DNA from: Ignavibacteriota bacterium
Lineage (GTDB): Bacteria > Bacteroidota > Ignavibacteria > UBA10030
Assembly: GCA_022616555.1 (NCBI GenBank)
Contig: JAKEEG010000091.1
Location: 1,016-65,015 of the forward strand
Direction of reading: 5' to 3'
Length of the DNA: 64,000 bases
Shown here: positions 1-64,000 of the stretch, piece after piece
Layout of the letters: each line of letters starts with the position of its first letter
Numbering within the stretch: position 1 is the first letter of the stretch
Program-made: the position numbers and the translations under genes
Notes under the pieces: model-generated
Seen by the model: only the letters and a program-made list of their open reading frames with translations
What the model was told of the DNA's origin: nothing
Databases searched by the model: none

Positions 1-332
1 TAGGTTGCAGGGTCGATATCCACGTACACAGGTTTCGCACCCAAAAGCGCGATGGTTTCCGTAGTTGCAACAAATGTAAACGGGGTCGTGATCACCTCAT
101 CTCCCGGACCGATGTTTAGCGCCATTAAGGCAATTTGCAGCGCATCAGTGCCCGACGCGCAACCAATGGCATGCTTGACGCCGAAATACTTCGCGACATT
201 CATTTCAAAGTCCGTGACCTCTTTACCCAAGATATAATGCCCCGACTCCAGCACGCGTAGGACGGCAGCATCGATTTCCGGTTTAATCTTTTTATACTGT
301 GTAACAACATCAACCATCTGGATATTCATCAT
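1..332 (-). CDS. DegT/DnrJ/EryC1/StrS-family sugar aminotransferase; N-terminal ~110 aa only, the rest lies beyond the window start
   Basis: The reverse-complement translation starts MMNIQMVDVVTQYKKIKPEIDAAVLRVLESGHYILGKEVTDFE…ITTPFTFVATTE, a typical PLP sugar-aminotransferase N-terminus. Its ATG overlaps the stop of the upstream sugar transferase (ATGA). Confidence 0.8.
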   Translation of the reverse strand, partial: MMNIQMVDVVTQYKKIKPEIDAAVLRVLESGHYILGKEVTDFEMNVAKYFGVKHAIGCASGTDALQIALMALNIGPGDEVITTPFTFVATTETIALLGAKPVYVDIDPAT

Positions 333-1741
333 GCGTGGCCTTTCCCGCGCAACATGACATACATCGTATTAAACAGGATTTTCAAATCTAACCGCCAGGA
401 GAGGTTTTCAATATAGAAGAGGTCGTATTTCACCTTCACGCGCACGTCTTCAATGGACTCGTCATATTTGAGCTTCACCTGCGCCCAGCCGGTAATACCC
501 GGACGAACTTTCAGACGACGTTTGTAAAGCGGAAGTTCCTTTGTCAATTTTTCAACAAAAAAAGGGCGCTCGGGGCGGGGGCCTACGACACTCATGTCAC
601 CTTTCAGAACATTGATGAATTGAGGCATTTCATCGATATGCGTTTTGCGAATGAGCCTCCCGACACGCGTTACTCGTGGGTCGTTTTTCCCTGCCCAGAC
701 CGGACCCGATTGTTTTTCCGCGTCTGATGTCATCGAACGAAATTTGTAAATGAAAAACGATTTACTATTTCTGCCAACCCGCTCTTGTTTGTAAAACACG
801 GGGCCACGCGTATCGAGCTTGATCAGCAATGCCACAAGAATCCAAAGTGGGAAACCGAGAACAAGAATCAACAACGACACAGCAATATCGAACGCCCGCT
901 TGAGGGCGGCTTCCCACGGTTTCAGAAGCTCTGGGCTGACTTCAATTAGCGGTACTCCGTAAATCGAGCTCATACGAGCTTGTCCGCTTACAATATCGTA
1001 TAAGTCGGGGATAATTTTCATTCCAACTTCTTCTCCGTCACAAGCACGAATAACCTCAAGCAATTTATCGTGCTCGGTCGAGTCGAGTCCAATTAGCACT
1101 TCGCGCACGTTGCGTTGACGCATGAGGGTCGGGAGCTTCTCCAGGGCGCCTAACACGCGGATGCTTTGATATTCTTGTTTCTTGCCGCTCTTCGTCTTGC
1201 CCTTGCTCACGCTGACGAAGCCTATAAGCTTGTAGCCAAGAGCAGGAGATTTTAACACCATATCACAAAGCTCGAAAGCTTTTTTCGACCAGCCGATGAT
1301 CAGCGTATTTCGTGCGCCGATACCGGACTCAAGTAAACGCCGCTGCATAGCCCTGATGACGAGCCGCCCAGCGGAGACAAAGATGAAAAGCGTTAACCAA
1401 TATGCTGCGATAATTAGTCGATTCGTTTGTTGCGAACCCGTTGATGAATCATCGATGAAAATAATGAAAAAGAGAAACAACACCCCAACGCCCGTTGTGC
1501 GAAAAATCGTTATCACTTCATCAAGGCGGGATTTCGCATACCACGATTGATAGAGACCGAAAAACCCGAACCACATTAGCCAATACACGTAGACAGCAAT
1601 CATCGGAAGCCACAATTCGGGCTCAATGGGATAATCAACCCATCCGCTCCGCACTCTCAACAGATAGTAAGCGTAATAAGCCGCATTGGCGGTTAGGAAA
1701 TCAACCAAAAAAGAGAATATGCGTTCAGCGCGCTTGGACAT
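329..1741 (-). CDS. Exopolysaccharide polyprenyl glycosylphosphotransferase (bacterial sugar transferase, WbaP/EpsB-like priming enzyme)
   Basis: 470 aa with multiple N-terminal TM helices and the conserved C-terminal sugar-transferase domain (…VGPRPERPFFVEKL…PGITGWAQV…). Confidence 0.9.
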   Translation of the reverse strand: MSKRAERIFSFLVDFLTANAAYYAYYLLRVRSGWVDYPIEPELWLPMIAVYVYWLMWFGFFGLYQSWYAKSRLDEVITIFRTTGVGVLFLFFIIFIDDSSTGSQQTNRLIIAAYWLTLFIFVSAGRLVIRAMQRRLLESGIGARNTLIIGWSKKAFELCDMVLKSPALGYKLIGFVSVSKGKTKSGKKQEYQSIRVLGALEKLPTLMRQRNVREVLIGLDSTEHDKLLEVIRACDGEEVGMKIIPDLYDIVSGQARMSSIYGVPLIEVSPELLKPWEAALKRAFDIAVSLLILVLGFPLWILVALLIKLDTRGPVFYKQERVGRNSKSFFIYKFRSMTSDAEKQSGPVWAGKNDPRVTRVGRLIRKTHIDEMPQFINVLKGDMSVVGPRPERPFFVEKLTKELPLYKRRLKVRPGITGWAQVKLKYDESIEDVRVKVKYDLFYIENLSWRLDLKILFNTMYVMLRGKGHA

Positions 1742-1750
1742 AATGTTGCT

Positions 1751-2419
1751 TCAGCTACGTTCACGATTTGCGGAGTAAGCAACAACACAAAATAGTTTGC
1801 CCACAGAATGAATTTCAAATCGCTGGAAGCCGGCTTCGCGCAACACGGCGACAAGTTTTTTCTTCGTGTAGAAATAGACTGGGCAACCTCTCAGCCCCAG
1901 CCGAATTTTTCGGACAGGCGCCCGCCACGTCCAGAACCGTGGAAAGGAAAGAATTACTCTATCAGTCGTGACCTGTTTCATTTTTTGCAGTACTGGTACC
2001 GCATCCTGAATATAGTCAAACAGTCCGATGCCGATAGAAATATCAAATATATCATTCACGGCATATTCCAACAAATCACTTTGTATAAACGAGCATCGGT
2101 CCTGTACGCCTTTCGCAGTCGCAAATTGCGTGCAGAGTTCTAACATATTCTTAGCGATATCAATGCCGGTGACATGCTTCGCTCCCCTGAGCGCAAATTC
2201 CACTGCATAAAGACCGTTTCCGCAGCCGACATCAAGAAAAGTCCTGTTTTCAATAGGTGCTGAATGCTCAAGCGTAAACAAAAACCGCTCATACATATCT
2301 TTCCTAAAGAATTTATCCAGCCAAACGGACAAAGGGGATTTTTCGTGCGAGTAGATTTTTTGAAATGAATCCGCTTCGCTATCCCAGTAGGTCATTTGTG
2401 TTTTGATTTCAGACTTCAT
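1751..2419 (-). CDS. Class I SAM-dependent methyltransferase
   Basis: Motif I LDVGCGNGLYAVEFA and a Rossmann-like layout; the 10-bp overlap with the downstream gene suggests an operon. Confidence 0.75.
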   Translation of the reverse strand: MKSEIKTQMTYWDSEADSFQKIYSHEKSPLSVWLDKFFRKDMYERFLFTLEHSAPIENRTFLDVGCGNGLYAVEFALRGAKHVTGIDIAKNMLELCTQFATAKGVQDRCSFIQSDLLEYAVNDIFDISIGIGLFDYIQDAVPVLQKMKQVTTDRVILSFPRFWTWRAPVRKIRLGLRGCPVYFYTKKKLVAVLREAGFQRFEIHSVGKLFCVVAYSANRERS

Positions 2420-3236
2420 TCCTTAATACCTCCCGTACAGTCGTAAATCGAAAATCATTCAGGAGCTTTCTCATTTTTTTCTCAGTATGCTCAAGGCCAT
2501 AATAATGCCGAATACGTTTAGAGAACGGCAAGCGTACCCGCGGCTGACCGGGGTCCAATTCCCACGGGTGGATATAAAAAATAACCGGTCGCCCCTGTGC
2601 GTTGCATTGGCGCAGCGCTTGTTGCGTGTAGAGATACGGCGCCAGTCTCAAATAAGCGCCGCCACAACAAGGCAGTCTCTGTCCGAACATTTCCGCACAC
2701 GATAGCGGGAACTCCACCAATGACGGCGTAACTTGATACGGCGCCAGCGGGGCATCCGAAATACCGTAATCAGGGTGAAACCCAATTGGGAACACCGAAG
2801 AATCGTACCAAAACCCTTGTTGTTCGAGAATCGGGAAAGCCCACATCGTTTGCTTGGTAATGCTGAACGACGGAGCGCGAAAACCCCCCAAATGCTGTTT
2901 CACTCCACACTGGCGCACGGCTTCCACCGCCCTCTGCAGGTCCATGCTAAATTCATCCCTGCTAATCTTCGTCAGTTGGAGATGATAATAACCGTGAATG
3001 CCTATTTCATGTCCTTGCTGTTCAATTTCGCGAAGCAAATGTGGAACACGTTCGGCAACCCACCCTAATGCAAAAAATGTCGCCTTCACATTCGATGCCT
3101 CAAAAAGATTCAATAGCCGATGGGTGTTCTGTTCGACGCGAAGCTCGCACCGGTGCCATTGTTCCCGCGGGATCTTCTCGTTAAGATTGGATACGCAGAA
3201 CCAATCTTCGAGGTCAACGGTCATGGCGTTATTCAT
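2409..3236 (-). CDS. Polysaccharide deacetylase family protein (PEP-CTERM/EPS-locus type)
   Basis: NodB-like motifs (TVDLEDWF, FFALGWVAE, HEIGIHGYYH). The likely start is MNNAM at 3236, overlapping the GT4 stop as TAATG. Confidence 0.8.
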   Translation of the reverse strand: MNNAMTVDLEDWFCVSNLNEKIPREQWHRCELRVEQNTHRLLNLFEASNVKATFFALGWVAERVPHLLREIEQQGHEIGIHGYYHLQLTKISRDEFSMDLQRAVEAVRQCGVKQHLGGFRAPSFSITKQTMWAFPILEQQGFWYDSSVFPIGFHPDYGISDAPLAPYQVTPSLVEFPLSCAEMFGQRLPCCGGAYLRLAPYLYTQQALRQCNAQGRPVIFYIHPWELDPGQPRVRLPFSKRIRHYYGLEHTEKKMRKLLNDFRFTTVREVLRNEV

Positions 3237-4402
3237 TAGGATCTCTTGTGATTCAGGAGCGGTTGCATTGCATTGAGAAAGCGGTCGGCGAGAAGATCCC
3301 ATGTATACGTCGAGAGCACCAACTGCCTACCATGCTCGATTCTCTTTTGCTTTTCTGTTGGGTCATCCAAAATCGAGCGGATTTGGTCCATAACTTCTTC
3401 TAGTGTGTCCGCGTAATAAAATATCTCTCCGCGCTCATCAATGCGCAGTAATCCAAACAATCTAGTGGAAACAATCGGCTTACCGTTAATTAAGTACTCG
3501 AACACCTTGATAGGAGACGCAGCATGAGCGATCTCTCCCTTTTTTCGTAAGTTGAGACAAACCTGCATTTCCGAAATATACTTCATCGCCTGTGGATGCG
3601 GTACCGCACCTGTGAGCACTACGTTATTCAATTGCTTCTTGACAACGAGTTCTTTAATCCGAGGGAAATCACGCCCGGCTCCCACAAACAGGAATGCGCA
3701 ATCGTTCATCCGTTCGGCGACGGTAAGCATCAAATCCAAATCAATCGAATATTCGAATGCACCTACATATCCCACGACAGGCTTGGACTTGTTCACACGC
3801 AGCTCCGTTGTCTCACGAAATTCAGCAGGAACATCAGCACCGTTGGAGATAACAATTTTCGAGTTATTCTGGATTTTTTCTTCTAAAACTTTCGAAACAG
3901 CCACCACGAGAGAGGATTTCTCAAACATCTTACGGAGCATCCAAACGCTCAATCGCGAGAGAATGTTTGTAGGCGAAATTTGTAACTCATGCTGCAACAT
4001 TGATACATAATCATCTGCATAATCAAAAACGATCGGCATGGAATTTCCGAGCGTATAGAGATATAGCGGGAAATTGTTCAGGATCAACACATCGGGTTGA
4101 TGCACCCTGATAAGGTATCGAAGTACGAAAAATGTTTTTATCGTGTAGAAAGCCTTCTTGAAAATTTTATCCACCGGGAATTTTGTATTCCAGAACCAGG
4201 GAGAAATGGGCACAGTGTGCAAGACGATGTTTTTATGTACTTGCGCCGGGATTTCTATGTAATTTGTTTCTTCGGACTCCCGGGGAGGAGGCTGAATGAC
4301 AATGACCGTATGACCCTTTTCCGCAAACTTCTTAAACAGGTGATGCCATCGGGAATGGTTGGCCGAATTCCACCGCGCCATATAGGGAAAAATAATTTTC
4401 AT
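3236..4402 (-). CDS. Glycosyltransferase family 4 (GT-B fold)
   Basis: 388 aa. The C-terminal half carries the GT4 EX7E-like region (…VGAFEYSIDLDL…GEIFYYADTLEE…) and it sits in operon context with other EPS genes. Confidence 0.85.
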   Translation of the reverse strand: MKIIFPYMARWNSANHSRWHHLFKKFAEKGHTVIVIQPPPRESEETNYIEIPAQVHKNIVLHTVPISPWFWNTKFPVDKIFKKAFYTIKTFFVLRYLIRVHQPDVLILNNFPLYLYTLGNSMPIVFDYADDYVSMLQHELQISPTNILSRLSVWMLRKMFEKSSLVVAVSKVLEEKIQNNSKIVISNGADVPAEFRETTELRVNKSKPVVGYVGAFEYSIDLDLMLTVAERMNDCAFLFVGAGRDFPRIKELVVKKQLNNVVLTGAVPHPQAMKYISEMQVCLNLRKKGEIAHAASPIKVFEYLINGKPIVSTRLFGLLRIDERGEIFYYADTLEEVMDQIRSILDDPTEKQKRIEHGRQLVLSTYTWDLLADRFLNAMQPLLNHKRS

Positions 4403-4408
4403 GTAGTG

Positions 4409-5611
4409 CTATTCCTGTACAACCGCTTTCCTGGCTTGGAGATATACTTTCTCAAATTCTTCTGCGATACGTTCCCAGCGATAGTGGCTAACCGCAAGCC
4501 GATAAGCGTTCTCGGCGAGTTTCTTCCGGAGCGGGGAATTTCTCAGAAGCCTTACCACCTGCGAAGCGAATTGTTGTTCAGTATCAGCAACCAGAAGATG
4601 CTCGTTATCTTTTCCGAGAATACCTTCGCATCCGATGGAGGTTGAAACAACGGGGACGCCCATGGCAAAGCTTTCTACAATCTTGAGCCGCATCCCGCCA
4701 CCAATCCTCAGCGGAACAACGGCTAATTCGTACCGCTGCAGTTCATCTTTGATATCCGGGACAAATCCGCGAATAACTATCTGCCGGCTGTTCATCTGTT
4801 GCACATTTGGCGGGATGTTCTTGCCAATGATATGCAATACCGAGTCGGGCTGTTCCTGTTGAATTTTTGGAAAAATTCCGGAAAGAAACCACATCAGAGC
4901 GTCCTTGTTAGGAAGCCAAGCAAAATTCCCAACCAAAGCAATCGATGATGGCAATTTATCCTGCACAGATGGAGACTCGAAATAACGCTCCTCCACACCC
5001 GCCGGAATTGTATGTGTCTTGACGTTCGGATTAAGCTGCCGCAGCCGCAATGTGTCGTTTTCGGTTATTGTGCAGCACATATCGAACTGCGCTGTCATCT
5101 TCGCTTCGAACGCACGAATTCTGCGTGCCTGCATATCCAACCATTGGCGGAATACCGGCGTGTGATTGTTCTCTGCGTAACGCTCCAGTATTGCACTCTC
5201 AACATTGTGCTCGCGCAACACGATGGGTAAACCAAACTGTTGCTTGCAATAAACCCCGTATGGCGACATGTGTAAATGGTCAACGTGAACAACGTCAAAC
5301 GTTTGCGACGCCAATATGTTGCGCAGCGAGTCCAGGTATAGCGGCGATACATATTTCTGGATATTGTAAGACATATCTGAAAAAAGATTCTTCAATGCCG
5401 CAAAAACGTTATTCTTATTGGAATGTGGCACAGTAACCAATTCGCATACATCTTCGAGAGGTTTTCGCTCCTCCGCCCGCGTTTGCTCTAGCGCGAGCAT
5501 CGTAATCTGATGACCGCGCTTGGCGAGATGCTTCGTTATGTTAAATATACCAACTTTTCCCCCGTCTGTGAGAGGATAAGGAACTTGTGGGGAGAGCTGG
5601 AGAATATTCAT
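4409..5611 (-). CDS. Glycosyltransferase family 4
   Basis: 400 aa with the N-terminal motif LTDGGKVGIFNITKHLAKRGHQITMLAL, typical of GT4 N-domains, and a C-terminal GT1/GT4 domain. Confidence 0.85.
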   Translation of the reverse strand: MNILQLSPQVPYPLTDGGKVGIFNITKHLAKRGHQITMLALEQTRAEERKPLEDVCELVTVPHSNKNNVFAALKNLFSDMSYNIQKYVSPLYLDSLRNILASQTFDVVHVDHLHMSPYGVYCKQQFGLPIVLREHNVESAILERYAENNHTPVFRQWLDMQARRIRAFEAKMTAQFDMCCTITENDTLRLRQLNPNVKTHTIPAGVEERYFESPSVQDKLPSSIALVGNFAWLPNKDALMWFLSGIFPKIQQEQPDSVLHIIGKNIPPNVQQMNSRQIVIRGFVPDIKDELQRYELAVVPLRIGGGMRLKIVESFAMGVPVVSTSIGCEGILGKDNEHLLVADTEQQFASQVVRLLRNSPLRKKLAENAYRLAVSHYRWERIAEEFEKVYLQARKAVVQE

Positions 5612-5654
5612 TTTTAATTAGTGCTTAACTTACTTTTTTTGCAAAACTTGAAGA

Positions 5655-6908
5655 TCAAGCACTTATGGCGCCAAATGTTTTCCATGTTCCCGGGCTACCA
5701 GCTGTAACACATACCCAACCTATAGTGCCACCGGCAGATGGCGTAGTGTTATAAATAACATCACCTCTCGTCCATGTTCCTGATCCAGGGGACGCAGTTC
5801 CATAGAATATTCGGACACCATTCGTAATAAGGCCTACACGTTCTGTATCAAGACGCGTTTTACATGTCACACCACTGCCATCCAAATGAATAACAGAGCT
5901 CCCACTGCTATAAGAAATGAATGTATTTCCACCAGTTGGCAACATTGTCTGATTTATTGTTACTGTAGCTCCAGTTTGAACTATCATGTTATAACTATCC
6001 CGTGGTGTAACAAAATTTTCAAATCGACAGCCATTTAAAGATACCTTGGATGCCTCAAACCACAAATACGCTCGAGTACCACCGGTAACACCATCGATAT
6101 CATATGTTCGGAATCCATTTACAACCCCCTCTGTGTACAAAAACTGTAAAACCTCTCCGGTAACATCTTCAGTTCCACAACCATTTAATGTAATTCCGTG
6201 ACAAACATCAAACTTGTAGGCTGCAGTTGTAATGTGGTCACTGCCACAACTATTGAAGGTCGAGTAAACAAGTCCGTAAATATCATACCCGATAGAACTG
6301 GTGTTCGCAAAAACACGTGTTGCTGTCAAAGTCGTGCCAGTTCCTGCGTTAGATCCATCGTTTGCATACTTCAACGCACTAGTACAAGTAAAAACTTCAA
6401 ACGCTTCTATAATTGTCAGCCATGAATCGTAAGTAAAGAAACCAAAGTTACAGTCGATAGAAATAACGTTTCTTATCGTAAGGTAAGCAGTCCTTGGGGC
6501 ATAAATTGCATATGTATTGTCCGTTGTATGTCCCTGCAGGGTAAGGTTCTCAATGATGATATTGTACCCATAATCGTTATCAGGGTGATCAATGCTAAGC
6601 AGGCTGTCAACAACAAAAGAATCTGTTACCGTTCCTCCACGAGCGGCTCGATTGGGAGTTGAACCGTTTGTATTAGTCGTTTTCTTTATAATCGTACCTC
6701 TGCAATTATTGCCGGTGAGACTTATACGGCCGTTTACGGGTAAGCGCAGAGGAGAAGTAATTTTATACGTTCCATCGGGAAAATATACTACACCATTAGT
6801 ACTCGCAGCTGCATTTATAGCATTCTGTATACTTGTTGTGTCATCCGTCATTCCGTTGCCTGCAGCCGAGTAATCTGTCTTTACGTTATATACATTGAAC
6901 GTTCCCAT
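5655..6908 (-). CDS. Right-handed beta-helix / pectate-lyase-superfamily protein (possible polysaccharide depolymerase or glycanase)
   Basis: The N-terminus (DYSAAGNGMTDDTTSIQNAINAAASTNGVVYFPDGTYKITSPLRL) is the classic pectate-lyase-3-like signature. Composition is Gly/Thr/Asn-rich and repetitive, and GC is lower than in flanking genes. Confidence 0.6.
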   Translation of the reverse strand: MGTFNVYNVKTDYSAAGNGMTDDTTSIQNAINAAASTNGVVYFPDGTYKITSPLRLPVNGRISLTGNNCRGTIIKKTTNTNGSTPNRAARGGTVTDSFVVDSLLSIDHPDNDYGYNIIIENLTLQGHTTDNTYAIYAPRTAYLTIRNVISIDCNFGFFTYDSWLTIIEAFEVFTCTSALKYANDGSNAGTGTTLTATRVFANTSSIGYDIYGLVYSTFNSCGSDHITTAAYKFDVCHGITLNGCGTEDVTGEVLQFLYTEGVVNGFRTYDIDGVTGGTRAYLWFEASKVSLNGCRFENFVTPRDSYNMIVQTGATVTINQTMLPTGGNTFISYSSGSSVIHLDGSGVTCKTRLDTERVGLITNGVRIFYGTASPGSGTWTRGDVIYNTTPSAGGTIGWVCVTAGSPGTWKTFGAISA

Positions 6909-7093
6909 TGTGAATCTCCATGTGGTTATTTTTTTGTAGCGGACTATTTTTCGGGCTTCACAAGAGGGCTAAAATTGTTAGCAAACTTAGCCGTAATCGC
7001 GGTTACGTAATAGGAATGCTTAGCAACCTCTACCTCCTCCAAAAAAAATTAGCCCCAACAGCGATAGCATATATGATACCATTTTTTAAAACA

Positions 7094-7747
7094 TTAGAAT
7101 CGATTTTTTCTCGCAAAAACAAAATCTGCAAACCCCAAAATATCCCAAAATACACTTCCCGGTACATACCCTTGAGTTATTTTGGTGAAAACAATTTTTA
7201 CTGGAGTAAGTAGAACCCGTAGCCAATCCCTCCTGACGCCACTCTTCAATACTTGGAATTTATTCTCAGGGAGGATAGAACTAATTTCTTCAACAGTAAA
7301 TATTCTGCAATGCGTCGGGTCGTCATAGAAATTCAACGTGTCTCTTTTACTAGGGAATCGCGTGCTCCGTTTAGAAGGGAATTCGACATAGATAAACCCT
7401 CCGGATTTTAACTTATTCAATAGTAATCGAAGTACTTCATCCCCGTTATGTAGATGCTCAATTACATGTGACATTATGATAACATCAAAAAAATTTTCTG
7501 GAATCAATGTAAAATCGAGCACTGTAAGATCGAGCTCATAAAACTCGGTCATCGCCTCAAAATCCGATGCGTCATTATTGTAGGATTTTTCTTTGTCGAT
7601 TCCATAATAATCACATAAAGGGAACCATTGCTTGGTTATTGTAGCTGAATGGCTTCCAGCCCCAACATCTAACAATGAAAACTTCCTTCCGCTGTATATT
7701 TTCCGCAGTTCTTTAAAACGTGTCGGGACTAATACTGACATATTCAT
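7094..7747 (-). CDS. Class I SAM-dependent methyltransferase
   Basis: Motif I LLDVGAGSHSAT, followed by DVIIMSHVIEHL and GGFIYVEFP, typical of Methyltransf_11/23. The gene is AT-rich. Confidence 0.7.
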   Translation of the reverse strand: MNMSVLVPTRFKELRKIYSGRKFSLLDVGAGSHSATITKQWFPLCDYYGIDKEKSYNNDASDFEAMTEFYELDLTVLDFTLIPENFFDVIIMSHVIEHLHNGDEVLRLLLNKLKSGGFIYVEFPSKRSTRFPSKRDTLNFYDDPTHCRIFTVEEISSILPENKFQVLKSGVRRDWLRVLLTPVKIVFTKITQGYVPGSVFWDILGFADFVFARKNRF

Positions 7748-7869
7748 TATCTTTCTTTTACGCGATTACAGATATTCTCAAAAAAAGCCAACCCGCTTCT
7801 CTTAGCAGGAACAGGGAGTTTCTTACCACACACCCATGAAAGCCTTAAAATATATTGTGATTTTTCGAA

Positions 7870-8301
7870 CTAACGTTCATTGAACGTAAAGAGCCAAGCC
7901 AAAGCATAGACGGCGATTCTTAGAACGACGCCAATCTGCTTTAACAAAATGGTCGAAGCTTGGCTTAAACCGCTTCCAATGCTCTCTACATCATTGATGA
8001 ATCGAATACCATCAATTACAACGTCGTTTACGATCTGCTTTTGAGATGTATTATCCGGAATATCGTTATTAATTTCTATCAAAGGGGCGCTTGATGATAG
8101 ACTACTTCCTTTTTTAATTACGGTCCCGCGTCCCAAAATAGTTATTTGCCGTTGCCTCAAATACACCGTTGAATTCAGTGTATAATCTCGATTAAGGAAA
8201 AGGATAACCCCTCTCTCCAGATCGTCAAAAATCTCTTGTAGGTCGTCAGGATCCAGTTCTTCTGTAGCATATTTATTCTCTATGGCATAGTGGACCTCCA
8301 T
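7870..8301 (-). CDS. Hypothetical protein, possibly the N-terminal fragment of a beta-helix (pectate-lyase-fold) protein
   Basis: 143 aa. The pattern DPDDLQEIFDDLERGVILFLNRDYTLNSTVYL…ITILGRGTVIKK resembles the N-terminal cap of pectate-lyase-superfamily proteins, but no full repeat domain follows. Confidence 0.35.
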   Translation of the reverse strand: MEVHYAIENKYATEELDPDDLQEIFDDLERGVILFLNRDYTLNSTVYLRQRQITILGRGTVIKKGSSLSSSAPLIEINNDIPDNTSQKQIVNDVVIDGIRFINDVESIGSGLSQASTILLKQIGVVLRIAVYALAWLFTFNER

Positions 8302-8414
8302 GCAGTTTACTAGTGGTAGTGAATTGTTTTATGAGCATGCAGATCAAACTGACTAAATAGTTATTTTAGCCATAATCGCGATTCTGGGAATAGGTACCCA
8401 TTGTCTGCACCTCC

Positions 8415-9278
8415 TCACTTTTCAGCTTTTTCACTATGGCTCAACAACACGTCTCGATCAAAGCCTGGGCTTAAGTAATTGGTATCAACCATCGTCGCAA
8501 TAGTCGGGATAGGAGCCCATATCCTCCACCTTCTGCCAAATAAGATTTGACCAGAGCAAAAGAGCCAAGCTTTAACGAGTATCTTAAACAACAGCATATT
8601 TGTAAACAAATATTTGATGAAAAGCACTGGATTAAACACCCTGAACTTGGTAAGGCTTAGCCCTATGCTCGCGTCATAATTATTTTTGGTATAAGTCTGA
8701 AAAACATTTCTAGTTTTCTGTAATGTCGTTTTCGTTGTTAAAAACGTCAAGCAAGTCGAATTAACTGTTCGCCAATGTCTAGCTCCAAATGCTCGTGTCT
8801 CGTTGGAATGGTGGTGCAAATCAAGTGTATAATTATCAGGGTGGTCAAACGGCGTGACAATGTGTGCGTCAGGATTATTTTGTAAGAACTGCACCATCTC
8901 GGAAAATTGATTTGGCAAGTAATAGTAGTCATCTTCTGCAAAATATACCAACTCCGATAAATTTTGGTTTGACAAAATATCAAGCTGCATATTGAATGTT
9001 CCCGCGTTGCCTGTCTTTGACAAAGGAACTAATTCTAAGTCCTCCTCACGAAAATACTGTTTGAACAACGCCTGATATTCCTCTGGGCAGTTATCAAGCA
9101 ATACCCACATTTTTACTTTCAAATTGCCGAGCGAGTCTTTGAATGATTTCAGGCAAACCTCCGACAACTTGTACTTATTATCGCTGAAGATAATTGGAGT
9201 CTTAGATACTCCGGGGTAAATCCGATACGCGATGGCGACATCGTATTTAGACATATTTGAAATAGAGGCAGTCACCAA
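8415..9278 (-). CDS. Putative glycosyltransferase (GT-A-like, with an EDD acidic motif)
   Basis: 287 aa. It has an LLDNCPEEY…VYFAEDDYYYLPNQ DxD-like motif and overlaps the GT2 gene by 7 bp. The assignment is weak. Confidence 0.45.
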   Translation of the reverse strand: MVTASISNMSKYDVAIAYRIYPGVSKTPIIFSDNKYKLSEVCLKSFKDSLGNLKVKMWVLLDNCPEEYQALFKQYFREEDLELVPLSKTGNAGTFNMQLDILSNQNLSELVYFAEDDYYYLPNQFSEMVQFLQNNPDAHIVTPFDHPDNYTLDLHHHSNETRAFGARHWRTVNSTCLTFLTTKTTLQKTRNVFQTYTKNNYDASIGLSLTKFRVFNPVLFIKYLFTNMLLFKILVKAWLFCSGQILFGRRWRIWAPIPTIATMVDTNYLSPGFDRDVLLSHSEKAEK

Positions 9279-10183
9279 GATTTCACGAAGGCTTTAAGGT
9301 AGGATTTTGACTTTTGCAGCCATCGTACGTCAAACGTGAGCAATCCAGAAACAAAATACACCACTACCCTCAGTCCAATTCCAACATACTTCAATACTAC
9401 GGCCATAAACAGCTGAAACCCTCCAAAATGTTTACGAAGGAACAATAGCTGCGTTGAATGAAGCTGGTCAACGTATTTTTCCGTGCTCTCGATTGAGCTG
9501 CCGCCATAATGAATTACCCTCGCTTCAGGCACAAAATACGTTTGCAGACCAAGTTGATGTGCGCGGAAGCAAAAATCTACCTCCTCGTTATACATAAAGA
9601 ACTGCTCATCGAGCAGTCCGATTTTTTCGAACATATCCCTGCGGATCATCATAAACGCGCCCATCACCACATCCACGCGCCTCGCTGTTTCGTGGTCGAA
9701 ATAGGTCATGTAGTATGAGCCGAAAAGCGTTGTACGTGGATACAGTTTGTAAAGAAAAAAACTTTCTGAAAATAAATTCCACACAGAGGGAAAGCTTCTG
9801 CATGAATACTGAAGCGTTCCGTCGGCATTCAGCAGTTTACATCCCACGATCGAAGTATCAGGGTGCTTCTCCATAAATTTGACGATTGTATCAATCGCTC
9901 CGTCAAGAATTTTTGTGTCTGAATTGAGCAGAAGAATATATCTGCCTGCAGCTATTCGTATCGCCTGATTATTTGCAGCTGCAAACCCCTTGTTCTCCGA
10001 GTTAAGGATTTTCTTTGCCTGCGGGAAATCCTTTTCAAGCATTTCTATGCTTCCATCGGTAGAATTGTTGTCTACGACTATAACCTCAAACGAAATCTCC
10101 TTTGTTTCAGAGTAAACGGACGAAAGACATTCGAAGAGAAGCTGCTTGGTATTATAACTGACAACAATGACAGTGAGATCCAT
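9272..10183 (-). CDS. Glycosyltransferase family 2
   Basis: MDLTVIVVSYNTKQLL…VIVVDNNSTDGS…KGFAAANNQAI…LLLNSDT: the canonical GT2 (rhamnosyltransferase-like) N-terminal motifs. Confidence 0.85.
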   Translation of the reverse strand: MDLTVIVVSYNTKQLLFECLSSVYSETKEISFEVIVVDNNSTDGSIEMLEKDFPQAKKILNSENKGFAAANNQAIRIAAGRYILLLNSDTKILDGAIDTIVKFMEKHPDTSIVGCKLLNADGTLQYSCRSFPSVWNLFSESFFLYKLYPRTTLFGSYYMTYFDHETARRVDVVMGAFMMIRRDMFEKIGLLDEQFFMYNEEVDFCFRAHQLGLQTYFVPEARVIHYGGSSIESTEKYVDQLHSTQLLFLRKHFGGFQLFMAVVLKYVGIGLRVVVYFVSGLLTFDVRWLQKSKSYLKAFVKSW

Positions 10184-10200
10184 TCGGAAGCGCTAGGTCA

Positions 10201-11634
10201 TTAGTTTTTTACGGCACCGGCGGCTTTGCCGTTTGTCGCGGGTGAGAAAGCGGCAATGGTTGCCCAGGAAAGCGCGATGAGCAGCACGGGCTCGCGCGTA
10301 TAAAATTGAGGCGAAGTAATAGACACTTGAAGCATACAAATAAGTGTAGCTGTGGCTGCAAGCACCCAGGGTCTATCTTGATCCTCGATCGAACCCCGTA
10401 TATTCCTTACTCCTTGAATAATTTTTCCGCCGTACGCAACCATAAACGTGAGTAGTCCCAAGACTCCCAATTTAAACCATAAGAATAGATACGCATTGTG
10501 AATGTATTCACCGTTAACCGAAAAGCCATGCAAGATACTACGATAAGTATATGATGCACCTAGCCCATATCCTATCAAGGGGTTGAGGCTAATCAGTTCA
10601 ATCACTTTTTCCGACTCGACGAGGCGGTTAGCGAACGATATATCTTGCACGGCAGTTGCAACCGAGGAGAGACGGCTTGCTATAGTAGTGAATAACGCTG
10701 TAAACACATCTGAAAAACCTATCATGAGAACAAGGAGTAAAGTTACAACAACCAAGAGCATTACCCCCATCAATCGCTTACGCTCAGTGTTATTTGCTAA
10801 CCACAAAAGCGCGACAATCCCAAACGCCGCGCCAAGCCAGTATCCGCGCGAGAATGTCATAATCAGTGCAACGGAAAAAAGCGACACGCAGATAAGCGCA
10901 ACAAGACGAGCCCTCGGCTGCGTATACACCATCCACAGGGCAGCGCCCACCAATATCATGACCATAAAAAGAGGTTCATTCATCGCCTGCCTGCCGCCTA
11001 GCACCTCCCATGCGTATTCGGCAACAGACAAACGAGTTCTGTACTGCCAGATATTACGGGCGGCACTAAACAGGGCGAGGGTTATCACCGTACCAAGGAT
11101 AACTTTCTTCCCGCGTTCGGTTTGCATCACTTCACGCGCCGGAAAGTAGAACAACAGTCCTAGAAAAACGAGATACTCGCGAAACCACAGAGACAGACTG
11201 TTCGAATATAGCACGGCAGGCACAATGGACAACAAACCAATAACAAAAAAGAAAATAAGCCAAGAATCGCCGGAAGAAGTAGCAAGTCGTTCTTTTTTGA
11301 TGAACACTTTCTCAAACAACCAATAGAGCAGTATCCCGTAAAACAATACACCGAACGCAAGCTCCGAGGCTGTTATTTCCTCCGTTTTTTGCATAAACAG
11401 CACTACGTGACCAAGAATACTCACAGGCATCCAGACATAAATATTCTTTACGCACACATAGAAGACCAGTACTCCGATGCAGAGAAAGGGAAAATAGACA
11501 ATGATGTCAAAGTAGGTGAGGGCAAAAAACAGGAGCATCTGTCCCACGATGAGAAGAACGGTAAGCGGGGAAAGAGTGTTCAGGCCCGTTGACCCGAAGG
11601 GACTTCGGATGGGAGGATAAAAGACGTTCATCAT
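10201..11634 (-). CDS. O-antigen ligase/polymerase family membrane protein (Wzy-like)
   Basis: 477 aa with about 10–12 TM helices and the Wzy_C-like motif FSRGYWLGAAFGIVALLWL. Confidence 0.75.
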   Translation of the reverse strand: MMNVFYPPIRSPFGSTGLNTLSPLTVLLIVGQMLLFFALTYFDIIVYFPFLCIGVLVFYVCVKNIYVWMPVSILGHVVLFMQKTEEITASELAFGVLFYGILLYWLFEKVFIKKERLATSSGDSWLIFFFVIGLLSIVPAVLYSNSLSLWFREYLVFLGLLFYFPAREVMQTERGKKVILGTVITLALFSAARNIWQYRTRLSVAEYAWEVLGGRQAMNEPLFMVMILVGAALWMVYTQPRARLVALICVSLFSVALIMTFSRGYWLGAAFGIVALLWLANNTERKRLMGVMLLVVVTLLLVLMIGFSDVFTALFTTIASRLSSVATAVQDISFANRLVESEKVIELISLNPLIGYGLGASYTYRSILHGFSVNGEYIHNAYLFLWFKLGVLGLLTFMVAYGGKIIQGVRNIRGSIEDQDRPWVLAATATLICMLQVSITSPQFYTREPVLLIALSWATIAAFSPATNGKAAGAVKN

Positions 11635-12809
11635 CTATTATTCCGGAACCGAAAGAGTGCCCTCAGCAGCTCGTACCGCTCGGGGGATTGGATCTGTATG
11701 TACTTCATCCTCTCCCATATGGCATACGAAAGCACCGTCAAAATAAGCGATGATAAACCTGCCACGGCAGCAATCGTCGAACGTCTCGGCTTCGCTTTCT
11801 TCTCCGCGGGTACTGCGGCATCGAGCACTGCCACAGAAGGCGTCTCGCGCCGCTCCTCCAGGCGGGCTTGTTCTAACAGTGGAATAAGCACTTCAAGAAT
11901 TTTCGTTTGAATGGTGATCGCGCGGAATAAACGCAGATGTTCCAAACCAAGGTCGGGTATTTCCGCAACTCGCTGGCTCAGCAGATTGAGTTCCAATTGC
12001 TTTTGCTTCAGGGTCGAGTTCTCCTTACCCACCGTTTGGCGGAGAAATTCTACCTCAAGTTCGAGGAGTGTTTTTTGGGCGTACAGGTCTGCGACAGATT
12101 TAATTCCGCTTTGGACATTCTCAGGAATAATGACAAAATTCTCTTTCTTCTGAAAATCGCGAAATGTTTCTTCGTAAACTCTCAGTGAATCTTGAGTTCG
12201 AATGACACCGTTTTCGAGAAATTCCCGATATTTTCGAGCAGCCTGAAGTGACAGGTCGGTGCTGATATCATTAACAACCGTAAGGTAAAAATTTGCCATC
12301 TCAGCTGCACGCTGTGGGTCTTTATCGAATACCGTCACGGTGATATGCCCCTCTTCCGCGACATTGATTTCGACATTGGCATCCAACGCCTTCACCGCCG
12401 ATTCCATCGATTGATTTTCAATCTCATACACTTGCATTAAGCCGAAACGGCGTACAACCGCCTCTTTCGCGCTACGGCTTTCCAGAATGGAAAGGTAATT
12501 CCCCATCGCATTTCTCCCCCCGGCAAGGTTGCTCAACCCTCTAAGCGAGGGATTTTGTAATATCGATGATAGCGAGCCTATGCCGGCAGCCAGCCCTGTT
12601 TCACGCGGCGGCACAAAACTCGCCGTGCTTGCATACCAATTTGGCAGCAGCCAAGAACCACCGTAGGTGATGACCGCAACGAGGATTGGGATAACAATAA
12701 GCTGGCGCCTTGCCCGAACCAAAAATGCGACAAACCAAAAAAAACTCCCCAGTGGTTGCAAGTCTGCGGTGGGTACAGCGATTCGCCCTTTTGTTCGTGT
12801 CTCAGCCAT
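11631..12809 (-). CDS. Polysaccharide chain-length determinant (Wzz/GumC-like PCP, no kinase domain)
   Basis: An N-terminal TM segment, a long coiled-coil periplasmic region and a C-terminal TM segment. The 4-bp ATGA overlap with wzy-like indicates an operon. Confidence 0.7.
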   Translation of the reverse strand: MAETRTKGRIAVPTADLQPLGSFFWFVAFLVRARRQLIVIPILVAVITYGGSWLLPNWYASTASFVPPRETGLAAGIGSLSSILQNPSLRGLSNLAGGRNAMGNYLSILESRSAKEAVVRRFGLMQVYEIENQSMESAVKALDANVEINVAEEGHITVTVFDKDPQRAAEMANFYLTVVNDISTDLSLQAARKYREFLENGVIRTQDSLRVYEETFRDFQKKENFVIIPENVQSGIKSVADLYAQKTLLELEVEFLRQTVGKENSTLKQKQLELNLLSQRVAEIPDLGLEHLRLFRAITIQTKILEVLIPLLEQARLEERRETPSVAVLDAAVPAEKKAKPRRSTIAAVAGLSSLILTVLSYAIWERMKYIQIQSPERYELLRALFRFRNNR

Positions 12810-12833
12810 TCGTGTATACTCCGTTTATATTCA

Positions 12834-14555
12834 CTATTCCGTCAATTGTAAAATAATCAGCGTCATGCTCAGTACGACGCTGATGATGCTTGCCGCCTGG
12901 CTAATCATATTCAGATAATAACCGGTAGGATATTTAATGTCCTTCGGAACCCAGACATAATCTCCCGGTTCAATAACCGTATCAGACGGATGCAACCATT
13001 CTCGCGTCTTTGCTTTAATTACTCTTGCACTACCCGCGTCAGCTTCTTCCCCGTAGCCTCCTGCCCGCTGAATGTAGTACCGGAGGTCTGCCCCCGCTTG
13101 ATGCGGCACGAACCCGGGCCTGCCGACCTGCCCATAAACATACACAGAAAGACTGGTATTCGGGATAAATACCACATCTCCATCTTTAAGGATTATATCC
13201 TGCGTCGAATCTTGCCTTTCAAACAAGCTGACAAAATCAACCGAGACGTTCCCCCGCTGGATGCTCGCCTCAAGCTCATAATAAGCTCGTTCTTCAGGAG
13301 TCACAATCAGGTCGTTCATCCTCAGATTTAGCTGTGCCTCCAGCGGAACAGAAATATACCGTTCTTCCGGACTACCTCTTCGGCGAAACACTTCCGCGCC
13401 TGGTAAATACGCAAAATTAGTAAATCCCCCTGCCCTCTGTATCAGTTCGCTCAATCTCGTGTTATCCGAAGTAATAGGATACATGCCAGGATACTTAACT
13501 TCACCACGCACATGGGCTTTGAAATCTCCACGACGATTTGCTTTCTCGCGAACAACAATGCGATCCCCGAGCTGCAGCGGGATATCAGGAACTACGCCAT
13601 CGACAATTTTTTGCACGTCAATGACTTCAGAGACAGCACTCGTGCCGTCGAGAGATAAGCGCGTAAGCTCTACGTTCGTGAGGTCGGCATTCGGGCTAAA
13701 ACCTTGCGCGATGCGAATCATTGCTAAGAGACTGTCATACCCGCGATATTCATACAGTCGGGCATTATTCACGGCGCCGAACACGCTGATGGAATTTCCA
13801 CTACCTTCCCTACGCGGGACAATAATGATATCTCCCTCGTGCAGAAAAGGGTTTAACTCATTCTCGCGTGTTGCAAAGAATTTGTCTAAGTCAACCAGTT
13901 TGTCTTTCGATTGCCCATTGCGGCGCAAAACAATATAGCGACGCGAAAAATCCGGCTCAGGAATCGGCCTACCCGCTGCGGCTGCTTGTCCGACTACTGT
14001 GGCATCTTGTGTTGTGAGCAAATTTGCAAGAGTAATCGCTTTGTCCACACGATAAGCAGACGAAACAAGATACGGACCGGGATTGCGAACATTGCCAAGC
14101 ACAGTTACAACAATCTCTCGCGCTGCAAGAAGAGTAATGGTCGGCTCCGAAACCGTCACTTGTCGCTTGATGGCTTTGCTCAGTTCTTCTTTCACCCTTT
14201 GCAGTGTCTTCCCTCCAACGTGAAACTCTCCTATCTCAGGCACTAGCAACGTGCCCTCGGGTGAAACGAGCAAGGGAAAGCTGAGCTTTGTACCGCCCCA
14301 TATCCCAACGTTGATCCAATCATTCGGGCCTACGATATACATTGCGGGGTCAATTGTATCCTCCATAGGTACAATCGGCAGACGTGTACCGGACTGCGTT
14401 TGAGGATCAAGCAATTTTTCTAATGTTCCGCCCGGGGTCGTTCGCGTGCGATCAGTTTCGCGCTGCGTCCCGATTTGCGCGTGTGACAACGCAACGATGC
14501 TGCACATCCATAATATTACTCCAACCACACGAAGAGAGGTGAAGGTCAGTTTCAT
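12834..14555 (-). CDS. Polysaccharide export outer-membrane protein (Wza/Poly_export plus SLBB domains)
   Basis: A signal peptide followed by a Poly_export-like segment (IVGPNDWINVGIWG…) and repeated SLBB-like modules. Confidence 0.8.
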   Translation of the reverse strand: MKLTFTSLRVVGVILWMCSIVALSHAQIGTQRETDRTRTTPGGTLEKLLDPQTQSGTRLPIVPMEDTIDPAMYIVGPNDWINVGIWGGTKLSFPLLVSPEGTLLVPEIGEFHVGGKTLQRVKEELSKAIKRQVTVSEPTITLLAAREIVVTVLGNVRNPGPYLVSSAYRVDKAITLANLLTTQDATVVGQAAAAGRPIPEPDFSRRYIVLRRNGQSKDKLVDLDKFFATRENELNPFLHEGDIIIVPRREGSGNSISVFGAVNNARLYEYRGYDSLLAMIRIAQGFSPNADLTNVELTRLSLDGTSAVSEVIDVQKIVDGVVPDIPLQLGDRIVVREKANRRGDFKAHVRGEVKYPGMYPITSDNTRLSELIQRAGGFTNFAYLPGAEVFRRRGSPEERYISVPLEAQLNLRMNDLIVTPEERAYYELEASIQRGNVSVDFVSLFERQDSTQDIILKDGDVVFIPNTSLSVYVYGQVGRPGFVPHQAGADLRYYIQRAGGYGEEADAGSARVIKAKTREWLHPSDTVIEPGDYVWVPKDIKYPTGYYLNMISQAASIISVVLSMTLIILQLTE

Positions 14556-15664
14556 TTGGTCTCACTACTTAGTTGTTGAACAAGAATCTTCGCTATACGT
14601 TCAGCCGTTTTTCCGTCCCAGAGTTCCGGTATTGAACCTTTTTTTACTTTCCCACTCAAGACATCCAGGCTTGTTTGCACAACAAGGTCTGTATCAAGTC
14701 CGCAAAGAATATTGGTGCCTGTGTCGACGGTAATCGGGCGCTCGGTGTTTTCACGCATCGTGAGGCAAGGAATACCGAAGAATGTCGTTTCCTCTTGTAT
14801 GCCGCCGGAATCGGTCAACACCAGTTTCGCCCGCTCCATCAGGTGAAGAAAATCCAGATATCCGAGCGGTTCGAGTAATTTCAAATTTTTGATAGCTTCA
14901 ATCCGTTGTTCCAAATTGTAACGACTGAGCATCTTTTTTGTCCGTGGGTGCATCGGGAAAACAATTGTCGTCCGCGCTGCCAAACGTTCAAAAACGCTCA
15001 GAATGCTTTCAAGGCCTTCTTTCGTATCAACGTTGCTCGGGCGGTGAAGCGTCACAAGAATAAAGCTGCCGGGAGTCAGCTCAAGATCCTTCATGATTGT
15101 TGACCGTCCCGCTTTCTCTCGATGACTCACGAGCGAATCGATCATAATATTCCCTGCGAAAAAAATCTTTTTCTCGTCAACCCCCTCACGCTTTAAATTA
15201 ACGACCCCGCTCGGTTCGCTTACGAACAAATAATCGGCGATAGAATCTGTGAGTAAACGATTAATTTCTTCCGGCATTGTGCGGTCAAAACTGCGCAATC
15301 CCGCTTCCACATGTGCGACCGGGACGTTCATTTTCGCACTCACCAAGCTGCACGCTATAGTGGAGTTCACATCACCTACCACAACGACCAGATGGGGCCG
15401 CTGCAATTCCATCACTTTTTCAAATTCTGTCATCACTTTCGCCGTCTGTTGCGCATGCGAACCGGAGCCCACCCCCAGATAAAAATCCGGTTTGGGCAAC
15501 TCCAATTCGTCAAAGAATACTTTCGACATCGCCGGGTCATAATGCTGACCCGTATGGACAATGAGATGCCGGAACGCAGTCGGATATTGCTGCAGCGCTT
15601 TGTGCAGTGGAGCGACCTTCATAAAGTTGGGCCGCGCGCCTACCACGCTGATAATTGTTTTCAC
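14552..15664 (-). CDS. wecB: UDP-N-acetylglucosamine 2-epimerase (non-hydrolysing)
   Basis: MKTIISVVGARPNFMKVAPL…HTGQHYD…VVVGDVNST…HVEAGLRSFD is near-canonical WecB/Epimerase_2. Confidence 0.9.
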   Translation of the reverse strand: MKTIISVVGARPNFMKVAPLHKALQQYPTAFRHLIVHTGQHYDPAMSKVFFDELELPKPDFYLGVGSGSHAQQTAKVMTEFEKVMELQRPHLVVVVGDVNSTIACSLVSAKMNVPVAHVEAGLRSFDRTMPEEINRLLTDSIADYLFVSEPSGVVNLKREGVDEKKIFFAGNIMIDSLVSHREKAGRSTIMKDLELTPGSFILVTLHRPSNVDTKEGLESILSVFERLAARTTIVFPMHPRTKKMLSRYNLEQRIEAIKNLKLLEPLGYLDFLHLMERAKLVLTDSGGIQEETTFFGIPCLTMRENTERPITVDTGTNILCGLDTDLVVQTSLDVLSGKVKKGSIPELWDGKTAERIAKILVQQLSSETK

Positions 15665-15723
15665 AAGTTGATGTGCTTTGCTAATAGCCGGTTCGCTTCT
15701 TTCCGAAAAAGGATTCTCTGAGC

Positions 15724-16734
15724 TTAACGCTCTTCGTACATCTTTTTATAATACTCTTGGTACTCGCCGCTGATGATACGCTTCCACCAACCACTGTTGG
15801 AAACATACCACTTGACCGTTTCTTCAAGCCCATGCTCAAAAACACGACGGGGTTTCCAGCCGAGGTCGCGCTGGATTTTCGATGAATCAATTGCATACCG
15901 CCTATCATGCCCTAGCCGGTCTCTGACAAAAGAAATCAATGACTCCGGTTTCCCAAGGTAACGCAATACAAGTTTTACGACGTCAATGTTCGCTCGCTCG
16001 CTATTTCCCCCGACATTATAAAGCTCACCTTCTTTTCCGCGTTGCGCAACCGTGTCAATAGCTTCACAGTGGTCTTCCACATGTATCCAATCCCGTACAT
16101 TCAGCCCGTCACCGTACACAGGGAGTTTTTTATCCTGCATGGCGTTGGCAATCATGAGTGGGATTAACTTTTCCGGGAATTGAAAAGGACCATAGTTGTT
16201 CGAGCAACGGGTCACGACAACAGGTATGCCAAACGTGTGGTGATAAGACAAGGCGAGGAAATCCGCCGCAGCTTTGCTAGCGGAATACGGGCTATTGGGA
16301 TGAATCGGGGTATTCTCCGTAAATTTTCCTGTTGCCCCAAGCGAGCCGTACACTTCGTCCGTCGACACTTGAACAAATTTTTTCAACGAAAACTCTTTCG
16401 CTAGTTCCAGTAAAACGTTCGTACCGACAATGTTGGTACGCGCAAACTCCGATGAGCCGACGATGCTACGGTCAACATGCGATTCCGCCGCGCAATTGAT
16501 GACAACATCAAACCTATATTCTTGAAAAACGGATTTTATCAATCCACCGTCCGCGATGTCCCCTCGGACAAAACGGTAATTCGGCAGCTGCTCGCAGTCT
16601 TCAAGATTCTCTAAATTACCAGCATATGTAAGCTTATCGACATTAACAATAAGGTTGTCCGGGTGTTTCTGCAACATCCAGCGCACCAAATTGCTTCCGA
16701 TAAACCCCGCGCCGCCTGTGATGAGAATGTTCAT
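15724..16734 (-). CDS. rfbB: dTDP-glucose 4,6-dehydratase
   Basis: ILITGGAGFIGSN…YSASKAAAD (the YxxxK motif) and full-length RmlB similarity. Confidence 0.92.
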   Translation of the reverse strand: MNILITGGAGFIGSNLVRWMLQKHPDNLIVNVDKLTYAGNLENLEDCEQLPNYRFVRGDIADGGLIKSVFQEYRFDVVINCAAESHVDRSIVGSSEFARTNIVGTNVLLELAKEFSLKKFVQVSTDEVYGSLGATGKFTENTPIHPNSPYSASKAAADFLALSYHHTFGIPVVVTRCSNNYGPFQFPEKLIPLMIANAMQDKKLPVYGDGLNVRDWIHVEDHCEAIDTVAQRGKEGELYNVGGNSERANIDVVKLVLRYLGKPESLISFVRDRLGHDRRYAIDSSKIQRDLGWKPRRVFEHGLEETVKWYVSNSGWWKRIISGEYQEYYKKMYEER

Positions 16735-16737
16735 TCA

Positions 16738-17216
16738 TTAATCCAGCGTATACAATGTGTTGGCATCGCTTTCATGTCGAATTTCATCCACCGGGTCCTT
16801 TCTTCCTTCACCCGCGTAAAGCCGATTGGGAAGGTTGATAACCCAACCACCTCTTGATCCGATATTTTTGTACGCATGGACAACCCCAGGCGGAATAATT
16901 ACCGAGCGGGGTGATGTCTCCCCGGCGTCAAGAGTCATTTTACATCCGTATGTTTTTGAACCTTTGCGTGCGTCCCAAAGATACACGCGAAACGTCGAGG
17001 GGCCGAGAAAACAAAACAGGTCGGCTTGGTCGACATGTTCATGCGGGCCGCGGGCAACGCCCGGTAAAGTTTCCGAAATGTATGACATCGCCGGTACATA
17101 CTCGCTCGTAATCTCGTCTTTCCGAAAAAGTTCTACCAGCCATCCTCTGGCATCCGTGTACCGATTGAGGTCTTTCACCACTACGCCGTCTATAGGACCG
17201 ATAGTAAAATGCAATT
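16738..17216 (-). CDS. rfbC: dTDP-4-dehydrorhamnose 3,5-epimerase
   Basis: IDGVVVKDLNRYTDARGWLVELF… is an RmlC cupin. The ORF-track start (17352) adds a non-homologous N-terminal extension. A TTG at 17214–17216 gives MHFTIGPIDGV…, which matches RmlC N-termini, so the exact start is uncertain. Confidence 0.8.
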
Positions 17217-17501
17217 CTCCCTCCCGTAAATAAGAAAAGTACGAAAGAATGAGGCAAAAACAAACGCACAGGCTCAAAAAAAGCCTTGCTTCGGCACAGT
17301 TATTTAAAAAATTGAATTGTGTTGCTTTTAGAACGGTAACGACAGAATGCAAGCCCTAACAGGACAAGCAGTCTTAGCAGGTGCTGTATAGCAGTAGCAA
17401 TAGAGAGGAGTAATACCTCGATGTTGTTGATGAATGCGCTTTCAAACTAAGTAAAAAAATACCAAGAGTCAATCCGTATTGCATACTGCCTACAAGGGAT
17501 T

Positions 17502-19154
17502 TCACATCCGTTCAGGCGCAGAAATGCCCAAAATTGCAAAACCGTTTGAGAGTACTGTTTTCGTCGCCAGACAAAGCCCTAAACGCGCTTGAGAAAGTGC
17601 CTTGTCATCGATCACGACGCGATGGTCGTGATAGAAACGATGGAATGCCGCCGCAACATCATTCAAATAGTTCGGCAGATGATGTGGTTCGAAGTTCGAA
17701 TGGATCCGCTCGATAGTGTCGGGAAACTCAAGCAGTATTTTGGCAAGGTCGATTTCCGCTTGTTCGCGAAGAAGCTCAAATTTTATCGATGCAAAGCCCT
17801 CCAACTTTGGTCCACTCCCTTCACCTTCCGCAAAACGCAGGATGCTCGCAATACGCGCATGAGCGTATTGCAAGTAATACACAGGATTGTTCTCCGACTG
17901 CTCTTTTGCCAGGTTTAGGTCGAATTCCAAATGGCTGGAGATTGACCGCATGATAAAGAAAAACCTTACAGCATCAGAGCCAACTTCATCGATCAGCTCA
18001 TCTAGCGTCACAAAATTCGCGGCGCGCTTGGACATCTTTACTTGTTGGCCATCTTTTAACAACGTGACAAATTGGTGAATGACCACCTTCACCTTTTCGG
18101 AATCGTATCCCAGCGCCTTGACGCCTGCGAGCACATCGGGGATCGTGGCGATATGGTCGGCCCCGAATATATCAACAATGACATCGAAACCTCTCCGGAA
18201 CTTCTCGCGGTGGTAGGCAATATCGGGAAGGCGATACGTCGGCTCACCGGTACTCTTGACAATCACACGATCCTTCTCCGCCCCAAACGTAGTCGCCTTA
18301 AACCATACGGCCCCGTCCTGATCGTACGCCAGACCTTTCGTGCGAAGCTCCTGTATCACTTCCTGAATCTTCCCGCTTGAATACAACGAATCCTCATTAT
18401 AGAAGACATCGAACTTTACGCCCATGCGAGCGAGCACTTTTTTGATCTCCTCAAACAAGAACTGCTCGGCAAAACTCTTGCAAAATTCCAGAGCCTGTTC
18501 TTTGTCCTGCTTGCGAAGAGCACCGCCTTTTTGTGTACGGAGCGATTCGGCTATGTCGCGGATATAATCTCCCTGATAACCGTCTTCGGGAAAGGGGTGT
18601 GAGTCGTCAAAGAGCTGGATGTACCGCGCATAGGTGGATTCCGCCAGCATGCGCATTTGCCTGCCGGCGTTATTGTAGTAGTACTCTCGGGTAACCGCAT
18701 ATCCCATCCATTGCAGGAGATTCGCAAGCGTATCCCCGACTGCCGCTTGCCTGCCATGGCCGACGCTCAACGGTCCTGTAGGGTTCGCACTCACAAATTC
18801 TACTTGTATTTTTTTGCCTGCTCCCAGTGTGGATTTCCCGAAAGCCGCGCCTTGCGCAAGCAGCGTCCCAAGTTGACGAGTAACAAAGCTTCCCGTAAAC
18901 GTGAAATTGATAAAGCCCGGACCGGCGATTTCCACTTTTGAAACATTCTCCGGCTCCAACTTGAGCGCGCCGACAATTTCCTGCGCTACCGCTCGCGGAT
19001 TTTTCTTTAACGATTTCGCAAGCAACATCGCAACATTGGTTGTTAAATCGCCGTGCGCCTGAAGCTTTGGCTTTTCAAACACCAAAGTCATTCCGTCACG
19101 ATAGCCCAGTGTTGCAAGAGCAGCGGAGACTTTTTCTGTTAGGAATTTTTTCAT
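17502..19154 (-). CDS. argS: Arginine--tRNA ligase
   Basis: 550 aa with the class I HIGH-type motif region (SANPTGPLSVGHGR) and a C-terminal DALR anticodon-binding region; full-length ArgS similarity. Confidence 0.95.
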   Translation of the reverse strand: MKKFLTEKVSAALATLGYRDGMTLVFEKPKLQAHGDLTTNVAMLLAKSLKKNPRAVAQEIVGALKLEPENVSKVEIAGPGFINFTFTGSFVTRQLGTLLAQGAAFGKSTLGAGKKIQVEFVSANPTGPLSVGHGRQAAVGDTLANLLQWMGYAVTREYYYNNAGRQMRMLAESTYARYIQLFDDSHPFPEDGYQGDYIRDIAESLRTQKGGALRKQDKEQALEFCKSFAEQFLFEEIKKVLARMGVKFDVFYNEDSLYSSGKIQEVIQELRTKGLAYDQDGAVWFKATTFGAEKDRVIVKSTGEPTYRLPDIAYHREKFRRGFDVIVDIFGADHIATIPDVLAGVKALGYDSEKVKVVIHQFVTLLKDGQQVKMSKRAANFVTLDELIDEVGSDAVRFFFIMRSISSHLEFDLNLAKEQSENNPVYYLQYAHARIASILRFAEGEGSGPKLEGFASIKFELLREQAEIDLAKILLEFPDTIERIHSNFEPHHLPNYLNDVAAAFHRFYHDHRVVIDDKALSQARLGLCLATKTVLSNGFAILGISAPERM

Positions 19155-19256
19155 TAATTGTTTTTGTCATTGCGAGGCGCCTTTTGCCGAAGCAATCTAA
19201 CCACTGAAGTAAAACGGGATTGCTTCGCTGAAAAAACGCTCGCAATGGCGATTTTT

Positions 19257-19688
19257 TTACCCAGCCAACTTCGAAACGCGCTTTCCCTTTGTTTGTCGTT
19301 TTTGCTTTCTTGGTGTCGTTTTGTGGACTTTAACTCCGGTGGGAGAATCATCGACCGTCTGCATCGATGCGTCGCTCCAAAGTCTCTCAAGATTGTAGAA
19401 CGACCGGGCATCCTTGTGAAATACGTGAGCCACGACATCCACAAAATCCAGCAACACCCATTGCAATGATTGGAAGCCCTCCGAATGCCAAACGGAACTC
19501 CCCTGCTCCTCCAAGCCATCTCGTATGGCATCAGCGATAGCCTTCACCTGTGTGTCGGAATCCGCTGAGCAGACGACGAAAAAATCCGCTGGCGCTTGCA
19601 GTTTCCGCAAGTCCATTACCACGACATCCTTCGCTTTCTTCTCTAGAGCTTGTTCCGCAATTTTGCGCGCTAATGTTCGTGCTATCAA
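19257..19688 (-). CDS. rsfS: Ribosome silencing factor RsfS (Iojap)
   Basis: 143 aa; KKAKDVVVMDLRKLQAPADFFVVCSADSDTQVKAIADAI is the RsfS/Iojap signature. Confidence 0.9.
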   Translation of the reverse strand: MIARTLARKIAEQALEKKAKDVVVMDLRKLQAPADFFVVCSADSDTQVKAIADAIRDGLEEQGSSVWHSEGFQSLQWVLLDFVDVVAHVFHKDARSFYNLERLWSDASMQTVDDSPTGVKVHKTTPRKQKRQTKGKRVSKLAG

Positions 19689-19700
19689 GAGCGTACTCCT

Positions 19701-20213
19701 CTATTGTTGAAACGCCTTCAACCGTTGAAAATCCTTACCGATAATGACTGAAGCATCGAGATACAAAGATTTGTCCAGCTCCTGGTGAACCTGTTCCACC
19801 GGGATCCCGAGAGTTGCGGCTACCTGCCGGGCGGCTTCCATATTGCCAACCCTGTCGAGCACGAGGGTTTGCTCCACATCGGATGATTTGTAGTTGCCCA
19901 TCTCCACCACGTCGAAACCGCGTGCGCGGAGAAAATCCGTCATGCGCTGGGCAAGCTTCGATTCTCCCGACCCATTCAAGACATCAAGCTGGATGGCTCT
20001 GGTTCGCCCCTCTGTCTTTATTTCCGGTTCTGCAGGCGCGCTGAAAAACATGCTTTGGAAAACAGCATACAATAACATAACAACCGGGGCAAGAATTGCG
20101 AGCGGAAGAAAACGTTTCCAGACCGGGCGAGAGGCTCGCGGCTTTGAATGTTGCGGAGTCGAAGATGTTCCCTGGGGCGCTTCTTTCATACTACCTTGCA
20201 TACCGCACGGCAA
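19701..20213 (-). CDS. LytR_C (LytR cell-envelope-related transcriptional attenuator C-terminal) domain protein
   Basis: One TM helix followed by a domain (VLNGSGESKLAQRMTDFLRARGFDV) that matches LytR_C. Confidence 0.6.
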   Translation of the reverse strand: MPCGMQGSMKEAPQGTSSTPQHSKPRASRPVWKRFLPLAILAPVVMLLYAVFQSMFFSAPAEPEIKTEGRTRAIQLDVLNGSGESKLAQRMTDFLRARGFDVVEMGNYKSSDVEQTLVLDRVGNMEAARQVAATLGIPVEQVHQELDKSLYLDASVIIGKDFQRLKAFQQ

Positions 20214-20335
20214 ACAACCGCGCGAACCTGCAAAACGGCGTCGTGTGTTCTACTGTGATAAAAAAATTACCGAGCAGACACGCCTGAACACAAGCGGCTG
20301 CTCGGTAAAGAAAAACTCGCTGCGTGACAAAGGTG

Positions 20336-20827
20336 TTAGTAGAGATCTCCGTATCGGTCGATTCCGTAATAGAAACTCGGGTTGCGGTTTCCGCTGAGCC
20401 AGTACATTGCCGGCACTTCTCGGTACTGAATCTGCAACCACATGTTGTCCGTCGGGCGGTAATTTAACTGCGCTCTTCCTAAAAATATCCTGCTGAAATC
20501 GTTCTTATTGCCGAATGAACTGTACGGCGAAGACATGACGTTGACGTCGGCTTGAAAATCGAGCTTATCTGAAAACTGATACATCAAACTATTGGTATAG
20601 ACTCCGAGCGAGAGACCCTCTCCGCCAAAACTCGAATACGACATGGTGAAACTATGCTTCATCGAAAACTTACTCGGGTCGAACAATCCCAACAAGTAGT
20701 CAGATGAGCCGGGCTTCATCATCGATTCACTTACCGGAGGAGGTGTTTCAATTTTGGACTTCAACTGCGCTACGGAAAGCGACCCCGCCAACAATAACGC
20801 TACGAATGTATAAATCACTGTTCTCAT
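20336..20827 (-). CDS. Hypothetical secreted / outer-membrane protein
   Basis: N-terminal signal peptide (MRTVIYTFVALLLAGSLSVAQ), an aromatic-rich beta-strand-like composition and a C-terminal aromatic residue. Confidence 0.5.
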   Translation of the reverse strand: MRTVIYTFVALLLAGSLSVAQLKSKIETPPPVSESMMKPGSSDYLLGLFDPSKFSMKHSFTMSYSSFGGEGLSLGVYTNSLMYQFSDKLDFQADVNVMSSPYSSFGNKNDFSRIFLGRAQLNYRPTDNMWLQIQYREVPAMYWLSGNRNPSFYYGIDRYGDLY

Positions 20828-20953
20828 TCCTGAATCCTCCTCAGCAAATAATACACGTCGCTCGTATTATACGCCCTAGCACTACTACAGTACTATTACA
20901 CTAATATGGTACTTAAAACTCAAATGATTGTCAAGATATCGCCGGACGAAATC

Positions 20954-21721
20954 CTATCCCTGTGCGTTTAAGATTTCTGCCGCAGCTTGTAACTGTTCAT
21001 GCGTGTTGATACCTTGAATTTCATCCGGTGTAGGCGCCTTCACCGCTGCAACCTTCCACCCTTGTTTCCAAAAATAGCCGAACACATCTGTCAGATAATA
21101 CTCTTTCTGCGCATTATGGGTCGTGATATGCTTTAGACCATCGAACAGGCTCTCGCGTTTAAACACATAAATCCCCGAATTAATTTCCCGGACAGCCAGT
21201 TCGCCTTGCGATGCGTCTTTGTGCTCAACGATCTTCTCTACCAATCCTTGCGAATTGCGAATAATTCGCCCGTAGCCCGCCGGGTTTTCAAGTTCTGCCG
21301 TCAGCACCGTAGCGACTGTTTCAGTGGACAAATGTACACGCAAGAGGTCAATTAACGTCTCTTGTTTTAATAAGGGAACATCACCCGAGAGCACGAGCAC
21401 ATTGCCTGAAAAACTTTTCAACAAAGATTCGGTTTGCATCACGGCGTGCCCCGTTCCTAATTGGGGCTCTTGTACAACAAATTCCACGTTAGGATGGGAT
21501 ACATTCAGATATGCCTTCACCCCATCACGTTGAAATCCGACAATGACGAGAACCCTTGTAGAGCCTATTGCTAAAGCCGTATCCACCACGTAGTGCAACA
21601 TCGGCTTGCCGCGCAAATCAAACATCACTTTTGCCTTGTCAGTGCTCTTCATGCGCGTGCCCTTGCCGGCAGCCATGATGACTGTCGCAAGGCTCGTCTT
21701 TATATTTGACGCTGCTGACAC
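20954..21721 (-). CDS. Sugar-1-phosphate nucleotidyltransferase, GlmU N-terminal-domain-like (uridyltransferase domain only, no acetyltransferase LbH domain)
   Basis: VIMAAGKGTRMKS…LSGDVPL matches the NTP_transferase motifs of GlmU; the protein ends after about 255 aa. Confidence 0.75.
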   Translation of the reverse strand: MSAASNIKTSLATVIMAAGKGTRMKSTDKAKVMFDLRGKPMLHYVVDTALAIGSTRVLVIVGFQRDGVKAYLNVSHPNVEFVVQEPQLGTGHAVMQTESLLKSFSGNVLVLSGDVPLLKQETLIDLLRVHLSTETVATVLTAELENPAGYGRIIRNSQGLVEKIVEHKDASQGELAVREINSGIYVFKRESLFDGLKHITTHNAQKEYYLTDVFGYFWKQGWKVAAVKAPTPDEIQGINTHEQLQAAAEILNAQG

Positions 21722-21741
21722 TGATTCAGTTCCCTTTCCAG

Positions 21742-22596
21742 CTATGATGAAACACTCACAAGATGATTATCAATGAGCCGCGTGCCCCCGAATCGAACTG
21801 CCAGCGCGATGAGTACTGATGGCGGTTGAATATGCTCAATTTCTTGAAACAAATCTGGGCGCACAAACGCAATGTAATCGATTTGTGTCGGTTGCGCAGA
21901 TTGCAGCATCCGTTTCATCTCTGCGCGAAGAATATCAACAGAACGCTCGCCTTGTTGAATTTTCTCTTTTGCAAATTTCAGCGAGCGATACAACTGCGTT
22001 GCCCTCTCGCGTTCCGTTCCATTGAGATACACATTGCGCGAGCTTAACGCCAGGCCATCCTTTTCGCGAACTATGGGCGCTACAACGACAGATGTCTCAA
22101 CATTGAGATCGCTCACCATTTTTTGGATCAGGAAGGCTTGCTGCGCATCCTTCTGGCCAAAGACAACCGCGTGCGGCTTTGTGATGTTTAGCAGCTTCAG
22201 CACCACCGTCGTAACTCCCCGGAAATGTGTGGGACGAAACTTGCCTTCGAGTATCCTTGACCCGTGCTCCACTTCAACGTATGAGGCAAACCCTTCGGGA
22301 TACATCTCACGCACATCCGGGCTGAAGATAATCGTAGAACCAGCTTCCTCAGCCTTCTTACAGTCACGTTCGAAATCGCGAGGATAACGTTCAAAATCTT
22401 CGCCGGGCCCAAACTGCGTTGGATTAACAAAGATCGTCGTAATCACTACGTCAGAAAGTTCTCGAGCTTTCACAATCAGGCTTGTATGTCCGGCGTGTAA
22501 AAATCCCATTGTCGGTACAACACCAATGCGCTTGCCCTCGCGGCGCAGCTGCTCGGAGGTTTCCTGCATTTCACGGACTGTAGCAATTATTTTCAT
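21742..22596 (-). CDS. panC: Pantoate--beta-alanine ligase
   Basis: VPTMGFLHAGHTSLI…VVFGQKDAQQ are the canonical PanC motifs. Confidence 0.93.
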   Translation of the reverse strand: MKIIATVREMQETSEQLRREGKRIGVVPTMGFLHAGHTSLIVKARELSDVVITTIFVNPTQFGPGEDFERYPRDFERDCKKAEEAGSTIIFSPDVREMYPEGFASYVEVEHGSRILEGKFRPTHFRGVTTVVLKLLNITKPHAVVFGQKDAQQAFLIQKMVSDLNVETSVVVAPIVREKDGLALSSRNVYLNGTERERATQLYRSLKFAKEKIQQGERSVDILRAEMKRMLQSAQPTQIDYIAFVRPDLFQEIEHIQPPSVLIALAVRFGGTRLIDNHLVSVSS

Positions 22597-22901
22597 ACAA
22601 ACCGAATATCAAATTTGCGCATTAGAGCCTATTTAGAGCAAGTCAAATGGTCAACCCTGTGCGAGATACCACCCGGCGGGTGTGGGAAAAATCCACGCAC
22701 GTTTGGGGAACTTCCACACGTATCGTATAAACGCGTTGAGACCGCTAAAACGCTTTATCCAGCATACGACATTAAAAAAGTTTCAATTTTTGAATATATA
22801 GAACACTGAAAGAACAAGACAAAGCGGATCGTCGCAGATAAAGAATCAAAATAATCCGTTTTGATCCAATTGTTTCAGCGCAAATCCGCGTCCTATTTTT
22901 C

Positions 22902-23804
22902 CTATATAATCTTCTTCCCAAAACCCGATTGAATCAGCTCCACCGCGAACTCTGCCGACTGGTTGTGGTGGTCTAAGATAGGATTGACTTCGACAACCTC
23001 CAATGAGGACATTTTCCCAGCTTCGTTGAGCGACTCCATAATCAAATGTGCTTCGCGGTAATTTAACCCGCCCTTGACCGGAGTACCAACGCCCGGTGCG
23101 ACCGAAGGGTCGATGGCGTCAAGGTCAAGACTGACATGCAGGAAATCCACACCATTCAATTTACGTAAGGCTTTCGCAAGAACCACCGCCATGCCGTGCT
23201 TGTCGATTTCCTCCATTGTAAAGATATTGACGCCCTGGCTCTTAATAAGCGAACGCTCGCCGGGGTCTAATTCCCGCGTTGCGATGAGCACAACGTTCTT
23301 CGGGTCAACTTTTCGCGCGTCGCCTCCGACAGACGTCAGCTCAATCGCTCCCTTTCCAATAGACGTCGCCAAGGGCATGCCGTGGATGTTGCCGGAGGGG
23401 GTTGTTGCGTCGGTGTTTAAATCTCCGTGCGCATCGATCCAGAGCACTCCAAGCTTCTTGCTATCTTTAGAACAGTGGGCGGCAAGTCCGGCGATGGTAC
23501 CGATAGCAATGGAATGGTCGCCTCCAAGGACGAGCGGAAAGCCCCCGCCCTGAAGAATCCTTTCTACCTTGCCGGCGAGGTTTGTGCACGCCCTGACTAT
23601 TTCGGGAAGATAGCGGAGTTTCTCGTTGCGGATGCGCTGAAGTTCTGGAGCCTTGACTGGAACATCACCTTCATCAACAACGGTATGTCCAAGTGTGCGT
23701 AATTTTTCGGCGACGCCCGCGATGCGGATTGCCGAAGGCCCCATATCGACTCCCCGGCGTCCCGCGCCGAGGTCCATCGGAACTCCAAGGATATGAATTT
23801 TCAT
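22902..23804 (-). CDS. rocF: Arginase-family protein (arginase)
   Basis: MKIHILGVPMDLGAGRRGVDMGPSAIR…GGDHSIAIGT…DAHGD are arginase Mn-binding motifs. Confidence 0.85.
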   Translation of the reverse strand: MKIHILGVPMDLGAGRRGVDMGPSAIRIAGVAEKLRTLGHTVVDEGDVPVKAPELQRIRNEKLRYLPEIVRACTNLAGKVERILQGGGFPLVLGGDHSIAIGTIAGLAAHCSKDSKKLGVLWIDAHGDLNTDATTPSGNIHGMPLATSIGKGAIELTSVGGDARKVDPKNVVLIATRELDPGERSLIKSQGVNIFTMEEIDKHGMAVVLAKALRKLNGVDFLHVSLDLDAIDPSVAPGVGTPVKGGLNYREAHLIMESLNEAGKMSSLEVVEVNPILDHHNQSAEFAVELIQSGFGKKII

Positions 23805-23874
23805 ACATGTCCAAAACTTTATAGTGTAGAATCAATGAATCAGTATTAGCTTCCCCTCGTTCACAAATGCCCAG

Positions 23875-24729
23875 CTACCCTTCAATCAACCTTAACATCT
23901 TCGCGATGGTGGCGCGTAAATCTTTACGCGGCGTTACAACATCCACGAAGCCTTTTTCCATCAAAAACTCTGAGCGTTGAAAACCCGGCGGCAAGTCCTT
24001 TCCAACAGCCTGCTTAATGACACGCGGACCCGCAAACCCAATGAGCGCGCCGGGCTCTGCAATATGAATGTCGCCCAACATGGCAAAACTGGCGGTTACG
24101 CCACCTGTCGTTGGGTCGGTCAGAACAGAAATATACGGCACACCGGCATCCGAAAGCTGGGCGAGCTTTGCGCTCGTTTTTGCGAGCTGCATCAGCGAGA
24201 GGGCGCTCTCCATCATACGTGCTCCCCCGCTGGAAGAAATAATAATGAGGGGAATTTCCTCCTCACGAGCTTTGTCGATAACTCTTGAAAGTTTTTCGCC
24301 CACAACTGAGCCCATACTCCCGCCGATGAAGGCAAAATCCATGCATGCCATGGCAACAGGAATTTTCTCAATTTCTCCCGTTCCCGTGCGGACGGCGTCC
24401 ATCAGCGACGTTTTTTTCATCGTGTCCGTCAAGCGTTTGTCGTACGGTTTGGTGTCAACGAAATTCAGCACGTCGACTGAACGCATTTTTTTGTCCATCT
24501 CCTTGAACGAGCCTTCATCAAGAAGAATGGCAAAATACTCTTTACTGCCGATACGGAAATGCGTGTTGCATTTCGGACAGCAAAAAAGATTTTGCTCCAG
24601 TTGCTTTTTGTGGATGATTTCGCCACAGCCGGGACATTTCGTCCACTGGCCGTCCGGCATATCCTTCTTCTGCGCTTCGCCCGTTATGCCTTCCTTTGAA
24701 CGCCTGAACCATGCCATAAGTTTATCCAA
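23875..24729 (-). CDS. accD: Acetyl-CoA carboxylase carboxyltransferase subunit beta
   Basis: An N-terminal Zn ribbon (CPGCGEI…CPKCNTH) followed by the carboxyltransferase domain. Confidence 0.93.
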   Translation of the reverse strand: MDKLMAWFRRSKEGITGEAQKKDMPDGQWTKCPGCGEIIHKKQLEQNLFCCPKCNTHFRIGSKEYFAILLDEGSFKEMDKKMRSVDVLNFVDTKPYDKRLTDTMKKTSLMDAVRTGTGEIEKIPVAMACMDFAFIGGSMGSVVGEKLSRVIDKAREEEIPLIIISSSGGARMMESALSLMQLAKTSAKLAQLSDAGVPYISVLTDPTTGGVTASFAMLGDIHIAEPGALIGFAGPRVIKQAVGKDLPPGFQRSEFLMEKGFVDVVTPRKDLRATIAKMLRLIEG

Positions 24730-24761
24730 TCAGAATGTAATGTTGATACTACGATTGCATA

Positions 24762-25439
24762 CTACCGCGCAGCCTTCACGACGAAATCCTTCAAATACAT
24801 CGGTTCAACTGCAGCAAGATCCGCAACGTCTTTCGCATGGATTTTTTTCAAGCCCAATCGCGCAACTGCTTCAGCACGACAATACTCTGTAAAACTCCCG
24901 AATTGAACTTTTTTATCTAACTCTTTCTCCCACACTTCACGCGAATCGGTGACAATAAATTCCACGCTTTCAGACCGCATCCGTCGGGCTGACTGAGCCG
25001 TCGCCAGTACTTGAAGCTTGCCTACGGACTGAACTTTGTTGCCTTGCGTCAAATATGTCCCAATATAATGCTCGCCTTGCTTTGCATCCAGCACCACCGC
25101 AACCTTTGACGCAGAAGATTTCGAACTGACCACGGTTTCTATCACAGCATCGAAGGTTGAGACGGCAACCAACAGCTTATCCAACGAGTAGCACAAACCC
25201 TTCGCGCTGCTTAACCCGATACGGAGTCCCGTAAAGGATCCTGGCCCGATGGAAACCGAAACACCCGCAATATCGTGCATCTCAATTCGGGCTTCAAGAA
25301 ACACTTCCCGCACCAGTGTCAACAATTTTTCCGAATGCACGCGAGCTTCGATCATCGACCGTTCCGCCAGCACGCCAGAATCACTCAAGAGGCATACACC
25401 GCACACTTCAGTCGATGTTTCAAGGCCAAGAACGATCAT
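24762..25439 (-). CDS. tsaB: tRNA threonylcarbamoyladenosine biosynthesis protein TsaB
   Basis: MIVLGLETSTEVCGV…GPGSFTGLRIG is the YeaZ/TsaB signature. Confidence 0.85.
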   Translation of the reverse strand: MIVLGLETSTEVCGVCLLSDSGVLAERSMIEARVHSEKLLTLVREVFLEARIEMHDIAGVSVSIGPGSFTGLRIGLSSAKGLCYSLDKLLVAVSTFDAVIETVVSSKSSASKVAVVLDAKQGEHYIGTYLTQGNKVQSVGKLQVLATAQSARRMRSESVEFIVTDSREVWEKELDKKVQFGSFTEYCRAEAVARLGLKKIHAKDVADLAAVEPMYLKDFVVKAAR

Positions 25440-25930
25440 GCGCGCGCTTTCCTGCGGCTAACAGACGATGCATCGTCACGCTTGTCTTCCACTGAATGAA
25501 TTTCTATCGTCCGTTCGTGCTCTTGTTCACCGAATGAAAGCCGCACATCATAACGCCGCGGGGGCAACAACTCACCCAAGAATTCAGCCCACTCCACAAA
25601 AGCTATTCCATTGCTGTAAAAAATTTCTTCATAGCCGATATCATAGATTTCTTCAAGCGATTTCACCCTATAGAGATCAAGATGATAAAGCAAGAGCTCA
25701 TTTCCTGTCGAGTCCTTGCCGCCGTAGCGGTTGAGAATCACAAACGTTGGGCTGGTAACCGGCTCATGGACTCCGAACGCCTCGCACATACCTTTGACGA
25801 AATGCGTCTTGCCGGCTCCCAACTCGCCTGAAAGAGCAACAACGTCGCCGCGCCGAAGTTCTGCAGCGAAGGCGCGCGCAAGTGCGCGTGTTTCGTCTTC
25901 CGAGCGCGTCATCGTGCGGCGTTGGGTCAT
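25436..25930 (-). CDS. tsaE: tRNA threonylcarbamoyladenosine biosynthesis ATPase TsaE
   Basis: A Walker A motif (GELGAGKT) with a YjeE-like layout; it overlaps tsaB by 4 bp. Confidence 0.85.
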   Translation of the reverse strand: MTQRRTMTRSEDETRALARAFAAELRRGDVVALSGELGAGKTHFVKGMCEAFGVHEPVTSPTFVILNRYGGKDSTGNELLLYHLDLYRVKSLEEIYDIGYEEIFYSNGIAFVEWAEFLGELLPPRRYDVRLSFGEQEHERTIEIHSVEDKRDDASSVSRRKARA

Positions 25931-27492
25931 TTTGGCGTCAATTTTACGACGGGCAGTATCATCTCTTCCATCGAGATGCCGCCGTGCTGAAAGCTGTCAC
26001 GGTACTGATTGAGATACTTATGATAATCCGTCGGATAGACGAAATAATAATCTTCCTTCGCCAAAATATAATTTGTGGTCACACCGCCGCGGGGCAACTT
26101 AAAATCGGTCGGGTTTTTGACAAACACCGCCTGCCGGTCGTCCACCTTCAGGTTACGGCCGAACTTGTAGCGGAGGTTCGTCGAGGCCTCGCGATCGCCT
26201 ATGACTTTCGAGCCGCGCAAACAGCGCACCGCTCCATGATCCGTCGTGAGAATGATGCTGACCTTTTTTTGCGTCGAGAGCGTTTTGAGCATTCCAAACA
26301 ACGCCGAATGCTGGAACCATGAGCGAGTCAGCGAGCGGTAGGCTGCCTCGTCCGGCGCAATCTCCTTGAGCAACGCGGAATCCGAACGCCCGTGCGCCAA
26401 CATATCCACAAAGTTCACCACGACCGCCGTGAGCTTGCTCTTGACGTATGACAGAATGCTTGCCTCTATCTGTCTGCCGAACTCCGCATCCAAAATTTTG
26501 ACGTACTTCGATTCGGGCTTAAGTTGGATTTTTTTGCGTTCAAGCAACTTGTCGAGTAGCTGATGCTCAAATCGGTTGCGGCTGTTTTCGTCGTCCTCTC
26601 CCGACTGCCAGACTTCCGGGAAACGCCTTTCGATGTCTATCGGAAACAAGCCGCTGAAAATCGCGTTGCGCGAATACGGAGTGGCAGTAGGTAGAATACT
26701 ATAATAGTAATCTTTTTGGATAAAAAAATAATCGGTTAACAGCCGTTCCATCACGAGCCATTGATCCAGCCTCATGCAATCAATGACGAACAAGAATACT
26801 GACTCGGTTTGGTCGAGCTCCGGCAGAACATGTTGTTCCACCACTTCGTTTGAAAGCACCGGTTTGACAGATCGCTGATCGATCCAATTCCTGTAATTGC
26901 GTTCAATGAACTTCCCGAACTCCACGTTGCACTCGCGCTTCTGGTCAATGAGAGTCTGCCGCAACCCCAATTCGGGGTGTTCGTCCAACTCGATATCCCA
27001 GTTCGTGAGCTTGATATACAAATCCACCCATCCGAAATGATCCAACGGGTTCATGAGCGCAAGAGAAATCTGCTGGAATTCCTGCGTATAATCTCTTGAA
27101 ACGTGCTCGCTGGTAATTTTCTTTGCCTCGAGGAATTTCTTGCATGCCAGCAAGACCTGGTTTGGATTTACCGGTTTAAGCAAATAATCGCTGATCTTCC
27201 CTCCAATCGCTTCTTCCATCAGGCTTTCCGCCTCATTTTTTGTCACCATGACGATCGGCAGGTTCGGCAAGAGGTCTTTAATATACGAAAGCGTCTTCAG
27301 GCCACCCATACCGGGCATCATCTCATCAAGGAACACCAGCCCGTAATTTTTGGATTGCACCATCTCCACGGCGTCTTCTCCATTCGTCGCCGTATCGACG
27401 TCATATCCCTTCTGTTGAAGCAACAGCAGGTGCGGTTTCAAGAGGTCGATTTCATCGTCAACCCAGAGAATGTTTCGCGAAGTTTCAATCAT
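25927..27492 (-). CDS. porX: T9SS response regulator PorX (CheY-like receiver domain plus PglZ/alkaline-phosphatase-superfamily domain)
   Basis: The N-terminal receiver domain (ILWVDDEIDLL…VFLDEMMPGMGG…MVTKNEA) is followed by a roughly 380-aa PglZ-like domain; length and architecture match PorX. Confidence 0.8.
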   Translation of the reverse strand: MIETSRNILWVDDEIDLLKPHLLLLQQKGYDVDTATNGEDAVEMVQSKNYGLVFLDEMMPGMGGLKTLSYIKDLLPNLPIVMVTKNEAESLMEEAIGGKISDYLLKPVNPNQVLLACKKFLEAKKITSEHVSRDYTQEFQQISLALMNPLDHFGWVDLYIKLTNWDIELDEHPELGLRQTLIDQKRECNVEFGKFIERNYRNWIDQRSVKPVLSNEVVEQHVLPELDQTESVFLFVIDCMRLDQWLVMERLLTDYFFIQKDYYYSILPTATPYSRNAIFSGLFPIDIERRFPEVWQSGEDDENSRNRFEHQLLDKLLERKKIQLKPESKYVKILDAEFGRQIEASILSYVKSKLTAVVVNFVDMLAHGRSDSALLKEIAPDEAAYRSLTRSWFQHSALFGMLKTLSTQKKVSIILTTDHGAVRCLRGSKVIGDREASTNLRYKFGRNLKVDDRQAVFVKNPTDFKLPRGGVTTNYILAKEDYYFVYPTDYHKYLNQYRDSFQHGGISMEEMILPVVKLTPK

Positions 27493-27587
27493 AACGAGAG
27501 CTGCATCGAGTGTACCAGCAAGAAAAACATAGGCATTAAAGCCAAAAGAAGCAATGAACGCACATCGTACCGAGCATCTACAACATG

Positions 27588-30500
27588 TTATGGCTGTATG
27601 GAAAGCCGGATATCTAAACCAAGATCATTGACAGTCGAGCCCGGAATGCGCGAGCCGCCTTCATCCGGTTTCAGCGCGGTGTACTTGTAAAAGAGCGAAG
27701 CAGTGACGCGTGCACTCAGAACGTACCGGATACGCGTTTCCATCGTCGTGCGGCTGGAACCCTCCAGCGGAGTTCCATCCTTTTTAAAGTCCTCTTTAAA
27801 ATTATACACTCTTCTGGTATTCCGTGAGTACGTGTAGGAGAAGGTAATATCCAAGTCATTCGAGAGCGACAGCCCAAAGAAAGGAAACTCAAATCCCTTC
27901 CGCCCGTACGTTGCCGAGATAGCGATATCGCTGGTATTTGCTTCAACGATGTTCAAGGAGGACGGTGAGAGATCAAGCGACGTCGACGTCCCGTAGCGAA
28001 CATTACTGCTTAAGTTTCCTTTCAAGACTTCGCCGAAGGAGATGTCAAACCCGAGCAGCGGGCTAAAGCCATACACCACTTGCTGACTCTCGGTAATTTC
28101 ATTCCCAGTGGTGACCGAAAGTTTCCAGCGACGACGGTACGTTGACGTATAGCTATGGGTAAAGCTTACGCGTTGAGCCAGCGACGAGAAGAGCGGCAAT
28201 TTTTCCAAGCCATCCCAGCGCAACGACCAATTCGGCCGGGGCAACAATTCGCCAAAAATGCTCTTGCCGATGGGAAGGGCTTCGAGCCCTTCTTCAAACG
28301 CCTGCGAAAGCTTTGCGTCCTCTGTCCTGGTGTCCGTGGAGTTTCTCTTCAGGTTTTCATAAAGCTTATTCATATCCTCGATGCTTGTTTTGAAAAACTT
28401 AAAAAACAGAGTCGGGGGCATCGTGAAAAATGAACGGTCTATGCTGCCGCCCACTACTCTGCTCAGAACTTCCGGGCGCCCCTCGGCATCCGTGCGAATC
28501 GTCTTGTTGACGTTATAATCCCAGTTGAGCGACCAATTCAATTCGAGCCTGGCGCCCTGCCATAACTGGCGCGAGGTTTTCATCGAGACACGGTTCCCCT
28601 GGCTAAAGATGTCATTCATGCTGCCGTTCGGTGCGCGCAGTCCGGGAATGGTCGTCGCAGTAAAGAAGGGGAACCTCCCACTGCTGTTCAGCAGAACCTT
28701 CCCGTGTGGGTCAGATGACAACCCAAGTTGATATAACAACGACGGTCCGTACTCCGGCAAGGATTCCTGAAAGAATGGTACTCGAGCAAACAGATTGTTA
28801 AAACCGGTCCTCCCTATCAGTCCACTGTTCTGCGAACGGTTATTTTGCGAAAACGAAATACTGAATTTATCAAAATCAAAAAATGGAATTTTGATAAACA
28901 GCCGGCTTAGCTGTTCCAGCCTCGAGCCAAGCGTTGCCCCTTTACCGGCACTCGTATCGTTCGGGCTGGGTGCGGGTTTGACATCAGGCCAAATCTTGCT
29001 CCCAAGCTGCTTAATATTAATATCGAAATTTGTGCTGAGGCTGCTATTCCATTGTCCTGATCTTCCCAGTTCGCCGGCCTGAATATTATTCTGCCAATTG
29101 TACCGTGAACTGTAACGGCTGTTGAGTGTGATAATTTTATCAAGTTCCCAAATAGGCGGCACCGTTGGTCGTGGGGTGATGTTAATCGTCTGCGCGTAAC
29201 CTTGAGTTACACCAAAGTCAATGAGACGTGTTCCGCCAAAGATATCTCCCAAAATGCTCGTAAACGGACGTTGTCGCCCGAGTGAATCCAATTCAAAATG
29301 GAGCAGGCTGCTGGTAATCGACAAATCATAATCAGTCGCGAGGTTAAGCAACCCGCCATCGGCTATCGGCCAATTAAAATTGAACGAGCGCGTGGCATTT
29401 AGGTTACGCACAGTGGGTTTCGGCAACGCCTGCAGCCGGGTATGTTCATAAGCTTGGCTGCGATTTAATACGGCGGAAGTGCCAATCGACTTCGGCGCAT
29501 AGTAAAGACGAACTTTCTTCCATGGGCTCAATAAGAAAAAATCACCTAACACCGAAAACGGCTCAACGTAATTATCGCCGTAATCCGCGGCGTACGCAAG
29601 TCGGGAATTCCATCCCCATTGACGGTAATACAATGTTTGCGGATTACGTCTGGTAGACGTATTGTACGTGAACCCAAACGTCAAGCTATTTATCGTTTTC
29701 GTTACCCACCACGATTCCGAAGGAAGAACAATTTTAACGTTCGGCAGGGCATAATTTTCCGTCACAACAAGCGTCTGGCTCCTGAGACGTATGTCGTTCG
29801 CTTCCTGATTTGCCGCACCGTTAGACCCGTTTTGCTGCTGAACAAGGTCCACCGCTTCGTCCACAACAATGTCCGTCCCGGGAAGATACTTTGGTCGTTG
29901 CATCACTTCCGTATGCGAGTAACTAAAAGCGAGCTTCGAACCTCGCCACGAAGCTGGAAGAAACTTTTCAAAACCGACATTTGCCGCAAGATTCCAATTG
30001 CGATCGGTATTGCGGGAACCAAATCTGTCTTCAAGGCCGTGGAAGAATGGGTCGCGTTCGGTCAAAGCGAACGAGACACTGGCAACATCGGCAAATTTGA
30101 TACTGGTATCAAACCGATACGCCCAACCCGGGGAATCATCCACGTCCGTAACGCGCATTTCGTTTACCCACAGTTCCCCGTTGAGGAACGCGGCTCCCTT
30201 GCCTGCGGGATTTTCCACACCGATGGTAATAAAGCGAATGGTTGTCAGCGTCGGAGAGCCTCGAACGCGATACACGGCACCGGGAGAACCGTTCGGCACC
30301 GGCACCGGCGGGCTAATGTTCACGATTGCGGCGCTATCCCGGCCTAATTTAATCGCCGTCAGCTCTTCAAATCGAATGGTGATGTCGTTGCCTACCCAAC
30401 CCGGGTGAACCGGGGCGCGGTACTCGTAGTAGTTCAATGTATCGGCGCCGAAACGCAAATAAATTTCAGCGTCGTAATTATCAAGATTTACATAGGCAAA

Positions 30501-33500
30501 TGTTTGACCCGGCCTATTTTCACCATGGATGAACATTTTCAGCGTACTATAGTTGAACACATCCATCGGGCGCGCAAAACGTTTGATCACCTCCCGTGTG
30601 TCGCCGTCGCCCAAGCCGTTGATCACGAGCGCGAGCGATTGTTCATTGAGCAGAATCTGCTCATCTGGCCTTGAACGGTCTCTCGCCCTCACAACGCCGG
30701 GCGGGGGCTCATAAAATCCGGGATTGTCCTCCACGCTGCGTTCCGTAACGCGGAATGTCGGGTCGTTTTTGATTCGTTCTTCCCAATTACTGCCGACCAA
30801 ATTGAATTCTGCAAGCCGGAGAAACACGCTGTCCTGCGCTCCTTCAATCCAGACACGAACAGCTTCGACAACAGTAAGGGTTGGCTCACCAATCTTCGTT
30901 GTAAATTCGTTCAGGGGAATACGGATTTGATGCCATTGGTTTGCGCCGCCGCCGGCGATGTATTTCCGGAAATTGGGGTTTGTCGTATCCATTGGAATAA
31001 CGTACTCGAAGTAGCTATTCGTGCGATCCAATATGCCATTATTGTTCAAATCCTCCGTGTCCGGAAATTGCCCAGCTTGACTCTTCGAATTTCCCTCTGT
31101 CCCATTGATTCCGATGTAATCTCTCGGCGTAGGGTCAATCGAATTTGTGAACGGCTGAACCCAGTCATCGCCGGAGGGGTCGGACGCGTACTCCCGGTAG
31201 CGCTGGATAAACGCCGCATATTTCGCTTGTTCCTGCGCGTTAGTTAGGGTATCCAACCCGATATCCTCTCCGGGATTCAAGATACCATTTCGACGGAGAG
31301 GATCTCCAAGACCGTCTTCCGTGTTAAGCTCTCTATTCGGGATGACGTCTTCGCTGATTTGCCCCAGATCGATGTGTAGCTTCACTGTCGGCTGGGCTTG
31401 GCCGATCTTCACCCAGAATTCGATATAGTTAATATTCTCATCAATGAGGTTCGTACCGGTCGTCCCTAATAACCTCATCATACCACCCCATGCTTGGGTT
31501 GGGTTCGCGCGAAACTTTGTATCGAGGTCCAACGAATAGTTGTACGCCCCACGCTGCCTCGGCTCGTAATAGAGGTCCAATACTCTCACCTGTTCACCGC
31601 CGCTCCTCACACTCTTCTCCGGACGCAACTCCGTTATTTCGACGTCGCCCGGGATGAGGTTAAACCATGTGAGCCGTGCCTTGTACTCCATCTTTGATGT
31701 ATCGGGCAGCAGTTGCGCAAGCACAAATGGGTCGTTTGTCGGGACTGTGGGGTCGTCGGGGTCGGGAACATACGTATCCAACTGCGACATGTAAAACGGC
31801 GGACTTGCATCAAACCACCTGCTATATTCAGTACCGAGGTAGACAGTTTTACGTGTACCCTCGAAATCATCGATAAACGCGATACCGCTGCCGCCATCCT
31901 GCGGGATCGTGCTCTTGCGCGTATTTGGGTCGGGAAGCATGTACGCCGCTTCACCTTTGAGAGAAAATGACGACGGCGCGTTCGTTTGAATACCGGGCAG
32001 CGCGTTCATGGCGCGCGTGAGAAAATCGAGATTGACGTTCGTTCCGCCATCAAAGCCGAGAATCGTATTACTAATCGGCTCCTCGCCGATCCGGACTTTA
32101 TCGTTCAGCGTTTGCTGATTCAGGTTCATCACAGTAAAACCCAGCCCTGTAGATTTTGAAAGCGCAAGATCTCCGCGCGCGCCCAAGAGCGATTTTGACG
32201 CCAACTGAAAGAGGTCGTTCGCCTCATAACTAATTCGCACGTTCCGCCCCGGCACTAACAAGGATTGATTGCGAATCACCAACTGGCCTGTGATATAATC
32301 GACCGTGTAATCTGCCCCGGGAGTAGCCTCAACCCCATCAACCAAAACCTTGACGCTGCCTTCTACAAGGTTGCCAAAACCTAGATTATATGTTGAAGCG
32401 ATGGAGGCAGTCGTTTGCCCTTTGATAAGGAACCGGTTCCTTCGTGTGTTGTACAGGGCAGCCGTGTAGGTAGTATCATAGATATCCCCAAAGGTAAACG
32501 AATCCGCCTGTGCAATTGTCTTACCTTCATCAAGATAAAATCTGCGGATTCCTTCACGGAATGGTTCTAATGTCGGAAAAATCAGCTCGCCACGCGTTTC
32601 ATTGATAGTATAGGTGGAATAGTCAAATTTACCGTCAGAAGGCGAACCCGGTTCTTCACCGAATCGATCCAATCCCAGCACCTCCAATAGATTGAACTCA
32701 TCTATTGTTTCCTCCGCCGGCCTACCGGACGGTTCATAATAGACATTAAGCTCAAAGCCTTCCTTCTTGATGCCTCTGCCGCCAAGAGGGTAGATGTTTT
32801 TTAACATCAACGGCCACGCGCGCTTAAAGGAAGGGTCTAACTTGCGAGGACGGACAAGTTTCATCACTAACTTGAGGGTTTTTGATGTATCTTTGGCTCC
32901 AAAGTTGCCGATATCGATTGTTCCTTGTAACCCAGGTCCTGGTAGTGTGTACGCTACCGCAATTGCCTGTTCGTGTTGAATCGAGCGATTAAGCGTAATA
33001 AAACCGGCACTTTCGTCGTATCGATAGTCCTCAGGATAGTTGAGCTTATAGAAAAGCCCAACCTCAACCTCGCCCTTCTTCTCTAAATCGCCAAAGTCAC
33101 CTTGCCGAGCGACTAAATCTGTTTGATATTTCTCAACAAGCTCCCGGTCAATAAATGCCACCACCTCGCGATCGGTGGGGTCTTGAATACCGGTACGCGA
33201 AACCCAAACTTCTATGTCACGAATCTGCTGTGAAAGATCTGGATCAGAGGGAATCTGTCCGAATATACGGTCAAACAACAGTATGTAGGCGGAATCCAAA
33301 AAGAAGTGTTGGTCCTTTACATAGTCGGTTGCTCGCCGCTCGAACGGCTGTGCTTGCGTGCCTCCTGAGATTTCGAACTCTTTGATCTGCCCCTTCTTTT
33401 GTGACGCCAGTGTCGTTAGGGTTAACGGGCCCAATTGAAACGCCGCTTTGACGCCAAAGAGAGCCTGGTTGCTGGAGATAAACGACGACTTTGTCGCTAA

Positions 33501-34532
33501 AGACACGTTACCTGCCTCAACGCTCTGCACGATATCGTCTTCATAGCCTTTGTAGCGGACTTTAACCTGATTTTCGTACTCGAACTCACGGCTTGTGTTC
33601 CAGTCCGCGTCAATGGTTAATTTGTCGCCGATTTCGCCCTTCACGTTTACCTGCAACTCCTGCGCGAAGTCCGGCTCATTGCGCTCTTGCGCGAGCGGGT
33701 TGAGTTGAAACTGGTCGGATTTGGTGTTGCGCAGCCCGGCGTGAATATCGACAGAACCGTTGATGTTCAACCGGATTCGGTTGGGACCAAAAATGCTGAA
33801 GAGCGGGTTCTTGGGGACTGGAATTTCTAACGTGGTGATTTTACCAAAGACATCGCTGAGCCCTTGCTTCTTTTCACCTTCAAACTCATAACTCTGCGCT
33901 AAAATTTCCCAGTTTTTTCGGACAGCCGAACGCAGCCTAAGCATGGTATACTCCTCAAAGGGTATCTCTTGGGGTATCTTCACATCTTCATTATTGACGG
34001 TCTGCCGAATGTAATACACCCATCGCAGCGAGTCCAGCATGTGTTGAACGCGGACGAGGCTTGGAGCATCCAGGTACATCGGTGAGGTTGCCGGAGTAAC
34101 AGGTTCTGCCAGCGGAATATCCTTGCGCACATGCTGAAACTGCGCGAGCCGTGCGGATGAATCGCGTGTAATCGCCCGAATAGAATCTAGCAGTGTTTTC
34201 GTGATCTGACGCGTTCCACTCGTGTTAACTCTGCCACTCTTGAGTTGCGCGGCGCGGGCACGCCGCGACGGCTGCCTCACTTGTCGCCTTCGTGGAAGCG
34301 TATCCTGTGCGGCAGAAAACTCGACAAACGAAAAATCCGCCGCAAGAAGCGAACCGGCAATAGGAACTACGCCGGCGCCTTGTACATGCGGAGAGCTACC
34401 CATAAAGAGCAGTGCCGCGACCGCAACCGTTCCGCATCCGCTTAGAATAGCGAACGGGCTGAGACGACGCTCGCCGGCTCTCCGCAAGGAGAACGATACC
34501 GTATGGATAAGTGAGCCGCTACCGGGGTTCAC
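27588..34532 (-). CDS. sprA: Cell-surface protein SprA (T9SS translocon)
   Basis: A 2314-aa secreted beta-rich protein. Its size, its FCB-group context (PorX adjacent, a T9SS-CTD cargo nearby) and its low-complexity N-terminus are typical of SprA/Sov. Confidence 0.88.
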   Translation of the reverse strand: MNPGSGSLIHTVSFSLRRAGERRLSPFAILSGCGTVAVAALLFMGSSPHVQGAGVVPIAGSLLAADFSFVEFSAAQDTLPRRRQVRQPSRRARAAQLKSGRVNTSGTRQITKTLLDSIRAITRDSSARLAQFQHVRKDIPLAEPVTPATSPMYLDAPSLVRVQHMLDSLRWVYYIRQTVNNEDVKIPQEIPFEEYTMLRLRSAVRKNWEILAQSYEFEGEKKQGLSDVFGKITTLEIPVPKNPLFSIFGPNRIRLNINGSVDIHAGLRNTKSDQFQLNPLAQERNEPDFAQELQVNVKGEIGDKLTIDADWNTSREFEYENQVKVRYKGYEDDIVQSVEAGNVSLATKSSFISSNQALFGVKAAFQLGPLTLTTLASQKKGQIKEFEISGGTQAQPFERRATDYVKDQHFFLDSAYILLFDRIFGQIPSDPDLSQQIRDIEVWVSRTGIQDPTDREVVAFIDRELVEKYQTDLVARQGDFGDLEKKGEVEVGLFYKLNYPEDYRYDESAGFITLNRSIQHEQAIAVAYTLPGPGLQGTIDIGNFGAKDTSKTLKLVMKLVRPRKLDPSFKRAWPLMLKNIYPLGGRGIKKEGFELNVYYEPSGRPAEETIDEFNLLEVLGLDRFGEEPGSPSDGKFDYSTYTINETRGELIFPTLEPFREGIRRFYLDEGKTIAQADSFTFGDIYDTTYTAALYNTRRNRFLIKGQTTASIASTYNLGFGNLVEGSVKVLVDGVEATPGADYTVDYITGQLVIRNQSLLVPGRNVRISYEANDLFQLASKSLLGARGDLALSKSTGLGFTVMNLNQQTLNDKVRIGEEPISNTILGFDGGTNVNLDFLTRAMNALPGIQTNAPSSFSLKGEAAYMLPDPNTRKSTIPQDGGSGIAFIDDFEGTRKTVYLGTEYSRWFDASPPFYMSQLDTYVPDPDDPTVPTNDPFVLAQLLPDTSKMEYKARLTWFNLIPGDVEITELRPEKSVRSGGEQVRVLDLYYEPRQRGAYNYSLDLDTKFRANPTQAWGGMMRLLGTTGTNLIDENINYIEFWVKIGQAQPTVKLHIDLGQISEDVIPNRELNTEDGLGDPLRRNGILNPGEDIGLDTLTNAQEQAKYAAFIQRYREYASDPSGDDWVQPFTNSIDPTPRDYIGINGTEGNSKSQAGQFPDTEDLNNNGILDRTNSYFEYVIPMDTTNPNFRKYIAGGGANQWHQIRIPLNEFTTKIGEPTLTVVEAVRVWIEGAQDSVFLRLAEFNLVGSNWEERIKNDPTFRVTERSVEDNPGFYEPPPGVVRARDRSRPDEQILLNEQSLALVINGLGDGDTREVIKRFARPMDVFNYSTLKMFIHGENRPGQTFAYVNLDNYDAEIYLRFGADTLNYYEYRAPVHPGWVGNDITIRFEELTAIKLGRDSAAIVNISPPVPVPNGSPGAVYRVRGSPTLTTIRFITIGVENPAGKGAAFLNGELWVNEMRVTDVDDSPGWAYRFDTSIKFADVASVSFALTERDPFFHGLEDRFGSRNTDRNWNLAANVGFEKFLPASWRGSKLAFSYSHTEVMQRPKYLPGTDIVVDEAVDLVQQQNGSNGAANQEANDIRLRSQTLVVTENYALPNVKIVLPSESWWVTKTINSLTFGFTYNTSTRRNPQTLYYRQWGWNSRLAYAADYGDNYVEPFSVLGDFFLLSPWKKVRLYYAPKSIGTSAVLNRSQAYEHTRLQALPKPTVRNLNATRSFNFNWPIADGGLLNLATDYDLSITSSLLHFELDSLGRQRPFTSILGDIFGGTRLIDFGVTQGYAQTINITPRPTVPPIWELDKIITLNSRYSSRYNWQNNIQAGELGRSGQWNSSLSTNFDINIKQLGSKIWPDVKPAPSPNDTSAGKGATLGSRLEQLSRLFIKIPFFDFDKFSISFSQNNRSQNSGLIGRTGFNNLFARVPFFQESLPEYGPSLLYQLGLSSDPHGKVLLNSSGRFPFFTATTIPGLRAPNGSMNDIFSQGNRVSMKTSRQLWQGARLELNWSLNWDYNVNKTIRTDAEGRPEVLSRVVGGSIDRSFFTMPPTLFFKFFKTSIEDMNKLYENLKRNSTDTRTEDAKLSQAFEEGLEALPIGKSIFGELLPRPNWSLRWDGLEKLPLFSSLAQRVSFTHSYTSTYRRRWKLSVTTGNEITESQQVVYGFSPLLGFDISFGEVLKGNLSSNVRYGTSTSLDLSPSSLNIVEANTSDIAISATYGRKGFEFPFFGLSLSNDLDITFSYTYSRNTRRVYNFKEDFKKDGTPLEGSSRTTMETRIRYVLSARVTASLFYKYTALKPDEGGSRIPGSTVNDLGLDIRLSIQP

Positions 34533-34692
34533 GCAATAGCTTTAAACTATGGATGGTTAATGAAAGACCGCGCTGGCTGCCCAAGACATCTACAGCTCAA
34601 CTCTAGACACGATGGTAGCGAAGAGGTTAATTCTACTCCGTATTGATATTCGAGGGACCGACGATGCAAATCGGCTTTTCTTTGCTGTTTAA

Positions 34693-34717
34693 TCATCCCA
34701 GTACAGGTGGGATGATG
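34693..34717 (-). terminator. Hairpin downstream of pdxH (putative terminator, no U-tract)
   Basis: ATCATCCCAgtacaggTGGGATGAT, a 9-bp perfect stem. Confidence 0.35.
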
Positions 34718-34763
34718 TACTATTAAAAAACTTAATGAAAAGTAGACTGAATTGCAAGCTCTG

Positions 34764-35432
34764 TTACGGACTCAATCTCTCGATGCGCCACCCGTGAGCG
34801 CCACGGGAATAACGGAATCTATCGTGCAATCGATTTTCGCGCCCCTGCCAAAATTCAAATAAGCCGGGGAGTACTCGGAAACCGCCCCAAAAAGAAGGCA
34901 GAGGCACTATTTCTCCTTTGTAACGCATAGCAAGTTCATCGAATTTTTTTTCAAGCTCCTCGCGACTGCGAACGACACGGCTTTGTTGTGAAATCGTTGC
35001 AGCAATGCGGCTTGCAAACGGACGTTCATCGAAATATGCCTTAGACTCCTCTTTCGATACGCGCTCGATTGTGCCTTCAATTCTCACCTGCCGCTCCAAC
35101 GCATCCCAATAAAACAAAAGCGAAGCGTTGGGATTCTCCGATAATTCTTCTCCCTTCCTGCTTTCATAGTTAGTGAAAAATACAAAGCCGCGATCGTCAA
35201 CCTTTTTCAATAGCACCACACGGGCGGAAGGTTTGCCGTCCTTCGTGGCGGTCGCCAGCGTCATTGCTGTCGGCTCGAGAAACGGCGCGGCAATCGCTTC
35301 ATCCAGCCAATGCCGGAACTGCACAAAGGGGTCGGCATCCAACTCCGATTCATCCAACCCTTTATGCAGGTATTCGCGCCGTAGTTTTGCTAAAGCTTCG
35401 CTTCGCTGTGCTGAGTTATTTTTGATTTCCAT
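34764..35432 (-). CDS. pdxH: Pyridoxamine 5'-phosphate oxidase
   Basis: The C-terminal [10 protein letters not shown]…[14 protein letters not shown]…RLSP is the PdxH signature. The start is chosen at MEIKNN by alignment to PdxH N-termini. Confidence 0.9.
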
Positions 35433-35562
35433 GTTCGCCAATATAGCGAGTGTCCTCCGTAAAGGCAATAAACTCTCTACGAGTTGGCAATAAAATACGA
35501 CCGTTAGCAGGTTCTGACACACGCATCTTGTAATCCGCTCACAATGTCGCTATATTTAGACT

Positions 35563-36927
35563 ATGTGGATTCTTTGGCGGCATATTCTCCGATCACATCT
35601 CGTCCCCTTCGTGTTTGCGTTCACCGTGTTGATGGGGATTTTCCTCTTGCAGTTCATCGTGAAATCCCTAGACCAGCTCGCGGGCAAGGGACTTTCCGCG
35701 TGGGTGATCATCGAGCTCACAACGCTTAACCTTGCTTGGATGGTGGTTCTCGCCGCTCCGATGGCTGTGCTCGTTGCTGCAATCATGGCTTTCGGAACGC
35801 TTTCCTCCACGCACGAAATCACTGCGATGCGCTCCAATGGCGTCAGCCTTTACCGGATGATGGCGCCGGTCGTGCTGGCATCGCTTGCGCTTTCGTATGC
35901 TGTGCTCTGGTTCAACAACGAGGTCCTGCCGGATTCGAATCACCGCGTACGCGCGCTCATCAACGACATCAACCGCAAAAAACCCACGCTCTCGCTCGTG
36001 CCCGGATTATTTTCGCAAGCACTACAGGGCTACAGCATCCTCGTGCGCAAGACGTTTGAGTACTCCAACGACCTTGAGGGCGTCACAATTTTCGATTACA
36101 CCAAGAACGACTTGCATGCCACAGTTACCGCAAAACGGGGAACGATTTCGTTTTCATCCGATTACCGTAAGGTGATCATGGATTTATACGACGGTGAGAT
36201 TCACGAAATCAGCACGACAAATTTTTCCGAGTACCGAAAAATTCGTTTCGAAAAACACCGCATAGCAATGAACGCGGAAGGTTTTGATTTCCAGCGTTCG
36301 CAGGAAAACGCTTTTTCCCGCGGCGACCGCGAGCTGAGCGCAAGCGCCATGCGTCATCTCGTTGACAGTCTCCAACAGCTCCGCACATCTGCAGAAACAC
36401 GCATCGCTCAGTTTACCGCATCGAAAAATGATACAACAAAAAAAATAGATTCGACTGTCAACCTCGGCATACAAAATCCGAACCTCCTCGCCCTCACGCA
36501 AGCTTCAACATTGCAATCGAAGATCGAGCAAGAGAAAGCATTTATCGATAGACTCGAACGGCAGTCACGCGAGTATCTGGTGGAAATCCATAAAAAGTAC
36601 GCCATTCCGGTGGCGTGCTTCGTCTTCGTTCTGATCGGTGTGCCGCTCGGCATTATGGCGCGCAAAGGAACGTTCGGCATGGCGGCAAGTTTAAGCCTGG
36701 GATTTTTCCTGCTCTACTGGGCATGCCTGATCGGCGGAGAAAAGCTTGCGGACCGCGGCGCCATCGACCCGTGGTTAGGGATGTGGATCGCCAATATCAT
36801 CATCGGAGCGTTGGGGGTGTATCTCACGATCCGCTCTGCGCGGGAGAATCTTACAATTAACTGGTCGATATTTACGCGCTTTATTCCTAAACAATGGCGC
36901 ATGGAAGAGGAGCCCGCCCAGACATAA
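35563..36927 (+). CDS. LptF/LptG family permease (YjgP/YjgQ)
   Basis: N-terminal MWILWRHILRSHL… with 3 TM helices, a large periplasmic insert and 3 C-terminal TM helices. It pairs with a second copy downstream. Confidence 0.85.
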   Translation: MWILWRHILRSHLVPFVFAFTVLMGIFLLQFIVKSLDQLAGKGLSAWVIIELTTLNLAWMVVLAAPMAVLVAAIMAFGTLSSTHEITAMRSNGVSLYRMMAPVVLASLALSYAVLWFNNEVLPDSNHRVRALINDINRKKPTLSLVPGLFSQALQGYSILVRKTFEYSNDLEGVTIFDYTKNDLHATVTAKRGTISFSSDYRKVIMDLYDGEIHEISTTNFSEYRKIRFEKHRIAMNAEGFDFQRSQENAFSRGDRELSASAMRHLVDSLQQLRTSAETRIAQFTASKNDTTKKIDSTVNLGIQNPNLLALTQASTLQSKIEQEKAFIDRLERQSREYLVEIHKKYAIPVACFVFVLIGVPLGIMARKGTFGMAASLSLGFFLLYWACLIGGEKLADRGAIDPWLGMWIANIIIGALGVYLTIRSARENLTINWSIFTRFIPKQWRMEEEPAQT

Positions 36928-38033
36928 TGTTGCTTATTGACCGCTATATCATTCGCCAATTTATTGCCGCATTCCTGTTCGGATTGCTCGCCTTCACGTT
37001 GATTTTTATTCTGATCGACATGATGGAAAAGATTGACGATTTCTTCGACGCAAACACTCCGACCGCGGTCATCGCCGAATACTATCTCTACTTCTCGCCA
37101 GAGATCATTAAACTGATGACGCCTGTTGCCATGCTGCTCGCCGCGCTGTTTGTGATGGGCCGACTGACAAACCTGAACGAACTTCCCGCCATGAAAGCGA
37201 GCGGCGTGAGCTTGTACCGTATCCTTTTGCCCTTCATCATTGTCGCCTTCCTTGTAAGCGCTGTGTCCGTATATTTCAATGGCTGGGTTGTGCCTGGCGC
37301 GAACCAGAGGAAATTTGCCATCGAGCGTCAGCATTTGCAGCGGGTTGATTCTTATAACCGGTTCAATATTTTCTTCCAAGACGGACGCACGCGCGTTATC
37401 TCGCTCGGCTTTTATGAGCCGCAATCGCAATCCGCCACACGCGTGAGCATTATAGACTTTGCCGATACGAATCTGACAGTGCTCTCACACCGGTACGATG
37501 CCGACCGGATGACGTGGACGACGCTCACCGACAGCATCACCGGTACAACATCCGAGGGTTGGGTGCTCGACTACGGTACTAAGCGGCTCATCACAGGAGA
37601 CCGCGATTCAATCACCTACTTTAGCCAGTTCCCCATTGGCAAGCTTAGCGTAACGCCGGATGAGATAGCCAAGAAGCAACGCAAACCTGACGAGATGGAC
37701 TACCCGGAACTCAGCGAGTTTATCGAGAGCCAGCAGCGTGCAGGACAAGACGTGGCGCGTTGGGAGGTCGAGTATAACGCCAAGGTCGCATTCCCGTTTG
37801 CCAGCGTTGTCGTGACGCTGTTCGGTGTAACATTCGGTTCCGTGCGTAGGCGAAGCGGCGTAGCGGTGGAGTTCGGTATCTGCGTCGCTATGACCTTCCT
37901 CTACATGGGCTTTATGAAAACAAGCCAAGTCTTCGGCTACAACGGCGACTTTCATCCGTTGCTCACCGCGTGGCTCGCAAACCTCATCTTCCTCGGCATG
38001 GGCATGGTGAATTTGTTGAGAGTGCAGAAGTAA
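36927..38033 (+). CDS. LptF/LptG family permease (second copy)
   Basis: MLLIDRYIIRQFIAAFLFGLLAFTLIFILID is the canonical YjgP/YjgQ start. A TAATG overlap with the upstream permease gives 36927 as the start. Confidence 0.85.
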   Translation: MLLIDRYIIRQFIAAFLFGLLAFTLIFILIDMMEKIDDFFDANTPTAVIAEYYLYFSPEIIKLMTPVAMLLAALFVMGRLTNLNELPAMKASGVSLYRILLPFIIVAFLVSAVSVYFNGWVVPGANQRKFAIERQHLQRVDSYNRFNIFFQDGRTRVISLGFYEPQSQSATRVSIIDFADTNLTVLSHRYDADRMTWTTLTDSITGTTSEGWVLDYGTKRLITGDRDSITYFSQFPIGKLSVTPDEIAKKQRKPDEMDYPELSEFIESQQRAGQDVARWEVEYNAKVAFPFASVVVTLFGVTFGSVRRRSGVAVEFGICVAMTFLYMGFMKTSQVFGYNGDFHPLLTAWLANLIFLGMGMVNLLRVQK

Positions 38034-38034
38034 G

Positions 38035-38838
38035 TTAGGCGGGAGAAAGACGTTGCATAATATCTGTTGCAAACTCAATGTTTAGCTGACCGAGTGAAAA
38101 AGTAATCGGGTTATCCTTCTTTCGTAGTCGCGGTTCAGGCATTTGATCATATGTCCGTCCGTCAAGCACTCTCCCCGTCGCCTTTTTATTTAAACCGCCC
38201 CACTGCTTAAAGAAGAATTTTACTTTATGCCCTTTGCATAGCCCTCTGATTTGACGAACCCACTCTGGTTTTATCGGACGTGCATGAGGTCCCGATTCTC
38301 CACCAACAATGACCCAGTCAATTCCTTCAAGCGGCAAGTACGGTATTGGGGCTATCAACGGCTCGACAGATAAGAACCTCACAGCAGCAGGAACTTTAGC
38401 TAGTTGCTGAACGCGAAAAACATACTCAGGCGATTCTACACTTACCCCCATCCACACATTTTCAGGCCAAGGTAACCTCGATGAAATCTCAAGCAAACGA
38501 TCAGACCGCTTTGTAAGGATTTGAAACGTGTGCCAGTGAGCTTTCTGCATAGTAGCAAATACCTGAGCGATAAAAAACTCAGGCACCTCTTTGTGGAACA
38601 GGTCGCTCATGGAGTTAACAAAAATGACCTTCGGTTCTTTCCAACGAAGTGGCAAGCTGACAAGGTCGTGGTGGAGCGTTACTTCAAAGCCGTTACGATA
38701 GCGATACGAGCCCATCGCTTTCAAACGCTCCGCCATACGCTCCGCGTAGCAATGCTTGCAACCCGGACTAACTTTATCACACCCTGTTACCGGGTTCCAC
38801 GTCGCTTCAGTCCACTCGATTGATGATTGTTGCGCCAT
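38035..38838 (-). CDS. DUF5131 (phage Gp37/Gp68 family) three-Cys-motif protein
   Basis: N-terminal [27 protein letters not shown], a Cx6CxxC three-Cys motif characteristic of PF07505. The gene sits in an AT-shifted islet. Confidence 0.7.
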
Positions 38839-39676
38839 ATTGATTCTTATATTTTTTCACAATATCGTTTCCAATATTCACTGCAGTTCTATTATTGGAA
38901 GCAAGATATAAATGGTACATTGGTGACCGCCTCGAATTTTTCAGTTCGTACGGATTCGACACAAACTTAAATACTTCTTTAAGTCGGCTTTGATAAAGTT
39001 TTGCAGCTTTACCAATAGCATTAACTTCCTTTTCGCTTCTGGTAATATCATTAAACAGAGAGGGTATTTCAACGTAAAAATATTTCTTTACTTCCATTCT
39101 TGATAATCCTAAAAACTTTTCAAGCCGCTCTAACCAAGAGTCAGATATGTCACCATCGGTTTCTAATAGACGATTTACCCCTAACCCAGTAGGAACTAAA
39201 ACCCACAGATCCACTGGCAATTCTCTTAGCGATTCAATCGCGTTCCATTCTAACTGCATGCCACAAGGGTCGATATAAGCTAAAGTCCTATAGTGCGCGT
39301 TCTCCTTTTTTGACAGGAATTTTGATAAATCAAGTATTTTTTTATTACAATCTCCAGACACTGTATAAATTTCTTTTTCGGGAAAAGCGTCTTTAGTATT
39401 TTCTTTAAGAAGTTTAAAAGTCTTTGGATCTTTTTCAACGAAGTAATAGACATCAAAAGGTTTAGGATGACTAATTTCGAGTATTCTTCTGGCGGCTCCA
39501 ATGGTTACGTCAATTCCAAATTTGCTATCCTTAACAATAAAACCCGAACCTGCGAATCCGTCAAAGTACAATGTCTTAAAATACTTCCGTGTATTCATTA
39601 TCGTTAAGTAAGCATTCGCGTACTCAACAAGTATTTTAATTTTTATTTTTGTCCAGTTTCCTCCGAATTGCTTCAT
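38807..39676 (-). CDS. TcmP-like (three-Cys-motif partner protein) candidate; uncharacterised
   Basis: 289 aa, very AT-rich, directly upstream of and overlapping the DUF5131 gene. It contains FDGFAGSG (a SAM-MTase motif-I-like sequence) and IDPCG. The partner-family assignment is recalled from memory and was not searched. Confidence 0.5.
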
Positions 39677-40054
39677 TTCCTTCCTCGTAGGATTTTAAAG
39701 CGGATGATGGATACAATACGACATTTTTGTCATATTGTCAAATTAATAAATAGCATATTTGTCGAGAGCGAATAGAAAAGTGAACATAAAATATGAATTT
39801 GTTTACACATCGTCAAGTACACACCGTTACCCTTGCGCTTTTGAGCGCCTCAGAAAGACGTCTGGTCGTGGGCGATTTTGATGTGCGATATGTTTTTCTA
39901 TCTGGTTACTTCTATTGCTTGCCAATACCGTTCAACAGCAGCCCCGTAGGGGCAGGCGGGATGCTAGAAGCGCATTTCACTCAGCTTTCCTTATGATATC
40001 CTAATCGAAGGCGTCGCACCGAGGCAAAGAAGAAGTTGACGACAAATAGATTCA

Positions 40055-40275
40055 CTCGGCACGGCCAGCCAGGAGCATGCCCGCGGGACAGACCCGGGGA
40101 ATCCAGAGCCCGAAAACCGCGTTGAGCGGTTTTCGTGTCGTAGGCCCTTACAAAGGATTCCGTGAGGGACGCCTTGCGTTAGGAATAACCGGATGGTTTC
40201 TCGGGCATCGTGGCCACTCTGCCCAAGAACCGGAAATTCAATTTACCCAATATACAGTACCGAACCCCCGCTCGT
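40055..40275. other. GC-rich, hairpin-dense non-coding segment (candidate structured RNA or gene remnant)
   Basis: It has local hairpins (AAAACCGCgttgaGCGGTTTT and GGGCAtcgtggccactcTGCCC), GC content well above its AT-rich flanks, and no credible ORF. Confidence 0.3.
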
Positions 40276-40295
40276 CAATACAAGATTTGTAATTT

Positions 40296-40339
40296 GTTTG
40301 TACAATTTTGGTAAAAAGATTGTACAAATTTTGTAAAAC
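40296..40339. repeat. Tandem ~22-bp direct repeat containing the palindromic core TTGTACAA
   Basis: TTGTACAATTTTGGTAAAAAGA followed by TTGTACAAATTTTGTAAAACCG. The TTTTGTAA motif recurs again at 40376–40394. Confidence 0.7.
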
Positions 40340-40342
40340 CGC

Positions 40343-40369
40343 GTAGGGGCGTATAATATACGCCCCTAC
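40343..40369. repeat. REP-like palindrome GTAGGGGCGTATAATATACGCCCCTAC
   Basis: It has the same GTAGGGG…CCCCTAC arms as the RAYT-associated REPs and lies in the non-coding tail of the tcmP islet. Confidence 0.75.
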
Positions 40370-40487
40370 AAAAACATTTTGTAATTTTTACAATAATGTA
40401 ATTTCAATGAATACCAATATATACCGGGAAATGGTATTTGTCAACTCGAATTTTAGAAAAACTTTACTCGAAATTTAGAATACGTTG

Positions 40488-41360
40488 TTACAACACCGTA
40501 TAACTCACGCCAAACGCCAGCGTTTCCTTCACCTGTGTGCGCGGGTTTACTTTTTTATCGTTAATCACCTGTGCGTTCACCTTCACAATGAAGTATTTGC
40601 TCACCTGCACCGCCAGAGTATTATCGCTCCTGAGCGAAAAATCGCGGTATCGCTTGAACGGCGAGAAGAGCTCGATCTTCGACGTAAACAACACTTGCTC
40701 TTCGATTTTCCATTCGACCTCGGTAATCGATTCCAAGCCGCCGTCGGTTTTAATGCGCTCGACAACCGTTGTCGCTGGGTCGTCCGCATAGCCGACGAAT
40801 TTTGAAGTGATAATCTCGCGCAGCGCAGCGCCAAGCCGCGTCTTGACTTGAGGAATGGGCTGGTAGCCGATGCCGATACTTTGCGTCAGGTACGCCGGGT
40901 CGAAGAATTTCGAAACGACCGTTTCATTTCCCGCGGCGTCGTACTGCACGCCTTTGGTGAACTGCGTTTTCATTGTCGCTCCGGCATAGGGGTTTACGTG
41001 CAATCCAAATTTATAGGTAAAGACCGATTGCAAGTCGATCTTGTCATCCGTCTTTCGAAGTCCCTGACCGCTTAAACGCGTCTGACCGAACGCAAGCTTG
41101 TAGGTGTGCGCCCAGTTCAATTTGGAAACATCCAATTCCGTTTTGCCGTCTGCGGAGACGGCGTAGGCGAGCGCGTTTTGTCCGCCCTGCGCCCAGTTGG
41201 TGTGGGAGACCTGCGTGAAGGTCAACGCTCCGACGAGGCTGTGCTTCCACGGACCCGGCGGCAATGGAAGCGGAGCGGCCGTGTCGGGCTTCGTTTCTTG
41301 AAATGCGTAGAGCGGAATGAAAAAAAATAGCGACAGTACAACAACTATAGACTTCTTCAT
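40488..41360 (-). CDS. Secreted beta-barrel protein (DUF3078-like)
   Basis: A signal peptide (MKKSIVVVLSLFFFIPLYA) followed by an alternating hydrophobic beta-strand pattern and an NWAQGG motif. Confidence 0.5.
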   Translation of the reverse strand: MKKSIVVVLSLFFFIPLYAFQETKPDTAAPLPLPPGPWKHSLVGALTFTQVSHTNWAQGGQNALAYAVSADGKTELDVSKLNWAHTYKLAFGQTRLSGQGLRKTDDKIDLQSVFTYKFGLHVNPYAGATMKTQFTKGVQYDAAGNETVVSKFFDPAYLTQSIGIGYQPIPQVKTRLGAALREIITSKFVGYADDPATTVVERIKTDGGLESITEVEWKIEEQVLFTSKIELFSPFKRYRDFSLRSDNTLAVQVSKYFIVKVNAQVINDKKVNPRTQVKETLAFGVSYTVL

Positions 41361-41369
41361 AGTATCCCC

Positions 41370-42572
41370 CTATTTAAGAATAGCAATCACTTCTTCCTGC
41401 ATCGGTTCGCCAGTGACGATCACTTCGCGGTTGGCGGAGATAAACACGTCGATCTCGCTGCGCACGCCGAATTTTCCCGGGAGGTACACGCCCGGTTCAA
41501 TGGAGAACGACGTCATAAGAATAACCTTCCGCTCGTCACGTGTTTCCAAATTATCCATGTTCGCGCCGTTGCCATGGATTTCCTCGCCGATGGAATGTCC
41601 CGTGCGATGTACAAAATACTCGCCATAGCCCTTGGATTGAATATATTCCCGCGCTGCATCATCTACCTGATAGCCGTAAATCTCTTTCCCCACTTTAAAC
41701 GATGAACGCACAAAATTCAGGGCGGAGTCGCGGCCGCCTCTCACAACGTCGAATATCAGCTTGTAGTCATCCGGCACACTCGCACCGACAAAGCCCGTCC
41801 AAGTGATATCCGCGTACACTGAGTGGGGCTTGTCCTTCTTTGCCCATAAATCGATCAGCACGAAGTCCCCTTCATGGATTGGACTGTGCACATCTTTCGT
41901 CGGTTCATAATGCGGGTTAGCGCTGTTGGCGTTGACTGAGCAGTTCGGGTCGCTGTCAGTTTTAATGCCACGACGTTTGAATTCGTCCAACATAAACTGC
42001 TGAACGTCGTACTCCGTCAACGCCCGTTTGGAGCGAATTTGTTCCCTGATGAACCCAAACGTCAGGTCGACGATCTGGCGTAAATGTTTTGCCGTCTCGA
42101 AATTATCCCGCGCCTGCTCGTCCGTCCACCGCGCTTCAAAGCGCTGGACGAGGTTCATCGATGAAACAACTTCAACACCAGCTTCCCGCACGAGTTCTAT
42201 AGTTCCTCCATCAACATTAGAGACATACGGAATGGCGTTTCGCTGGGAGTATTCCATCGCAACCCGCTTGGCTCCATTGAGGATGGTCTTTAGTCCATCC
42301 TCCAACGATTTCCAACTCAAATACACCTGTTTCTTACCGGGCAGGGCGTCAAGATTCCACTGCTCGATATTATGGACGAGCTTCTTCGGTTCGCCTTTAG
42401 CGGGAATAAAATAAAAATACCGGCGTGTTTGCAGAATATGTTCCGGCAAAGCCAGCACGCGTGTGGCAAAGACGTTCGAGCCGCGAAAATTATACAACAG
42501 CCAGCCGTCAATTTTCTCTTCTTGCAGGGCTTGCTGGATTTCCTGGATTTTTTGCGTGTAATCTTGGGGCAT
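41370..42572 (-). CDS. M24-family metallopeptidase (Xaa-Pro aminopeptidase / creatinase-like)
   Basis: The C-terminal pita-bread domain carries HRTGHSIG and the EPG…E metal ligands. Confidence 0.85.
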   Translation of the reverse strand: MPQDYTQKIQEIQQALQEEKIDGWLLYNFRGSNVFATRVLALPEHILQTRRYFYFIPAKGEPKKLVHNIEQWNLDALPGKKQVYLSWKSLEDGLKTILNGAKRVAMEYSQRNAIPYVSNVDGGTIELVREAGVEVVSSMNLVQRFEARWTDEQARDNFETAKHLRQIVDLTFGFIREQIRSKRALTEYDVQQFMLDEFKRRGIKTDSDPNCSVNANSANPHYEPTKDVHSPIHEGDFVLIDLWAKKDKPHSVYADITWTGFVGASVPDDYKLIFDVVRGGRDSALNFVRSSFKVGKEIYGYQVDDAAREYIQSKGYGEYFVHRTGHSIGEEIHGNGANMDNLETRDERKVILMTSFSIEPGVYLPGKFGVRSEIDVFISANREVIVTGEPMQEEVIAILK

Positions 42573-42631
42573 GAAAAGCTTCCTTATATAGCGTCAAATG
42601 CAAAAAATGTTTTATAGTTCTTCATTGGCTA

Positions 42632-42679
42632 CCCCTGCGGCTCAAACAGCGAGCCGCGTCCCCCTTGATGAAGAGGGGC
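42632..42679. repeat. G-rich palindromic intergenic element (CCCCTGCG-hairpin-CGTCCCCCTT…AGGGG)
   Basis: CCCCTGCGGCTCAAACAGCGAGCCGCGTCCCCCTTGATGAAGAGGGG; related to the elements at 59357 and 63822. Confidence 0.7.
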
Positions 42680-42790
42680 AAAAAATAATGGCACGGATTT
42701 CCCCTTCTTACTAATCGCAATATACGCAACAAAAATAAAAAAGCCCGCAACGTTGTGCGCCGCTGGCTTGGTGTGCGGTTCAGTAAAGCC

Positions 42791-43960
42791 TCATTTCCCT
42801 ACCAGCTCGATTTCGTGTTCTACTTCATGCTCAGTGCGCTTTGGCACGTAGGCTTTTTTCTTCTGGCCGTTGCGCTTGCGCATGTATTTCTCTTCCGGGA
42901 CTGGTAATTCCGGCTCGGTCTCTGGCACATCGGGATAGGTATAGACTTCGTACTTGAAATTACGGAGCAGAATATCGTTCCCGTTCCTGCCCAGGACATA
43001 CTGCGGCAGGAGGGGTATTTTCCCTCCCCCACCCGGAGCGTCAATGACAAAATACGGCACGGCAAGTCCGGATGTATGTCCGCGCAGCTTGTCCATAATC
43101 TCCAGGCCAACACGCACCGGCGTGCGGAAATAATTCGTGCCTTTCGTAATGTCCGCCTGATATATATAGTACGGACGCACGCGCATTTTGAGAAGCTTGC
43201 GGTGAAGCTCCAGCATGACATCCGGGTCGTCGTTGACACCCTTCATCAACACAGCCTGGTTGCCGACTGGACAGCCCGCGTCGGCGAGCATCGCGCAGGC
43301 GCGTTCGGCTTCCGGCGTGCACTCCCACGGGTGGTTAAAATGCGTGTTAACATAAATAGGATGATACTTTTTGATCATCTTGCACAGCTTGGCTGTAATG
43401 CGCTGGGGAAGCACGCAGGGCATTTTGGTGCCGAGCCGTATGATTTCCACATGCGGGATGGCACGCAAACCGGCGAGAATACGCTCAAGCACATAGTCCG
43501 TCACCATCAGCGGGTCGCCGCCGGAAAGAACAACGTCGCGCACCTCGGGATGCGCAGCAATGTAGTCGATACCGTCCTGAATCCACTTGGAATTGATCTT
43601 ACTCGAATCGCTTACTTTCCGCTTACGAGTGCAGAAGCGGCAATACATGGAGCACTGGCTGGTGACCAAGAACAACACGCGGTCGGGATAGCGATGCGTG
43701 ATGCTCGGCACCGGGCTATCAGCTTCTTCGTTGAGCGGGTCCTCAGGAAAGCCGTCGTCTTCCAATTCTTTGGCGTCGGGAATACACTGCAGCCAGATCG
43801 GGTCGCCGGGGTAGCGAATCAAGCTGAGATAGTACGGATTGATCCGTGTGTGAAACAGCTTGTTCAGTTTTTCTGCGAGGTCCTTATCAAATCCAAATCT
43901 CTCAACTAAATCCTTGCTGCTATCGACGCTCTCCCGCAACAGCTCTTGCCAGAGTTCCAT
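42791..43960 (-). CDS. kamA: Lysine 2,3-aminomutase (radical SAM, PLP-dependent)
   Basis: CSMYCRFCTRK (the CxxxCxxC radical-SAM cluster) plus the KamA-family core; full-length similarity. Confidence 0.9.
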   Translation of the reverse strand: MELWQELLRESVDSSKDLVERFGFDKDLAEKLNKLFHTRINPYYLSLIRYPGDPIWLQCIPDAKELEDDGFPEDPLNEEADSPVPSITHRYPDRVLFLVTSQCSMYCRFCTRKRKVSDSSKINSKWIQDGIDYIAAHPEVRDVVLSGGDPLMVTDYVLERILAGLRAIPHVEIIRLGTKMPCVLPQRITAKLCKMIKKYHPIYVNTHFNHPWECTPEAERACAMLADAGCPVGNQAVLMKGVNDDPDVMLELHRKLLKMRVRPYYIYQADITKGTNYFRTPVRVGLEIMDKLRGHTSGLAVPYFVIDAPGGGGKIPLLPQYVLGRNGNDILLRNFKYEVYTYPDVPETEPELPVPEEKYMRKRNGQKKKAYVPKRTEHEVEHEIELVGK

Positions 43961-44008
43961 ATCGTCAGCCTCTTCCTTCCGTTGTTGATGGATTTACAGC
44001 TTGTAACC

Positions 44009-45109
44009 CTACCTGCTACGTTCGAGCGCATGCTCGACAATCTTGCACACTGTGTCCTCGAACGTCAATCCGTACACCCGCGCGGAGCGCGCAAAGCCCG
44101 CGTCATCGGAGATGTCGGGGTTCGGATTAACTTCGATAACGTACGGCGTAAAATTCTTCGTCAGCCGGATGTCGACGCGCGCATAATCGCGCAATCCTAT
44201 AATTTTAAACGCACGGAGAGCGATCTCCTTCGCCCGCTTCTCGACGTCGGCCGGTATCTTTGCCGGACATACGCCCACCGTGCCGATGAACTCCGGCGAG
44301 CCTTGCATCCACTTCGCGTTGTAGGTAACAATCTTCGGATAATCTTCCGGCAAACCGGAGAAATCGATTTCGGAAATCGGAAGCGCGACCGCGCGCTTGT
44401 TGCCAAGGATACCGACATTGATCTCCCTGCCGTCGATGTATTCTTCAACAAGCGCGGGCTGCTCGTACTCGCTGAAGATATACCGGACACGCTTTCGGAG
44501 CGCCTGCATGTCGTCTACAACCGAATCGTTCTCAATGCCGATGCTAGCATCCTCGCGCGAAGGCTTGACGATGAGAGGAAAGTTCAAATCGAAGTGGTTC
44601 CCATCAAGCTCTCCGATGTTTTGAAACATTGCGGAGCGGGGCGTAAGTAACTTATGCGCTGTGAGGATTTCCTTCACACGCGCTTTCTGCAAACACGTGC
44701 CGAGAGCGAACGCTCCTGCTCCGGTATAAGGAACGCCCATCAGTTCATAAATGCCGGCGACATGCATTTCATGGATAGCCAAGTTACCGACAGACTCGCA
44801 CAGGTTAAAAATCAAATCCGGTTTCTTCAGTTCGAGGAATCGGATAAGCCGCTTGATGTCGCCGTTCATATTAAAGAGCGACGTATTGTAGCCTGCGCCT
44901 TCGAGAACCCGTTGAACATGCTCGCGTTCCTCCAGCACGCCGACTTCGGAGAGGTCAATCGATTCCGGACTTAGCCCGGCTAACAACTGCTCGCGTGTCG
45001 CAAATTCCTCGATCTTCCCATTCTGCGAAACATACTTCCTCACACCGTTCGTTTCAGTCGTCGGCTCATTAAAGATAACCGCGACATGGACTTTTCTTGC
45101 CATCAGCAC
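44009..45109 (-). CDS. ATP-grasp ligase, D-alanine--D-alanine ligase family (non-canonical Ddl paralogue)
   Basis: A pre-ATP-grasp region and an ATP-grasp core (…IVKPSREDASIGI…EEYIDGREINVGILG…). It lacks the canonical Ddl HGxxGEDG motif. Confidence 0.8.
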   Translation of the reverse strand: MLMARKVHVAVIFNEPTTETNGVRKYVSQNGKIEEFATREQLLAGLSPESIDLSEVGVLEEREHVQRVLEGAGYNTSLFNMNGDIKRLIRFLELKKPDLIFNLCESVGNLAIHEMHVAGIYELMGVPYTGAGAFALGTCLQKARVKEILTAHKLLTPRSAMFQNIGELDGNHFDLNFPLIVKPSREDASIGIENDSVVDDMQALRKRVRYIFSEYEQPALVEEYIDGREINVGILGNKRAVALPISEIDFSGLPEDYPKIVTYNAKWMQGSPEFIGTVGVCPAKIPADVEKRAKEIALRAFKIIGLRDYARVDIRLTKNFTPYVIEVNPNPDISDDAGFARSARVYGLTFEDTVCKIVEHALERSR

Positions 45110-45142
45110 CCTCAGATTGTTGTTGGATTCGTGTACACCTGC

Positions 45143-45781
45143 TCAGCTCTTCGCGTATTCTCCTACCGTACGTTCCAACTCGTCAAGCTCATCGATGATC
45201 GCATCTCCAAAATAATACCGCACTTCCTCCCGGACTCCTCTGTAGAGAGTCTCGCCGCTATCCAAACACACAAGCGATTTATCGTCAATTTCCACCGCCG
45301 GAACCAACGCGCCGCCGTCATACGTGAGCGGAAACAAACAGCTAATCATAGGTTTCAGCTCGTGGTAGTCTATTCCCTTCTCTATACTATAGCTATGGAG
45401 CATGCACCCGCGCCCATTTTTATTGAGAAAAATGCAGCCACGTTCGTTGGTTTGTGTACGGGTGCAACTCCCCCCGGGGTACTCCTCCTCTGTCCAAAAT
45501 TCGTCAACGAACCACCGGTCCTTTGGAATACCGGTAAATTGTTCCAAACCGGCGGCATGCTGTTCAATCCGACGCAAATTTTTGATATCGACATCAACGC
45601 CAAATGAACAACACCAGTCGTTGCAGAATGTGCAAGACGAACAATGCGTGAAATACTTGATGCGAAAAATATCCGTCTCAACAGAGCCAATGTTCGGTGT
45701 TCCGTAAATACTTGGATAAACCAGACGCAGTTCCTGAATCATCGGCTCCTTAACGTCCCATTCCGTGCCGCGCCAGAGCAT
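45143..45781 (-). CDS. Cysteine-rich hypothetical protein (CxxCxxCxxxCC motif; YkgJ-type metal-chelating-like)
   Basis: YFTHCSSCTFCNDWCCSFG together with additional Cys/His residues. It is embedded between the two ATP-grasp genes and overlaps the upstream one. Confidence 0.5.
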   Translation of the reverse strand: MLWRGTEWDVKEPMIQELRLVYPSIYGTPNIGSVETDIFRIKYFTHCSSCTFCNDWCCSFGVDVDIKNLRRIEQHAAGLEQFTGIPKDRWFVDEFWTEEEYPGGSCTRTQTNERGCIFLNKNGRGCMLHSYSIEKGIDYHELKPMISCLFPLTYDGGALVPAVEIDDKSLVCLDSGETLYRGVREEVRYYFGDAIIDELDELERTVGEYAKS

Positions 45782-46859
45782 TATCGAGCACGTTATTCAA
45801 CAATTGATTGTAATTGATTCCCACTTTCCTCGCCGCCATCGGAAAACACGAGTGGTCGTCCGGGTTCGGTAAAATACCCGGGAGCGGGTTTAACTCAATA
45901 ATATTCGGTTCGCCCGTTTCATCCAGCCGCACGTCCATACGACACCAATCGCGCACACGCAAGACGGTGTATGCCTGCTTGCATATTTCTTGAATCCGCG
46001 CGTCAAGCGCGGCATCAATATTCGCGGGGCAGTCGTACATGTTAATGGGATGGTCAGGCTGGTCCCACATCCATTTGGCTTCGTAGGAATAAATCGGGTT
46101 CGCACCCGGCGGCAACTTGTCGAGCCTCACTTCCACTACTGGCAGAACCCTCACTGATTCACCATTGCCTAATAACGCGACAGTAAATTCCCTGCCCGAT
46201 AAAAATTTCTCGACAAGCGCCGGTTCATCGTACTGTTCCAGCACGCGCTTGACTTCCCGGTGCAATTCTTCGGGAGTGCGCACGATGGAAGAATTCAGCA
46301 CGCCTTTGCTGGATCCCTCATAGAGCGGTTTTACGACGGCAGGAAACGGAGCCTGGATGCTGTTTAACTCTTCGAGAGACGAAACGACCACAAATGGAGC
46401 CGTGGGAATCTTATAGTGCGAGAGAATTTCTTTGGCGCGCGATTTATCAAGACAGATGCCAAGCGTGACGGGGTCTGAGCCAGTGTAGGGAATACCAAGA
46501 AATTCGAGAAAGGCGGGAACTTGCGCTTCGCGGGATGCTCCACGCAAGCCTTCGGCAATATTGAACACGATATCCGGCCGAAGAGCCGATAGTTTCTGGA
46601 AGGCGTCCTCGTTGGCTTCGATGAGGGTGACAGTGTGCCCTTCTTCCAGTGCTGCTTTGACGGCTTGAATGGTTTCTTCACTATCCCATTCAAGATATGT
46701 ATCGTCTCTCGTTAACTTCGCTTTCACAGGCGCGAGGACCTCTACTGTGTCGTCGGCGCTTTCCTCCCGCACGTGTTCGTTCGTCTCAACTTCGGTGTTA
46801 CCGTTCTTCACATTGTAGACGAGAGCGACATGCAATCGTCGTAACAAGCAGTCGTTCAA
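45750..46859 (-). CDS. ATP-grasp ligase, D-alanine--D-alanine ligase family (second paralogue)
   Basis: Same architecture as 44009–45109 (…VVKPLYEGSSKGV…EKFLSGREFTVALLG…). An acidic N-terminal extension is present. Confidence 0.8.
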   Translation of the reverse strand: MNDCLLRRLHVALVYNVKNGNTEVETNEHVREESADDTVEVLAPVKAKLTRDDTYLEWDSEETIQAVKAALEEGHTVTLIEANEDAFQKLSALRPDIVFNIAEGLRGASREAQVPAFLEFLGIPYTGSDPVTLGICLDKSRAKEILSHYKIPTAPFVVVSSLEELNSIQAPFPAVVKPLYEGSSKGVLNSSIVRTPEELHREVKRVLEQYDEPALVEKFLSGREFTVALLGNGESVRVLPVVEVRLDKLPPGANPIYSYEAKWMWDQPDHPINMYDCPANIDAALDARIQEICKQAYTVLRVRDWCRMDVRLDETGEPNIIELNPLPGILPNPDDHSCFPMAARKVGINYNQLLNNVLDNALARHGMGR

Positions 46860-46881
46860 CCTTTCGTTGGTGAGCGATGTG

Positions 46882-47049
46882 CATCGTTCTGGTGAACGAT
46901 GTTCTGTTCTCGTACGAACGAACAGAAGTACTTGCTACAAATATAACCTTTTTACAGTCTGTGTCAAGCATTTTAGGCGTTCGCGCGCATTTTTTTCGCG
47001 ATCGTACTTGACACGAGTCGCGAAAAGTTTTCGCGTTACGAACAACGCG
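46882..47049. promoter_or_regulatory. Palindrome-dense intergenic region upstream of the ATP-grasp/kamA operon
   Basis: Four inverted repeats sharing CGTACGA/ACGAAC cores: CATCGTTCtggtGAACGATG (46882–46901), TTCTGTTC-TCGTACGAAC-GAACAGAA (46902–46927), TTTTCGCGA…TCGCGAAAA (46993–47026) and CGCGTTacgaacAACGCG (47032–47049). Confidence 0.45.
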
Positions 47050-47129
47050 CGGAGAGATAAACACGCGAGCGCATAGAGCAACTGACGACGGAGAAAAACA
47101 AGGTAAGAGAATGAGAGGTTGATGACCGA

Positions 47130-47621
47130 TTAGTTGACGCCGAAGTCCATTCCGCACTTCGGACACGTCGTTGCATCGGGTGGAACGAGCGCTTTGCAGT
47201 TCTCGCAGTAGAAGAACTGATCCTGAGGGTCGGCGGCGCTATCTTCTTGTGCTTCAACGTCTTCGAGCGTTGTTGTTCGTTCCACTCTGGTGTCGTCGTA
47301 TTGCTTTTGAGTGGTAAACCACGCCCTCGCCGCCATGGCGAACGAGAATAGCGAGATGATCCAGCTCTGGATGGAACCTGTCTGAAGCGCCTGATAGAGG
47401 AAGAACCCGGCTACCGCCAGACCAACGACGGTGCTAAAGACCCTCGAAGACGTAACGGGCTGGGAAGGCGAGTCTGATCCGCTTCGGAAGCCGCTCGTGA
47501 GCCGCTCCCACCAGGATTCAGACTTCACATAGCCACAGTGGGGACAAAAGCTCGCCGCTTTGAGGAATGTTTTCCCGCAGCGCGGGCATGTCTGCTCGGC
47601 ATAAAGGTTTTCGCTACTCAC
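47130..47621 (-). CDS. Double zinc-ribbon membrane protein (hypothetical)
   Basis: CPRCG…CPHCG at the N-terminus and CENC…CPKCG at the C-terminus, with one TM helix between them. Confidence 0.5.
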   Translation of the reverse strand: MSSENLYAEQTCPRCGKTFLKAASFCPHCGYVKSESWWERLTSGFRSGSDSPSQPVTSSRVFSTVVGLAVAGFFLYQALQTGSIQSWIISLFSFAMAARAWFTTQKQYDDTRVERTTTLEDVEAQEDSAADPQDQFFYCENCKALVPPDATTCPKCGMDFGVN

Positions 47622-49810
47622 CCAACTTCTCCTAATGACTGAATTTCTTTATAACGCAACTCGAAGTGCCGCCTGATTGCCGCGTTCTCCGTGCGGCGCA
47701 GGTGCGGATCGCTTACCACCAGATCGAATGCTTCCTTCCGAGCAAGCATCATGAGGTCCCTGTCTTCAACGATATTAGCAATCCTGAATTCCGGCATGCC
47801 GCTTTGTTTCGTGCCGAAGAAATCTCCCGGACCGCGAAGCTGCAAATCTACTTCGGCGATTTTGAAACCATCGGTTGTCTCGACCATTGTCTCCAGCCGG
47901 ACTTTCGCGCTTTTCTTTTCTCTTTGGACGTCCATCTCAGCCAATCCTTTGCTGTGGTCAAACCAGCCGTAATCGGCAATAAGAATGCAATACGATTGGT
48001 CGGCTCCTCTCCCAACGCGCCCGCGTAACTGGTGAAGCTGGGAAAGCCCAAACCGCTCGGCATTCTCGATAATCATTATCGTCGCGTTCGGCACGTCGAT
48101 GCCTACTTCAATGACGGTAGTTGCAACGAGAATGTCAATCGCGCCGGATTTAAACTCCCGCATCACCGCGTCCTTTGCCTCAGTTTTCATGCGTCCGTGA
48201 ATAAGCGCGAGCTTGAGGTCGGGAAAAATTTTGCTCAGACGGTCGTATCCGGCAGTAGCCGCTTTGAGGTCGACTTTCTCAGATTCCTCAATAATAGGGA
48301 ATACAATATACGCCTGCCGCCCCTGTGCAATCTCTTTTTGAACAAAATCGAACACTTTAGCCTTTTGGTCTTCCAACCGCACAGCAGTTTTTATCGGTTT
48401 GCGGTGCGCGGGCATCTCGTCTATGACAGAAACATCGAGGTCGCCGTAGAGTGACATGGCAAGCGTGCGTGGAATTGGCGTGGCGGTCATAACCAAAACA
48501 TCGGGCGGGAGTGCGTTAGCTCCCTTGGCACGAAGAGTTGCGCGCTGCATCACGCCGAAGCGATGTTGTTCATCGATAACGACGAGCCCCAGTTTGCCAA
48601 ACTCCACATGTTCCTGAATGAGCGCGTGAGTGCCAACGACAATCTGCGCGCTGCCTCTATGAATATCATCCAGCACATCCTGGCGCAATTTTCGTTTCTG
48701 CCCGCCGATGAGCAGGCGAACATTGACGGGGAGATTTTTCAGAAACTCCGCGAGCGTACGGAAGTGCTGCTCGGCGAGGACTTCCGTAGGAGCCATGAAA
48801 GCGGCTTGGTAGCCGTTTTCAACTGCAATCAGCATAGCAAGTAGAGCGACAATCGTCTTGCCGCTTCCTACATCGCCCTGTAGAAGTCGATTCATCACTT
48901 TAGGCATTCGCATATCGTCAGAGATTTCTTTCACGACTCGGCGCTGAGCTGTCGTAAGCTCAAACGGTAGCGAATCCACCAATTGCCGGGCGAGCTTGCT
49001 CTCAACTGCAAACGAAATGCCGTTTGTGTCTTCCTTAATAGAGCGTTTGCGAAAAGCGAGCATGAGCTGGAGGAAAAACAACTCGTCGAATTTCAGTCTC
49101 CGCTTTGCCGTCTCTAGCGCTGCTGTGTTTTCCGGAAAATGGATATTGCGTATGGCGAACGGCAGGTCAACTAACTGCCCGCTCTGGCGTATGTCGTTGG
49201 AGAGCGTTTCTTTGATTTCGTGAATATGCGAGTTTAGCGCGTTGCGCAGGATGCGTCGAAATCCCCGGCTGTCCAGCCCGACTTTCGTCAAGTCCGCCGT
49301 TGAAGGATACTTGGGAATAATAGCGCCGGTATTAAACATTTTGCCCCAGTCGGGCTCGTCTTCTTCCATCGCGCCCTTCAGCCGGTCGAATTCAGGATGA
49401 ATGAACTGCACACGCCCGAGTTTATCAAAGTCCGGGTACGACGACAGCGAGAGCAGCTCGCCTTGCTCGAACGCGTCTTTATACCATTGCACGCCCTCAA
49501 ACCAGACGCATTGCAGATAGCCGCTGCTGTCTTTCACCGTTAGGACAAAAAACGAGCGCCTCGATTTTTTGGCGTATTTCACCTCGAAGCGAAACACCTC
49601 GCCAACCACAGTCACCTGCTCGCCTTTGCCGGCATAGCGTTTCAGGTCTTTGATGGGAATAATACGGCTGCGGTCGAGATAATCGCGCGGGAAATAATAC
49701 AACACATCGTGCGCGGAGTGGATACCGATGGATTCCAGCGCCTTCGCGCGCTTCGGTCCAACGCCTTTCAGGTACTGGAGGGGTGAGGTATGTTGGGATG
49801 GGGTCTGCAA
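47618..49810 (-). CDS. recG: ATP-dependent DNA helicase RecG
   Basis: 730 aa with a wedge domain, helicase motifs (GDVGSGKT, DEQH) and a C-terminal domain. Confidence 0.95.
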   Translation of the reverse strand: MQTPSQHTSPLQYLKGVGPKRAKALESIGIHSAHDVLYYFPRDYLDRSRIIPIKDLKRYAGKGEQVTVVGEVFRFEVKYAKKSRRSFFVLTVKDSSGYLQCVWFEGVQWYKDAFEQGELLSLSSYPDFDKLGRVQFIHPEFDRLKGAMEEDEPDWGKMFNTGAIIPKYPSTADLTKVGLDSRGFRRILRNALNSHIHEIKETLSNDIRQSGQLVDLPFAIRNIHFPENTAALETAKRRLKFDELFFLQLMLAFRKRSIKEDTNGISFAVESKLARQLVDSLPFELTTAQRRVVKEISDDMRMPKVMNRLLQGDVGSGKTIVALLAMLIAVENGYQAAFMAPTEVLAEQHFRTLAEFLKNLPVNVRLLIGGQKRKLRQDVLDDIHRGSAQIVVGTHALIQEHVEFGKLGLVVIDEQHRFGVMQRATLRAKGANALPPDVLVMTATPIPRTLAMSLYGDLDVSVIDEMPAHRKPIKTAVRLEDQKAKVFDFVQKEIAQGRQAYIVFPIIEESEKVDLKAATAGYDRLSKIFPDLKLALIHGRMKTEAKDAVMREFKSGAIDILVATTVIEVGIDVPNATIMIIENAERFGLSQLHQLRGRVGRGADQSYCILIADYGWFDHSKGLAEMDVQREKKSAKVRLETMVETTDGFKIAEVDLQLRGPGDFFGTKQSGMPEFRIANIVEDRDLMMLARKEAFDLVVSDPHLRRTENAAIRRHFELRYKEIQSLGEVG

Positions 49811-49820
49811 ATATTCATGC

Positions 49821-49848
49821 GTAGGGGTTGAATATATTCAACCCCTAC
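49821..49848. repeat. REP-like perfect 28-bp palindrome GTAGGGGTTGAATATATTCAACCCCTAC
   Basis: Self-complementary; it encodes the last codons and stop of the RAYT and lies 11 bp upstream of the recG start. Confidence 0.85.
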
Positions 49849-50392
49849 TCCGATTTTTCACATTTATTGGATTTTCTTCGTCGTAGAACCAACGCAAAAC
49901 GTTATCGGCAATGTACTGCCTAATCCTAATCAACTCTTTTTCGTTGCGAATGATATGCTCGTAATAATCTCTCTGCCATTTAAACTCTAATGATTTATTT
50001 CGATGGCTGATTCGTGTCACTGCTGCTTTGTAAGAACGAATAATCGATCCAAGAGATTTTGGAATCACATGCTGATATCTGTTTTGTCGTTGTAGGGGTT
50101 CAATATATTGAACCCCTACCCTGTCTGTTATACACAGAATGCCGTGTATATGATTTGGCATCACAACATGCTCATCCAACTGGACATTCGGAAAATGCTC
50201 GGGAATTTTGACCCAGCATTCGTCGGCAATTTTTCCAATTGAAGACAGATTCATTTTCTCTTCAACAATATTCCCAAATACGCATTCCCGTTCGTACGTG
50301 CAAATCGTTATAAAGTACGCTCCTTCTTGAGAATAATCGTACTCTTTCAACCGTATTGATCGGCGGTGAAATTTCTCAAGGGTATCGCTCAT
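49838..50392 (-). CDS. REP-associated tyrosine transposase (RAYT; IS200-like Y1 HUH transposase)
   Basis: HUH motif (MPNHIHGIL) and a catalytic Tyr region (WQRDYYEHII). Its stop is encoded by a 28-bp REP palindrome, and its start overlaps the stop of the M28 peptidase gene. Confidence 0.8.
   Translation of the reverse strand: MSDTLEKFHRRSIRLKEYDYSQEGAYFITICTYERECVFGNIVEEKMNLSSIGKIADECWVKIPEHFPNVQLDEHVVMPNHIHGILCITDRVGVQYIEPLQRQNRYQHVIPKSLGSIIRSYKAAVTRISHRNKSLEFKWQRDYYEHIIRNEKELIRIRQYIADNVLRWFYDEENPINVKNRSRG
50091..50118. repeat. REP-like perfect 28-bp palindrome GTAGGGGTTCAATATATTGAACCCCTAC (in-frame inside the RAYT ORF)
   Basis: Self-complementary. It differs from the 49821 copy by a symmetric G/C swap and encodes GVQYIEPLQ within the RAYT. 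Confidence 0.85.
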
Positions 50393-52509
50393 TACTTTGC
50401 CGTCAACTTCACCGTCCCAACCTTTGCCATCGTGCGCAAATAGGCGGTCAAATCTGCGAGCGGCAGCGGCTCGAACTCGCCGGAGAGGAAATCGCGAATC
50501 TCCAATATGGATTTATTCTGCCCGAGAAGAATATTCAATTCTGCGCGCATGTGCTGGGGAATGATGTTCAGCGTCGCTCGCTCTACATCCGTAAGGTTCG
50601 CACGGGCGATTGCCGCCTGTTGTCCGCCAAATCCGCCACCACCACCCTGCGTCTGCACGCGCTCGACTATCACCTTACCGGCTTCCTTTTCTTCCGAACT
50701 CATTGCAATTTTCGCAACGGAGGTCTTACGTATCTCAGCTTGCATGCGGTAAAATGCATCGACCTCGTTTTGCAATGTCGTCGCGCGTTTGTCAATCAGC
50801 GATTCGAAGCTTGCAAGCTTTTTCTGTGCGTCTGACGGCTTTGCAAATAAGACGCTTGCCGAACGGATGACACCCTTCTCGACTTCCGCCTGATGGCGGA
50901 CGGCGTTTTGCGCTTCTTTATATGAGTGTGACAACTGCGAGCCGTCGGCAATATCCGTCATGTAGCTGAATCCCTTGCGCTGCGCGGCACCCATGCGTTC
51001 GGAGCCGCGTGTGAATGACTCACCCGCAACACGCATTGCCATCGCATCATCTGCTGAGGCAATCGCGCTGAATGCACCGATTCCCACAACCGCCACACGC
51101 TTGAACTGCGTCGGATCCAGCTTATCGGGCGTATCCTGCGAGGAGTGATACCACATATCTGGCCACGTCACGAACATCACCGCGGGGATGCCGTGCTGCA
51201 TGTACGTCACATGGTCGCTCGAGCCGTAATGTTTGTCGATTTTGATATAGAACGCATCCTGACTACCGTTCGGGGCATGGACGGGCAAAGACGGGCGATA
51301 ACCGTTGGCGCGGTATCGCACGCGCTCGCGGTTTGTTTCGGCAACAAACTCCATAAAGCTCGCGCAGATGTCGTTCAAGTACGAGGGGAACGTATCCGGC
51401 GTGCGCTGGAGTATCCAGAAGCTGCTGCTCGTCGAAAGCCGCAAGCCCTCCATATCGAAATTCAAATCGGCGATGGCTTTGGCTTCGATATCCTTATGCG
51501 CGTTGAGCCATGCGTTGGTGCCGCTGATTTCCGGAACCCAGAGAAAATGAATCGCCCGCTTCGGCGGGGGGAGCTTGCCTTCTTTCACCAATCGAATATA
51601 TGCACGGCCCATTTCGAGCGTGACAGCGCAACCGGAGTTGTCGTCGTTTGCTCCTTGTTTGATGTAGCCTTCATACAAATGCGCGGAAACCATCACCACC
51701 TGATCAGAACTGCCGTCTCCTGGAATTGTCGCGTGGACGGTTTCCAACTCGCCGGGAAACGTCTCAGCCTTAATAATAGAGCGGAGAACGACTTTTTGCC
51801 CTCTGCCAAGATAGCCCACAATCTCGCGAGCAACACGCGGAGCAATCACCCAGCCAAATCCCGCTTCCTTTCCTTCCGGGGCGTTCGCTGAGATGCCCGA
51901 AGACAAAATTTCATCCGGATAGCTATCAGCTCGCAGCGATGTGTAACTTACGACTCCAGCAGCACTGCGGTCGAATACTCCCAGCCGCTGCAATGTATTT
52001 GGACTTGTTGAGCCGAGCACGAGCTTGCCCTTGACGTCCTTTCGCGCATAGTCCTCTTCACGAGCGCCGATGCCGACATCGACCACCTCGGCTGTCACGT
52101 CGCCGGACAAGCTATTTCCAGCAAGTGAAATGGCAACGTCATAGATGTCGTACAGTTTCTTCACCACCGGTTCGACCATCCACAACTCGCCCTGGCTTGG
52201 CTGCCACAAGCGGTTTTGCGCGGGGAATGATTCTATCTCCACGTTACTGAAGCCGTACTCCTTTGCATATTTCGCCATGACTTCGCTCTCGCGAAAATGT
52301 CCTTCGTACTCCGATTTCGGTCGCACGCGTGGATACGGAACAAGCTCCAGCACGTGGTGCATTGCCCTTTCGCCGGAAGCTTCGTTGATGATCGCACGCA
52401 TTTGCTCGTGAGAGAGCAGCGTACGGTCTTCGGCTTCCTGGGAGAAAGTCTTTGTGATAGCAATAATCATAAGACAAAACGTTAACGACAAACGGAAAGC
52501 GCGTCTCAT
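50392..52509 (-). CDS. M28-family peptidase with a PA domain (transferrin-receptor-like aminopeptidase)
   Basis: A signal peptide (MRRAFRLSLTFCLMIIAI), a PA domain and M28 metal-binding motifs (HLYEGY…DDNSG…E). Confidence 0.8.
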   Translation of the reverse strand: MRRAFRLSLTFCLMIIAITKTFSQEAEDRTLLSHEQMRAIINEASGERAMHHVLELVPYPRVRPKSEYEGHFRESEVMAKYAKEYGFSNVEIESFPAQNRLWQPSQGELWMVEPVVKKLYDIYDVAISLAGNSLSGDVTAEVVDVGIGAREEDYARKDVKGKLVLGSTSPNTLQRLGVFDRSAAGVVSYTSLRADSYPDEILSSGISANAPEGKEAGFGWVIAPRVAREIVGYLGRGQKVVLRSIIKAETFPGELETVHATIPGDGSSDQVVMVSAHLYEGYIKQGANDDNSGCAVTLEMGRAYIRLVKEGKLPPPKRAIHFLWVPEISGTNAWLNAHKDIEAKAIADLNFDMEGLRLSTSSSFWILQRTPDTFPSYLNDICASFMEFVAETNRERVRYRANGYRPSLPVHAPNGSQDAFYIKIDKHYGSSDHVTYMQHGIPAVMFVTWPDMWYHSSQDTPDKLDPTQFKRVAVVGIGAFSAIASADDAMAMRVAGESFTRGSERMGAAQRKGFSYMTDIADGSQLSHSYKEAQNAVRHQAEVEKGVIRSASVLFAKPSDAQKKLASFESLIDKRATTLQNEVDAFYRMQAEIRKTSVAKIAMSSEEKEAGKVIVERVQTQGGGGGFGGQQAAIARANLTDVERATLNIIPQHMRAELNILLGQNKSILEIRDFLSGEFEPLPLADLTAYLRTMAKVGTVKLTAK

Positions 52510-52548
52510 ACCAGTATCCTTTCTATATGATAAGCTTGCGGCCACCCA

Positions 52549-53520
52549 TTACAATAATGCTTCTCCAGATTTGAATAGAACGGTTGAAATTGCCGGAAGT
52601 TCTGCTGCGTTGAAAAATTTTTCCTCCCGTGAACGCAATTCAGAAACGAGAATTGACAATCGTAAAAACGTTAAGGAACTCGCCGTCCCAAAACCGTCCG
52701 TTTCAACCCGCGTCCCCACCAAAGAGATTATGTCAATGTACTTCACATAGGGCTTCATCCAGTCTTGGGTGTTCATCGCTTGAAGAAATTCGTATAGCTC
52801 TCGATAAAACACAAAAACGCCCTGCGATTGTTGCATTGGAACAATATCCATTTCTCCGAAATCCATCGTCACGGTTATTGTGCGTTCAGCGGGATTGACG
52901 AGCACCGTTTTCACTTGCGTATAGTACGCATGGGCGGCGCTACGCATGCTATTGATTTTCCATGAATCTGAAATATTTGTCGATTCGCTTTTCTCGAGCG
53001 CGTTCAGCTCCTGTTGCAGGTGCGGCGTCACGATTCGCCGATTTTGCAGCAGCTCCATCTCACGTTGAATATCTTCCGTTCTTTGTTGCTGTTTCGGCGG
53101 CGCTTTTTCTTTCTGCTGTAGCTCCGTCCCGGTCACTTCTTTATACACTTTTCGCATTTCAAGCTTTGCCAACTCATCGCTGAGATTGATTCTTTTCCCG
53201 GCAATGTTATCAAACACCAACGTTTTCTTCAGGAAGGGAATCATATGCGGCAGGTCGAGAAACTCAGGGCTAACGTTGTTCAGATACATCAGAAATCCCG
53301 CACCAACAATGACAAACGCTAACAGGAAGATAGACCCCGTCGCAGTCCGGAACGCACCATACACGATTAACAAGACACTACAGAGCATAAGCCACGTTAA
53401 TATCCCTGCGACAGTCGTCGCCCAGTCGGGTGCAGACTCGTGCTCCCATAGGTTTTTCAAATACCTCAGCGGCACGTAAAACAGTAAAAACAACAATGCA
53501 CCGAATATGATGTAGTTCAT
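52549..53520 (-). CDS. Hypothetical membrane protein
   Basis: Three N-terminal TM helices followed by a coiled-coil-like, Gln/Glu-rich segment. Confidence 0.45.
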   Translation of the reverse strand: MNYIIFGALLFLLFYVPLRYLKNLWEHESAPDWATTVAGILTWLMLCSVLLIVYGAFRTATGSIFLLAFVIVGAGFLMYLNNVSPEFLDLPHMIPFLKKTLVFDNIAGKRINLSDELAKLEMRKVYKEVTGTELQQKEKAPPKQQQRTEDIQREMELLQNRRIVTPHLQQELNALEKSESTNISDSWKINSMRSAAHAYYTQVKTVLVNPAERTITVTMDFGEMDIVPMQQSQGVFVFYRELYEFLQAMNTQDWMKPYVKYIDIISLVGTRVETDGFGTASSLTFLRLSILVSELRSREEKFFNAAELPAISTVLFKSGEALL

Positions 53521-53547
53521 ATCGAGGCTCTAAGCATGTTTGCTGAT

Positions 53548-55200
53548 TTACTTCCTCTCCCAGATAATCTTCCCTCCCAGGACTGTCATATCCACCAGTA
53601 CGTTTTCAATCTTCACGGGATCGATTTTTAAAATGTCATCGGACAGCACCACCAAATCCGCCAGCTTGCCAACTTCAATAGAGCCTTTTGTGTTTTCCTC
53701 GAACGCGGCGTAGGCGTTGTCGATCGTATAGGCGCGGACAGCTTGCTTGACGTTTATCTTTTGTTCTGGAATCCAGCCGTTCGGCGTCGCTCCATCGAGC
53801 GTGCGGCGCGTAACGGCGGCATAAATACCGAGCAAGGGGTTTAGCGGCGCAACAGTCCAATCGCTGCCGAAGGTCAATCTCGCCTTGTTGTCCAGTAACG
53901 ATTTAAACGCATATGTCGTCTTGCAGCGCTCGTAGCCGATGCGCTTTTCCGCCCAGCGGCCGTCGTCGATTGCATGGTACGGCTGCATGGAGGCAATAAC
54001 GCCCAACTCGGCAAAACGTTTCAAATCTTTTGGGTGTAAATGTTGAGCGTGTTCGATGCGGAAACGGCGGTCCCATTTGGGATTCGTCTTGATGATTTTT
54101 TCGTAGAGGTCAAGAATCAAACTATTCGCGCTATCACCAATGGCGTGTATGGACAATTGCAATCCCGCTTTATCAGCTGCGAGCGCCCATTGCTCCAGCC
54201 TTCCGTCCTGCACAATATCCATTGCCAAGCCTCTTGTGGAAGGGTCTGATGTAAATGGCTCAAAGAACAATGCGGTAGAAGAACCGAGCGAGCCGTCGGT
54301 ATAAGCTTTCAGCGAGCCGATGCAAATCCACTCATCGCCGAACGGAACTCTAGCGCCTCCAGCTGCGAGTTGTTCCCATTGCGAAATCGGCAGCCGGCAG
54401 TAGAACCGTGCCGTAAGCTCGCCACGCTCTTTGAGAGTTTCATATGTGCGGAGGTCTGCAGTAGAGGACATATCCTGAATGCTTGTCACTCCCAACCGCC
54501 TTGCCTCCGCTAATGCAAGTCGCGCTGCTTCGAGCATTTCTTCTTCTGTCGATTCGGGGATGATGGCATACACCGCGCTCATCGCTTCGTCTTTCAACAC
54601 GCCAGTTGGCTCTCCAGTCTTTGGATCTTTGACAATTGTGCCGCCCGGGGGATCGGGAGTGTCTTTCGTTATTCCGGCGAGCTTCAGTGCATGGGTGTTC
54701 GCCAGCGCCATATGTCCGTCGTATCTATTTACCATCGCCGGCGTTTTCGTTGTGTAGCGGTCGATGAGTTCCTTTGTTGGAAGTTGCGCACTCGCCCAGC
54801 GGTCATGGTCCCAATCGCCGCCGGTAATCCACCTATCGGGATATTTTTCCGCCCGCTCTTTTATCAGACGCGCAAATTCCGCCTCATCGTTGGCATATTT
54901 TAAATCGACGCTCTGTAGTTGAAATCCTCCGCTCATAAAATGTGTATGGTTGTCGATGAACCCGGGGAGCATGCGCCTGCCCTTCAGATCTACAACTTTC
55001 GTCTGGGCACCGATGTATCGTTTTACCTCGGCGTCAGTACTGACAGCAAGAATTTTTCCATCCAGCACGGCAACCGCTTGAGCTTCGGGCTGTGAATCGT
55101 TTACCGTCCACACGTTTGCGTTCACGAACACAATATCCGCCTGCTGCTGTTGTGAAACCGCAGTGAGAGAAAGCAGAAACAGCATGGCAATTATTCGCAT
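53548..55200 (-). CDS. Amidohydrolase-family protein (Amidohydro_3)
   Basis: A signal peptide, the metal-binding motif DNHTHF and the C-terminal amidohydrolase core. Confidence 0.85.
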   Translation of the reverse strand: MRIIAMLFLLSLTAVSQQQQADIVFVNANVWTVNDSQPEAQAVAVLDGKILAVSTDAEVKRYIGAQTKVVDLKGRRMLPGFIDNHTHFMSGGFQLQSVDLKYANDEAEFARLIKERAEKYPDRWITGGDWDHDRWASAQLPTKELIDRYTTKTPAMVNRYDGHMALANTHALKLAGITKDTPDPPGGTIVKDPKTGEPTGVLKDEAMSAVYAIIPESTEEEMLEAARLALAEARRLGVTSIQDMSSTADLRTYETLKERGELTARFYCRLPISQWEQLAAGGARVPFGDEWICIGSLKAYTDGSLGSSTALFFEPFTSDPSTRGLAMDIVQDGRLEQWALAADKAGLQLSIHAIGDSANSLILDLYEKIIKTNPKWDRRFRIEHAQHLHPKDLKRFAELGVIASMQPYHAIDDGRWAEKRIGYERCKTTYAFKSLLDNKARLTFGSDWTVAPLNPLLGIYAAVTRRTLDGATPNGWIPEQKINVKQAVRAYTIDNAYAAFEENTKGSIEVGKLADLVVLSDDILKIDPVKIENVLVDMTVLGGKIIWERK

Positions 55201-55512
55201 GGATATTCCTTACTCTATGTTGGGGATTGGTCTGATGGCGCAAAAGATAGGGAGAGATTCACTCGGATGAAACTCGCACAACATTTTTTAGCCTGATTCA
55301 AAAAAAGAAGCGTGATTGCCTCTATTGTAGAAGTTACAAAATTCGGAGTGGATTCTACTTTTGAGAACTCGATTACACAAGCAATTAACCTGTTGTAATA
55401 TATGCAGTTACGGCATATCTCATAAAAAAGCACCGTTTCTGGCATGTTTGGTATGAGGTTGGAGCTTCTTGGTTCCAGAACCCAACATTAATCCGGGGAA
55501 GGAAAGTACACA

Positions 55513-56271
55513 TTGGAACTCACAACTTCACATATCAAAAGGGCGCTGACGGTAGCAGGATTCACCATTCTGCTGACAGGCGGCCTCCATGCCCAGGCAA
55601 AATTATCGCTGACGAAAAGCGCCTCAAACACAGTGTCGGTAAACCTTGAAAATAGCGTATCCGTCGCCGCATTACAATTTACGGTCAATGGCTCGTCAAA
55701 CCTGACTCTAAACAGTGCCGGAAAAGCAGGCAGAACACAAGATGCAAGCTGGCAGATACACCAACACCAGGTAAACGATTCGACAGTCAATGTCGTCATT
55801 CTCAACGCGGGGCTCGTGAATATCCCGACAGGCGAAGGCGCGGTTGCTGAGTTTTCATTCTCCGATAACGGATCGGCTCATGTTTCCTACGCCACGTTGA
55901 GCAGAGTCGTGGTAGCAAACCAATTCGCTCGGAAGGTTTCTGTAGAGATTTCCAACGTTACGTGGACAAATTCAATTGCACAAGTTGAAGAGAAAGAATT
56001 CACCTTAGAGCAAAATTATCCTAATCCTTTCAACCCTTCAACGACAATTCGCTACAAATTGGAACAGCCGGGACAAGTAACATTGAACATCTATGATATT
56101 ACCGGACGCGAGGTAAAGCGAGTAATGGACCAATACACTTTTGCAGGAACACACAGCGTGACGTGGAATGGACGGGATGAAGCGGGTTCACAAGTTGCGT
56201 CGGGAGTGTACTTCGCACGGCTGAATATGAACGGCAAGTTTGCAACACTTAAGATGAATCTCACAAAATAA
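55513..56271 (+). CDS. T9SS C-terminal-sorting-domain (Por_Secre_tail) cargo protein
   Basis: An N-terminal signal peptide and a C-terminal stretch of about 80 aa (NPFNPSTTIRYKL…NIYDITGREV…SGVYFARLNMNGKFATLKMNLTK) typical of T9SS type-A CTDs. Confidence 0.75.
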   Translation: MELTTSHIKRALTVAGFTILLTGGLHAQAKLSLTKSASNTVSVNLENSVSVAALQFTVNGSSNLTLNSAGKAGRTQDASWQIHQHQVNDSTVNVVILNAGLVNIPTGEGAVAEFSFSDNGSAHVSYATLSRVVVANQFARKVSVEISNVTWTNSIAQVEEKEFTLEQNYPNPFNPSTTIRYKLEQPGQVTLNIYDITGREVKRVMDQYTFAGTHSVTWNGRDEAGSQVASGVYFARLNMNGKFATLKMNLTK

Positions 56272-56310
56272 CCGCTACACCAACTTACCCTTGCATCTCC
56301 CCCCGATGCG

Positions 56311-56355
56311 GAGAGCCGGTCTCCAAGCGTTATCTGGAGCCGGCTCTCACTTTTT
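56311..56355 (+). terminator. Rho-independent terminator for the T9SS cargo gene
   Basis: A 9–14-bp GC-rich stem (GAGAGCCGGTCTCCA…TGGAGCCGGCTCTC) followed by TTTTT. Confidence 0.6.
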
Positions 56356-56371
56356 GTAACACACTCGTCAA

Positions 56372-56421
56372 AGATGTCCGACTTTTTGCCCAGCTCGCGC
56401 AACGCTAAAAGTCGGACATCT
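56372..56421 (-). terminator. Hairpin terminator downstream of pyrG
   Basis: A 15-bp perfect inverted repeat (AGATGTCCGACTTTT…AAAAGTCGGACATCT) lying 5 bp after the pyrG stop. Confidence 0.5.
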
Positions 56422-56425
56422 AAGT

Positions 56426-58175
<1,750 letters not shown>

Positions 58176-58180
58176 CTTTA

Positions 58181-58939
58181 TTACACTGGTATTGAAGTGC
58201 CTTTCAAAACACGAATTACTTTCTCAACATCCGCCTGTGTGTCAACGGGAATGCTATCGAACTCCGTAATGGCTACTTTAATTTTCATCCCCGCCTCAAG
58301 GGCGCGCAACTGCTCCAACTTTTCCGCTTTTTCGAGTGGTGACTCAGGCAGCGATGCGTACTTCAGTAACGATTCGCGGCGATAGACATACAGCCCGATG
58401 TGTTTATAGAACGTGTGATGTGCAAGCCAGCTTTTCGGGTCGCTGCTCTCGCGGATGTGCGGGATAGTCGAACGCGAAAAATACAGCGCGTGCATCGAAC
58501 TGTCGAAGACCGTCTTCACGACATTTGGGTTCGTAAGCTCATCGATTGATTCGATTCGCTTCACAAGCGTTCCGATGTGCGATTCCGGCGCATCCAATAA
58601 CGTCTGCACCGCCTGGTCGATCATCACCGGGTTGATCAGGGGCTCGTCGCCCTGGATGTTCACAAACATATCGCCGCGCACGGTTTCAGCGACAGCCGCA
58701 AGGCGGTCGCTGCCGCTGCGAATGTCAGAAGACGTCATCGCCACCTCGCCGCCGAATGACTGCACAACCGCGGCGATGCGCTCATCGTCCGTAGCAACAA
58801 TCACCTTGTGCAGCAATCGAGCTTTCTGCGCTTGCTCATACACCCGCTGCACCATCGGCTTGCCAAGCAAACCCACAAGTGGCTTCGCCGGAAGCCGCTG
58901 CGAGGCGTATCGTGACGGTATGATTCCTACAATGTGCAT
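58181..58939 (-). CDS. kdsB: 3-deoxy-manno-octulosonate cytidylyltransferase
   Basis: MHIVGIIPSRYASQRLPAKPL…NIQGDEPL is the KdsB signature. The start is set at MHIVG rather than at the longer ORF-track ORF. Confidence 0.9.
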   Translation of the reverse strand: MHIVGIIPSRYASQRLPAKPLVGLLGKPMVQRVYEQAQKARLLHKVIVATDDERIAAVVQSFGGEVAMTSSDIRSGSDRLAAVAETVRGDMFVNIQGDEPLINPVMIDQAVQTLLDAPESHIGTLVKRIESIDELTNPNVVKTVFDSSMHALYFSRSTIPHIRESSDPKSWLAHHTFYKHIGLYVYRRESLLKYASLPESPLEKAEKLEQLRALEAGMKIKVAITEFDSIPVDTQADVEKVIRVLKGTSIPV

Positions 58940-59011
58940 GGTTGTTTTTCGGGTAGCCGCAGACTTTATGTCTGCGGTAAAATACCGCAAGCTTAAGCTT
59001 GCGGCTACCGT

Positions 59012-59305
59012 TTATTTCTCCCCAATCACTTTTGGGACTTTAAAAAACTTGTCGTCTTTCGCTGGAGCGTTCTGCAGAGCCTGCTCCTGTGTTAAACCGG
59101 GCTTTACCACATCTTCGCGCAACACATTCTTCAGCTCAATAACGTGCGAAAGCGGCTCGACATTCGACGTGTCCAACTGATTGAGCTTTTCCATATACGC
59201 TAAAATGTCGTTGAACTGGCGCGTGAACTTCTCTTTTTCCTCAGGCGTAAACTCCAGCCGCGCCAGCGCTGCGATTTTCTCAACGTCTTGTATTGTGACG
59301 GACAT
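59012..59305 (-). CDS. gatC: Asp-tRNA(Asn)/Glu-tRNA(Gln) amidotransferase subunit C
   Basis: 97 aa; IQDVEKIAALARLEFTPEEKEKF…VLREDV is the GatC signature. Confidence 0.85.
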   Translation of the reverse strand: MSVTIQDVEKIAALARLEFTPEEKEKFTRQFNDILAYMEKLNQLDTSNVEPLSHVIELKNVLREDVVKPGLTQEQALQNAPAKDDKFFKVPKVIGEK

Positions 59306-59356
59306 AGTTTTTACCGTTGTGACAATGTCATCTTATTTCTACTATCGATAAAGAAA

Positions 59357-59486
59357 CCCCCTGCGTTCCGATTAGCTATGGCTAATCGGAACACGTCCCC
59401 CTTAGTGAGGGGGACAAAACACTAGCGTGAGGCTCTTCCCCTCCTAACCAAGGAGGGGTGTCCCGCTGTTTTGTAGCGGGACGGGG
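59357..59486. repeat. Composite G-rich structured repeat (four hairpins) between plsC and gatC
   Basis: CCCCTGCG-[GTTCCGATTAGCTATGGCTAATCGGAAC]-ACGTCCCCCTTAGTGAGGGGGAC…CCCCTCCTAACCAAGGAGGGGTGTCCCGCTGTTTTGTAGCGGGACGGGG; co-linear with the copy at 63822–63939. Confidence 0.75.
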
Positions 59487-59509
59487 TGGTTTCCTTCATT
59501 CTATCGATT

Positions 59510-60205
59510 CTATACAAAATTCTTTTCAAGAATTGAATGAACCTGCTCCATCAATTGCATTTCGCTTTCTCTGCTCGCTTCGCCCTGACTTTCAATCGGC
59601 TTATCAATGACGATCTCGATGTCGGTCGCGCGAATGGTAAACGTTCCCTTCGGCAGAATGGCATAGCTGTTCTTAATCGTCACAGGCACAACGGGAACGC
59701 CGGAGCGCGCCGCCAACGCGAACGCCCCCCGCTTGAACGGTTGCAACTTCCCATCCTTTGACCGTGTGCCTTCGGGAAACACTAGAACTGAAGCACCGTT
59801 GCGAATTTTCTTCGCCGCCTCGTCAATCCGGTCCATGGCATCTTTTGCGTTAGCCCGGTCGATAACGATATAATGACCGACATTCAACGACCAGCCCCAA
59901 ATGGGCACGCGGGTAAGTTCCTTTTTTAAGACAATGCGAACGTCGTCCGGAATCGCCGTAAACACCGCAGGTATATCAAACAAACTGGCGTGGTTGGAGA
60001 CATACACGTAGTGCTTCGATGGATCAAGATGCTCCAACCCTTTTGTTGTTACTTTGATGCCGAAAATTTTTAAGGTCATCTTTGACCACCAGCGCGCCGA
60101 ATTGTGGTACGATTTTCCGCTGCGGTCTATAAACCCCAAAAAAATTGCTGCGACAGAAGTCGCAATAGTAATAACAAGCACCGCGCCGATTTTGAGTATC
60201 ATCAT
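59510..60205 (-). CDS. plsC: 1-acyl-sn-glycerol-3-phosphate acyltransferase family
   Basis: An N-terminal TM segment, the HX4D motif (NHASLFD) and an FPEGTRS motif. Confidence 0.85.
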   Translation of the reverse strand: MMILKIGAVLVITIATSVAAIFLGFIDRSGKSYHNSARWWSKMTLKIFGIKVTTKGLEHLDPSKHYVYVSNHASLFDIPAVFTAIPDDVRIVLKKELTRVPIWGWSLNVGHYIVIDRANAKDAMDRIDEAAKKIRNGASVLVFPEGTRSKDGKLQPFKRGAFALAARSGVPVVPVTIKNSYAILPKGTFTIRATDIEIVIDKPIESQGEASRESEMQLMEQVHSILEKNFV

Positions 60206-60218
60206 ACCACACCCCTGC

Positions 60219-61418
60219 TCACGAACCCAACCCCTCTACAAAGCGAACTCGTTTCTCAATTGAGGGGTGACTGTAAAATAAAAATTCAACCAACGGGTGC
60301 GGCGATGTATCTGCTAAATTTGTTTTTGCCAACTTCAGCAGCGCGTTGGAAAAAGCCTGCTTGTTCGATGTCAGTTCCACCGCATAACGGTCAGCTTGCC
60401 GCTCGTGCTTGCGAGACATCGCGTTGGAAAGCGGCGACGTTACTAGCGAGTACACCCCGAGCCAGAGTGTAAGAAGCGGCAGCGCCGCAATCTGGTCGAG
60501 AGATGAAAATCCGAACCACGCCAAACTCGTTTGATATAATGCGGCTGTAAGATATAATCCGAGAAAGGTGCTTATTGTGCCGATCACCATCATTGTGCGA
60601 ATGTGTTTCAGCTTGTAATGCCCCAGCTCGTGCGCAAAGACGGTCTCGATCTCCTCATCCGTAAAATTTGCCACCAGCGTATCGCCCAGAATAATGCGTT
60701 TGGATTTCCCGATTCCTGCGAACGCGGCATTCGCTTTCTTGGTATTCTTACTCAAGTTGAACACGAACACGCCTTCGACTCTCATCCCAACCTTCTCGCA
60801 CAGGGCGATGATCTTGGATTTCAAGCCGCCGTCCTCAATCGGTTTGAACTTATAAAACAACGGGAATATCAGCGTAGGACTCAGCCGAGCGAGCACAACG
60901 GAGAAGAAAAACAGCACACCGCCGACGGGCAGCCACCAGAGTTCCTGAAAATTCTTAATACAATAGTAAAACGCCAGTAATACAGGTGTGCCGATGAGAG
61001 AGCCGACAAGCGTGCTTTTCAACCCTTCCCAAATCCATTTCAGAAAAGTCTGATTGGAGAGATTGTATTTATGCTCGAGATAAAATCCGGAGTAATACTT
61101 TAGAGGAAAAGAAATTATCGCTTCTGCCAACCCAAACACGGCGACAAACAATAGCAGGATGATGTAATCGTTTGACGAGAAACCACGAACAAATTCCTCC
61201 ATAGAAACCGAAAATCCCGCCGCCAGCACTGCGAGCGTGAACGCAAAAAAGAACACCGTGCCTGTAATACCAAGCCAAATTTTCTTTTTGCTATATTCTT
61301 TTGCTTGCGGATTCGAGCTGGGGTTTACTTTTGGAGACGGTGATTCGGAGGCTGAGAGAACGGGTGTTGGGTGTCCGCCAGCATGGCGGACAGAAGTCAA
61401 ATTCGATACATCCTGCAT
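60219..61418 (-). CDS. M48-family zinc metallopeptidase (Ste24/HtpX-like)
   Basis: A multi-TM N-terminus and the HELGH zincin motif (FAHELGHYKLKH). Confidence 0.85.
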   Translation of the reverse strand: MQDVSNLTSVRHAGGHPTPVLSASESPSPKVNPSSNPQAKEYSKKKIWLGITGTVFFFAFTLAVLAAGFSVSMEEFVRGFSSNDYIILLLFVAVFGLAEAIISFPLKYYSGFYLEHKYNLSNQTFLKWIWEGLKSTLVGSLIGTPVLLAFYYCIKNFQELWWLPVGGVLFFFSVVLARLSPTLIFPLFYKFKPIEDGGLKSKIIALCEKVGMRVEGVFVFNLSKNTKKANAAFAGIGKSKRIILGDTLVANFTDEEIETVFAHELGHYKLKHIRTMMVIGTISTFLGLYLTAALYQTSLAWFGFSSLDQIAALPLLTLWLGVYSLVTSPLSNAMSRKHERQADRYAVELTSNKQAFSNALLKLAKTNLADTSPHPLVEFLFYSHPSIEKRVRFVEGLGS

Positions 61419-61577
61419 TTATTCATAACGTGGAAGGGTGATGTGTTCCGTGGTTTGTCTATAATACAAAACAGAATGCTGAAAAGCAAGGGGGTTTTTA
61501 AATAGGTCAATCTTTTCCCAGTGGCGAGGATAGGGACAACTCTGCTTTCCAAGAGCACGCAAAATGTTCTTACTACC

Positions 61578-62564
61578 CTATCTCTTTTCCAAATATATAG
61601 CCAGGTGGTCGCCTCTGTTTTCGCGGTTCAGCTGGTCAGCTTTTTTTCTTAACTGCATGATCTGCCGGCGATTGTAGGAAGATTTTTTTGGGTTTTGCGC
61701 GTAGGATAACTCGGAAAACAGAGCTATCCTTTGTTGAAGCTGTTCACTTCCCCAGAACTGAAAATCGTTGGAATCATACACAATTTGCCGAATGTGAAAC
61801 CCTGTCTGCCGCGCAAGCAACCGGAGGCTCTCAATGGAATGAAGAAAGAAATGGCGCGGTGCATCCAATTGAATCCAGTCGGTTTTATAATATTCCCATG
61901 CATACGATGAAACCGTAGGTATCGTTATAACGCAGATACCTCTGGGCGAAAGCAACGAAAAAATTTTCTGGAGAACGTTCGCGGGAGTTGGCATATGCTC
62001 GAAGGAATCAAAAAGCATAATAATATCCCACGAGCTGGTGAGTTGCGCAAGCTCCTGTTTATGAATGACTACGCCGTTCTCATAGTGGATATCTGACGCA
62101 ATAAACGGATCGATTCCTTCAACGTTCGTAAATCCGATTTCCCCCAGCCTGTAAATCAACGACCCGGTACCGCAACCGACATCAAGTATCCGGGTTGTTT
62201 TCTCCACAGGCATTCTCGTGAGCGCCTCTAACGCCTTGTTGGGAAACCGAGAAAGCAGATACGAGCCTATGAACGTCTTCTTCAGTGCCTGGTCTGACCG
62301 AAAACTGCGTAGAAATCCTAGAACGATATTCTCTTTGGAAGGATTATTCGCGAGGCTGTAATAGTCCGATTGGTAATACCGGGAAAGGTCTTCGGGGATT
62401 TCCCGTAACTGAAGGCAATGACACTTGCTGCATTGGAAATAGTCAAACAATTCTCCGGTTCCGAACATAGTCTCTTTGGCTTTATAGAGAACATTACCGG
62501 CAACATTGCCGCAGATCGAGCACTGTAGGGCCGCATTCATGTGTTCCGGATTATTGCTTGTCAT
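61578..62564 (-). CDS. Class I SAM-dependent methyltransferase with an N-terminal Zn-ribbon
   Basis: CSICG…CSKCHC, then motif I ILDVGCGTGSL. Confidence 0.75.
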   Translation of the reverse strand: MTSNNPEHMNAALQCSICGNVAGNVLYKAKETMFGTGELFDYFQCSKCHCLQLREIPEDLSRYYQSDYYSLANNPSKENIVLGFLRSFRSDQALKKTFIGSYLLSRFPNKALEALTRMPVEKTTRILDVGCGTGSLIYRLGEIGFTNVEGIDPFIASDIHYENGVVIHKQELAQLTSSWDIIMLFDSFEHMPTPANVLQKIFSLLSPRGICVITIPTVSSYAWEYYKTDWIQLDAPRHFFLHSIESLRLLARQTGFHIRQIVYDSNDFQFWGSEQLQQRIALFSELSYAQNPKKSSYNRRQIMQLRKKADQLNRENRGDHLAIYLEKR

Positions 62565-62591
62565 AGTGTTATAAGGAAGCTCTTTTCCACC

Positions 62592-63830
62592 TCAACGATA
62601 CAACAAATACTTCTCCCTGCGGCTGAGGTAATCAGCTTGCTGCCTTTTGATCTTGGCGAGCATATCTTCCACCCGGGCGAAAGTCACTAATTCCCTACGA
62701 ATCTCCGCCGAGCCGAGAATTTTGTCGAAGGACTCGATTTTCTCCTTGCGTGCCCGCGCATAGATATTGCGCTCCGGGAAGAGTGTATAGAGTGCCGATA
62801 AAATATGCAGTTGCACAGCCGTTAGACTAATAGTATCACGGTCTGTGACGTGTATCTGCACGCCGCTGTAGCGCGTGCCGTTGTCGTTGTAAATGCGATA
62901 ATACATGGGGCGAAATTCAACGCCCACGAGCTTCTTGCCGTTGAGATGATCTGCTAATAACGGCGCATCAACCCACGGCGCACCGACAAGCTCGAACGGC
63001 ATCGTGTAGCCAAGCCCCTGATTTGCCGTGCCAAGCTCGCCCAGCAATCCGGTCATCACGTAGAACATCGGCGTAGCGGACCGAGGGATATTCGGCGAGG
63101 GCGGCACCCACGGTAGTCCGGTATCATCCCACCACATTGACCTGCTCCATCCTTCCATTTGCACTACGGTGAGATTGCATTTGACTCCGTTCGCAAGCCA
63201 GCCCTCCTCGTTAACCATCTGCGCCAGCTCGCCAACCGTTAAGCCATACACGTAAGGAATTGGATAGTACCCGACGAACGATTTATACTCCGGCTCAATC
63301 ATTGTGCCTTCCACACGATTACCGGTTAGAGGGTTTGGGCGGTCGAGCACGATAAGCTCAACGCCGTTTTCCGCCGCCGCTTCCATAGCATAGCCCATTG
63401 TAGAAATAAACGTATAGGAGCGCACGCCGATATCCTGAATATCGTAAATGAGCGCGTCTAAGCCGCGCAGCATGTCGGCAGTGGGTTTACGCGTGGGACC
63501 ATAGAGTGAGTACACTGGAAGTCCTGTCTTGGCGTCGTTGTAATTCTCCACCCATTTGCCGGCTTCCACGTCCCCACGTGCGCCATGCTCGGGACCGAAC
63601 AGCGCTACCAGCTTAACTTCAGGCGCGTTGAACAGTACATCGATAGTAGAACGAAGGTTGCCCGCAACTCCCGTTGGATTCGTAATCAACCCAACCCTCT
63701 TGCCGCGAAGAATGTCAAAATTCCGTGCCTGCAATACATCAATGCCGGGCTTTACTTTAGGCTGCGAGAAAACGCTATGAAAAGAAACCAAAAGAGTAAT
63801 CAGAAGAAAAACAAAGGAAACCCCCTGCGG
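62592..63830 (-). CDS. DUF1343-family protein (exo-beta-N-acetylmuramidase NamZ-like); start uncertain
   Basis: LITNPTGV…LFGPEHGARGD…DIQDIGVRSYTF motifs. The ORF-track N-terminus (out to 63953) reads through a palindromic repeat element, so the true start is probably internal. Confidence 0.75.
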   Translation of the reverse strand, partial: PQGVSFVFLLITLLVSFHSVFSQPKVKPGIDVLQARNFDILRGKRVGLITNPTGVAGNLRSTIDVLFNAPEVKLVALFGPEHGARGDVEAGKWVENYNDAKTGLPVYSLYGPTRKPTADMLRGLDALIYDIQDIGVRSYTFISTMGYAMEAAAENGVELIVLDRPNPLTGNRVEGTMIEPEYKSFVGYYPIPYVYGLTVGELAQMVNEEGWLANGVKCNLTVVQMEGWSRSMWWDDTGLPWVPPSPNIPRSATPMFYVMTGLLGELGTANQGLGYTMPFELVGAPWVDAPLLADHLNGKKLVGVEFRPMYYRIYNDNGTRYSGVQIHVTDRDTISLTAVQLHILSALYTLFPERNIYARARKEKIESFDKILGSAEIRRELVTFARVEDMLAKIKRQQADYLSRREKYLLYR

Positions 63831-63939
63831 CTCACAAAACGAGCCGCGTCCCCCTTCTTTAGGGGAACAAGGTGATTGCGCAATATTTTTCCCCTCCTCA
63901 CCAAGGAGGGGTGTCCCGACGTTTTTTGTCGAGACGGGG
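63822..63939. repeat. Composite G-rich structured repeat (second copy)
   Basis: Same order of modules as 59357–59486, but the internal hairpin is a different sequence (GCGGCTCACAAAACGAGCCGC) with pairing preserved. Confidence 0.75.
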
Positions 63940-64000
63940 AAGTTACTCTTCATTCGATGTTCTAGTGCTATATTATGTATTTAATGTCAGATTAGTAATG

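Follow-up and report, generated by a model that had tools for sequence, protein, structure and literature searches.

The closest described system to the locus analysed here is PDC-M41, which its authors list as a phage defence candidate and whose models were built from copies within BREX, DISARM or type I restriction-modification (R-M) systems (Payne et al., bioRxiv 10.1101/2024.01.29.577857). A sibling, PDC-M30, has the B family FAM_00989 in common with PDC-M41 (bioRxiv 10.1101/2024.01.29.577857). Since PDC-M41 is a candidate only, membership tells nothing about mechanism. In the literature, we found no functional study of DUF5131, Gp37/Gp68, TcmP, PDC-M41, TIGR04471 or TIGR04474, and no experiment on the family that shows defence, modification, SAM cleavage or an Fe-S cluster. 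A second point of comparison is type III R-M, to which the TcmP/DUF5131 pair is alike by logic and neighbourhood and not by homology: a variable methyltransferase-like partner is combined with a conserved second enzyme, and the pair is frequently located in or beside Res-Mod operons. Unlike type III R-M, it comprises neither a helicase nor a nuclease subunit.

Here, we analysed a stretch of 64,000 nucleotides (the window) from a metagenome-assembled genome (MAG) of the Ignavibacteria. It harbours a gene for a DUF5131 (Gp37/Gp68) three-Cys protein (38035..38838, minus strand, 267 aa) and tcmP, the gene for its three-Cys-motif partner (38807..39676, minus strand, 289 aa). The open reading frames and the 32-bp overlap of the two genes are as proposed in an earlier sequence-only reading of the same DNA. 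Employing PADLOC, we obtained E values of about 1e-118 for both PDC-M41 models: TcmP matched the PDC-M41A HMM PDLC04636 (E = 2.6e-118, residues 1-277 of 289) and the protein of the adjacent DUF5131 gene matched the PDC-M41B HMM PDLC04639 (E = 8.4e-119). The sequence-only reading had regarded the pair as an uncharacterised defence or DNA-modification candidate, which is supported, as PADLOC already lists the pair in this way, with defence as a candidate role. The locus is real and its pair already catalogued; it is a further member and not a new system. Unlike the copies from which the PDC-M41 models were built, the pair in the window stands alone between lptG (36894..38033, plus strand; PF03739, E = 1.6e-83) and a gene for an outer-membrane protein (OMP; 40488..41360, minus strand), which Pfam assigns to DUF3078/DUF481. 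The flanks had been named as LptF/LptG and a DUF3078-like OMP beforehand, and Pfam agrees with both identities. The stop codons of lptG and the DUF5131 gene are 1 nt apart. Apart from the pair itself, no defence genes were found near the islet in the window and its neighbours are housekeeping genes; the islet lacks a recombinase gene, and neither a nuclease nor any other effector is recognisable in the pair.

The islet differs from its surroundings in composition. GC content is 0.354 for tcmP and 0.476 for the DUF5131 gene, compared to 0.529 for lptG, 0.527 for the OMP gene and 0.489 for the whole window, while GC3 amounts to 0.32 and 0.47 for the two islet genes and to 0.57-0.68 for the flanking genes. 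The contrast between a low-GC tcmP, an intermediate DUF5131 gene and richer flanks had been estimated by eye; it persists, but the flanks have about 52-53 % GC and not 55 %. The pair was found downstream of lptG in none of 47 related Ignavibacteria species-level genomes (0/47), to which the flanks of the window islet are syntenic. In five of these (L002, L007, L008, L011 and L020), the OMP gene directly follows lptG at a distance of 40-70 bp. Absence of the islet from relatives had been set as a test of the acquisition idea, and the idea survives it. We found the pair at the lptG junction in two other metagenomic lineages, L054 and L055, and the distance between the stop codons of lptG and the DUF5131 gene is 1-2 nt in these and in the window. 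LptG of L055 is 94 % identical to that of L002, yet the pair is present in L055 and missing in L002. The GC3 shift, the absence from 47 related loci and the differing presence in lineages with 94 % identical LptG argue for a foreign origin. Judged by gene order, the OMP gene is the ancestral neighbour of lptG, and the 3' end of lptG is the insertion point, a variable spot, for the islet. The pair forms a self-contained module of two genes, of the TcmP/three-Cys class, that was acquired by horizontal transfer. In L054, the 3' end of lptG is repeated directly over 65 bp (89 % identity) on the far side of the islet; this att-like repeat suggests that the islet integrated site-specifically and then lost its mobility genes. 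The repeat is confined to the relative L054: when the non-coding tail of the islet in the window was searched for another copy of the 3' end of lptG, none rose above shuffled controls, and an integrase with flanking att repeats, as expected of an integrative element, was not found at this islet.

The DUF5131 copies of the three Ignavibacteria lineages are mutual closest relatives, and the gene phylogenies of DUF5131 and TcmP conflict. At the lptG locus, DUF5131 looks inherited, whereas TcmP is a later, low-GC replacement allele of Cytophagales type. These separate histories of the two genes go beyond what the sequence-only reading had considered. All family-invariant residues are kept in both proteins of the window and pN is far below pS for the islet genes (pN and pS were used instead of Ka/Ks, as synonymous sites are saturated), which indicates that both genes are intact family members under purifying selection.

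TcmP matched TIGR04474 with 140.5 bits (E = 9.2e-41; curated cut-off 53 bits), and a three-Cys DUF5131 gene lies immediately downstream of tcmP, as the context of this family demands. Together with the PF07505 match of its partner, this bears out the family assignments suggested before. The protein has a Rossmann-like methyltransferase fold of the RlmJ/Trm1-like class I type with a SAM-binding motif I of the pattern D/E-x-F-x-G-x-G (Y37-F-D39-G-F-A-G43-S-G45) and the acidic residue E81 after beta-2. Motif IV of such enzymes reads (D/N)PP(Y/F) or DP(F/Y)G, and at its place in TcmP, D136 and P137 are invariant. The family consensus is DP(Y/F)G, with Y or F in 68 of 73 diverse TcmP homologues, but the window TcmP falls in a subfamily of TIGR04474 with DPCG, as do 117 of the 120 close homologues that were inspected. 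This subfamily thus lacks the aromatic residue that usually stacks on the target base, which counts against the methyltransferase-based explanation that we favour below. The nearest structural relatives of TcmP are RlmJ, a 23S rRNA m6A2030 methyltransferase, and Trm1, a tRNA m2,2G26 methyltransferase, with sequence identities of 13-16 %. The TcmP profile gave weak matches to RsmD, RlmJ and Trm1, and the window TcmP had no significant match to the Pfam RsmJ or TRM families. Unlike RlmJ and Trm1, the TcmP family is mobile and is partnered with a putative Fe-S enzyme.

The DUF5131 protein matched PF07505 over its full length (334 bits, E = 5.9e-100, model positions 1-243 of 243; gathering threshold 28.9 bits). 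The N-terminal Cx6CxxC motif already noticed by eye is present, and none of its residues C20, C27 and C30 varies among 58 homologues. Several observations suggest that DUF5131 is kin to radical-SAM enzymes. RadicalSAM.org places it as Megacluster-5-2, neighbouring spore photoproduct lyase (PMC9477430). It partially matches TIGR04471 (radical SAM mobile pair A; E = 1e-20). In 16 IMG/VR loci, TcmP is paired with a Pfam Radical_SAM protein (47.6 bits) instead of DUF5131, and the Cys loop of this alternative partner aligns with that of DUF5131. The alternative partner resembles the COG1533 proteins PA0069 and Rv2578c, with 49 bits at a cut-off of 360 bits. DUF5131 differs from the SplB/COG1533 group (spore photoproduct lyase, PA0069, Rv2578c) in its CX6CX2C motif, where radical-SAM enzymes canonically have CX3CX2C, and in having no match to Pfam Radical_SAM (PF04055) at E <= 0.01. 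We rejected an assignment to the rSAM mobile pair equivalog, as the TIGR04471 score of 74 bits is far below the cut-off of 355 bits. Foldseek comparison of the DUF5131 model with the PDB returned generic TIM barrels only, so that on structural grounds a partial (beta/alpha)6 core of radical-SAM type is not distinguishable from an ordinary TIM barrel; PDB sequence and profile searches with both proteins gave no significant relative.

Recurrence of the pair outside the window had been set as a further test, and we found TcmP next to DUF5131 in 61 of 80 IMG/VR loci as well as in Cytophagales genomes, on plasmids and in Gordonia phages. Three gene orders were seen, each with strict adjacency: convergent (39) and two tandem ones (13 and 9). 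Close TcmP homologues are encoded directly behind a type III Res-Mod operon that includes an OLD nuclease. Others have DarTG on one side and Thoeris on the other, within an island bounded by an integrase, or lie amid AbiJ, AbiC, GmrSD and Zeta. On pSymA of Sinorhizobium meliloti 1021, SMa2243 and a DUF5131 gene about 1.3 kb downstream of it make up the pair, which immediately follows hna, a validated defence gene. In Gordonia phage Fairfaxidum, the pair (gp42/gp43) belongs to the lysogeny module, where the integrase and the immunity repressor flank it. The closest DUF5131 loci (L158-L161) are found alone among housekeeping genes, with no defence gene nearby. The contexts of the pair thus vary from defence islands and a phage lysogeny module to isolated islets between housekeeping genes.

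A promoter-like site (TTGACA-17-TATTGT, 39713..39741, minus strand; 10/12 in a promoter scan) is located upstream of tcmP, and the imperfect palindrome TGACAAAAATGTCG (39719-39732) lies within it. This palindrome is a possible operator. L054 and L055 likewise have the TTGACA hexamer and this palindrome ahead of the pair, including where their TcmP belongs to another subfamily. As a regulon marker, the palindrome was rejected: allowing one mismatch, it occurs seven times in the window where 2.1 matches are expected, but the near-matches lie inside genes, and an association with promoters was not seen.

But, what could such a pair of enzymes do for its carrier? We propose, and give it an about even chance of being right, that the pair is a mobile module of two enzymes that modify nucleic acids, probably in defence, by a mechanism that we infer as follows. 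TcmP would be an RlmJ/Trm1-like SAM-dependent methyltransferase whose target is an exocyclic amine on a base of DNA or RNA. DUF5131 would be a [4Fe-4S] enzyme of the radical-SAM superfamily, kin to SplB-type DNA-acting enzymes, and may share this substrate with TcmP. Between them, the two would install or process a base modification that separates self from invading nucleic acid, and this self-marking would in turn serve defence against phages or mobile elements. Catalysis would fall to DUF5131 as the constant partner, with 67-79 % identity between phyla, and specificity to the variable, swappable TcmP, with only 25 % identity between subfamilies, a division that the conflicting phylogenies also suggest. 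The link to defence is drawn from the neighbours listed above (type III Res-Mod/OLD, DarTG/Thoeris, AbiJ/AbiC/GmrSD/Zeta and hna), the contexts of the PDC-M41 model copies and the lysogeny module of Fairfaxidum. Against a defensive role count the isolated housekeeping setting in the window and in L158-L161 and the lack of a recognisable nuclease or effector in the pair. A tentative extension, which we regard as unlikely, is a self/non-self system based on radical chemistry, in which TcmP would set the target and DUF5131 would hypermodify the methylated base or damage unmarked nucleic acid. If true, it would be a nuclease-free R-M analogue, a minimal mobile two-gene unit in bacteria and temperate phages.

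The same features can be read in other ways. An R-M-like addiction module, in which TcmP protects by methylation and DUF5131 damages unprotected nucleic acid, would be selfish, with defence as a by-product. That the pair stands by itself between housekeeping genes in many phyla, and lacks its own recombinase there, would suit such a module, as would the three gene orders with strict adjacency, which are typical of R-M and toxin-antitoxin pairs that need independent expression. Moreover, a conserved effector with a variable methyltransferase recalls the logic of type I and type III R-M, and the pair is often found within type III R-M operons. However, the idea is wholly inferential, as is toxicity of DUF5131, a nuclease-like domain is absent, and at least one genome (L158) encodes DUF5131 with no detectable TcmP, which a lethal effector should not tolerate; we thus consider addiction a distinctly improbable function. 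If the kinship to SplB is instead taken literally, the pair could be a DNA-damage repair or tolerance module of a radical-SAM DUF5131 and an accessory protein with methyltransferase fold, possibly stress- or SOS-regulated. In several phyla, COG1533 splB belongs to the core SOS genes under LexA control (PMC4951493). The grouping with spore photoproduct lyase, the PA0069/Rv2578c-like alternative partner and the conserved operator-like palindrome over the promoter in the Ignavibacteria loci would all agree with repair, and in Cyclobacteriaceae the pair has an ImuB-like Y-family polymerase gene on one side and dnaE2 on the other, all in the same direction. Sporadic lateral spread and the defence-island and prophage lysogeny contexts fit poorly, though, the palindrome is no evident regulon motif in the window and the PA0069/Rv2578c matches stay well under their cut-offs, so that we see only a slim chance for repair.

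Phages themselves might profit from the pair. DUF5131 occurs in 181 cultured-phage records and TcmP in 111 IMG/VR contigs, the Mycobacterium abscessus prophage prophiT36-2a carries DUF5131 beside a DNA methyltransferase in its RecET/RepA early module, and the att-like repeat of L054 comes with no integrase. Following this argumentation, the pair would be a phage-derived counter-defence that hypermodifies the DNA of its carrier element against host restriction, and the chromosomal copy a stranded remnant. Intact genes under purifying selection in the window and its relatives (with saturated synonymous sites) argue for a function that benefits the cell, and in Fairfaxidum the pair belongs to the lysogeny and not to a lytic module, which makes counter-defence a rather remote explanation. 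The rRNA and tRNA methyltransferases among the structural relatives of TcmP could finally point to a housekeeping rRNA/tRNA modification pair, with a functionless, decaying pseudo-operon as the other conservative reading. Both are very improbable: the pair is missing from nearly all relatives, its codon composition is foreign, its settings elsewhere are mobile and defensive, and all invariant residues are kept at low pN/pS.

If, as in the modification module that we favour, defence relies on DNA or RNA being the joint substrate of an RlmJ-like methyltransferase and a radical-SAM-type enzyme, prokaryotic immunity would gain a new enzymatic principle, and a new nucleic-acid modification might come with it. 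It would concern a widespread pair, with thousands of DUF5131 and TcmP homologues in many phyla, on plasmids and in the cultured-phage records counted above. The lptG locus adds a modest comparative gain: it presents an insertion hot spot with an att-like scar and illustrates the exchange of TcmP against a conserved DUF5131, while the IMG/VR loci indicate that either DUF5131 or a recognised Radical_SAM protein can partner TcmP. As its host is an uncultured Ignavibacteria MAG, the copy in the window is no easier to test experimentally; tractable copies exist next to hna on pSymA of S. meliloti and in temperate phages of Gordonia and Mycobacterium.

Between the OMP gene and tcmP, the islet has a tail of 811 bp of non-coding DNA (39677..40487). 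This tail is AT-rich near the promoter and in its distal part, which holds a palindrome, and has about 52 % GC in between (39900-40260, roughly 350 bp). Neither Rfam over the entire window nor a permissive scan restricted to the tail gave a credible match, and a 19-nt motif had 10 heterogeneous matches in a metagenome scan, which define no RNA family; the fold of the minus strand reached z = -2.9. BLASTN and TBLASTX of the tail against the 47 related loci revealed no homology, and its interpretation as a decayed gene or integrase remnant is thus unsupported. The sequence-only reading had described REP-type palindromes in the tail of the same family as those around a RAYT gene elsewhere in the window. 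This may hold for one palindrome, the perfect REP-like GTAGGGGCGTATA-A-TATACGCCCCTAC (40343..40369; 13-nt arms, 100 % complementary), but not for the other GC-rich hairpins of the tail, none of which is a copy of the GTAGGGG/CCCCTAC family. With only three copies with common termini in 64 kb, we rejected the islet palindrome as a common REP. GTAGGGG...CCCCTAC ends are common to the palindromes at 40343-40369, 49821-49848 and 50092-50119 (three found, none expected), which have the 7-nt termini and the layout in common and differ in internal sequence. The latter two are located at the 3' end of, and inside, a RAYT-like open reading frame (49838-50392) that scored 48 bits against the model of REP-associated tyrosine transposases (cut-off 80).

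On the minus strand, a 267-aa ORF (38035-38838) and a 289-aa ORF (38807-39676) have 32 bp in common, as the sequence-only reading had described, and both family assignments held: the former encodes a full-length DUF5131/Gp37-Gp68 protein (PF07505, E 5.9e-100), the latter TcmP (TIGR04474, 140.5 bits; cut-off 53). The window derives from an uncultured Ignavibacteria MAG. The noted N-terminal three-Cys motif of DUF5131 is present (C20-x6-C27-x2-C30), with all three residues invariant in 58 homologues, and the proposed flanks, the LptF/LptG permease genes and a DUF3078/DUF481 outer-membrane protein (OMP) gene, were also recovered. GC content is low in tcmP (0.354) and intermediate in the DUF5131 gene (0.476) as claimed, but lptF, lptG and the OMP gene are at 0.52-0.53 rather than the supposed 55 %. 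Since the contrast is sharper at third codon positions (GC3 of 0.32 and 0.47 compared to 0.57-0.68 in the flanking genes), the shift is not an effect of amino-acid composition.

Across related species-level genomes, none of the 47 lptG loci compared carries DUF5131 or TcmP within its flanks. The gene order SprA-PdxH-LptF-LptG is kept among these loci; in five of them (L002, L007, L008, L011 and L020), the OMP gene directly follows lptG with a gap of 40-70 bp, and in others an M24 peptidase gene comes next. Locus L009, from another Ignavibacteria genome, harbours an unrelated 2.7-kb insert (8620-11317) at the lptG/OMP junction, coding for a coiled-coil lipoprotein and for a secreted protein whose C-terminal domain is of T9SS type, which suggests an insertion hot spot. 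Empty, M24-flanked and L009-type junctions thus mark the position 3' of lptG as a variable spot, in line with the pair having been called an islet. Exact-protein look-ups revealed the pair at the identical junction in two more metagenomic lineages, L054 (identity to the window: LptG 82 %, DUF5131 86 %, TcmP 71 %) and L055-L059 (LptG 75 %, DUF5131 79 %, TcmP partner only 25 %, still matching TIGR04474 with 125 bits). The stop codons of DUF5131 and lptG are 1-2 nt apart in all three lineages. LptG of L055 and LptG of L002 share 94 % identity, yet L002 has a clean lptG-OMP junction, so presence of the pair differs between close relatives. In L054, a 65-bp stretch of the lptG 3' end recurs in direct orientation beyond the islet (655-719 and 2501-2565, 89 % identity), the hallmark of site-specific integration into a gene 3' end. 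The L054 contig, with this att-like repeat, encodes no integrase; the window holds no second copy of the lptG 3' end, and its islet no recombinase gene.

Window, L054 and L055 have DUF5131 proteins that are one another's best matches (82-87 %). The window protein shares only 58-59 % identity with the DUF5131 partners of Cytophagales TcmP proteins, whereas the window TcmP is 68-72 % identical to those same TcmP proteins; given these discordant identities, the window's pair is chimeric. Judged from such comparisons, DUF5131 appears to be resident at the lptG locus within the clade, and TcmP has evidently been replaced at least once, the window allele being of a low-GC Cytophagales type. This replacement accounts for the GC step inside the operon seen previously. 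An 11-residue C-terminal extension of TcmP, which produces the gene overlap, may also derive from it. In all three Ignavibacteria lineages, GC3 of tcmP is near 0.32 despite saturated synonymous sites, so there is no drift towards host composition.

Sequence conservation is very high for DUF5131, whose counterparts in Nitrospirota, NC10, Planctomycetota and Bacteroidota share 67-79 % identity with it, and much lower for TcmP. Among 80 IMG/VR loci carrying a TcmP gene, 61 have DUF5131 next to it (39 convergent, 13 DUF5131>TcmP, 9 TcmP>DUF5131), while 16 encode in its place a 254-265-aa Pfam Radical_SAM protein (47.6 bits) with weak similarity to PA0069, Rv2578c and rSAM-mobile-pair-B and a Cys loop that can be aligned to the DUF5131 one; several of these loci precede Mod and Res genes of type III systems. 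Close homologues of the window's TcmP were found right behind a type III operon (HTH-Res-Mod) with OLD nuclease in Cecembia, in an island bounded by an integrase with DarTG on one side and Thoeris on the other, and amid AbiJ, AbiC, GmrSD and Zeta genes. The nearest DUF5131 homologues form isolated islets amid housekeeping genes, as in the window. DUF5131 also occurs in 181 cultured-phage records. In Gordonia phage Fairfaxidum (NC_048185; locus L145, 4992-6933), gp42 (DUF5131) is convergent with gp43, annotated as "methyltransferase" and in fact TcmP (TIGR04474 109 bits; hhalign 98 %), with an integrase on one side and an immunity repressor on the other, which offers a genetically tractable phage copy. 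An M. abscessus prophage carries DUF5131 beside a DNA methyltransferase in an early RecET/RepA module. On pSymA of S. meliloti 1021 (locus L162, 3343-9004), the validated defence gene hna (845 aa) is directly followed by TcmP (SMa2243), then an opposite-strand 415-aa ORF and DUF5131, ~1.3 kb on from TcmP; according to a published RNA-seq table, SMa2243 and hna are upregulated together in a nolR+ strain.

Databases already list the system: TcmP was named by NCBIfam for such pairing, and in PADLOC both components match PDC-M41 (PDC-M41A E 2.6e-118, PDC-M41B E 8.4e-119). PDC denotes 145 "phage defence candidates" that Payne et al. (bioRxiv 10.1101/2024.01.29.577857) took from BREX, DISARM and type I R-M loci by "guilt-by-embedding"; in the supplement of that work, PDC-M41 is the cassette FAM_02405>>FAM_00989, and its B family is common to a second cassette, PDC-M30. 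We found no paper testing PDC-M41 or PDC-M30, nor any work on the function of DUF5131 or TcmP. The islet is real and its interpretation as a candidate module sound, with the interest lying in the family's biochemistry rather than in the window locus.

TcmP carries the SAM-binding motif I YxDGFAGSG, an acidic residue after beta-2 (E81), GDxN and an invariant N-terminal W8/K12 segment. Its motif IV is D-P-x-G; most family members, like Trm1, have DP(Y/F)G, whereas the window's subfamily has DPCG, with Cys at residue 138, in 117/120 close homologues checked. DUF5131 is provisionally assigned to the radical-SAM proteins because RadicalSAM.org lists it in Megacluster-5-2, beside SPL, because it partially matches TIGR04471, and because a Radical_SAM protein substitutes for it at the equivalent position. 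The best reading, to which we give about even chances, is a two-enzyme nucleic-acid base-modification module, in which DUF5131 would be the conserved Fe-S/radical partner and TcmP the variable methyltransferase, serving as defence or self-marking cargo. Family membership, fold, mobility and genomic setting are established here; the chemistry and the defence role are inferences.

An R-M-like addiction pair would fit the three gene orders, the islets standing alone and a conserved effector with a variable methyltransferase, but locus L158 has DUF5131 without detectable TcmP, and we regard this explanation as doubtful. SplB kinship of DUF5131, LexA regulation of COG1533 genes (PMC4951493) and the imuB-dnaE2 setting would speak for an SOS or DNA-repair module, a role that the sporadic and mobile distribution weakens and that we consider quite improbable. 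(In Cyclobacteriaceae, where TcmP is another close homologue of the window's, the pair is flanked by dnaE2 and an ImuB-like Y-family polymerase gene, all read in one direction, L140/L141 5771-11739, and is thus inside a canonical SOS mutagenesis cassette.) Equally slim are the chances of a phage counter-defence DNA modification, to which copies in early phage modules point; chromosomal copies are, however, under long-term purifying selection, with pN of 0.09 and 0.17 for the two genes against a saturated pS of ~0.78. We consider neither a housekeeping function nor decay likely.

Upstream of the pair, the three lineages all retain a promoter-like TTGACA-17-TATTGT site with the palindrome TGACAAAAATGTCG inside, despite the exchange of TcmP. 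It comes first in an 811-bp non-coding tail upstream of tcmP, followed by a ~350-bp stretch of about 52 % GC, whose minus strand folds moderately better than shuffles (z -2.9), and lastly by one perfect 13+13 palindrome with GTAGGGG/CCCCTAC ends. A 19-nt motif, GGGACGCCTTGCGKTAGGA, at 40166-40184 recurs in L054 (192-211, beyond the att-like repeat) and in a few metagenome contigs; it pairs with an upstream arm, TCCTAAT..AAGGCGTC, ~150 nt off, and both arms are shared by locus L155. No RNA family emerged from the metagenome contigs, nor was there an Rfam match.

The tail had been described as carrying REP-type palindromes of the family at the window's RAYT, which may hold for the one perfect palindrome and does not for the other GC-rich hairpins of the tail. 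The ends of this palindrome are shared with two palindromes (49821-49848 and 50092-50119) at a RAYT-like minus-strand ORF (49838-50392, 184 aa), which contains the HUH-like motifs 'HIHGIL' and 'YYEHIIRNE' but scores 48 bits with NF047646, under the cut-off of 80. One REP-like palindrome, GTAGGGGTTCAATATATTGAACCCCTAC, is located within the coding sequence, where its translation is 'VGVQYIEPL'; another copy overlaps the stop codon. A second intergenic repeat family, distinct from the GTAGGGG palindromes, consists of GC-rich stacked hairpins (CCCCTGCGGCTCA..., CGTCCCCCTT..AGGGGGACA, CCCCTCCT..AGGAGGGG and GTCCCGC..GCGGGAC) at 42632-42666, 59394-59491 and 63822-63944 of the window.

Follow-up and report, generated by a model that had tools for sequence, protein, structure and literature searches.

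Does the TcmP protein encoded at this locus act on nucleic acids, and by which chemistry? The question arises from two short motifs, FAGSG and IDPCG, which the first-pass annotation had taken for the SAM-binding motif I and the catalytic Pro-Cys of motif IV in C5-cytosine methyltransferases, and from a cysteine-motif partner gene that pointed in the same direction. Either a lone FxGxG or a Pro-Cys dipeptide could be due to chance, which is why such a reading must be judged by how well the motifs are conserved across the family. We combined conservation counts with structure prediction, profile alignment and a survey of genomic neighbourhoods, both elsewhere and in the 64-kb window, i.e., the whole stretch of 64,000 nucleotides that was analysed.

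TcmP and its setting in the window

The gene product is assigned to TcmP (three-Cys-motif partner protein) by the NCBIfam model TIGR04474. The match (9.2e-41; 140.5 bits against a cut-off of 53) pairs residues 7–276 with positions 1–262 of the 263-position profile, and the protein is 100% identical to one named TcmP by NCBI in an Ignavibacteriae MAG. The PADLOC model PDC-M41A also matches it almost end to end (2.6e-118). The family is large, comprising at least 2,229 clusters when grouped at 50% identity, and our literature search returned no functional study or experimental data on TcmP, DUF5131, PF07505 or PDC-M41. Standard methyltransferase models hardly reach the protein: no Pfam methyltransferase model scored above threshold, with TRM5/TYW2 as the sole match (E 0.015; 15.6 bits against a cut-off of 28), the Pfam RlmJ model gave nothing at E ≤ 0.1, and single-sequence searches of the PDB found nothing for TcmP or for the DUF5131 partner. 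The phage-protein background implied by the first-pass annotation is weak for TcmP, which has no PHROG match; of 50,697 phage genome records, just 2 contain it. One further family sequence (P0215) is an apparent fusion of an N6_N4 DNA methyltransferase with the C-terminal half of TcmP; because a Type III methyltransferase lies directly upstream of TcmP in another locus (L001), we treat this fusion as a possible gene-call artefact.

The TcmP gene ends inside the DUF5131 gene (Table 1), an arrangement that probably results in translational coupling, through which the two proteins would be co-translated. The low-GC islet around the junction sits among housekeeping genes for LptF, LptG, a DUF3078 protein, an M24 peptidase and a KamA-like protein, and no att-like repeats were found flanking it. 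Within the 811-nt gap upstream of TcmP, there were no pseudogene remnants, no Rfam family and no LexA boxes of the forms CTAA-N5-TTAG, GGA-N5-TCC, CTG-N10-CAG or GAAC-N4-GTTC. The 64-kb window carries no tRNA genes and no homologues of LexA, Y-family polymerases, PA0069-family radical SAM proteins or LigT. A palindrome in the spacer of the candidate promoter, GACAAAAATGTC, could serve as an operator. Judged by composition and promoter scan, the TcmP-DUF5131 pair appears here as a solitary low-GC insertion with its own predicted promoter.

Table 1. Positions of the genes, sequence elements and protein motifs of the TcmP-DUF5131 locus in the window.
Feature	Coordinates	Strand	Basis
DUF5131 partner gene, 267 aa; DUF5131 or 'phage Gp37/Gp68' three-Cys protein, radical-SAM-superfamily-like	38035..38838	minus	PF07505, PDC-M41B, phrog_2045
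Low-GC islet (0.33–0.44 against flanks of ~0.50–0.57) spanning the TcmP gene and the junction	38600..39800	unstranded	composition profile
Partner Cys triad C20-x6-C27-x2-C30, putative [4Fe-4S] ligands	38749..38781	minus	conservation
32-nt overlap of TcmP gene end and DUF5131 gene start	38807..38838	minus	coordinates
TcmP gene, 289 aa; RlmJ-like class I SAM-methyltransferase-fold protein (predicted)	38807..39676	minus	ORF, TIGR04474, PDC-M41A, AF2, Foldseek, hhalign
Strand beta5, D156-L-W158-V-L160-V-P162, candidate motif VI	39191..39211	minus	D156 123/125, W158 114/125, P162 122/125
Motif IV region AYIDPCGMQ, aa 133–141; family consensus F-L-D-P-[YF]-G-M	39254..39280	minus	conservation; alignment to RlmJ LIDPPYEM with one-residue gap
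Motif III, G108-D109-C110-N111; D109 as RlmJ D143 equivalent	39344..39355	minus	D/E 118/125, N111 115/125; alignment
Strand beta2 ending in E81, motif II acidic residue, as RlmJ E118 equivalent	39434..39451	minus	E or D 124/125; alignment
G60-A61 as RlmJ G99-S100 equivalent; family consensus G-S, query clade G-A	39494..39499	minus	G60 116/125; S 98/125 against A 14/125; alignment
Motif I, YFDGFAGSG region, aa 37–46, loop after strand beta1 (E34–39 in model)	39539..39568	minus	≥95% conserved; pairs with RlmJ 38-YLDTHAGAG-46
N-terminal helix region, aa 4–23; conserved G5, G6, W8, T9, K12, Y19, Y23; candidate RlmJ motif X equivalent (E10~D15, K12~K18)	39608..39667	minus	conservation and global hhalign
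Candidate sigma-70-like promoter TTGACA-17-TATTGT, 37 nt ahead of the TcmP start codon	39713..39741	minus	promoter scan, consensus match only
Palindrome GACAAAAATGTC in promoter spacer	39720-39731		sequence

Motifs and fold of TcmP

The SAM-binding motif proposed by the first-pass annotation is borne out, whereas the proposed catalytic cysteine is not a family feature. Counts were taken over 125 sequences, the query and 124 representatives of 50%-identity clusters, and a second set comprised 133 diverse sequences. Motif I follows the family pattern Y-x-D-x-F-A-G-x-G with Y37 in 119 sequences, D39 in 122, F41 in 121, A42 in 119, G43 in 124 and G45 in 119, and in the predicted structure it forms the glycine-rich loop that follows strand beta1. 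In motif IV, D136 is present in all 125 sequences, P137 in 124 and G139 in 119. Given this family-wide conservation, motif I and the Asp-Pro go far beyond chance. The residue between Pro and Gly, position 138, is Tyr in 60 sequences and Phe in 55, with Cys in only 5, and in some members the aromatic is swapped for Cys, Lys, Ala, His or Leu. Since Tyr or Phe stands here outside the query clade, the family motif is DP[YF]G, one residue shorter than the DPPY of amino-group methyltransferases, and the 'PC' dipeptide is a clade-specific substitution rather than a family motif.

The idea that TcmP is a C5-cytosine or other Cys-nucleophile nucleic-acid methyltransferase, with the Pro-Cys of IDPCG as its catalytic element, retains next to no probability in our judgement. 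It can draw on the genuine motif I and on the retention of C138 in 118 of the 120 closest homologues (65–100% identity), against 7 of 150 cluster representatives; so strongly is the cysteine kept among the close homologues that it is probably under selection in the query clade. Against this stand the aromatic residue in 115 of 125 sequences and its pairing with Y167 of RlmJ, where the TcmP stretch aligns with D164-P-P-Y167 through a one-residue deletion. The Pfam C5 DNA_methylase model (PF00145) gave no match at E ≤ 0.1, no C5 methyltransferase appeared in the top 50 PDB fold matches from Foldseek, and counterparts of ENV (motif VI) and QxRxR (motif VIII) were not found by eye in the TcmP sequence. 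On the evidence of conservation, alignment and fold, we reject a C5-methyltransferase identity for TcmP as largely refuted.

Checked for a Rossmann fold, TcmP gave a class I methyltransferase fold with high model confidence. The AF2 model (pLDDT 93.9, pTM 0.91) has the beta-alpha-beta order and places motifs I–IV each directly after strands beta1–beta4; the loop of aa 46–59 is of lower confidence (pLDDT 72–82) and contains no helix. The top 50 PDB matches from Foldseek are mostly class I SAM-dependent methyltransferases and related SAM-utilising enzymes. The best of them is 2oo3, a member of the DUF519/RlmJ family (E 7.8e-6, probability 1.00, TM 0.50/0.54), followed by Trm1 (3axs, 2ejt and 2dul; E 1.7e-5 to 1.4e-4), the RsmD-like 2fhp, KsgA and METTL5, with TM-scores of TcmP to solved structures of only ~0.5. 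A profile search of PDB sequences likewise gave weak matches to 2fhp (best, E 0.013) and 2oo3 in the same region.

The m6A2030 methyltransferase of 23S rRNA, RlmJ (YhiR), is not only the best structural match but also the sole family with a significant profile-profile match. Alignment by hhalign yielded E 8.2e-5 against E. coli RlmJ alone and E 3.3e-9 (probability 96.1%, 128 columns) against an alignment of 10 RlmJ sequences, which indicates that TcmP and RlmJ belong to one homologous superfamily but to different families. Both proteins share the order of N-terminal helix and motifs I, II, III and IV, a near-identical motif I (Y-[IL]-D-x-[FH]-A-G-x-G), a Gly-Ser pair before helix A, an acidic motif II, the Asp of motif III, the Asp-Pro of motif IV and the Trp of beta5. 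In the alignment, D39/F41/G43/G45 of TcmP pair with D40/H42/G44/G46 of RlmJ, G60-S61 (family consensus) with G99-S100, E81 with E118, D109 with D143, and D136-P137 with D164-P165; W158 pairs with W195 both against E. coli RlmJ and in the global alignment. These partners are functional residues in RlmJ, where S100 binds the methionine moiety of SAM, E118 is the ribose hydroxyl ligand, D143 contacts adenine N6, D164 is catalytic and W195 stacks on the base, while the catalytic K18 and also D15 belong to motif X (PMC3814359). The corresponding TcmP residue K12 is conserved in 120 of 125 sequences; the motif X correspondence is nevertheless tentative, because the global hhalign alignment, of low per-column confidence, is the sole one to show it; there, RlmJ Y4 and H6 have no clear counterpart.

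Several differences separate the two families. RlmJ has DPPY in motif IV where TcmP has DP[YF]G (DPCG in the window protein), the RlmJ helical subdomain of ~50 residues gives way to the 14-residue loop (aa 46–59) of TcmP, with an alignment gap of ~38 residues opposite it, and the C-terminal 120 residues are unaligned. RlmJ is a solitary housekeeping gene, whereas TcmP is accessory, often located on mobile DNA and coupled to a gene of radical-SAM type. Moreover, the pocket of the query clade has A61 and C138 where the family consensus is Ser and Tyr or Phe, respectively, and its chemistry or activity could be altered for this reason. Trm1, which forms m2,2G26 in tRNA, and the RsmD-like m2G enzyme 2fhp resemble TcmP as amino-group (N2-guanine) methyltransferases with an Asp-Pro motif IV, and the motif IV of Trm1, D-P-F-G, has the same form as the TcmP consensus. 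Beyond the core, however, neither has a significant sequence-profile relationship to TcmP, motif I differs, and the large C-terminal tRNA-binding domain of Trm1 is absent. The predicted structure and its closest matches support TcmP as a Rossmann-fold, SAM-methyltransferase-like protein whose nearest relatives are nucleic-acid methyltransferases. In sum, the first-pass annotation is supported on motif I, near-invariant across TcmP homologues, and not supported on the Cys of PCG.

The DUF5131 partner and the genomic company of the pair

The cysteine-motif partner proposed by the first-pass annotation is real and tightly linked to TcmP. It matches PF07505 (5.9e-100), PDC-M41B (8.4e-119) and phrog_2045, and its family, which falls into more than 8,000 clusters when grouped at 90% identity, is present in 181 phage genomes. 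In one set of 78 sequences, the first two cysteines of the triad (C20 and C27) never vary and the third (C30) is kept in at least 90%; a further set of 120 shows no variation at any of the three. DUF5131 is listed as a radical SAM subgroup, and RadicalSAM.org groups it with the SplB-like enzymes in one megacluster (5-2 versus 5-3; PMC9477430). Its spacing, Cx6CxxC, contrasts with the canonical CxxxCxxC of radical SAM enzymes; the Pfam Radical_SAM model (PF04055) did not match the partner, and TIGR04471 (rSAM_mob_pairA) matched weakly and below threshold, at 74 bits against a cut-off of 355.

Structure prediction gave a model of repeated beta-alpha units at pLDDT 79, a value that may be explained by the shallower alignment from which it was built. 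The best natural PDB matches of this model in Foldseek are weak ones to spore photoproduct lyase (E 0.016–0.03, none ≤ 0.001), and a profile search of PDB sequences also produced weak matches only. We infer that DUF5131 is a radical-SAM-like enzyme that distantly resembles spore photoproduct lyase. Spore photoproduct lyase and the SplB-like radical SAM enzymes (COG1533; the PA0069 and Rv2578c families) lie in the same megacluster and carry CxxxCxxC in place of Cx6CxxC. The matched lyase structures bear the cysteine mutations C140A/S, and C140 is the hydrogen-atom donor of that enzyme. We know of no substrate for the SplB-like enzymes of non-sporulating bacteria, and, to our knowledge, no methyltransferase-fold partner of spore photoproduct lyase has been described.

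The TcmP-DUF5131 linkage is nearly universal in the loci that we examined, the best 80 of ~500 or more. DUF5131 adjoins TcmP in 79 of these 80 bacterial loci, with a tight junction of −28 to +27 nt in 78, and no third universally conserved gene was found near the pair, the neighbours being heterogeneous. Adjacency extends to 18 of 19 IMG/VR viral loci, where TcmP is only 25–31% identical and the orientation is mostly convergent, as well as to a cyanophage and a Leisingera plasmid; on pSymA of S. meliloti, DUF5131 lies ~1.4 kb from TcmP and is convergent. The closest relatives of the window's DUF5131 protein (Nitrospirae, NC10 and Manganitrophaceae) have a TcmP-like gene directly upstream, and in a Manganitrophaceae MAG a 371-aa variant of the PDC-M30A type, from the related candidate system PDC-M30, adjoins DUF5131. 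In loci that lack DUF5131 (a Nostoc plasmid and the viral locus L104), an SplB/PA0069-like radical SAM gene adjoins TcmP instead.

In many genomes, the pair occurs together with a PA0069/SplB-like radical SAM enzyme and LigT-type 2H phosphoesterases. Among the best 80 loci, 22 have a Y-family polymerase, LexA/UmuD, a PA0069-family radical SAM protein or LigT around the pair, and a PA0069-family gene stands directly upstream of TcmP in 13. Culturable carriers of the pair include Flavobacterium reichenbachii DSM 21791 (L052), Zobellia uliginosa DSM 2061 (L075) and Chryseobacterium luteum DSM 18605 (L073). About a quarter of the Bacteroidota loci hold the pair in LexA-box cassettes with umuDC, dinB, an SplB-like radical SAM gene and LigT. 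The Bacteroidetes LexA box is CTAA-N5-TTAG, and splB is a recognised member of the SOS regulon there (PMC8565304). This box occurs in the promoter of the pair-containing operon in 13 loci; in L076 it lies 34 nt upstream of TcmP itself. Genes for DUF72, AP_endonuc_2 and DnaE2-like proteins are further operon partners. Half or more of the loci have unrelated or defence-type neighbours, and no shared operator was found upstream of TcmP across 54 loci in which it is apparently the first gene.

Readings of the pair's function

We lean, though not strongly, towards TcmP as a class I SAM-dependent methyltransferase-type enzyme, a sister family of RlmJ, that functions as a nucleic-acid N-methyltransferase together with a radical-SAM enzyme. 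TcmP would bind SAM and pass the methyl group to the exocyclic amino nitrogen of a flipped-out RNA or DNA base, with chemistry resembling that at N6 of adenine and not that at C5 of cytosine, and TcmP and DUF5131 would share one substrate. The presence of the pair in LexA-box operons of many Bacteroidota suggests a pathway step that probably repairs or modifies nucleic acids and is tied to DNA damage. A more specific proposal is possible, although well short of probable: an undescribed DNA-damage-induced pathway for nucleic-acid repair or modification, composed of an RlmJ-like N-methyltransferase and one or two relatives of spore photoproduct lyase, controlled by LexA in Bacteroidota and spread horizontally to defence islands, plasmids and phages. 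C138 might then have a role in radical chemistry, e.g., as a hydrogen-atom donor, which recalls the cysteine mutated in the C140A/S structures of spore photoproduct lyase.

An anti-phage role for the pair, as the two-gene system PDC-M41, in which TcmP would serve as marker or sensor of nucleic acid and the radical-SAM partner as the enzyme that damages or modifies the nucleic acid or nucleotides of the invader in a restriction-modification- or viperin-like manner, is unlikely as we see it. The PDC-M41A and PDC-M41B models do match the two proteins at ~1e-118, with the genes adjacent as the model requires, and PDC systems were nominated for their embedding in BREX, DISARM or type I RM loci, but the 145 PDC systems are candidates that their authors call untested (bioRxiv 10.1101/2024.01.29.577857). 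Copies on the Nostoc plasmid next to BREX-1, on the Leisingera plasmid next to Abi genes and in S. meliloti beside Hna, with which that copy is co-regulated, fit defence, as do neighbouring Type III and IIG methyltransferases, DpdF and GajB-like helicases in some loci and the low-GC islet in the window. However, the pair has no nuclease or other obvious effector, the window copy lies outside any defence system among housekeeping genes, the neighbours that recur most often elsewhere serve SOS repair and mutagenesis and stand under LexA boxes, and DUF5131 is itself common in phages, with the pair present in viral contigs.

Slightly less probable still is a catalytically inert TcmP, a methyltransferase-fold subunit whose task would be limited to SAM binding and/or to recognising and flipping the substrate base for the radical-SAM enzyme, with no methyl transfer. 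The shortened motif IV with its replaceable aromatic, the change of S61 to Ala in the query clade, the obligatory linkage to radical-SAM-type partners from two different families and the fact that we recognised no separate target-recognition domain in TcmP would all suit such a subunit; yet the SAM-binding residue classes are near-invariant, the catalytic Asp is kept throughout the family set, and K12 and W158 pair with residues essential for RlmJ catalysis, a pattern unusual in a pseudo-enzyme. We consider it very improbable that TcmP is an ordinary housekeeping rRNA or tRNA methyltransferase, an analogue of RlmJ or Trm1 unrelated to its neighbour. Its closest structural and profile relatives are indeed rRNA and tRNA methyltransferases, but the distribution of TcmP is patchy and includes plasmids, viral contigs and the low-GC islet of the window, the adjacency to DUF5131 persists in any orientation across 25–70% sequence divergence, and the Pfam RlmJ and TRM models fall short of it.

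TcmP-DUF5131 is a widespread pair, named in databases and listed among defence candidates, for which the literature that we searched offers neither a fold assignment nor a function. An RlmJ-like amino-group reading of TcmP, rather than a C5 one, points to SAM binding, base N-methylation and specific residues. That the pair recurs downstream of LexA boxes, alongside umuDC, dinB and SplB-like genes, suggests a link to the role that SplB-like radical SAM enzymes under SOS control play in bacteria in which spore photoproduct is never made, and the label of defence candidate may cover just part of the biology of TcmP-DUF5131.

Fold and conserved motifs of TcmP

The predicted structure gives TcmP, the three-Cys-motif partner protein, the fold of a SAM methyltransferase; the relatives nearest to it are nucleic-acid-modifying enzymes. 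The AlphaFold2 model, built from an alignment of 133 TcmP sequences, is confident (pLDDT 93.9, pTM 0.91) and shows a strand-helix alternation with motifs I-IV directly after strands beta1-beta4. The first-pass annotation had pointed to motifs like those of nucleic-acid methyltransferases. In a Foldseek search the best PDB match is 2oo3 (E 7.8e-6, probability 1.00, TM 0.50/0.54), a DUF519 protein from Legionella; it had served for molecular replacement when the structure of E. coli RlmJ, the 23S rRNA m6A2030 methyltransferase, was solved (PMC3814359). The runner-up is Trm1, the tRNA m2,2G26 methyltransferase, followed by spermidine synthase, EgtD, an RsmD-like protein, KsgA and METTL5. Independently of Foldseek, a profile search of PDB sequences with TcmP gave weak hits to 2fhp and 2oo3, covering motifs II-IV. 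In NCBIfam the protein scores well over the curated cut-off of TIGR04474 (TcmP; 9.2e-41), and it is identical to an Ignavibacteriae MAG protein annotated TcmP. The Pfam search found no family of its own for TcmP, the sole match being a sub-threshold one to TRM5/TYW2 methyltransferase (E 0.015).

Both motifs of the earlier reading are present in the ORF, and they fared differently in the family. At 50% identity, 2,229 TcmP clusters match at E<=1e-3; 150 representatives were collected, and conservation was counted in 124 full-length representatives plus the query (n=125). The segment proposed as SAM-binding motif I is near-invariant (Y37 119, D39 122, F41 121, A42 119, G43 124, G45 119). The second segment, read as the Pro-Cys motif IV of C5-methyltransferases, is equally conserved at D136 (125/125), P137 (124/125) and G139 (119/125), but position 138 is Tyr in 60 sequences, Phe in 55 and Cys in just 5. 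Cys138 occurs in 118/120 of the nearest homologues (65-100% identity) versus 7/150 cluster representatives, and is fixed in the query's close clade only. These counts give F-L-D-P-[YF]-G-M as the motif of the family, and the "Pro-Cys" reads, on the alignment, as an aromatic residue replaced in one lineage, with no family-wide catalytic signature. A C5 enzyme is very unlikely: no C5-cytosine methyltransferase is among the best 50 PDB matches of the model, and the DP[YF]G motif is of the RlmJ/amino-methyltransferase type. Other near-invariant positions are K12, Y19 and Y23 in the N-terminal helix, G60 (followed by Ser or Ala), the acidic E81 after strand 2 (E/D in 124/125), D109 and N111 after strand 3, and D156, W158 and P162 in strand 5; all of them occupy places that matter in class I methyltransferases.

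Profile comparison relates TcmP to RlmJ. With hhalign, the TcmP profile matched E. coli RlmJ alone at E 8.2e-5 and an alignment of ten RlmJ proteins (E. coli plus nine plasmid or chromid records) at a probability of 96.1% (E 3.3e-9, 128 columns), and the residue pairs agree with the RlmJ crystal-structure paper (PMC3814359). In RlmJ, H42 packs on the adenine of SAM, S100 is a ligand of its methionine part, E118 and D143 act at the ribose hydroxyls and adenine N6, respectively, and D164A abolishes activity; W195 is the base-stacking residue, and K18 is essential with D15 as its positioning partner (PMC3814359). Tentatively, TcmP W158 pairs with W195 in single-sequence and global alignments, and K12 with K18 and E10 with D15 in the global alignment only. 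TcmP also differs clearly from RlmJ: its motif IV is one residue shorter, it has a 14-residue loop in place of the helical subdomain, its last ~120 residues are unrelated to RlmJ, and the Pfam RlmJ model does not match it. Given this homology and these differences, we place TcmP as a sister family among the RlmJ-like amino-group (N-) methyltransferases, outside the RlmJ family itself.

Features of the TcmP-DUF5131 pair, residue counterparts in RlmJ and related loci
Feature	Position	Strand	Remarks
TcmP ORF	38807-39676	minus	289 aa
Motif I segment, Y-F-D39-G-F41-A-G43-S-G45	aa 37-46 of TcmP		RlmJ Y-L-D40-T-H42-A-G44-A-G46
G60-A/S61			RlmJ G99-S100
E81			RlmJ E118
D109			RlmJ D143
AYIDPCGMQ	aa 133-141 of TcmP		
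D136-P137-(gap)-C/Y/F138			RlmJ D164-P165-P166-Y167
DUF5131 ("phage Gp37/Gp68")	38035-38838		full-length; next gene downstream of TcmP; PF07505 5.9e-100
Sigma-70-like promoter, TTGACA-17-TATTGT	39741-39713	minus	37 nt upstream of TcmP start codon; consensus match only
Gap upstream of TcmP	39677-40487		811 nt
Near-repeat TTGTACAA...TTGTACAA	40298-40330		in the gap
Hairpin GTAGGGGCGTATAATATACGCCCCTAC	about 40343-40369		in the gap
KamA-like gene	42791-43960	minus	lysine-2,3-aminomutase-like
umuDC-LigT-PA0069-TcmP-DUF5131 cassette	L036: 1811-7590		recurrent; also in loci L031, L032, L043, L064, L067, L069, L072, L077

The DUF5131 partner and its linkage to TcmP

TcmP probably works with a Cys-cluster enzyme, DUF5131. 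This is the "Cys-motif partner" of the first-pass annotation, and its gene overlaps that of TcmP by 32 nt. The triad C20-x6-C27-x2-C30 and the GGESG segment are invariant, and among the radical SAM subgroups of RadicalSAM.org DUF5131 is Megacluster 5-2, beside spore photoproduct lyase (5-3) (PMC9477430). Its AlphaFold2 model reaches a moderate pLDDT of 79 and has weak PDB matches, none at E <= 1e-3; among these TIM-barrel proteins, spore photoproduct lyase takes five entries (ranks 2 and 4-7). A radical-SAM enzyme is plausible.

The two genes are linked across a wide range of genomes. Among 80 genomes of different species, mostly Bacteroidota (TcmP 52-70% identical), DUF5131 adjoins TcmP in 79, and in 78 it follows TcmP immediately in the same direction, with a junction of -28 to +27 nt; in the one genome without an adjacent DUF5131 the contig ends 35 nt past TcmP. 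IMG/VR viral contigs carrying TcmP of 25-31% identity have an adjacent DUF5131 in 18/19 cases, mostly convergent. The nearest relatives of the window DUF5131 (70-79%; Nitrospirae, NC10, Manganitrophaceae) have a TcmP-like gene directly upstream, in 254-aa, 371-aa PDC-M30A-like (PDC-M30 being a PADLOC candidate defence system) or split form. Where DUF5131 is missing, on a Nostoc plasmid (L083:5823-6797) and an IMG/VR contig (L104:9156-9785), TcmP adjoins a SplB/PA0069-type radical SAM gene whose product is 25-28% identical to a Bacteroidota PA0069/SplB-like protein. NCBIfam "radical SAM mobile pair" proteins are likewise DUF5131-like (A) and PA0069-like (B), suggesting that both radical SAM types and TcmP form one functional module. 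Because the linkage outlasts orientation changes, divergence to 25% identity and a partner swap, it argues for a joint function of TcmP and DUF5131. In sequenced phages TcmP is rare (2/50,697 records) and no PHROG was found for it, whereas DUF5131 by itself was found in 181 phage genomes.

Several individual loci depart from the common arrangement. The split gene (Nitrospirae; L105:4449-4892, L106:302-1062) consists of 121-aa and 147-aa ORFs upstream of an intact DUF5131; it may have been broken by a frameshift, be a pseudogene or naturally come in two pieces. A 437-aa protein, P0215, joins an N-terminal N6_N4 DNA methylase part (PF01555, 1.1e-15) to the C-terminal 170 TcmP residues; since the gene just upstream of TcmP in L001 (3938-6858) encodes a Type III methyltransferase, P0215 may be either a genuine fusion or an artefact of gene calling. 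The window TcmP has its closest relatives, at about 70% identity, in Bacteroidota, whereas the window DUF5131 is closest (70-79%) to proteins of Nitrospirae, NC10, Planctomycetota and Manganitrophaceae. To the DUF5131 proteins that accompany those Bacteroidota TcmPs it is just 48-63% identical, apart from locus L009 with 75%. The two may have differing histories, or DUF5131 may evolve far more slowly.

Genomic surroundings of the pair

In the window, the pair stands alone in an islet of low GC (0.33-0.44 versus about 0.50-0.57). One flank carries lptF-lptG, the other a DUF3078 protein, an M24 peptidase and the KamA-like gene, and no flanking repeats were found. No SOS or defence gene lies next to the pair, lexA is absent from the whole 64 kb, and no known LexA box was found for it. 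The spacer of the predicted TcmP promoter contains the palindrome GACAAAAATGTC. Two Balneolales loci (L049, L062) have TGACA-N6-TGTCA palindromes 40-60 nt upstream of TcmP, with half-sites like those of GACAAAAATGTC but a different spacing; across 54 loci, no operator was common to TcmP upstream regions. The upstream gap holds no homology-supported ORF, Rfam match, tRNA or pseudogene remnant of the usual neighbours, and its central part (39800-40200) has a host-like GC of about 0.52. The KamA-like gene, a canonical radical SAM gene (CxxxCxxC) 3 kb away, is unrelated to the pair and probably a housekeeping gene.

No third gene is a universal neighbour in the 80 loci, and DNA-damage-response genes surround the pair in 22 of them. 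A recurrent Bacteroidota cassette has an umuD-like S24 peptidase and an umuC-like Y-family polymerase on one arm; the divergent arm carries one or two LigT (2H phosphoesterase) genes, a PA0069-family radical SAM gene (NF033668, about 1e-140), sometimes a 122-aa ORF, then TcmP and DUF5131. The intergenic region shared by both arms contains CTAA-N5-TTAG, the experimentally supported Bacteroidetes LexA box (PMC8565304). In 13 loci this box falls precisely within the promoter, or the divergent intergenic region, of SOS-type TcmP operons (34 nt upstream of TcmP in L076, 144 nt in L012), against a background of 0.046 sites per kb. The same study lists splB (COG1533) as an SOS gene, with TcmP and DUF5131 unmentioned (PMC8565304), and no link of either to the SOS regulon was found in the searchable literature. 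Other orders are lexA-TcmP-DUF5131 (L021, L040, L044) and dinB-TcmP-DUF5131 (L003, L017, L018, in L018 followed by a DnaE2-like polymerase); further downstream lie DUF72 then dinB (L040), an AP_endonuc_2 TIM-barrel protein (L032) or a DnaE2-like gene (L044).

The operons lexA-TcmP-DUF5131-(DUF72 or 290-aa ORF)-(dinB or DnaE2-like) at L040:5150-9828 and L044:5160-10278 share an 18-bp palindrome, ACCATACA(G/A)ATGTATGGT, upstream of lexA, which may be the LexA operator of this lineage; L040 is an Ignavibacteria MAG, of the same class as the window. In a Manganitrophaceae MAG, a cassette of lexA, Rad51/ImuA-like, DUF8156 and family-B DNA polymerase genes (L107:1-2281) lies ~1.6 kb from a PDC-M30A-like TcmP-DUF5131 pair, an SOS-type neighbourhood outside Bacteroidota.

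A second kind of neighbourhood points to defence. The PADLOC candidate PDC-M41, one of 145 untested "guilt-by-embedding" candidates (bioRxiv 10.1101/2024.01.29.577857), matches both TcmP and DUF5131. Plasmid copies of TcmP adjoin BREX-1 or Abi genes, the S. meliloti copy adjoins and is co-regulated with Hna, and some loci have Type III or IIG methyltransferases, DpdF or GajB-like helicases.

Proposed role

The earlier proposal of DNA or RNA modification holds in part: the methyltransferase fold, the nucleic-acid-modifying nearest relatives and the Cys-cluster partner favour it, and the C5 type falls away. We lean slightly towards SAM-dependent N-methylation of an RNA or DNA base by TcmP; the methylated base would be flipped out, and DUF5131 would couple the reaction to radical chemistry on the substrate they share. 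Of the new leads on what the pair does, its association with SOS genes is the most informative, and its role may lie in damage repair or tolerance, in self-marking and defence, or in both.

Follow-up and report, generated by a model that had tools for sequence, protein, structure and literature searches.

The window, the whole 64,000-nucleotide stretch analysed here from an Ignavibacteriota bacterium (contig JAKEEG010000091.1), carries four minus-strand genes at exactly the coordinates given in the original prediction, with the domain identities proposed there. They code for an A-type Ddl-fold ATP-grasp ligase (AG-A; 45750-46859, longest ORF 369 amino acids), a Cys-rich DUF3109/Rv0495c-like protein (45143-45781, longest ORF 212 amino acids), a B-type Ddl-fold ATP-grasp ligase (AG-B; 44009-45109, ORF of 366 amino acids) and a KamA-family radical-SAM/PLP lysine 2,3-aminomutase predicted to act as a beta-lysine synthase (42791-43960, 389 amino acids). 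Translation of AG-A likely starts at TTG 46847, yielding 365 amino acids, and that of AG-B at ATG 45103. The likely start of the Cys-rich protein is ATG 45742 (199 amino acids), as indicated by an AAGGAG Shine-Dalgarno sequence over the upstream TAA, by homologues of 199 amino acids and by the gene calls on two related loci (L166 and L167). This start leaves a spacer of 7 nt behind the AG-A gene, the other spacers of the operon being ~35 and 48 nt long. The 32-bp overlap formerly described between the two genes appears only with the longest ORF and is a start-codon artefact.

A sigma-70-type promoter-like site on the minus strand (TTGACA-16-TATATT, 46940-46967) lies ~80-95 nt upstream of the AG-A gene and agrees with the consensus at 11 of 12 positions. 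Both hexamers are invariant across five aligned Ignavibacteria loci whose surrounding sequence has otherwise diverged. A terminator-like hairpin followed by a T-run, detected by consensus scan only, is found on the same strand 28 nt past the kamA stop codon (42747-42763). The four genes are thus predicted to form one operon that has a conserved sigma-70-type promoter of its own and, behind kamA, a terminator-like hairpin. The genes flanking it in the window code for RecG, a zinc-ribbon protein, an M24 (Xaa-Pro-type) metallopeptidase (41370-42572, minus strand; PF00557, 126 bits) and a DUF3078 protein. The M24 gene follows kamA in Ignavibacteria loci, including L084 and L086, but not in L083 nor in any module locus from outside the Ignavibacteria. 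Its assignment to the pathway was not upheld: the tie is one of synteny within Ignavibacteria, the terminator-like hairpin separates the gene from kamA, and its membership of the module is doubtful. A search of the four operon proteins against the PADLOC anti-phage defence models gave no matches beyond a trivial radical-SAM cross-match between KamA and pVip (E = 5e-4).

KamA features LAM_C and Radical_SAM domains, scores above the cut-off of the KamA family of radical-SAM aminomutases (TIGR00238; 298.3 versus 199.2 bits) and matches the Clostridium subterminale lysine 2,3-aminomutase (PDB 2A5H) with E = 1e-118. Its residues C103/C107/C110, R112, D270, D307 and K314 align with the CxxxCxxC motif, R134, D293, D330 and K337 of 2A5H, which are also invariant in 32 KamA proteins of related modules that are 43-86% identical to the one of the window. 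In 2A5H we take Arg134 to bind the substrate carboxylate, Asp293 and Asp330 the epsilon-ammonium group and Lys337 the PLP cofactor. KamA is therefore predicted to have a lysine-type pocket in which every residue binding free L-lysine is kept, and not an EpmB-like one. Family scores agree: the best family match of module KamAs is always the AblA-type aminomutase and never EpmB, whose model (TIGR03821) gives 231.6 bits for the window protein (cut-off 369.3) and 228-267 bits for those of the modules. The original view of the kamA product as a lysine-type rather than an EpmB-type enzyme thus stands. KamA also remains below the AblA cut-off (TIGR03820; 459.6 versus 525.4 bits) and its match stops at position 364 of the 417 of the model. 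Cys268 of the Zn site is replaced by Asp and C-terminal Cys are missing, the C-terminal Zn-binding region being absent. Assignment as a glutamate 2,3-aminomutase (TIGR04368) was rejected (419.7 versus 650 bits), both Asp of the lysine pocket being retained with no Lys/Asn replacement.

Both ligases contain a Dala_Dala_lig_C domain (PF07478; 132 bits in AG-A, 110 in AG-B) and combine the three-domain Ddl fold with an intact catalytic set. Their scores on the Ddl models NF002378 and TIGR01205 are 193.7 and 159.0 bits for AG-A and 146.7 and 125.0 bits for AG-B, below the respective cut-offs of 243 and 245.65. Residues were mapped by alignment to one Ddl, E. coli DdlB, in which the first 25 residues are approximate and the B-type alignment near H63 is unstable; on this basis no variation is seen among 31 A-type and 35 B-type sequences at the equivalents of K97, K144, E180, E187, K215, R255, D257, E270 and N272. 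The HGxxGEDG motif is missing from both ligases, AG-A having EGLRGxSRE and AG-B CESVGN..HEM at this place. The equivalent of E15 of the GGxSxE motif is kept, A-type proteins have invariant H63->E and E68->R replacements, and Y216 of the K215-Y216 omega loop is lost across the ligases (Y216->W/R/E). The pocket of the 35 B-type sequences features S150->A/G, Y216->W, G276->D, H280->D and L282->G. AG-A and AG-B are accordingly best described from these alignments as putative Ddl-fold ligases with altered substrate pockets and not as canonical Ddl, which is what the original prediction had argued from the absence of HGxxGEDG. A-type and B-type ligases form separate, ancient orthogroups common to Ignavibacteria, Rhizomicrobium and a Riflebacteria metagenome-assembled genome.

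The genome-neighbourhood comparison proposed with the original prediction had a positive outcome, KamA and the two ligases being conserved together in distant lineages and in varied gene orders. Among 80 metagenomic loci sampled independently, 28 have KamA no more than a few kb away from a B-type ligase, in several gene orders; this co-localisation is far beyond chance. Such modules occur in Ignavibacteriota, Alphaproteobacteria and many unassigned metagenomic lineages with at least four gene orders. Those with KamA and both ligases are A-B-GNAT-KamA, KamA-A-B-GNAT, A-[two-component system]-KamA-B and B with A-KamA on the opposite strand. AG-B is the one ligase present at every KamA-linked locus; L079 is module-like with KamA absent within the fetched range. 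About 35 lone B-like ligases lie in other contexts, which shows that ligases of this family are not confined to beta-lysine. Clustering of all flanking ORFs of the 28 KamA-bearing module loci yielded no further conserved partner, suggesting that the module needs only common metabolites. No literature on a module of KamA with two ligases was found.

In about two thirds of the loci a small RimI-like GNAT of ~150 amino acids makes up the fourth core gene. The window belongs to a rare variant that has no GNAT and carries the Cys-rich protein between the ligases, a layout shared by three other contigs. Tblastn searches with GNATs of the cluster type found nothing in the whole window, and neither AblB nor EpmA-like proteins nor kamDE flank the operon. 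The earlier statement that an acetyltransferase partner is lacking thus holds for the window and fails for most of its relatives, where the partner is the small RimI-like GNAT and not AblB: the best match of these GNATs to the AblB model (TIGR03827) has E = 0.0013 (18 bits, cut-off 205). A lysine fermentation cluster was rejected, kamDE, kdd, kce and kal not being adjacent to kamA in the window.

The Cys-rich protein carries a CxxCxxCxxxCC motif and three further invariant Cys. It scores 18.3-18.5 bits on PF03692 (CxxCxxCC; cut-off 23) and did not match PF11307 (DUF3109/Rv0495c) in our scans, while precomputed annotation assigns PF11307 to it and to many homologues, one of which (P0086) just passes that model (34.1 versus 33.5). 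No significant match to the NCBIfam models, FliB included, and no solved structural relative were found. To our knowledge no biochemical function has been established for any DUF3109 member, and 76 of 80 genomic loci with DUF3109 genes are unrelated to the module, which makes the role of the protein at this locus especially uncertain. The place as a core member that it first seemed to hold has to be given up in favour of an occasional, recurrent and lineage-specific add-on between the ligases. The protein probably binds a metal or an Fe-S cluster. The N-terminal C..C..CC-type motif of FliB binds an oxygen-sensitive [4Fe-4S] cluster needed for modification of lysine epsilon-amines, and Rv0495c, the name-giving member of PF11307, is genetically tied to redox balance (PMC8598068; bioRxiv 10.1101/2023.08.22.554105). 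The Cys-rich protein resembles FliB in having eight conserved Cys, an N-terminal motif of this type among them.

Taken together, the operon is, with a chance somewhat better than even, one version of a self-contained module for beta-lysine ligation that is widespread and leads to a small (pseudo)peptide containing beta-lysine and N-acetylated in most cases. KamA would turn free L-lysine into beta-lysine by a radical-SAM/PLP mechanism, for which the conserved active-site residues argue strongly. The paralogous AG-A and AG-B, given their conserved linkage and intact catalytic residues, would then each form one amide bond via an acyl-phosphate, with beta-lysine as acyl donor and/or amine acceptor, to yield a di- or tri-(pseudo)peptide. 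AG-B may be the better candidate for handling beta-lysine directly, since it always accompanies KamA and its acceptor pocket holds additional acidic residues. In most lineages the small GNAT would acetylate a remaining amine. In the lineage of the window the Cys-rich protein might, speculatively, serve as redox or cluster partner of the radical-SAM enzyme or, by equally speculative analogy to FliB, modify the amine in place of acetylation. Candidate roles of the product are a cytoplasmic solute, nitrogen-rich storage and an exported metabolite. In three loci from Alphaproteobacteria an EamA-type exporter adjoins the module, which hints at a small-molecule product, and the habitats sampled, mostly freshwater, soil or sediment metagenomes, argue against a classical salt osmolyte.

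Parts of this scheme have counterparts in known systems. In the PylB/PylC/PylD pathway a radical-SAM enzyme rearranges L-lysine to an isomeric diamino acid that a Ddl-like ATP-grasp enzyme joins to the epsilon-amine of a second lysine; the module would follow the same logic of a radical-SAM lysine mutase followed by ATP-grasp amide ligation. Activation of a beta-amino acid by an ATP-grasp enzyme is known from carnosine synthase. The NAGGN (Ngg/AsnO) and NAAG (NAT8L with RIMKLA/B) systems pair an acetyltransferase with ATP-grasp ligases, as most modules do, to make small N-acetylated di- or tripeptides from common amino acids. Their ligases are RimK- or cyanophycin-like whereas those of the module are Ddl-like, and they involve neither an aminomutase nor a beta-amino acid. 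Ddl and VanA share fold, ATP-grasp machinery and overall length with the module ligases (30-34% identical to E. coli DdlB) but differ in the motif, Y216 and scores described above, in the acceptor pocket that is remodelled in the B-type, and in gene context, which here is KamA and not cell-wall genes. AblA and AblB form the N-epsilon-acetyl-beta-lysine pathway of methanogens, green sulfur bacteria and Pelobacter (PMC3543383). The type of aminomutase is the same and most module loci also pair it with an acetyltransferase, but AblB has ~270 amino acids, the module adds two ATP-grasp ligases, the window is without any acetyltransferase, and the C-terminal Zn-binding region is missing from module KamA, whose score stays below the AblA cut-off.

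An unlikely alternative is modification of a macromolecule, the ligases attaching beta-lysine to a protein carboxylate or amine (by RimK-, LysX- or TTL-like chemistry or by beta-lysylation independent of EpmA) or to a cell-envelope component, with the GNAT acetylating the same target. It would fit the housekeeping gene context of the module, the very strong conservation of KamA in Ignavibacteria (83-95% identity across the best 120 clusters), the weak best matches of the GNAT to RimI, and the lack at most loci of a dedicated transporter or of a biosynthesis gene for a second substrate. No conserved candidate target gene adjoins the module, however, the exporter found in Alphaproteobacteria points elsewhere, and KamA is AblA-like and not EpmB-like. 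In EF-P beta-lysylation by EpmA/EpmB/EpmC, for example Geobacter GSU1752-1754 (PMC5585712), a KamA-family aminomutase also supplies beta-lysine for an ATP-dependent ligation, but EpmA is a paralogue of lysyl-tRNA synthetase while the module ligases are ATP-grasp enzymes. Furthermore, no efp was found in the window or 165 related loci (2.0 Mb fetched; the EF-P query sequence was approximate), nor epmA near any module locus.

Distinctly improbable is that the ligases build a polymer or oligomer, for instance oligo-beta-lysine or a branched poly-amino acid resembling cyanophycin, serving as nitrogen-rich storage or polycation, capped by the GNAT and recycled by a peptidase. Beta-lysine does offer both a carboxylate that can be activated and amines that are free, one ligase could make the backbone and the other the branches as in cyanophycin synthetase, one lineage has a sigma-54 NtrC-type two-component system within its module, and the M24 peptidase adjoins the module in Ignavibacteria. 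Against this, Ddl-family enzymes characteristically carry out single ligations, primer-binding or multi-domain architecture is absent, and the M24 link is confined to Ignavibacteria. Such a polymer would in part be a sub-case of a beta-lysine (pseudo)peptide.

Co-localisation devoid of biosynthetic meaning, with AG-A or AG-B as the D-Ala-D-Ala ligase of the cell and KamA serving lysine catabolism or N-acetyl-beta-lysine, is very improbable: AG-A shares 34% identity with E. coli DdlB, retains the equivalents of E15, S150, K215, R255 and S281 and has a 75%-identical relative labelled 'D-alanine--D-alanine ligase' by PGAP, but both proteins are well under the Ddl cut-offs, HGxxGEDG is replaced family-specifically and invariantly with Y216 lost, A and B orthologues accompany KamA in Alphaproteobacteria and many other lineages in varied orders, which is unexpected for a peptidoglycan gene, and ablB, like the fermentation genes, is not adjacent.

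The beta-lysine ligation module thus remains the preferred reading. As the trio of KamA and two ligases recurs in many distant bacteria, it probably points to a so far undescribed compound that contains beta-lysine.

The operon comprises four minus-strand ORFs, whose predicted coordinates proved exact on re-reading of the window: the A-type ligase gene AG-A (45750-46859), a gene coding a DUF3109/Rv0495c-like Cys-rich protein (45143-45781), the B-type ligase gene AG-B (44009-45109) and kamA (42791-43960). The two ligase ORFs match the Ddl C-terminal ATP-grasp domain of Pfam (132 and 110 bits). The 32-bp overlap originally assigned to AG-A and the Cys-rich gene is a product of the longest-ORF start. 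The region reads ...CGT TAA GGAGCCG ATG, a Shine-Dalgarno AAGGAG overlaps the AG-A stop codon, and the ATG that follows at 45742 agrees with 199-amino-acid homologues and with the start called on two further contigs, leaving a spacer of 7 nt. Only 48 nt lie between the stop of AG-B and the start of kamA, which leaves no room for another gene. A promoter-like TTGACA-16-TATATT sequence is found on the minus strand ~80-95 nt upstream of AG-A; five Ignavibacteria loci share both hexamers unchanged, although their intergenic DNA around the site has diverged. Sequence scanning also revealed a GC-rich hairpin with a T-run after kamA on the same strand. The tight packing and these flanking signals lead to the conclusion that the four genes form one predicted transcription unit. 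The M24 metallopeptidase gene (41370-42572) lies 218 nt beyond kamA and probably does not belong to it.

Two short hairpins (tctgttcg..cgagaacaga and catcgttc..gaacgatg) are present in the operon 5' UTR (46860-46940, minus strand) of the window and of L001, a locus from a close relative, and are absent in more distant Ignavibacteria loci. A riboswitch at this position was rejected because the hairpins are not conserved and Rfam gave zero matches to known RNAs or riboswitches in the window and four related loci. The gene at 47130-47621 (minus strand), which overlaps the recG stop by 4 nt, codes a 163-amino-acid protein with two zinc ribbons. Its position between recG and AG-A is shared by the closest relatives alone (L001, L164, L166), and it is probably co-transcribed with recG, outside the module of KamA and the two ligases.

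The kamA product matches LAM_C and Radical_SAM in Pfam and belongs to the KamA family of NCBIfam (298 bits, cut-off 199); comparison with Clostridium subterminale lysine 2,3-aminomutase (PDB access code 2A5H) gives E = 1e-118. It has the three cluster cysteines, one arginine, two aspartates and the PLP lysine, all invariant in 32 module-encoded KamA proteins sharing 43-86% identity with it. From their 2A5H equivalents, we take the arginine to bind the alpha-carboxylate, the two aspartates the epsilon-ammonium and the lysine PLP. Conservation of these pocket residues argues that KamA would convert free L-lysine to beta-lysine, which would place the ligases downstream. KamA lacks the C-terminal region and the Zn-binding cysteines that classical lysine 2,3-aminomutase has, leading to a sub-threshold score on the AblA model (460 versus 525). 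In Ignavibacteria the last ~45 KamA residues (42791-42930, minus strand) are a Cys-free, strongly basic K/R-rich tail, e.g. KYMRKRNGQKKKAYVPKR, which stands in place of the Zn-binding region. For seven divergent KamA proteins of the module the top-scoring model is always AblA-type (428-513 bits). They reach 228-267 bits on the EpmB model versus a cut-off of 369, so the assignment of kamA to something other than an epmB-type gene stands.

The two ligases score well below the Ddl family cut-off of 243 bits in NCBIfam (194 for AG-A, 147 for AG-B). ATP, Mg and catalytic residues are invariant across 31 A-type and 35 B-type sequences and both enzymes therefore look catalytically active. In DdlB numbering, approximate over residues 1-25 of the reference sequence, the A-type substrate site keeps the E15 equivalent and carries invariant H63E and E68R replacements that displace HGxxGEDG, while the B-type site features S150A/G, Y216W, G276D, H280D and L282G. 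These proteins have the Ddl fold yet are not canonical Ddl, as expected by the original prediction, given their sub-cut-off scores and a substrate-site motif altered in each family. A closest-match comparison with Rhizomicrobium and Riflebacteria loci, whose first ligase is nearest AG-A and the second nearest AG-B, defines two old orthogroups. A lone B-like ligase (33-43% identity) adjoins a ~340-400-amino-acid protein with a weak Peptidase_Mx (PF15887) match in ~18 loci (L101, L117, L118, L134, L135, L139, L146-L151 and others; e.g. L148 2091-3302), and this pair may be a separate two-gene system.

The module recurs in distant lineages, as the original prediction had proposed to check by neighbourhood analysis. 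Ignavibacteria relatives have the order RecG - AG-A - AG-B - small GNAT - KamA - M24; those whose KamA is 88% identical to the window protein retain the GNAT and have no Cys-rich gene. A metagenome scan anchored on the B-type ligase family returned 80 loci. KamA lies beside the B-type ligase in 28 of them, 19 of which also have the GNAT, and the B-type is the sole ligase found in every KamA-linked locus. Among the arrangements seen are A-B-GNAT-KamA, KamA-A-B-GNAT, a layout with B on one strand and A-KamA on the other, and A-[histidine kinase, sigma-54 response regulator, receiver]-KamA-B. In the last type (L085, L087, L090, L092, L093; e.g. L093 4353-8039) a PAS histidine kinase, a sigma-54 NtrC-type regulator and a single receiver lie between AG-A and KamA-AG-B, in a metagenomic lineage without GNAT that has an RlmI-like methyltransferase and AspRS downstream. 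The GNAT has ~150 amino acids, with weak best matches to RimI and no match to AblB. The claim that an acetyltransferase partner is lacking holds for the window, where tblastn with module GNATs gave no match anywhere in the 64 kb, and fails for most relatives.

Clustering of all flanking ORFs in the 28 KamA-bearing loci yielded no further conserved partner, and a search there for precursor peptides (70 amino acids or longer), transporters and second-substrate enzymes returned only the lineage-specific two-component system. The comparison of gene orders and the lack of other partners define a conserved core of KamA and two ligases, usually with the GNAT. Judged from gene content, the module would be self-contained, with lysine, ATP and common metabolites as its sole requirements. 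It appears to be widespread, occurring in Ignavibacteriota, Alphaproteobacteria and many unassigned lineages, and its conservation spans distant lineages and is very strong within Ignavibacteria. The metagenomic loci carry no taxonomy, so the named hosts of the full module are only Ignavibacteriota/Bacteroidota-labelled MAGs and Alphaproteobacteria.

The M24 peptidase accompanies the module in Ignavibacteria-like loci only, where the whole CTP synthase-to-SprA region is syntenic. Its inclusion in the pathway was rejected as unsupported beyond this synteny, and with it the turnover role initially considered. LptF/LptG directly follow the M24 gene in relatives and for this reason the DUF3078 gene (40488-41360) and an overlapping gene pair at 38035-39676 (minus strand) look like an insertion in the window. 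The pair matches the PADLOC candidate defence genes PDC-M41B and PDC-M41A (E ~1e-118) and sits in a low-GC patch (0.41 versus ~0.51). In three alphaproteobacterial-type loci a convergent EamA/DMT-type exporter gene comes straight after the module (L018 11075-12100, L044 3264-4181 and L159 2922-3767, all minus strand).

In the window the Cys-rich gene lies between the ligases and the GNAT is missing. The same order (zinc-ribbon gene, AG-A, 199-amino-acid Cys-rich gene, AG-B, KamA, no GNAT) is found on L001, L166 and L167, showing that this layout represents a genuine variant of a lineage rather than misassembly. The Cys-rich protein belongs to a large and well-conserved family (~50% identity across Ignavibacteriota, Gemmatimonadota, Myxococcota, Planctomycetota and others) that has eight invariant cysteines, including CxxCxxCxDxCC. 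It adjoins the module in only 4 of 80 genomic loci (L001, an alphaproteobacterial KamA-B-Cys-GNAT, a Rhizomicrobium KamA-A-B-Cys and a Riflebacteria A-B-GNAT-Cys) and in one more metagenomic locus of the Rhizomicrobium type. The protein, first viewed as an integral member, is accessory rather than core, and chance is an unlikely reason for it to adjoin the module at varied positions in three or more lineages. Neighbours at the remaining 76 loci, compared in the DUF3109-anchored set L003-L080, vary by phylum with no shared theme. They include a divergent LMF1-like membrane protein, a SAM methyltransferase and a YggS-like PLP protein in Myxococcota, and a convergent Diphthami_syn_2 PP-loop protein, a KdsB-like protein and CTP synthase in Gemmatimonadota. 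A confident structural model found no PDB neighbour. Clues to its role from the literature are indirect. Deletion of Rv0495c in Mycobacterium tuberculosis leads to an oxidised cytosol (bioRxiv 10.1101/2023.08.22.554105). FliB also has eight conserved cysteines, and its C..C..CC motif holds a [4Fe-4S] cluster needed for lysine side-chain N-methylation (PMC8598068). The Cys-rich protein could plausibly be a redox or cluster partner of the radical-SAM KamA or, by analogy with FliB, an amine-modifying enzyme replacing the lost acetyltransferase.

The sequences thus establish a lysine-type aminomutase and two apparently competent Ddl-fold ligases in one operon with conserved linkage. In the proposed pathway beta-lysine would be the substrate common to both ligases, each forming one amide bond via an acyl phosphate, and the product would be a small beta-lysine (pseudo)peptide on which the GNAT would cap an amine in most lineages. 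The B-type ligase might be the one that handles beta-lysine directly, given its presence in every KamA-linked locus and the acidic residues gained in its acceptor pocket. The alphaproteobacterial exporter beside the module favours a small-molecule product. The closest working analogies are PylB/PylC from the pyrrolysine pathway, which pair a radical-SAM lysine mutase with a Ddl-like ligase, the NAGGN and NAAG routes, which combine GNAT and ATP-grasp enzymes, carnosine synthase and AblAB.

It is possible that the ligases polymerise beta-lysine, an activity atypical of Ddl-family enzymes. Alternatively, the module could carry out an EpmA-independent, ATP-grasp beta-lysylation of a macromolecule, for instance a component of the envelope or a protein of translation or the ribosome, the appended amine then being modified by the GNAT or, in the lineage of the window, by a FliB-like Cys-rich Fe-S protein. 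This is improbable: no target gene was found at module loci, the ligases are Ddl-like and not RimK-like, and an approximate EF-P query detected no efp in 2.0 Mb of loci, which together with the EpmB scores led to rejection of a link to EF-P. AG-A as a plain housekeeping Ddl is very unlikely, being contradicted by its score, its altered motifs and a linkage to KamA that crosses phyla. A defence system was discarded, the four operon proteins having no PADLOC match bar a trivial KamA-pVip cross-match.

To our knowledge, beta-lysine has only three physiological fates: fermentation, N-acetyl-beta-lysine and EF-P modification. Its other known use is in antibiotic assembly lines. No description of a KamA/ATP-grasp cluster was found in the full-text literature covered, to which the amidoligase survey of Iyer et al. 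2009 does not belong. The pathway to a small beta-lysine (pseudo)peptide is rated as an undescribed combination of familiar enzyme families. It would be a fourth, ATP-grasp-ligase-based route for beta-lysine, encoded by a compact three- or four-gene unit that appears widespread and is without a described product. If true, it would provide a function for two large protein groups annotated as 'D-alanine--D-alanine ligase (family)' or 'ATP-grasp domain-containing protein', and the DUF3109/Rv0495c-type Cys-rich protein might gain its first biochemical context.
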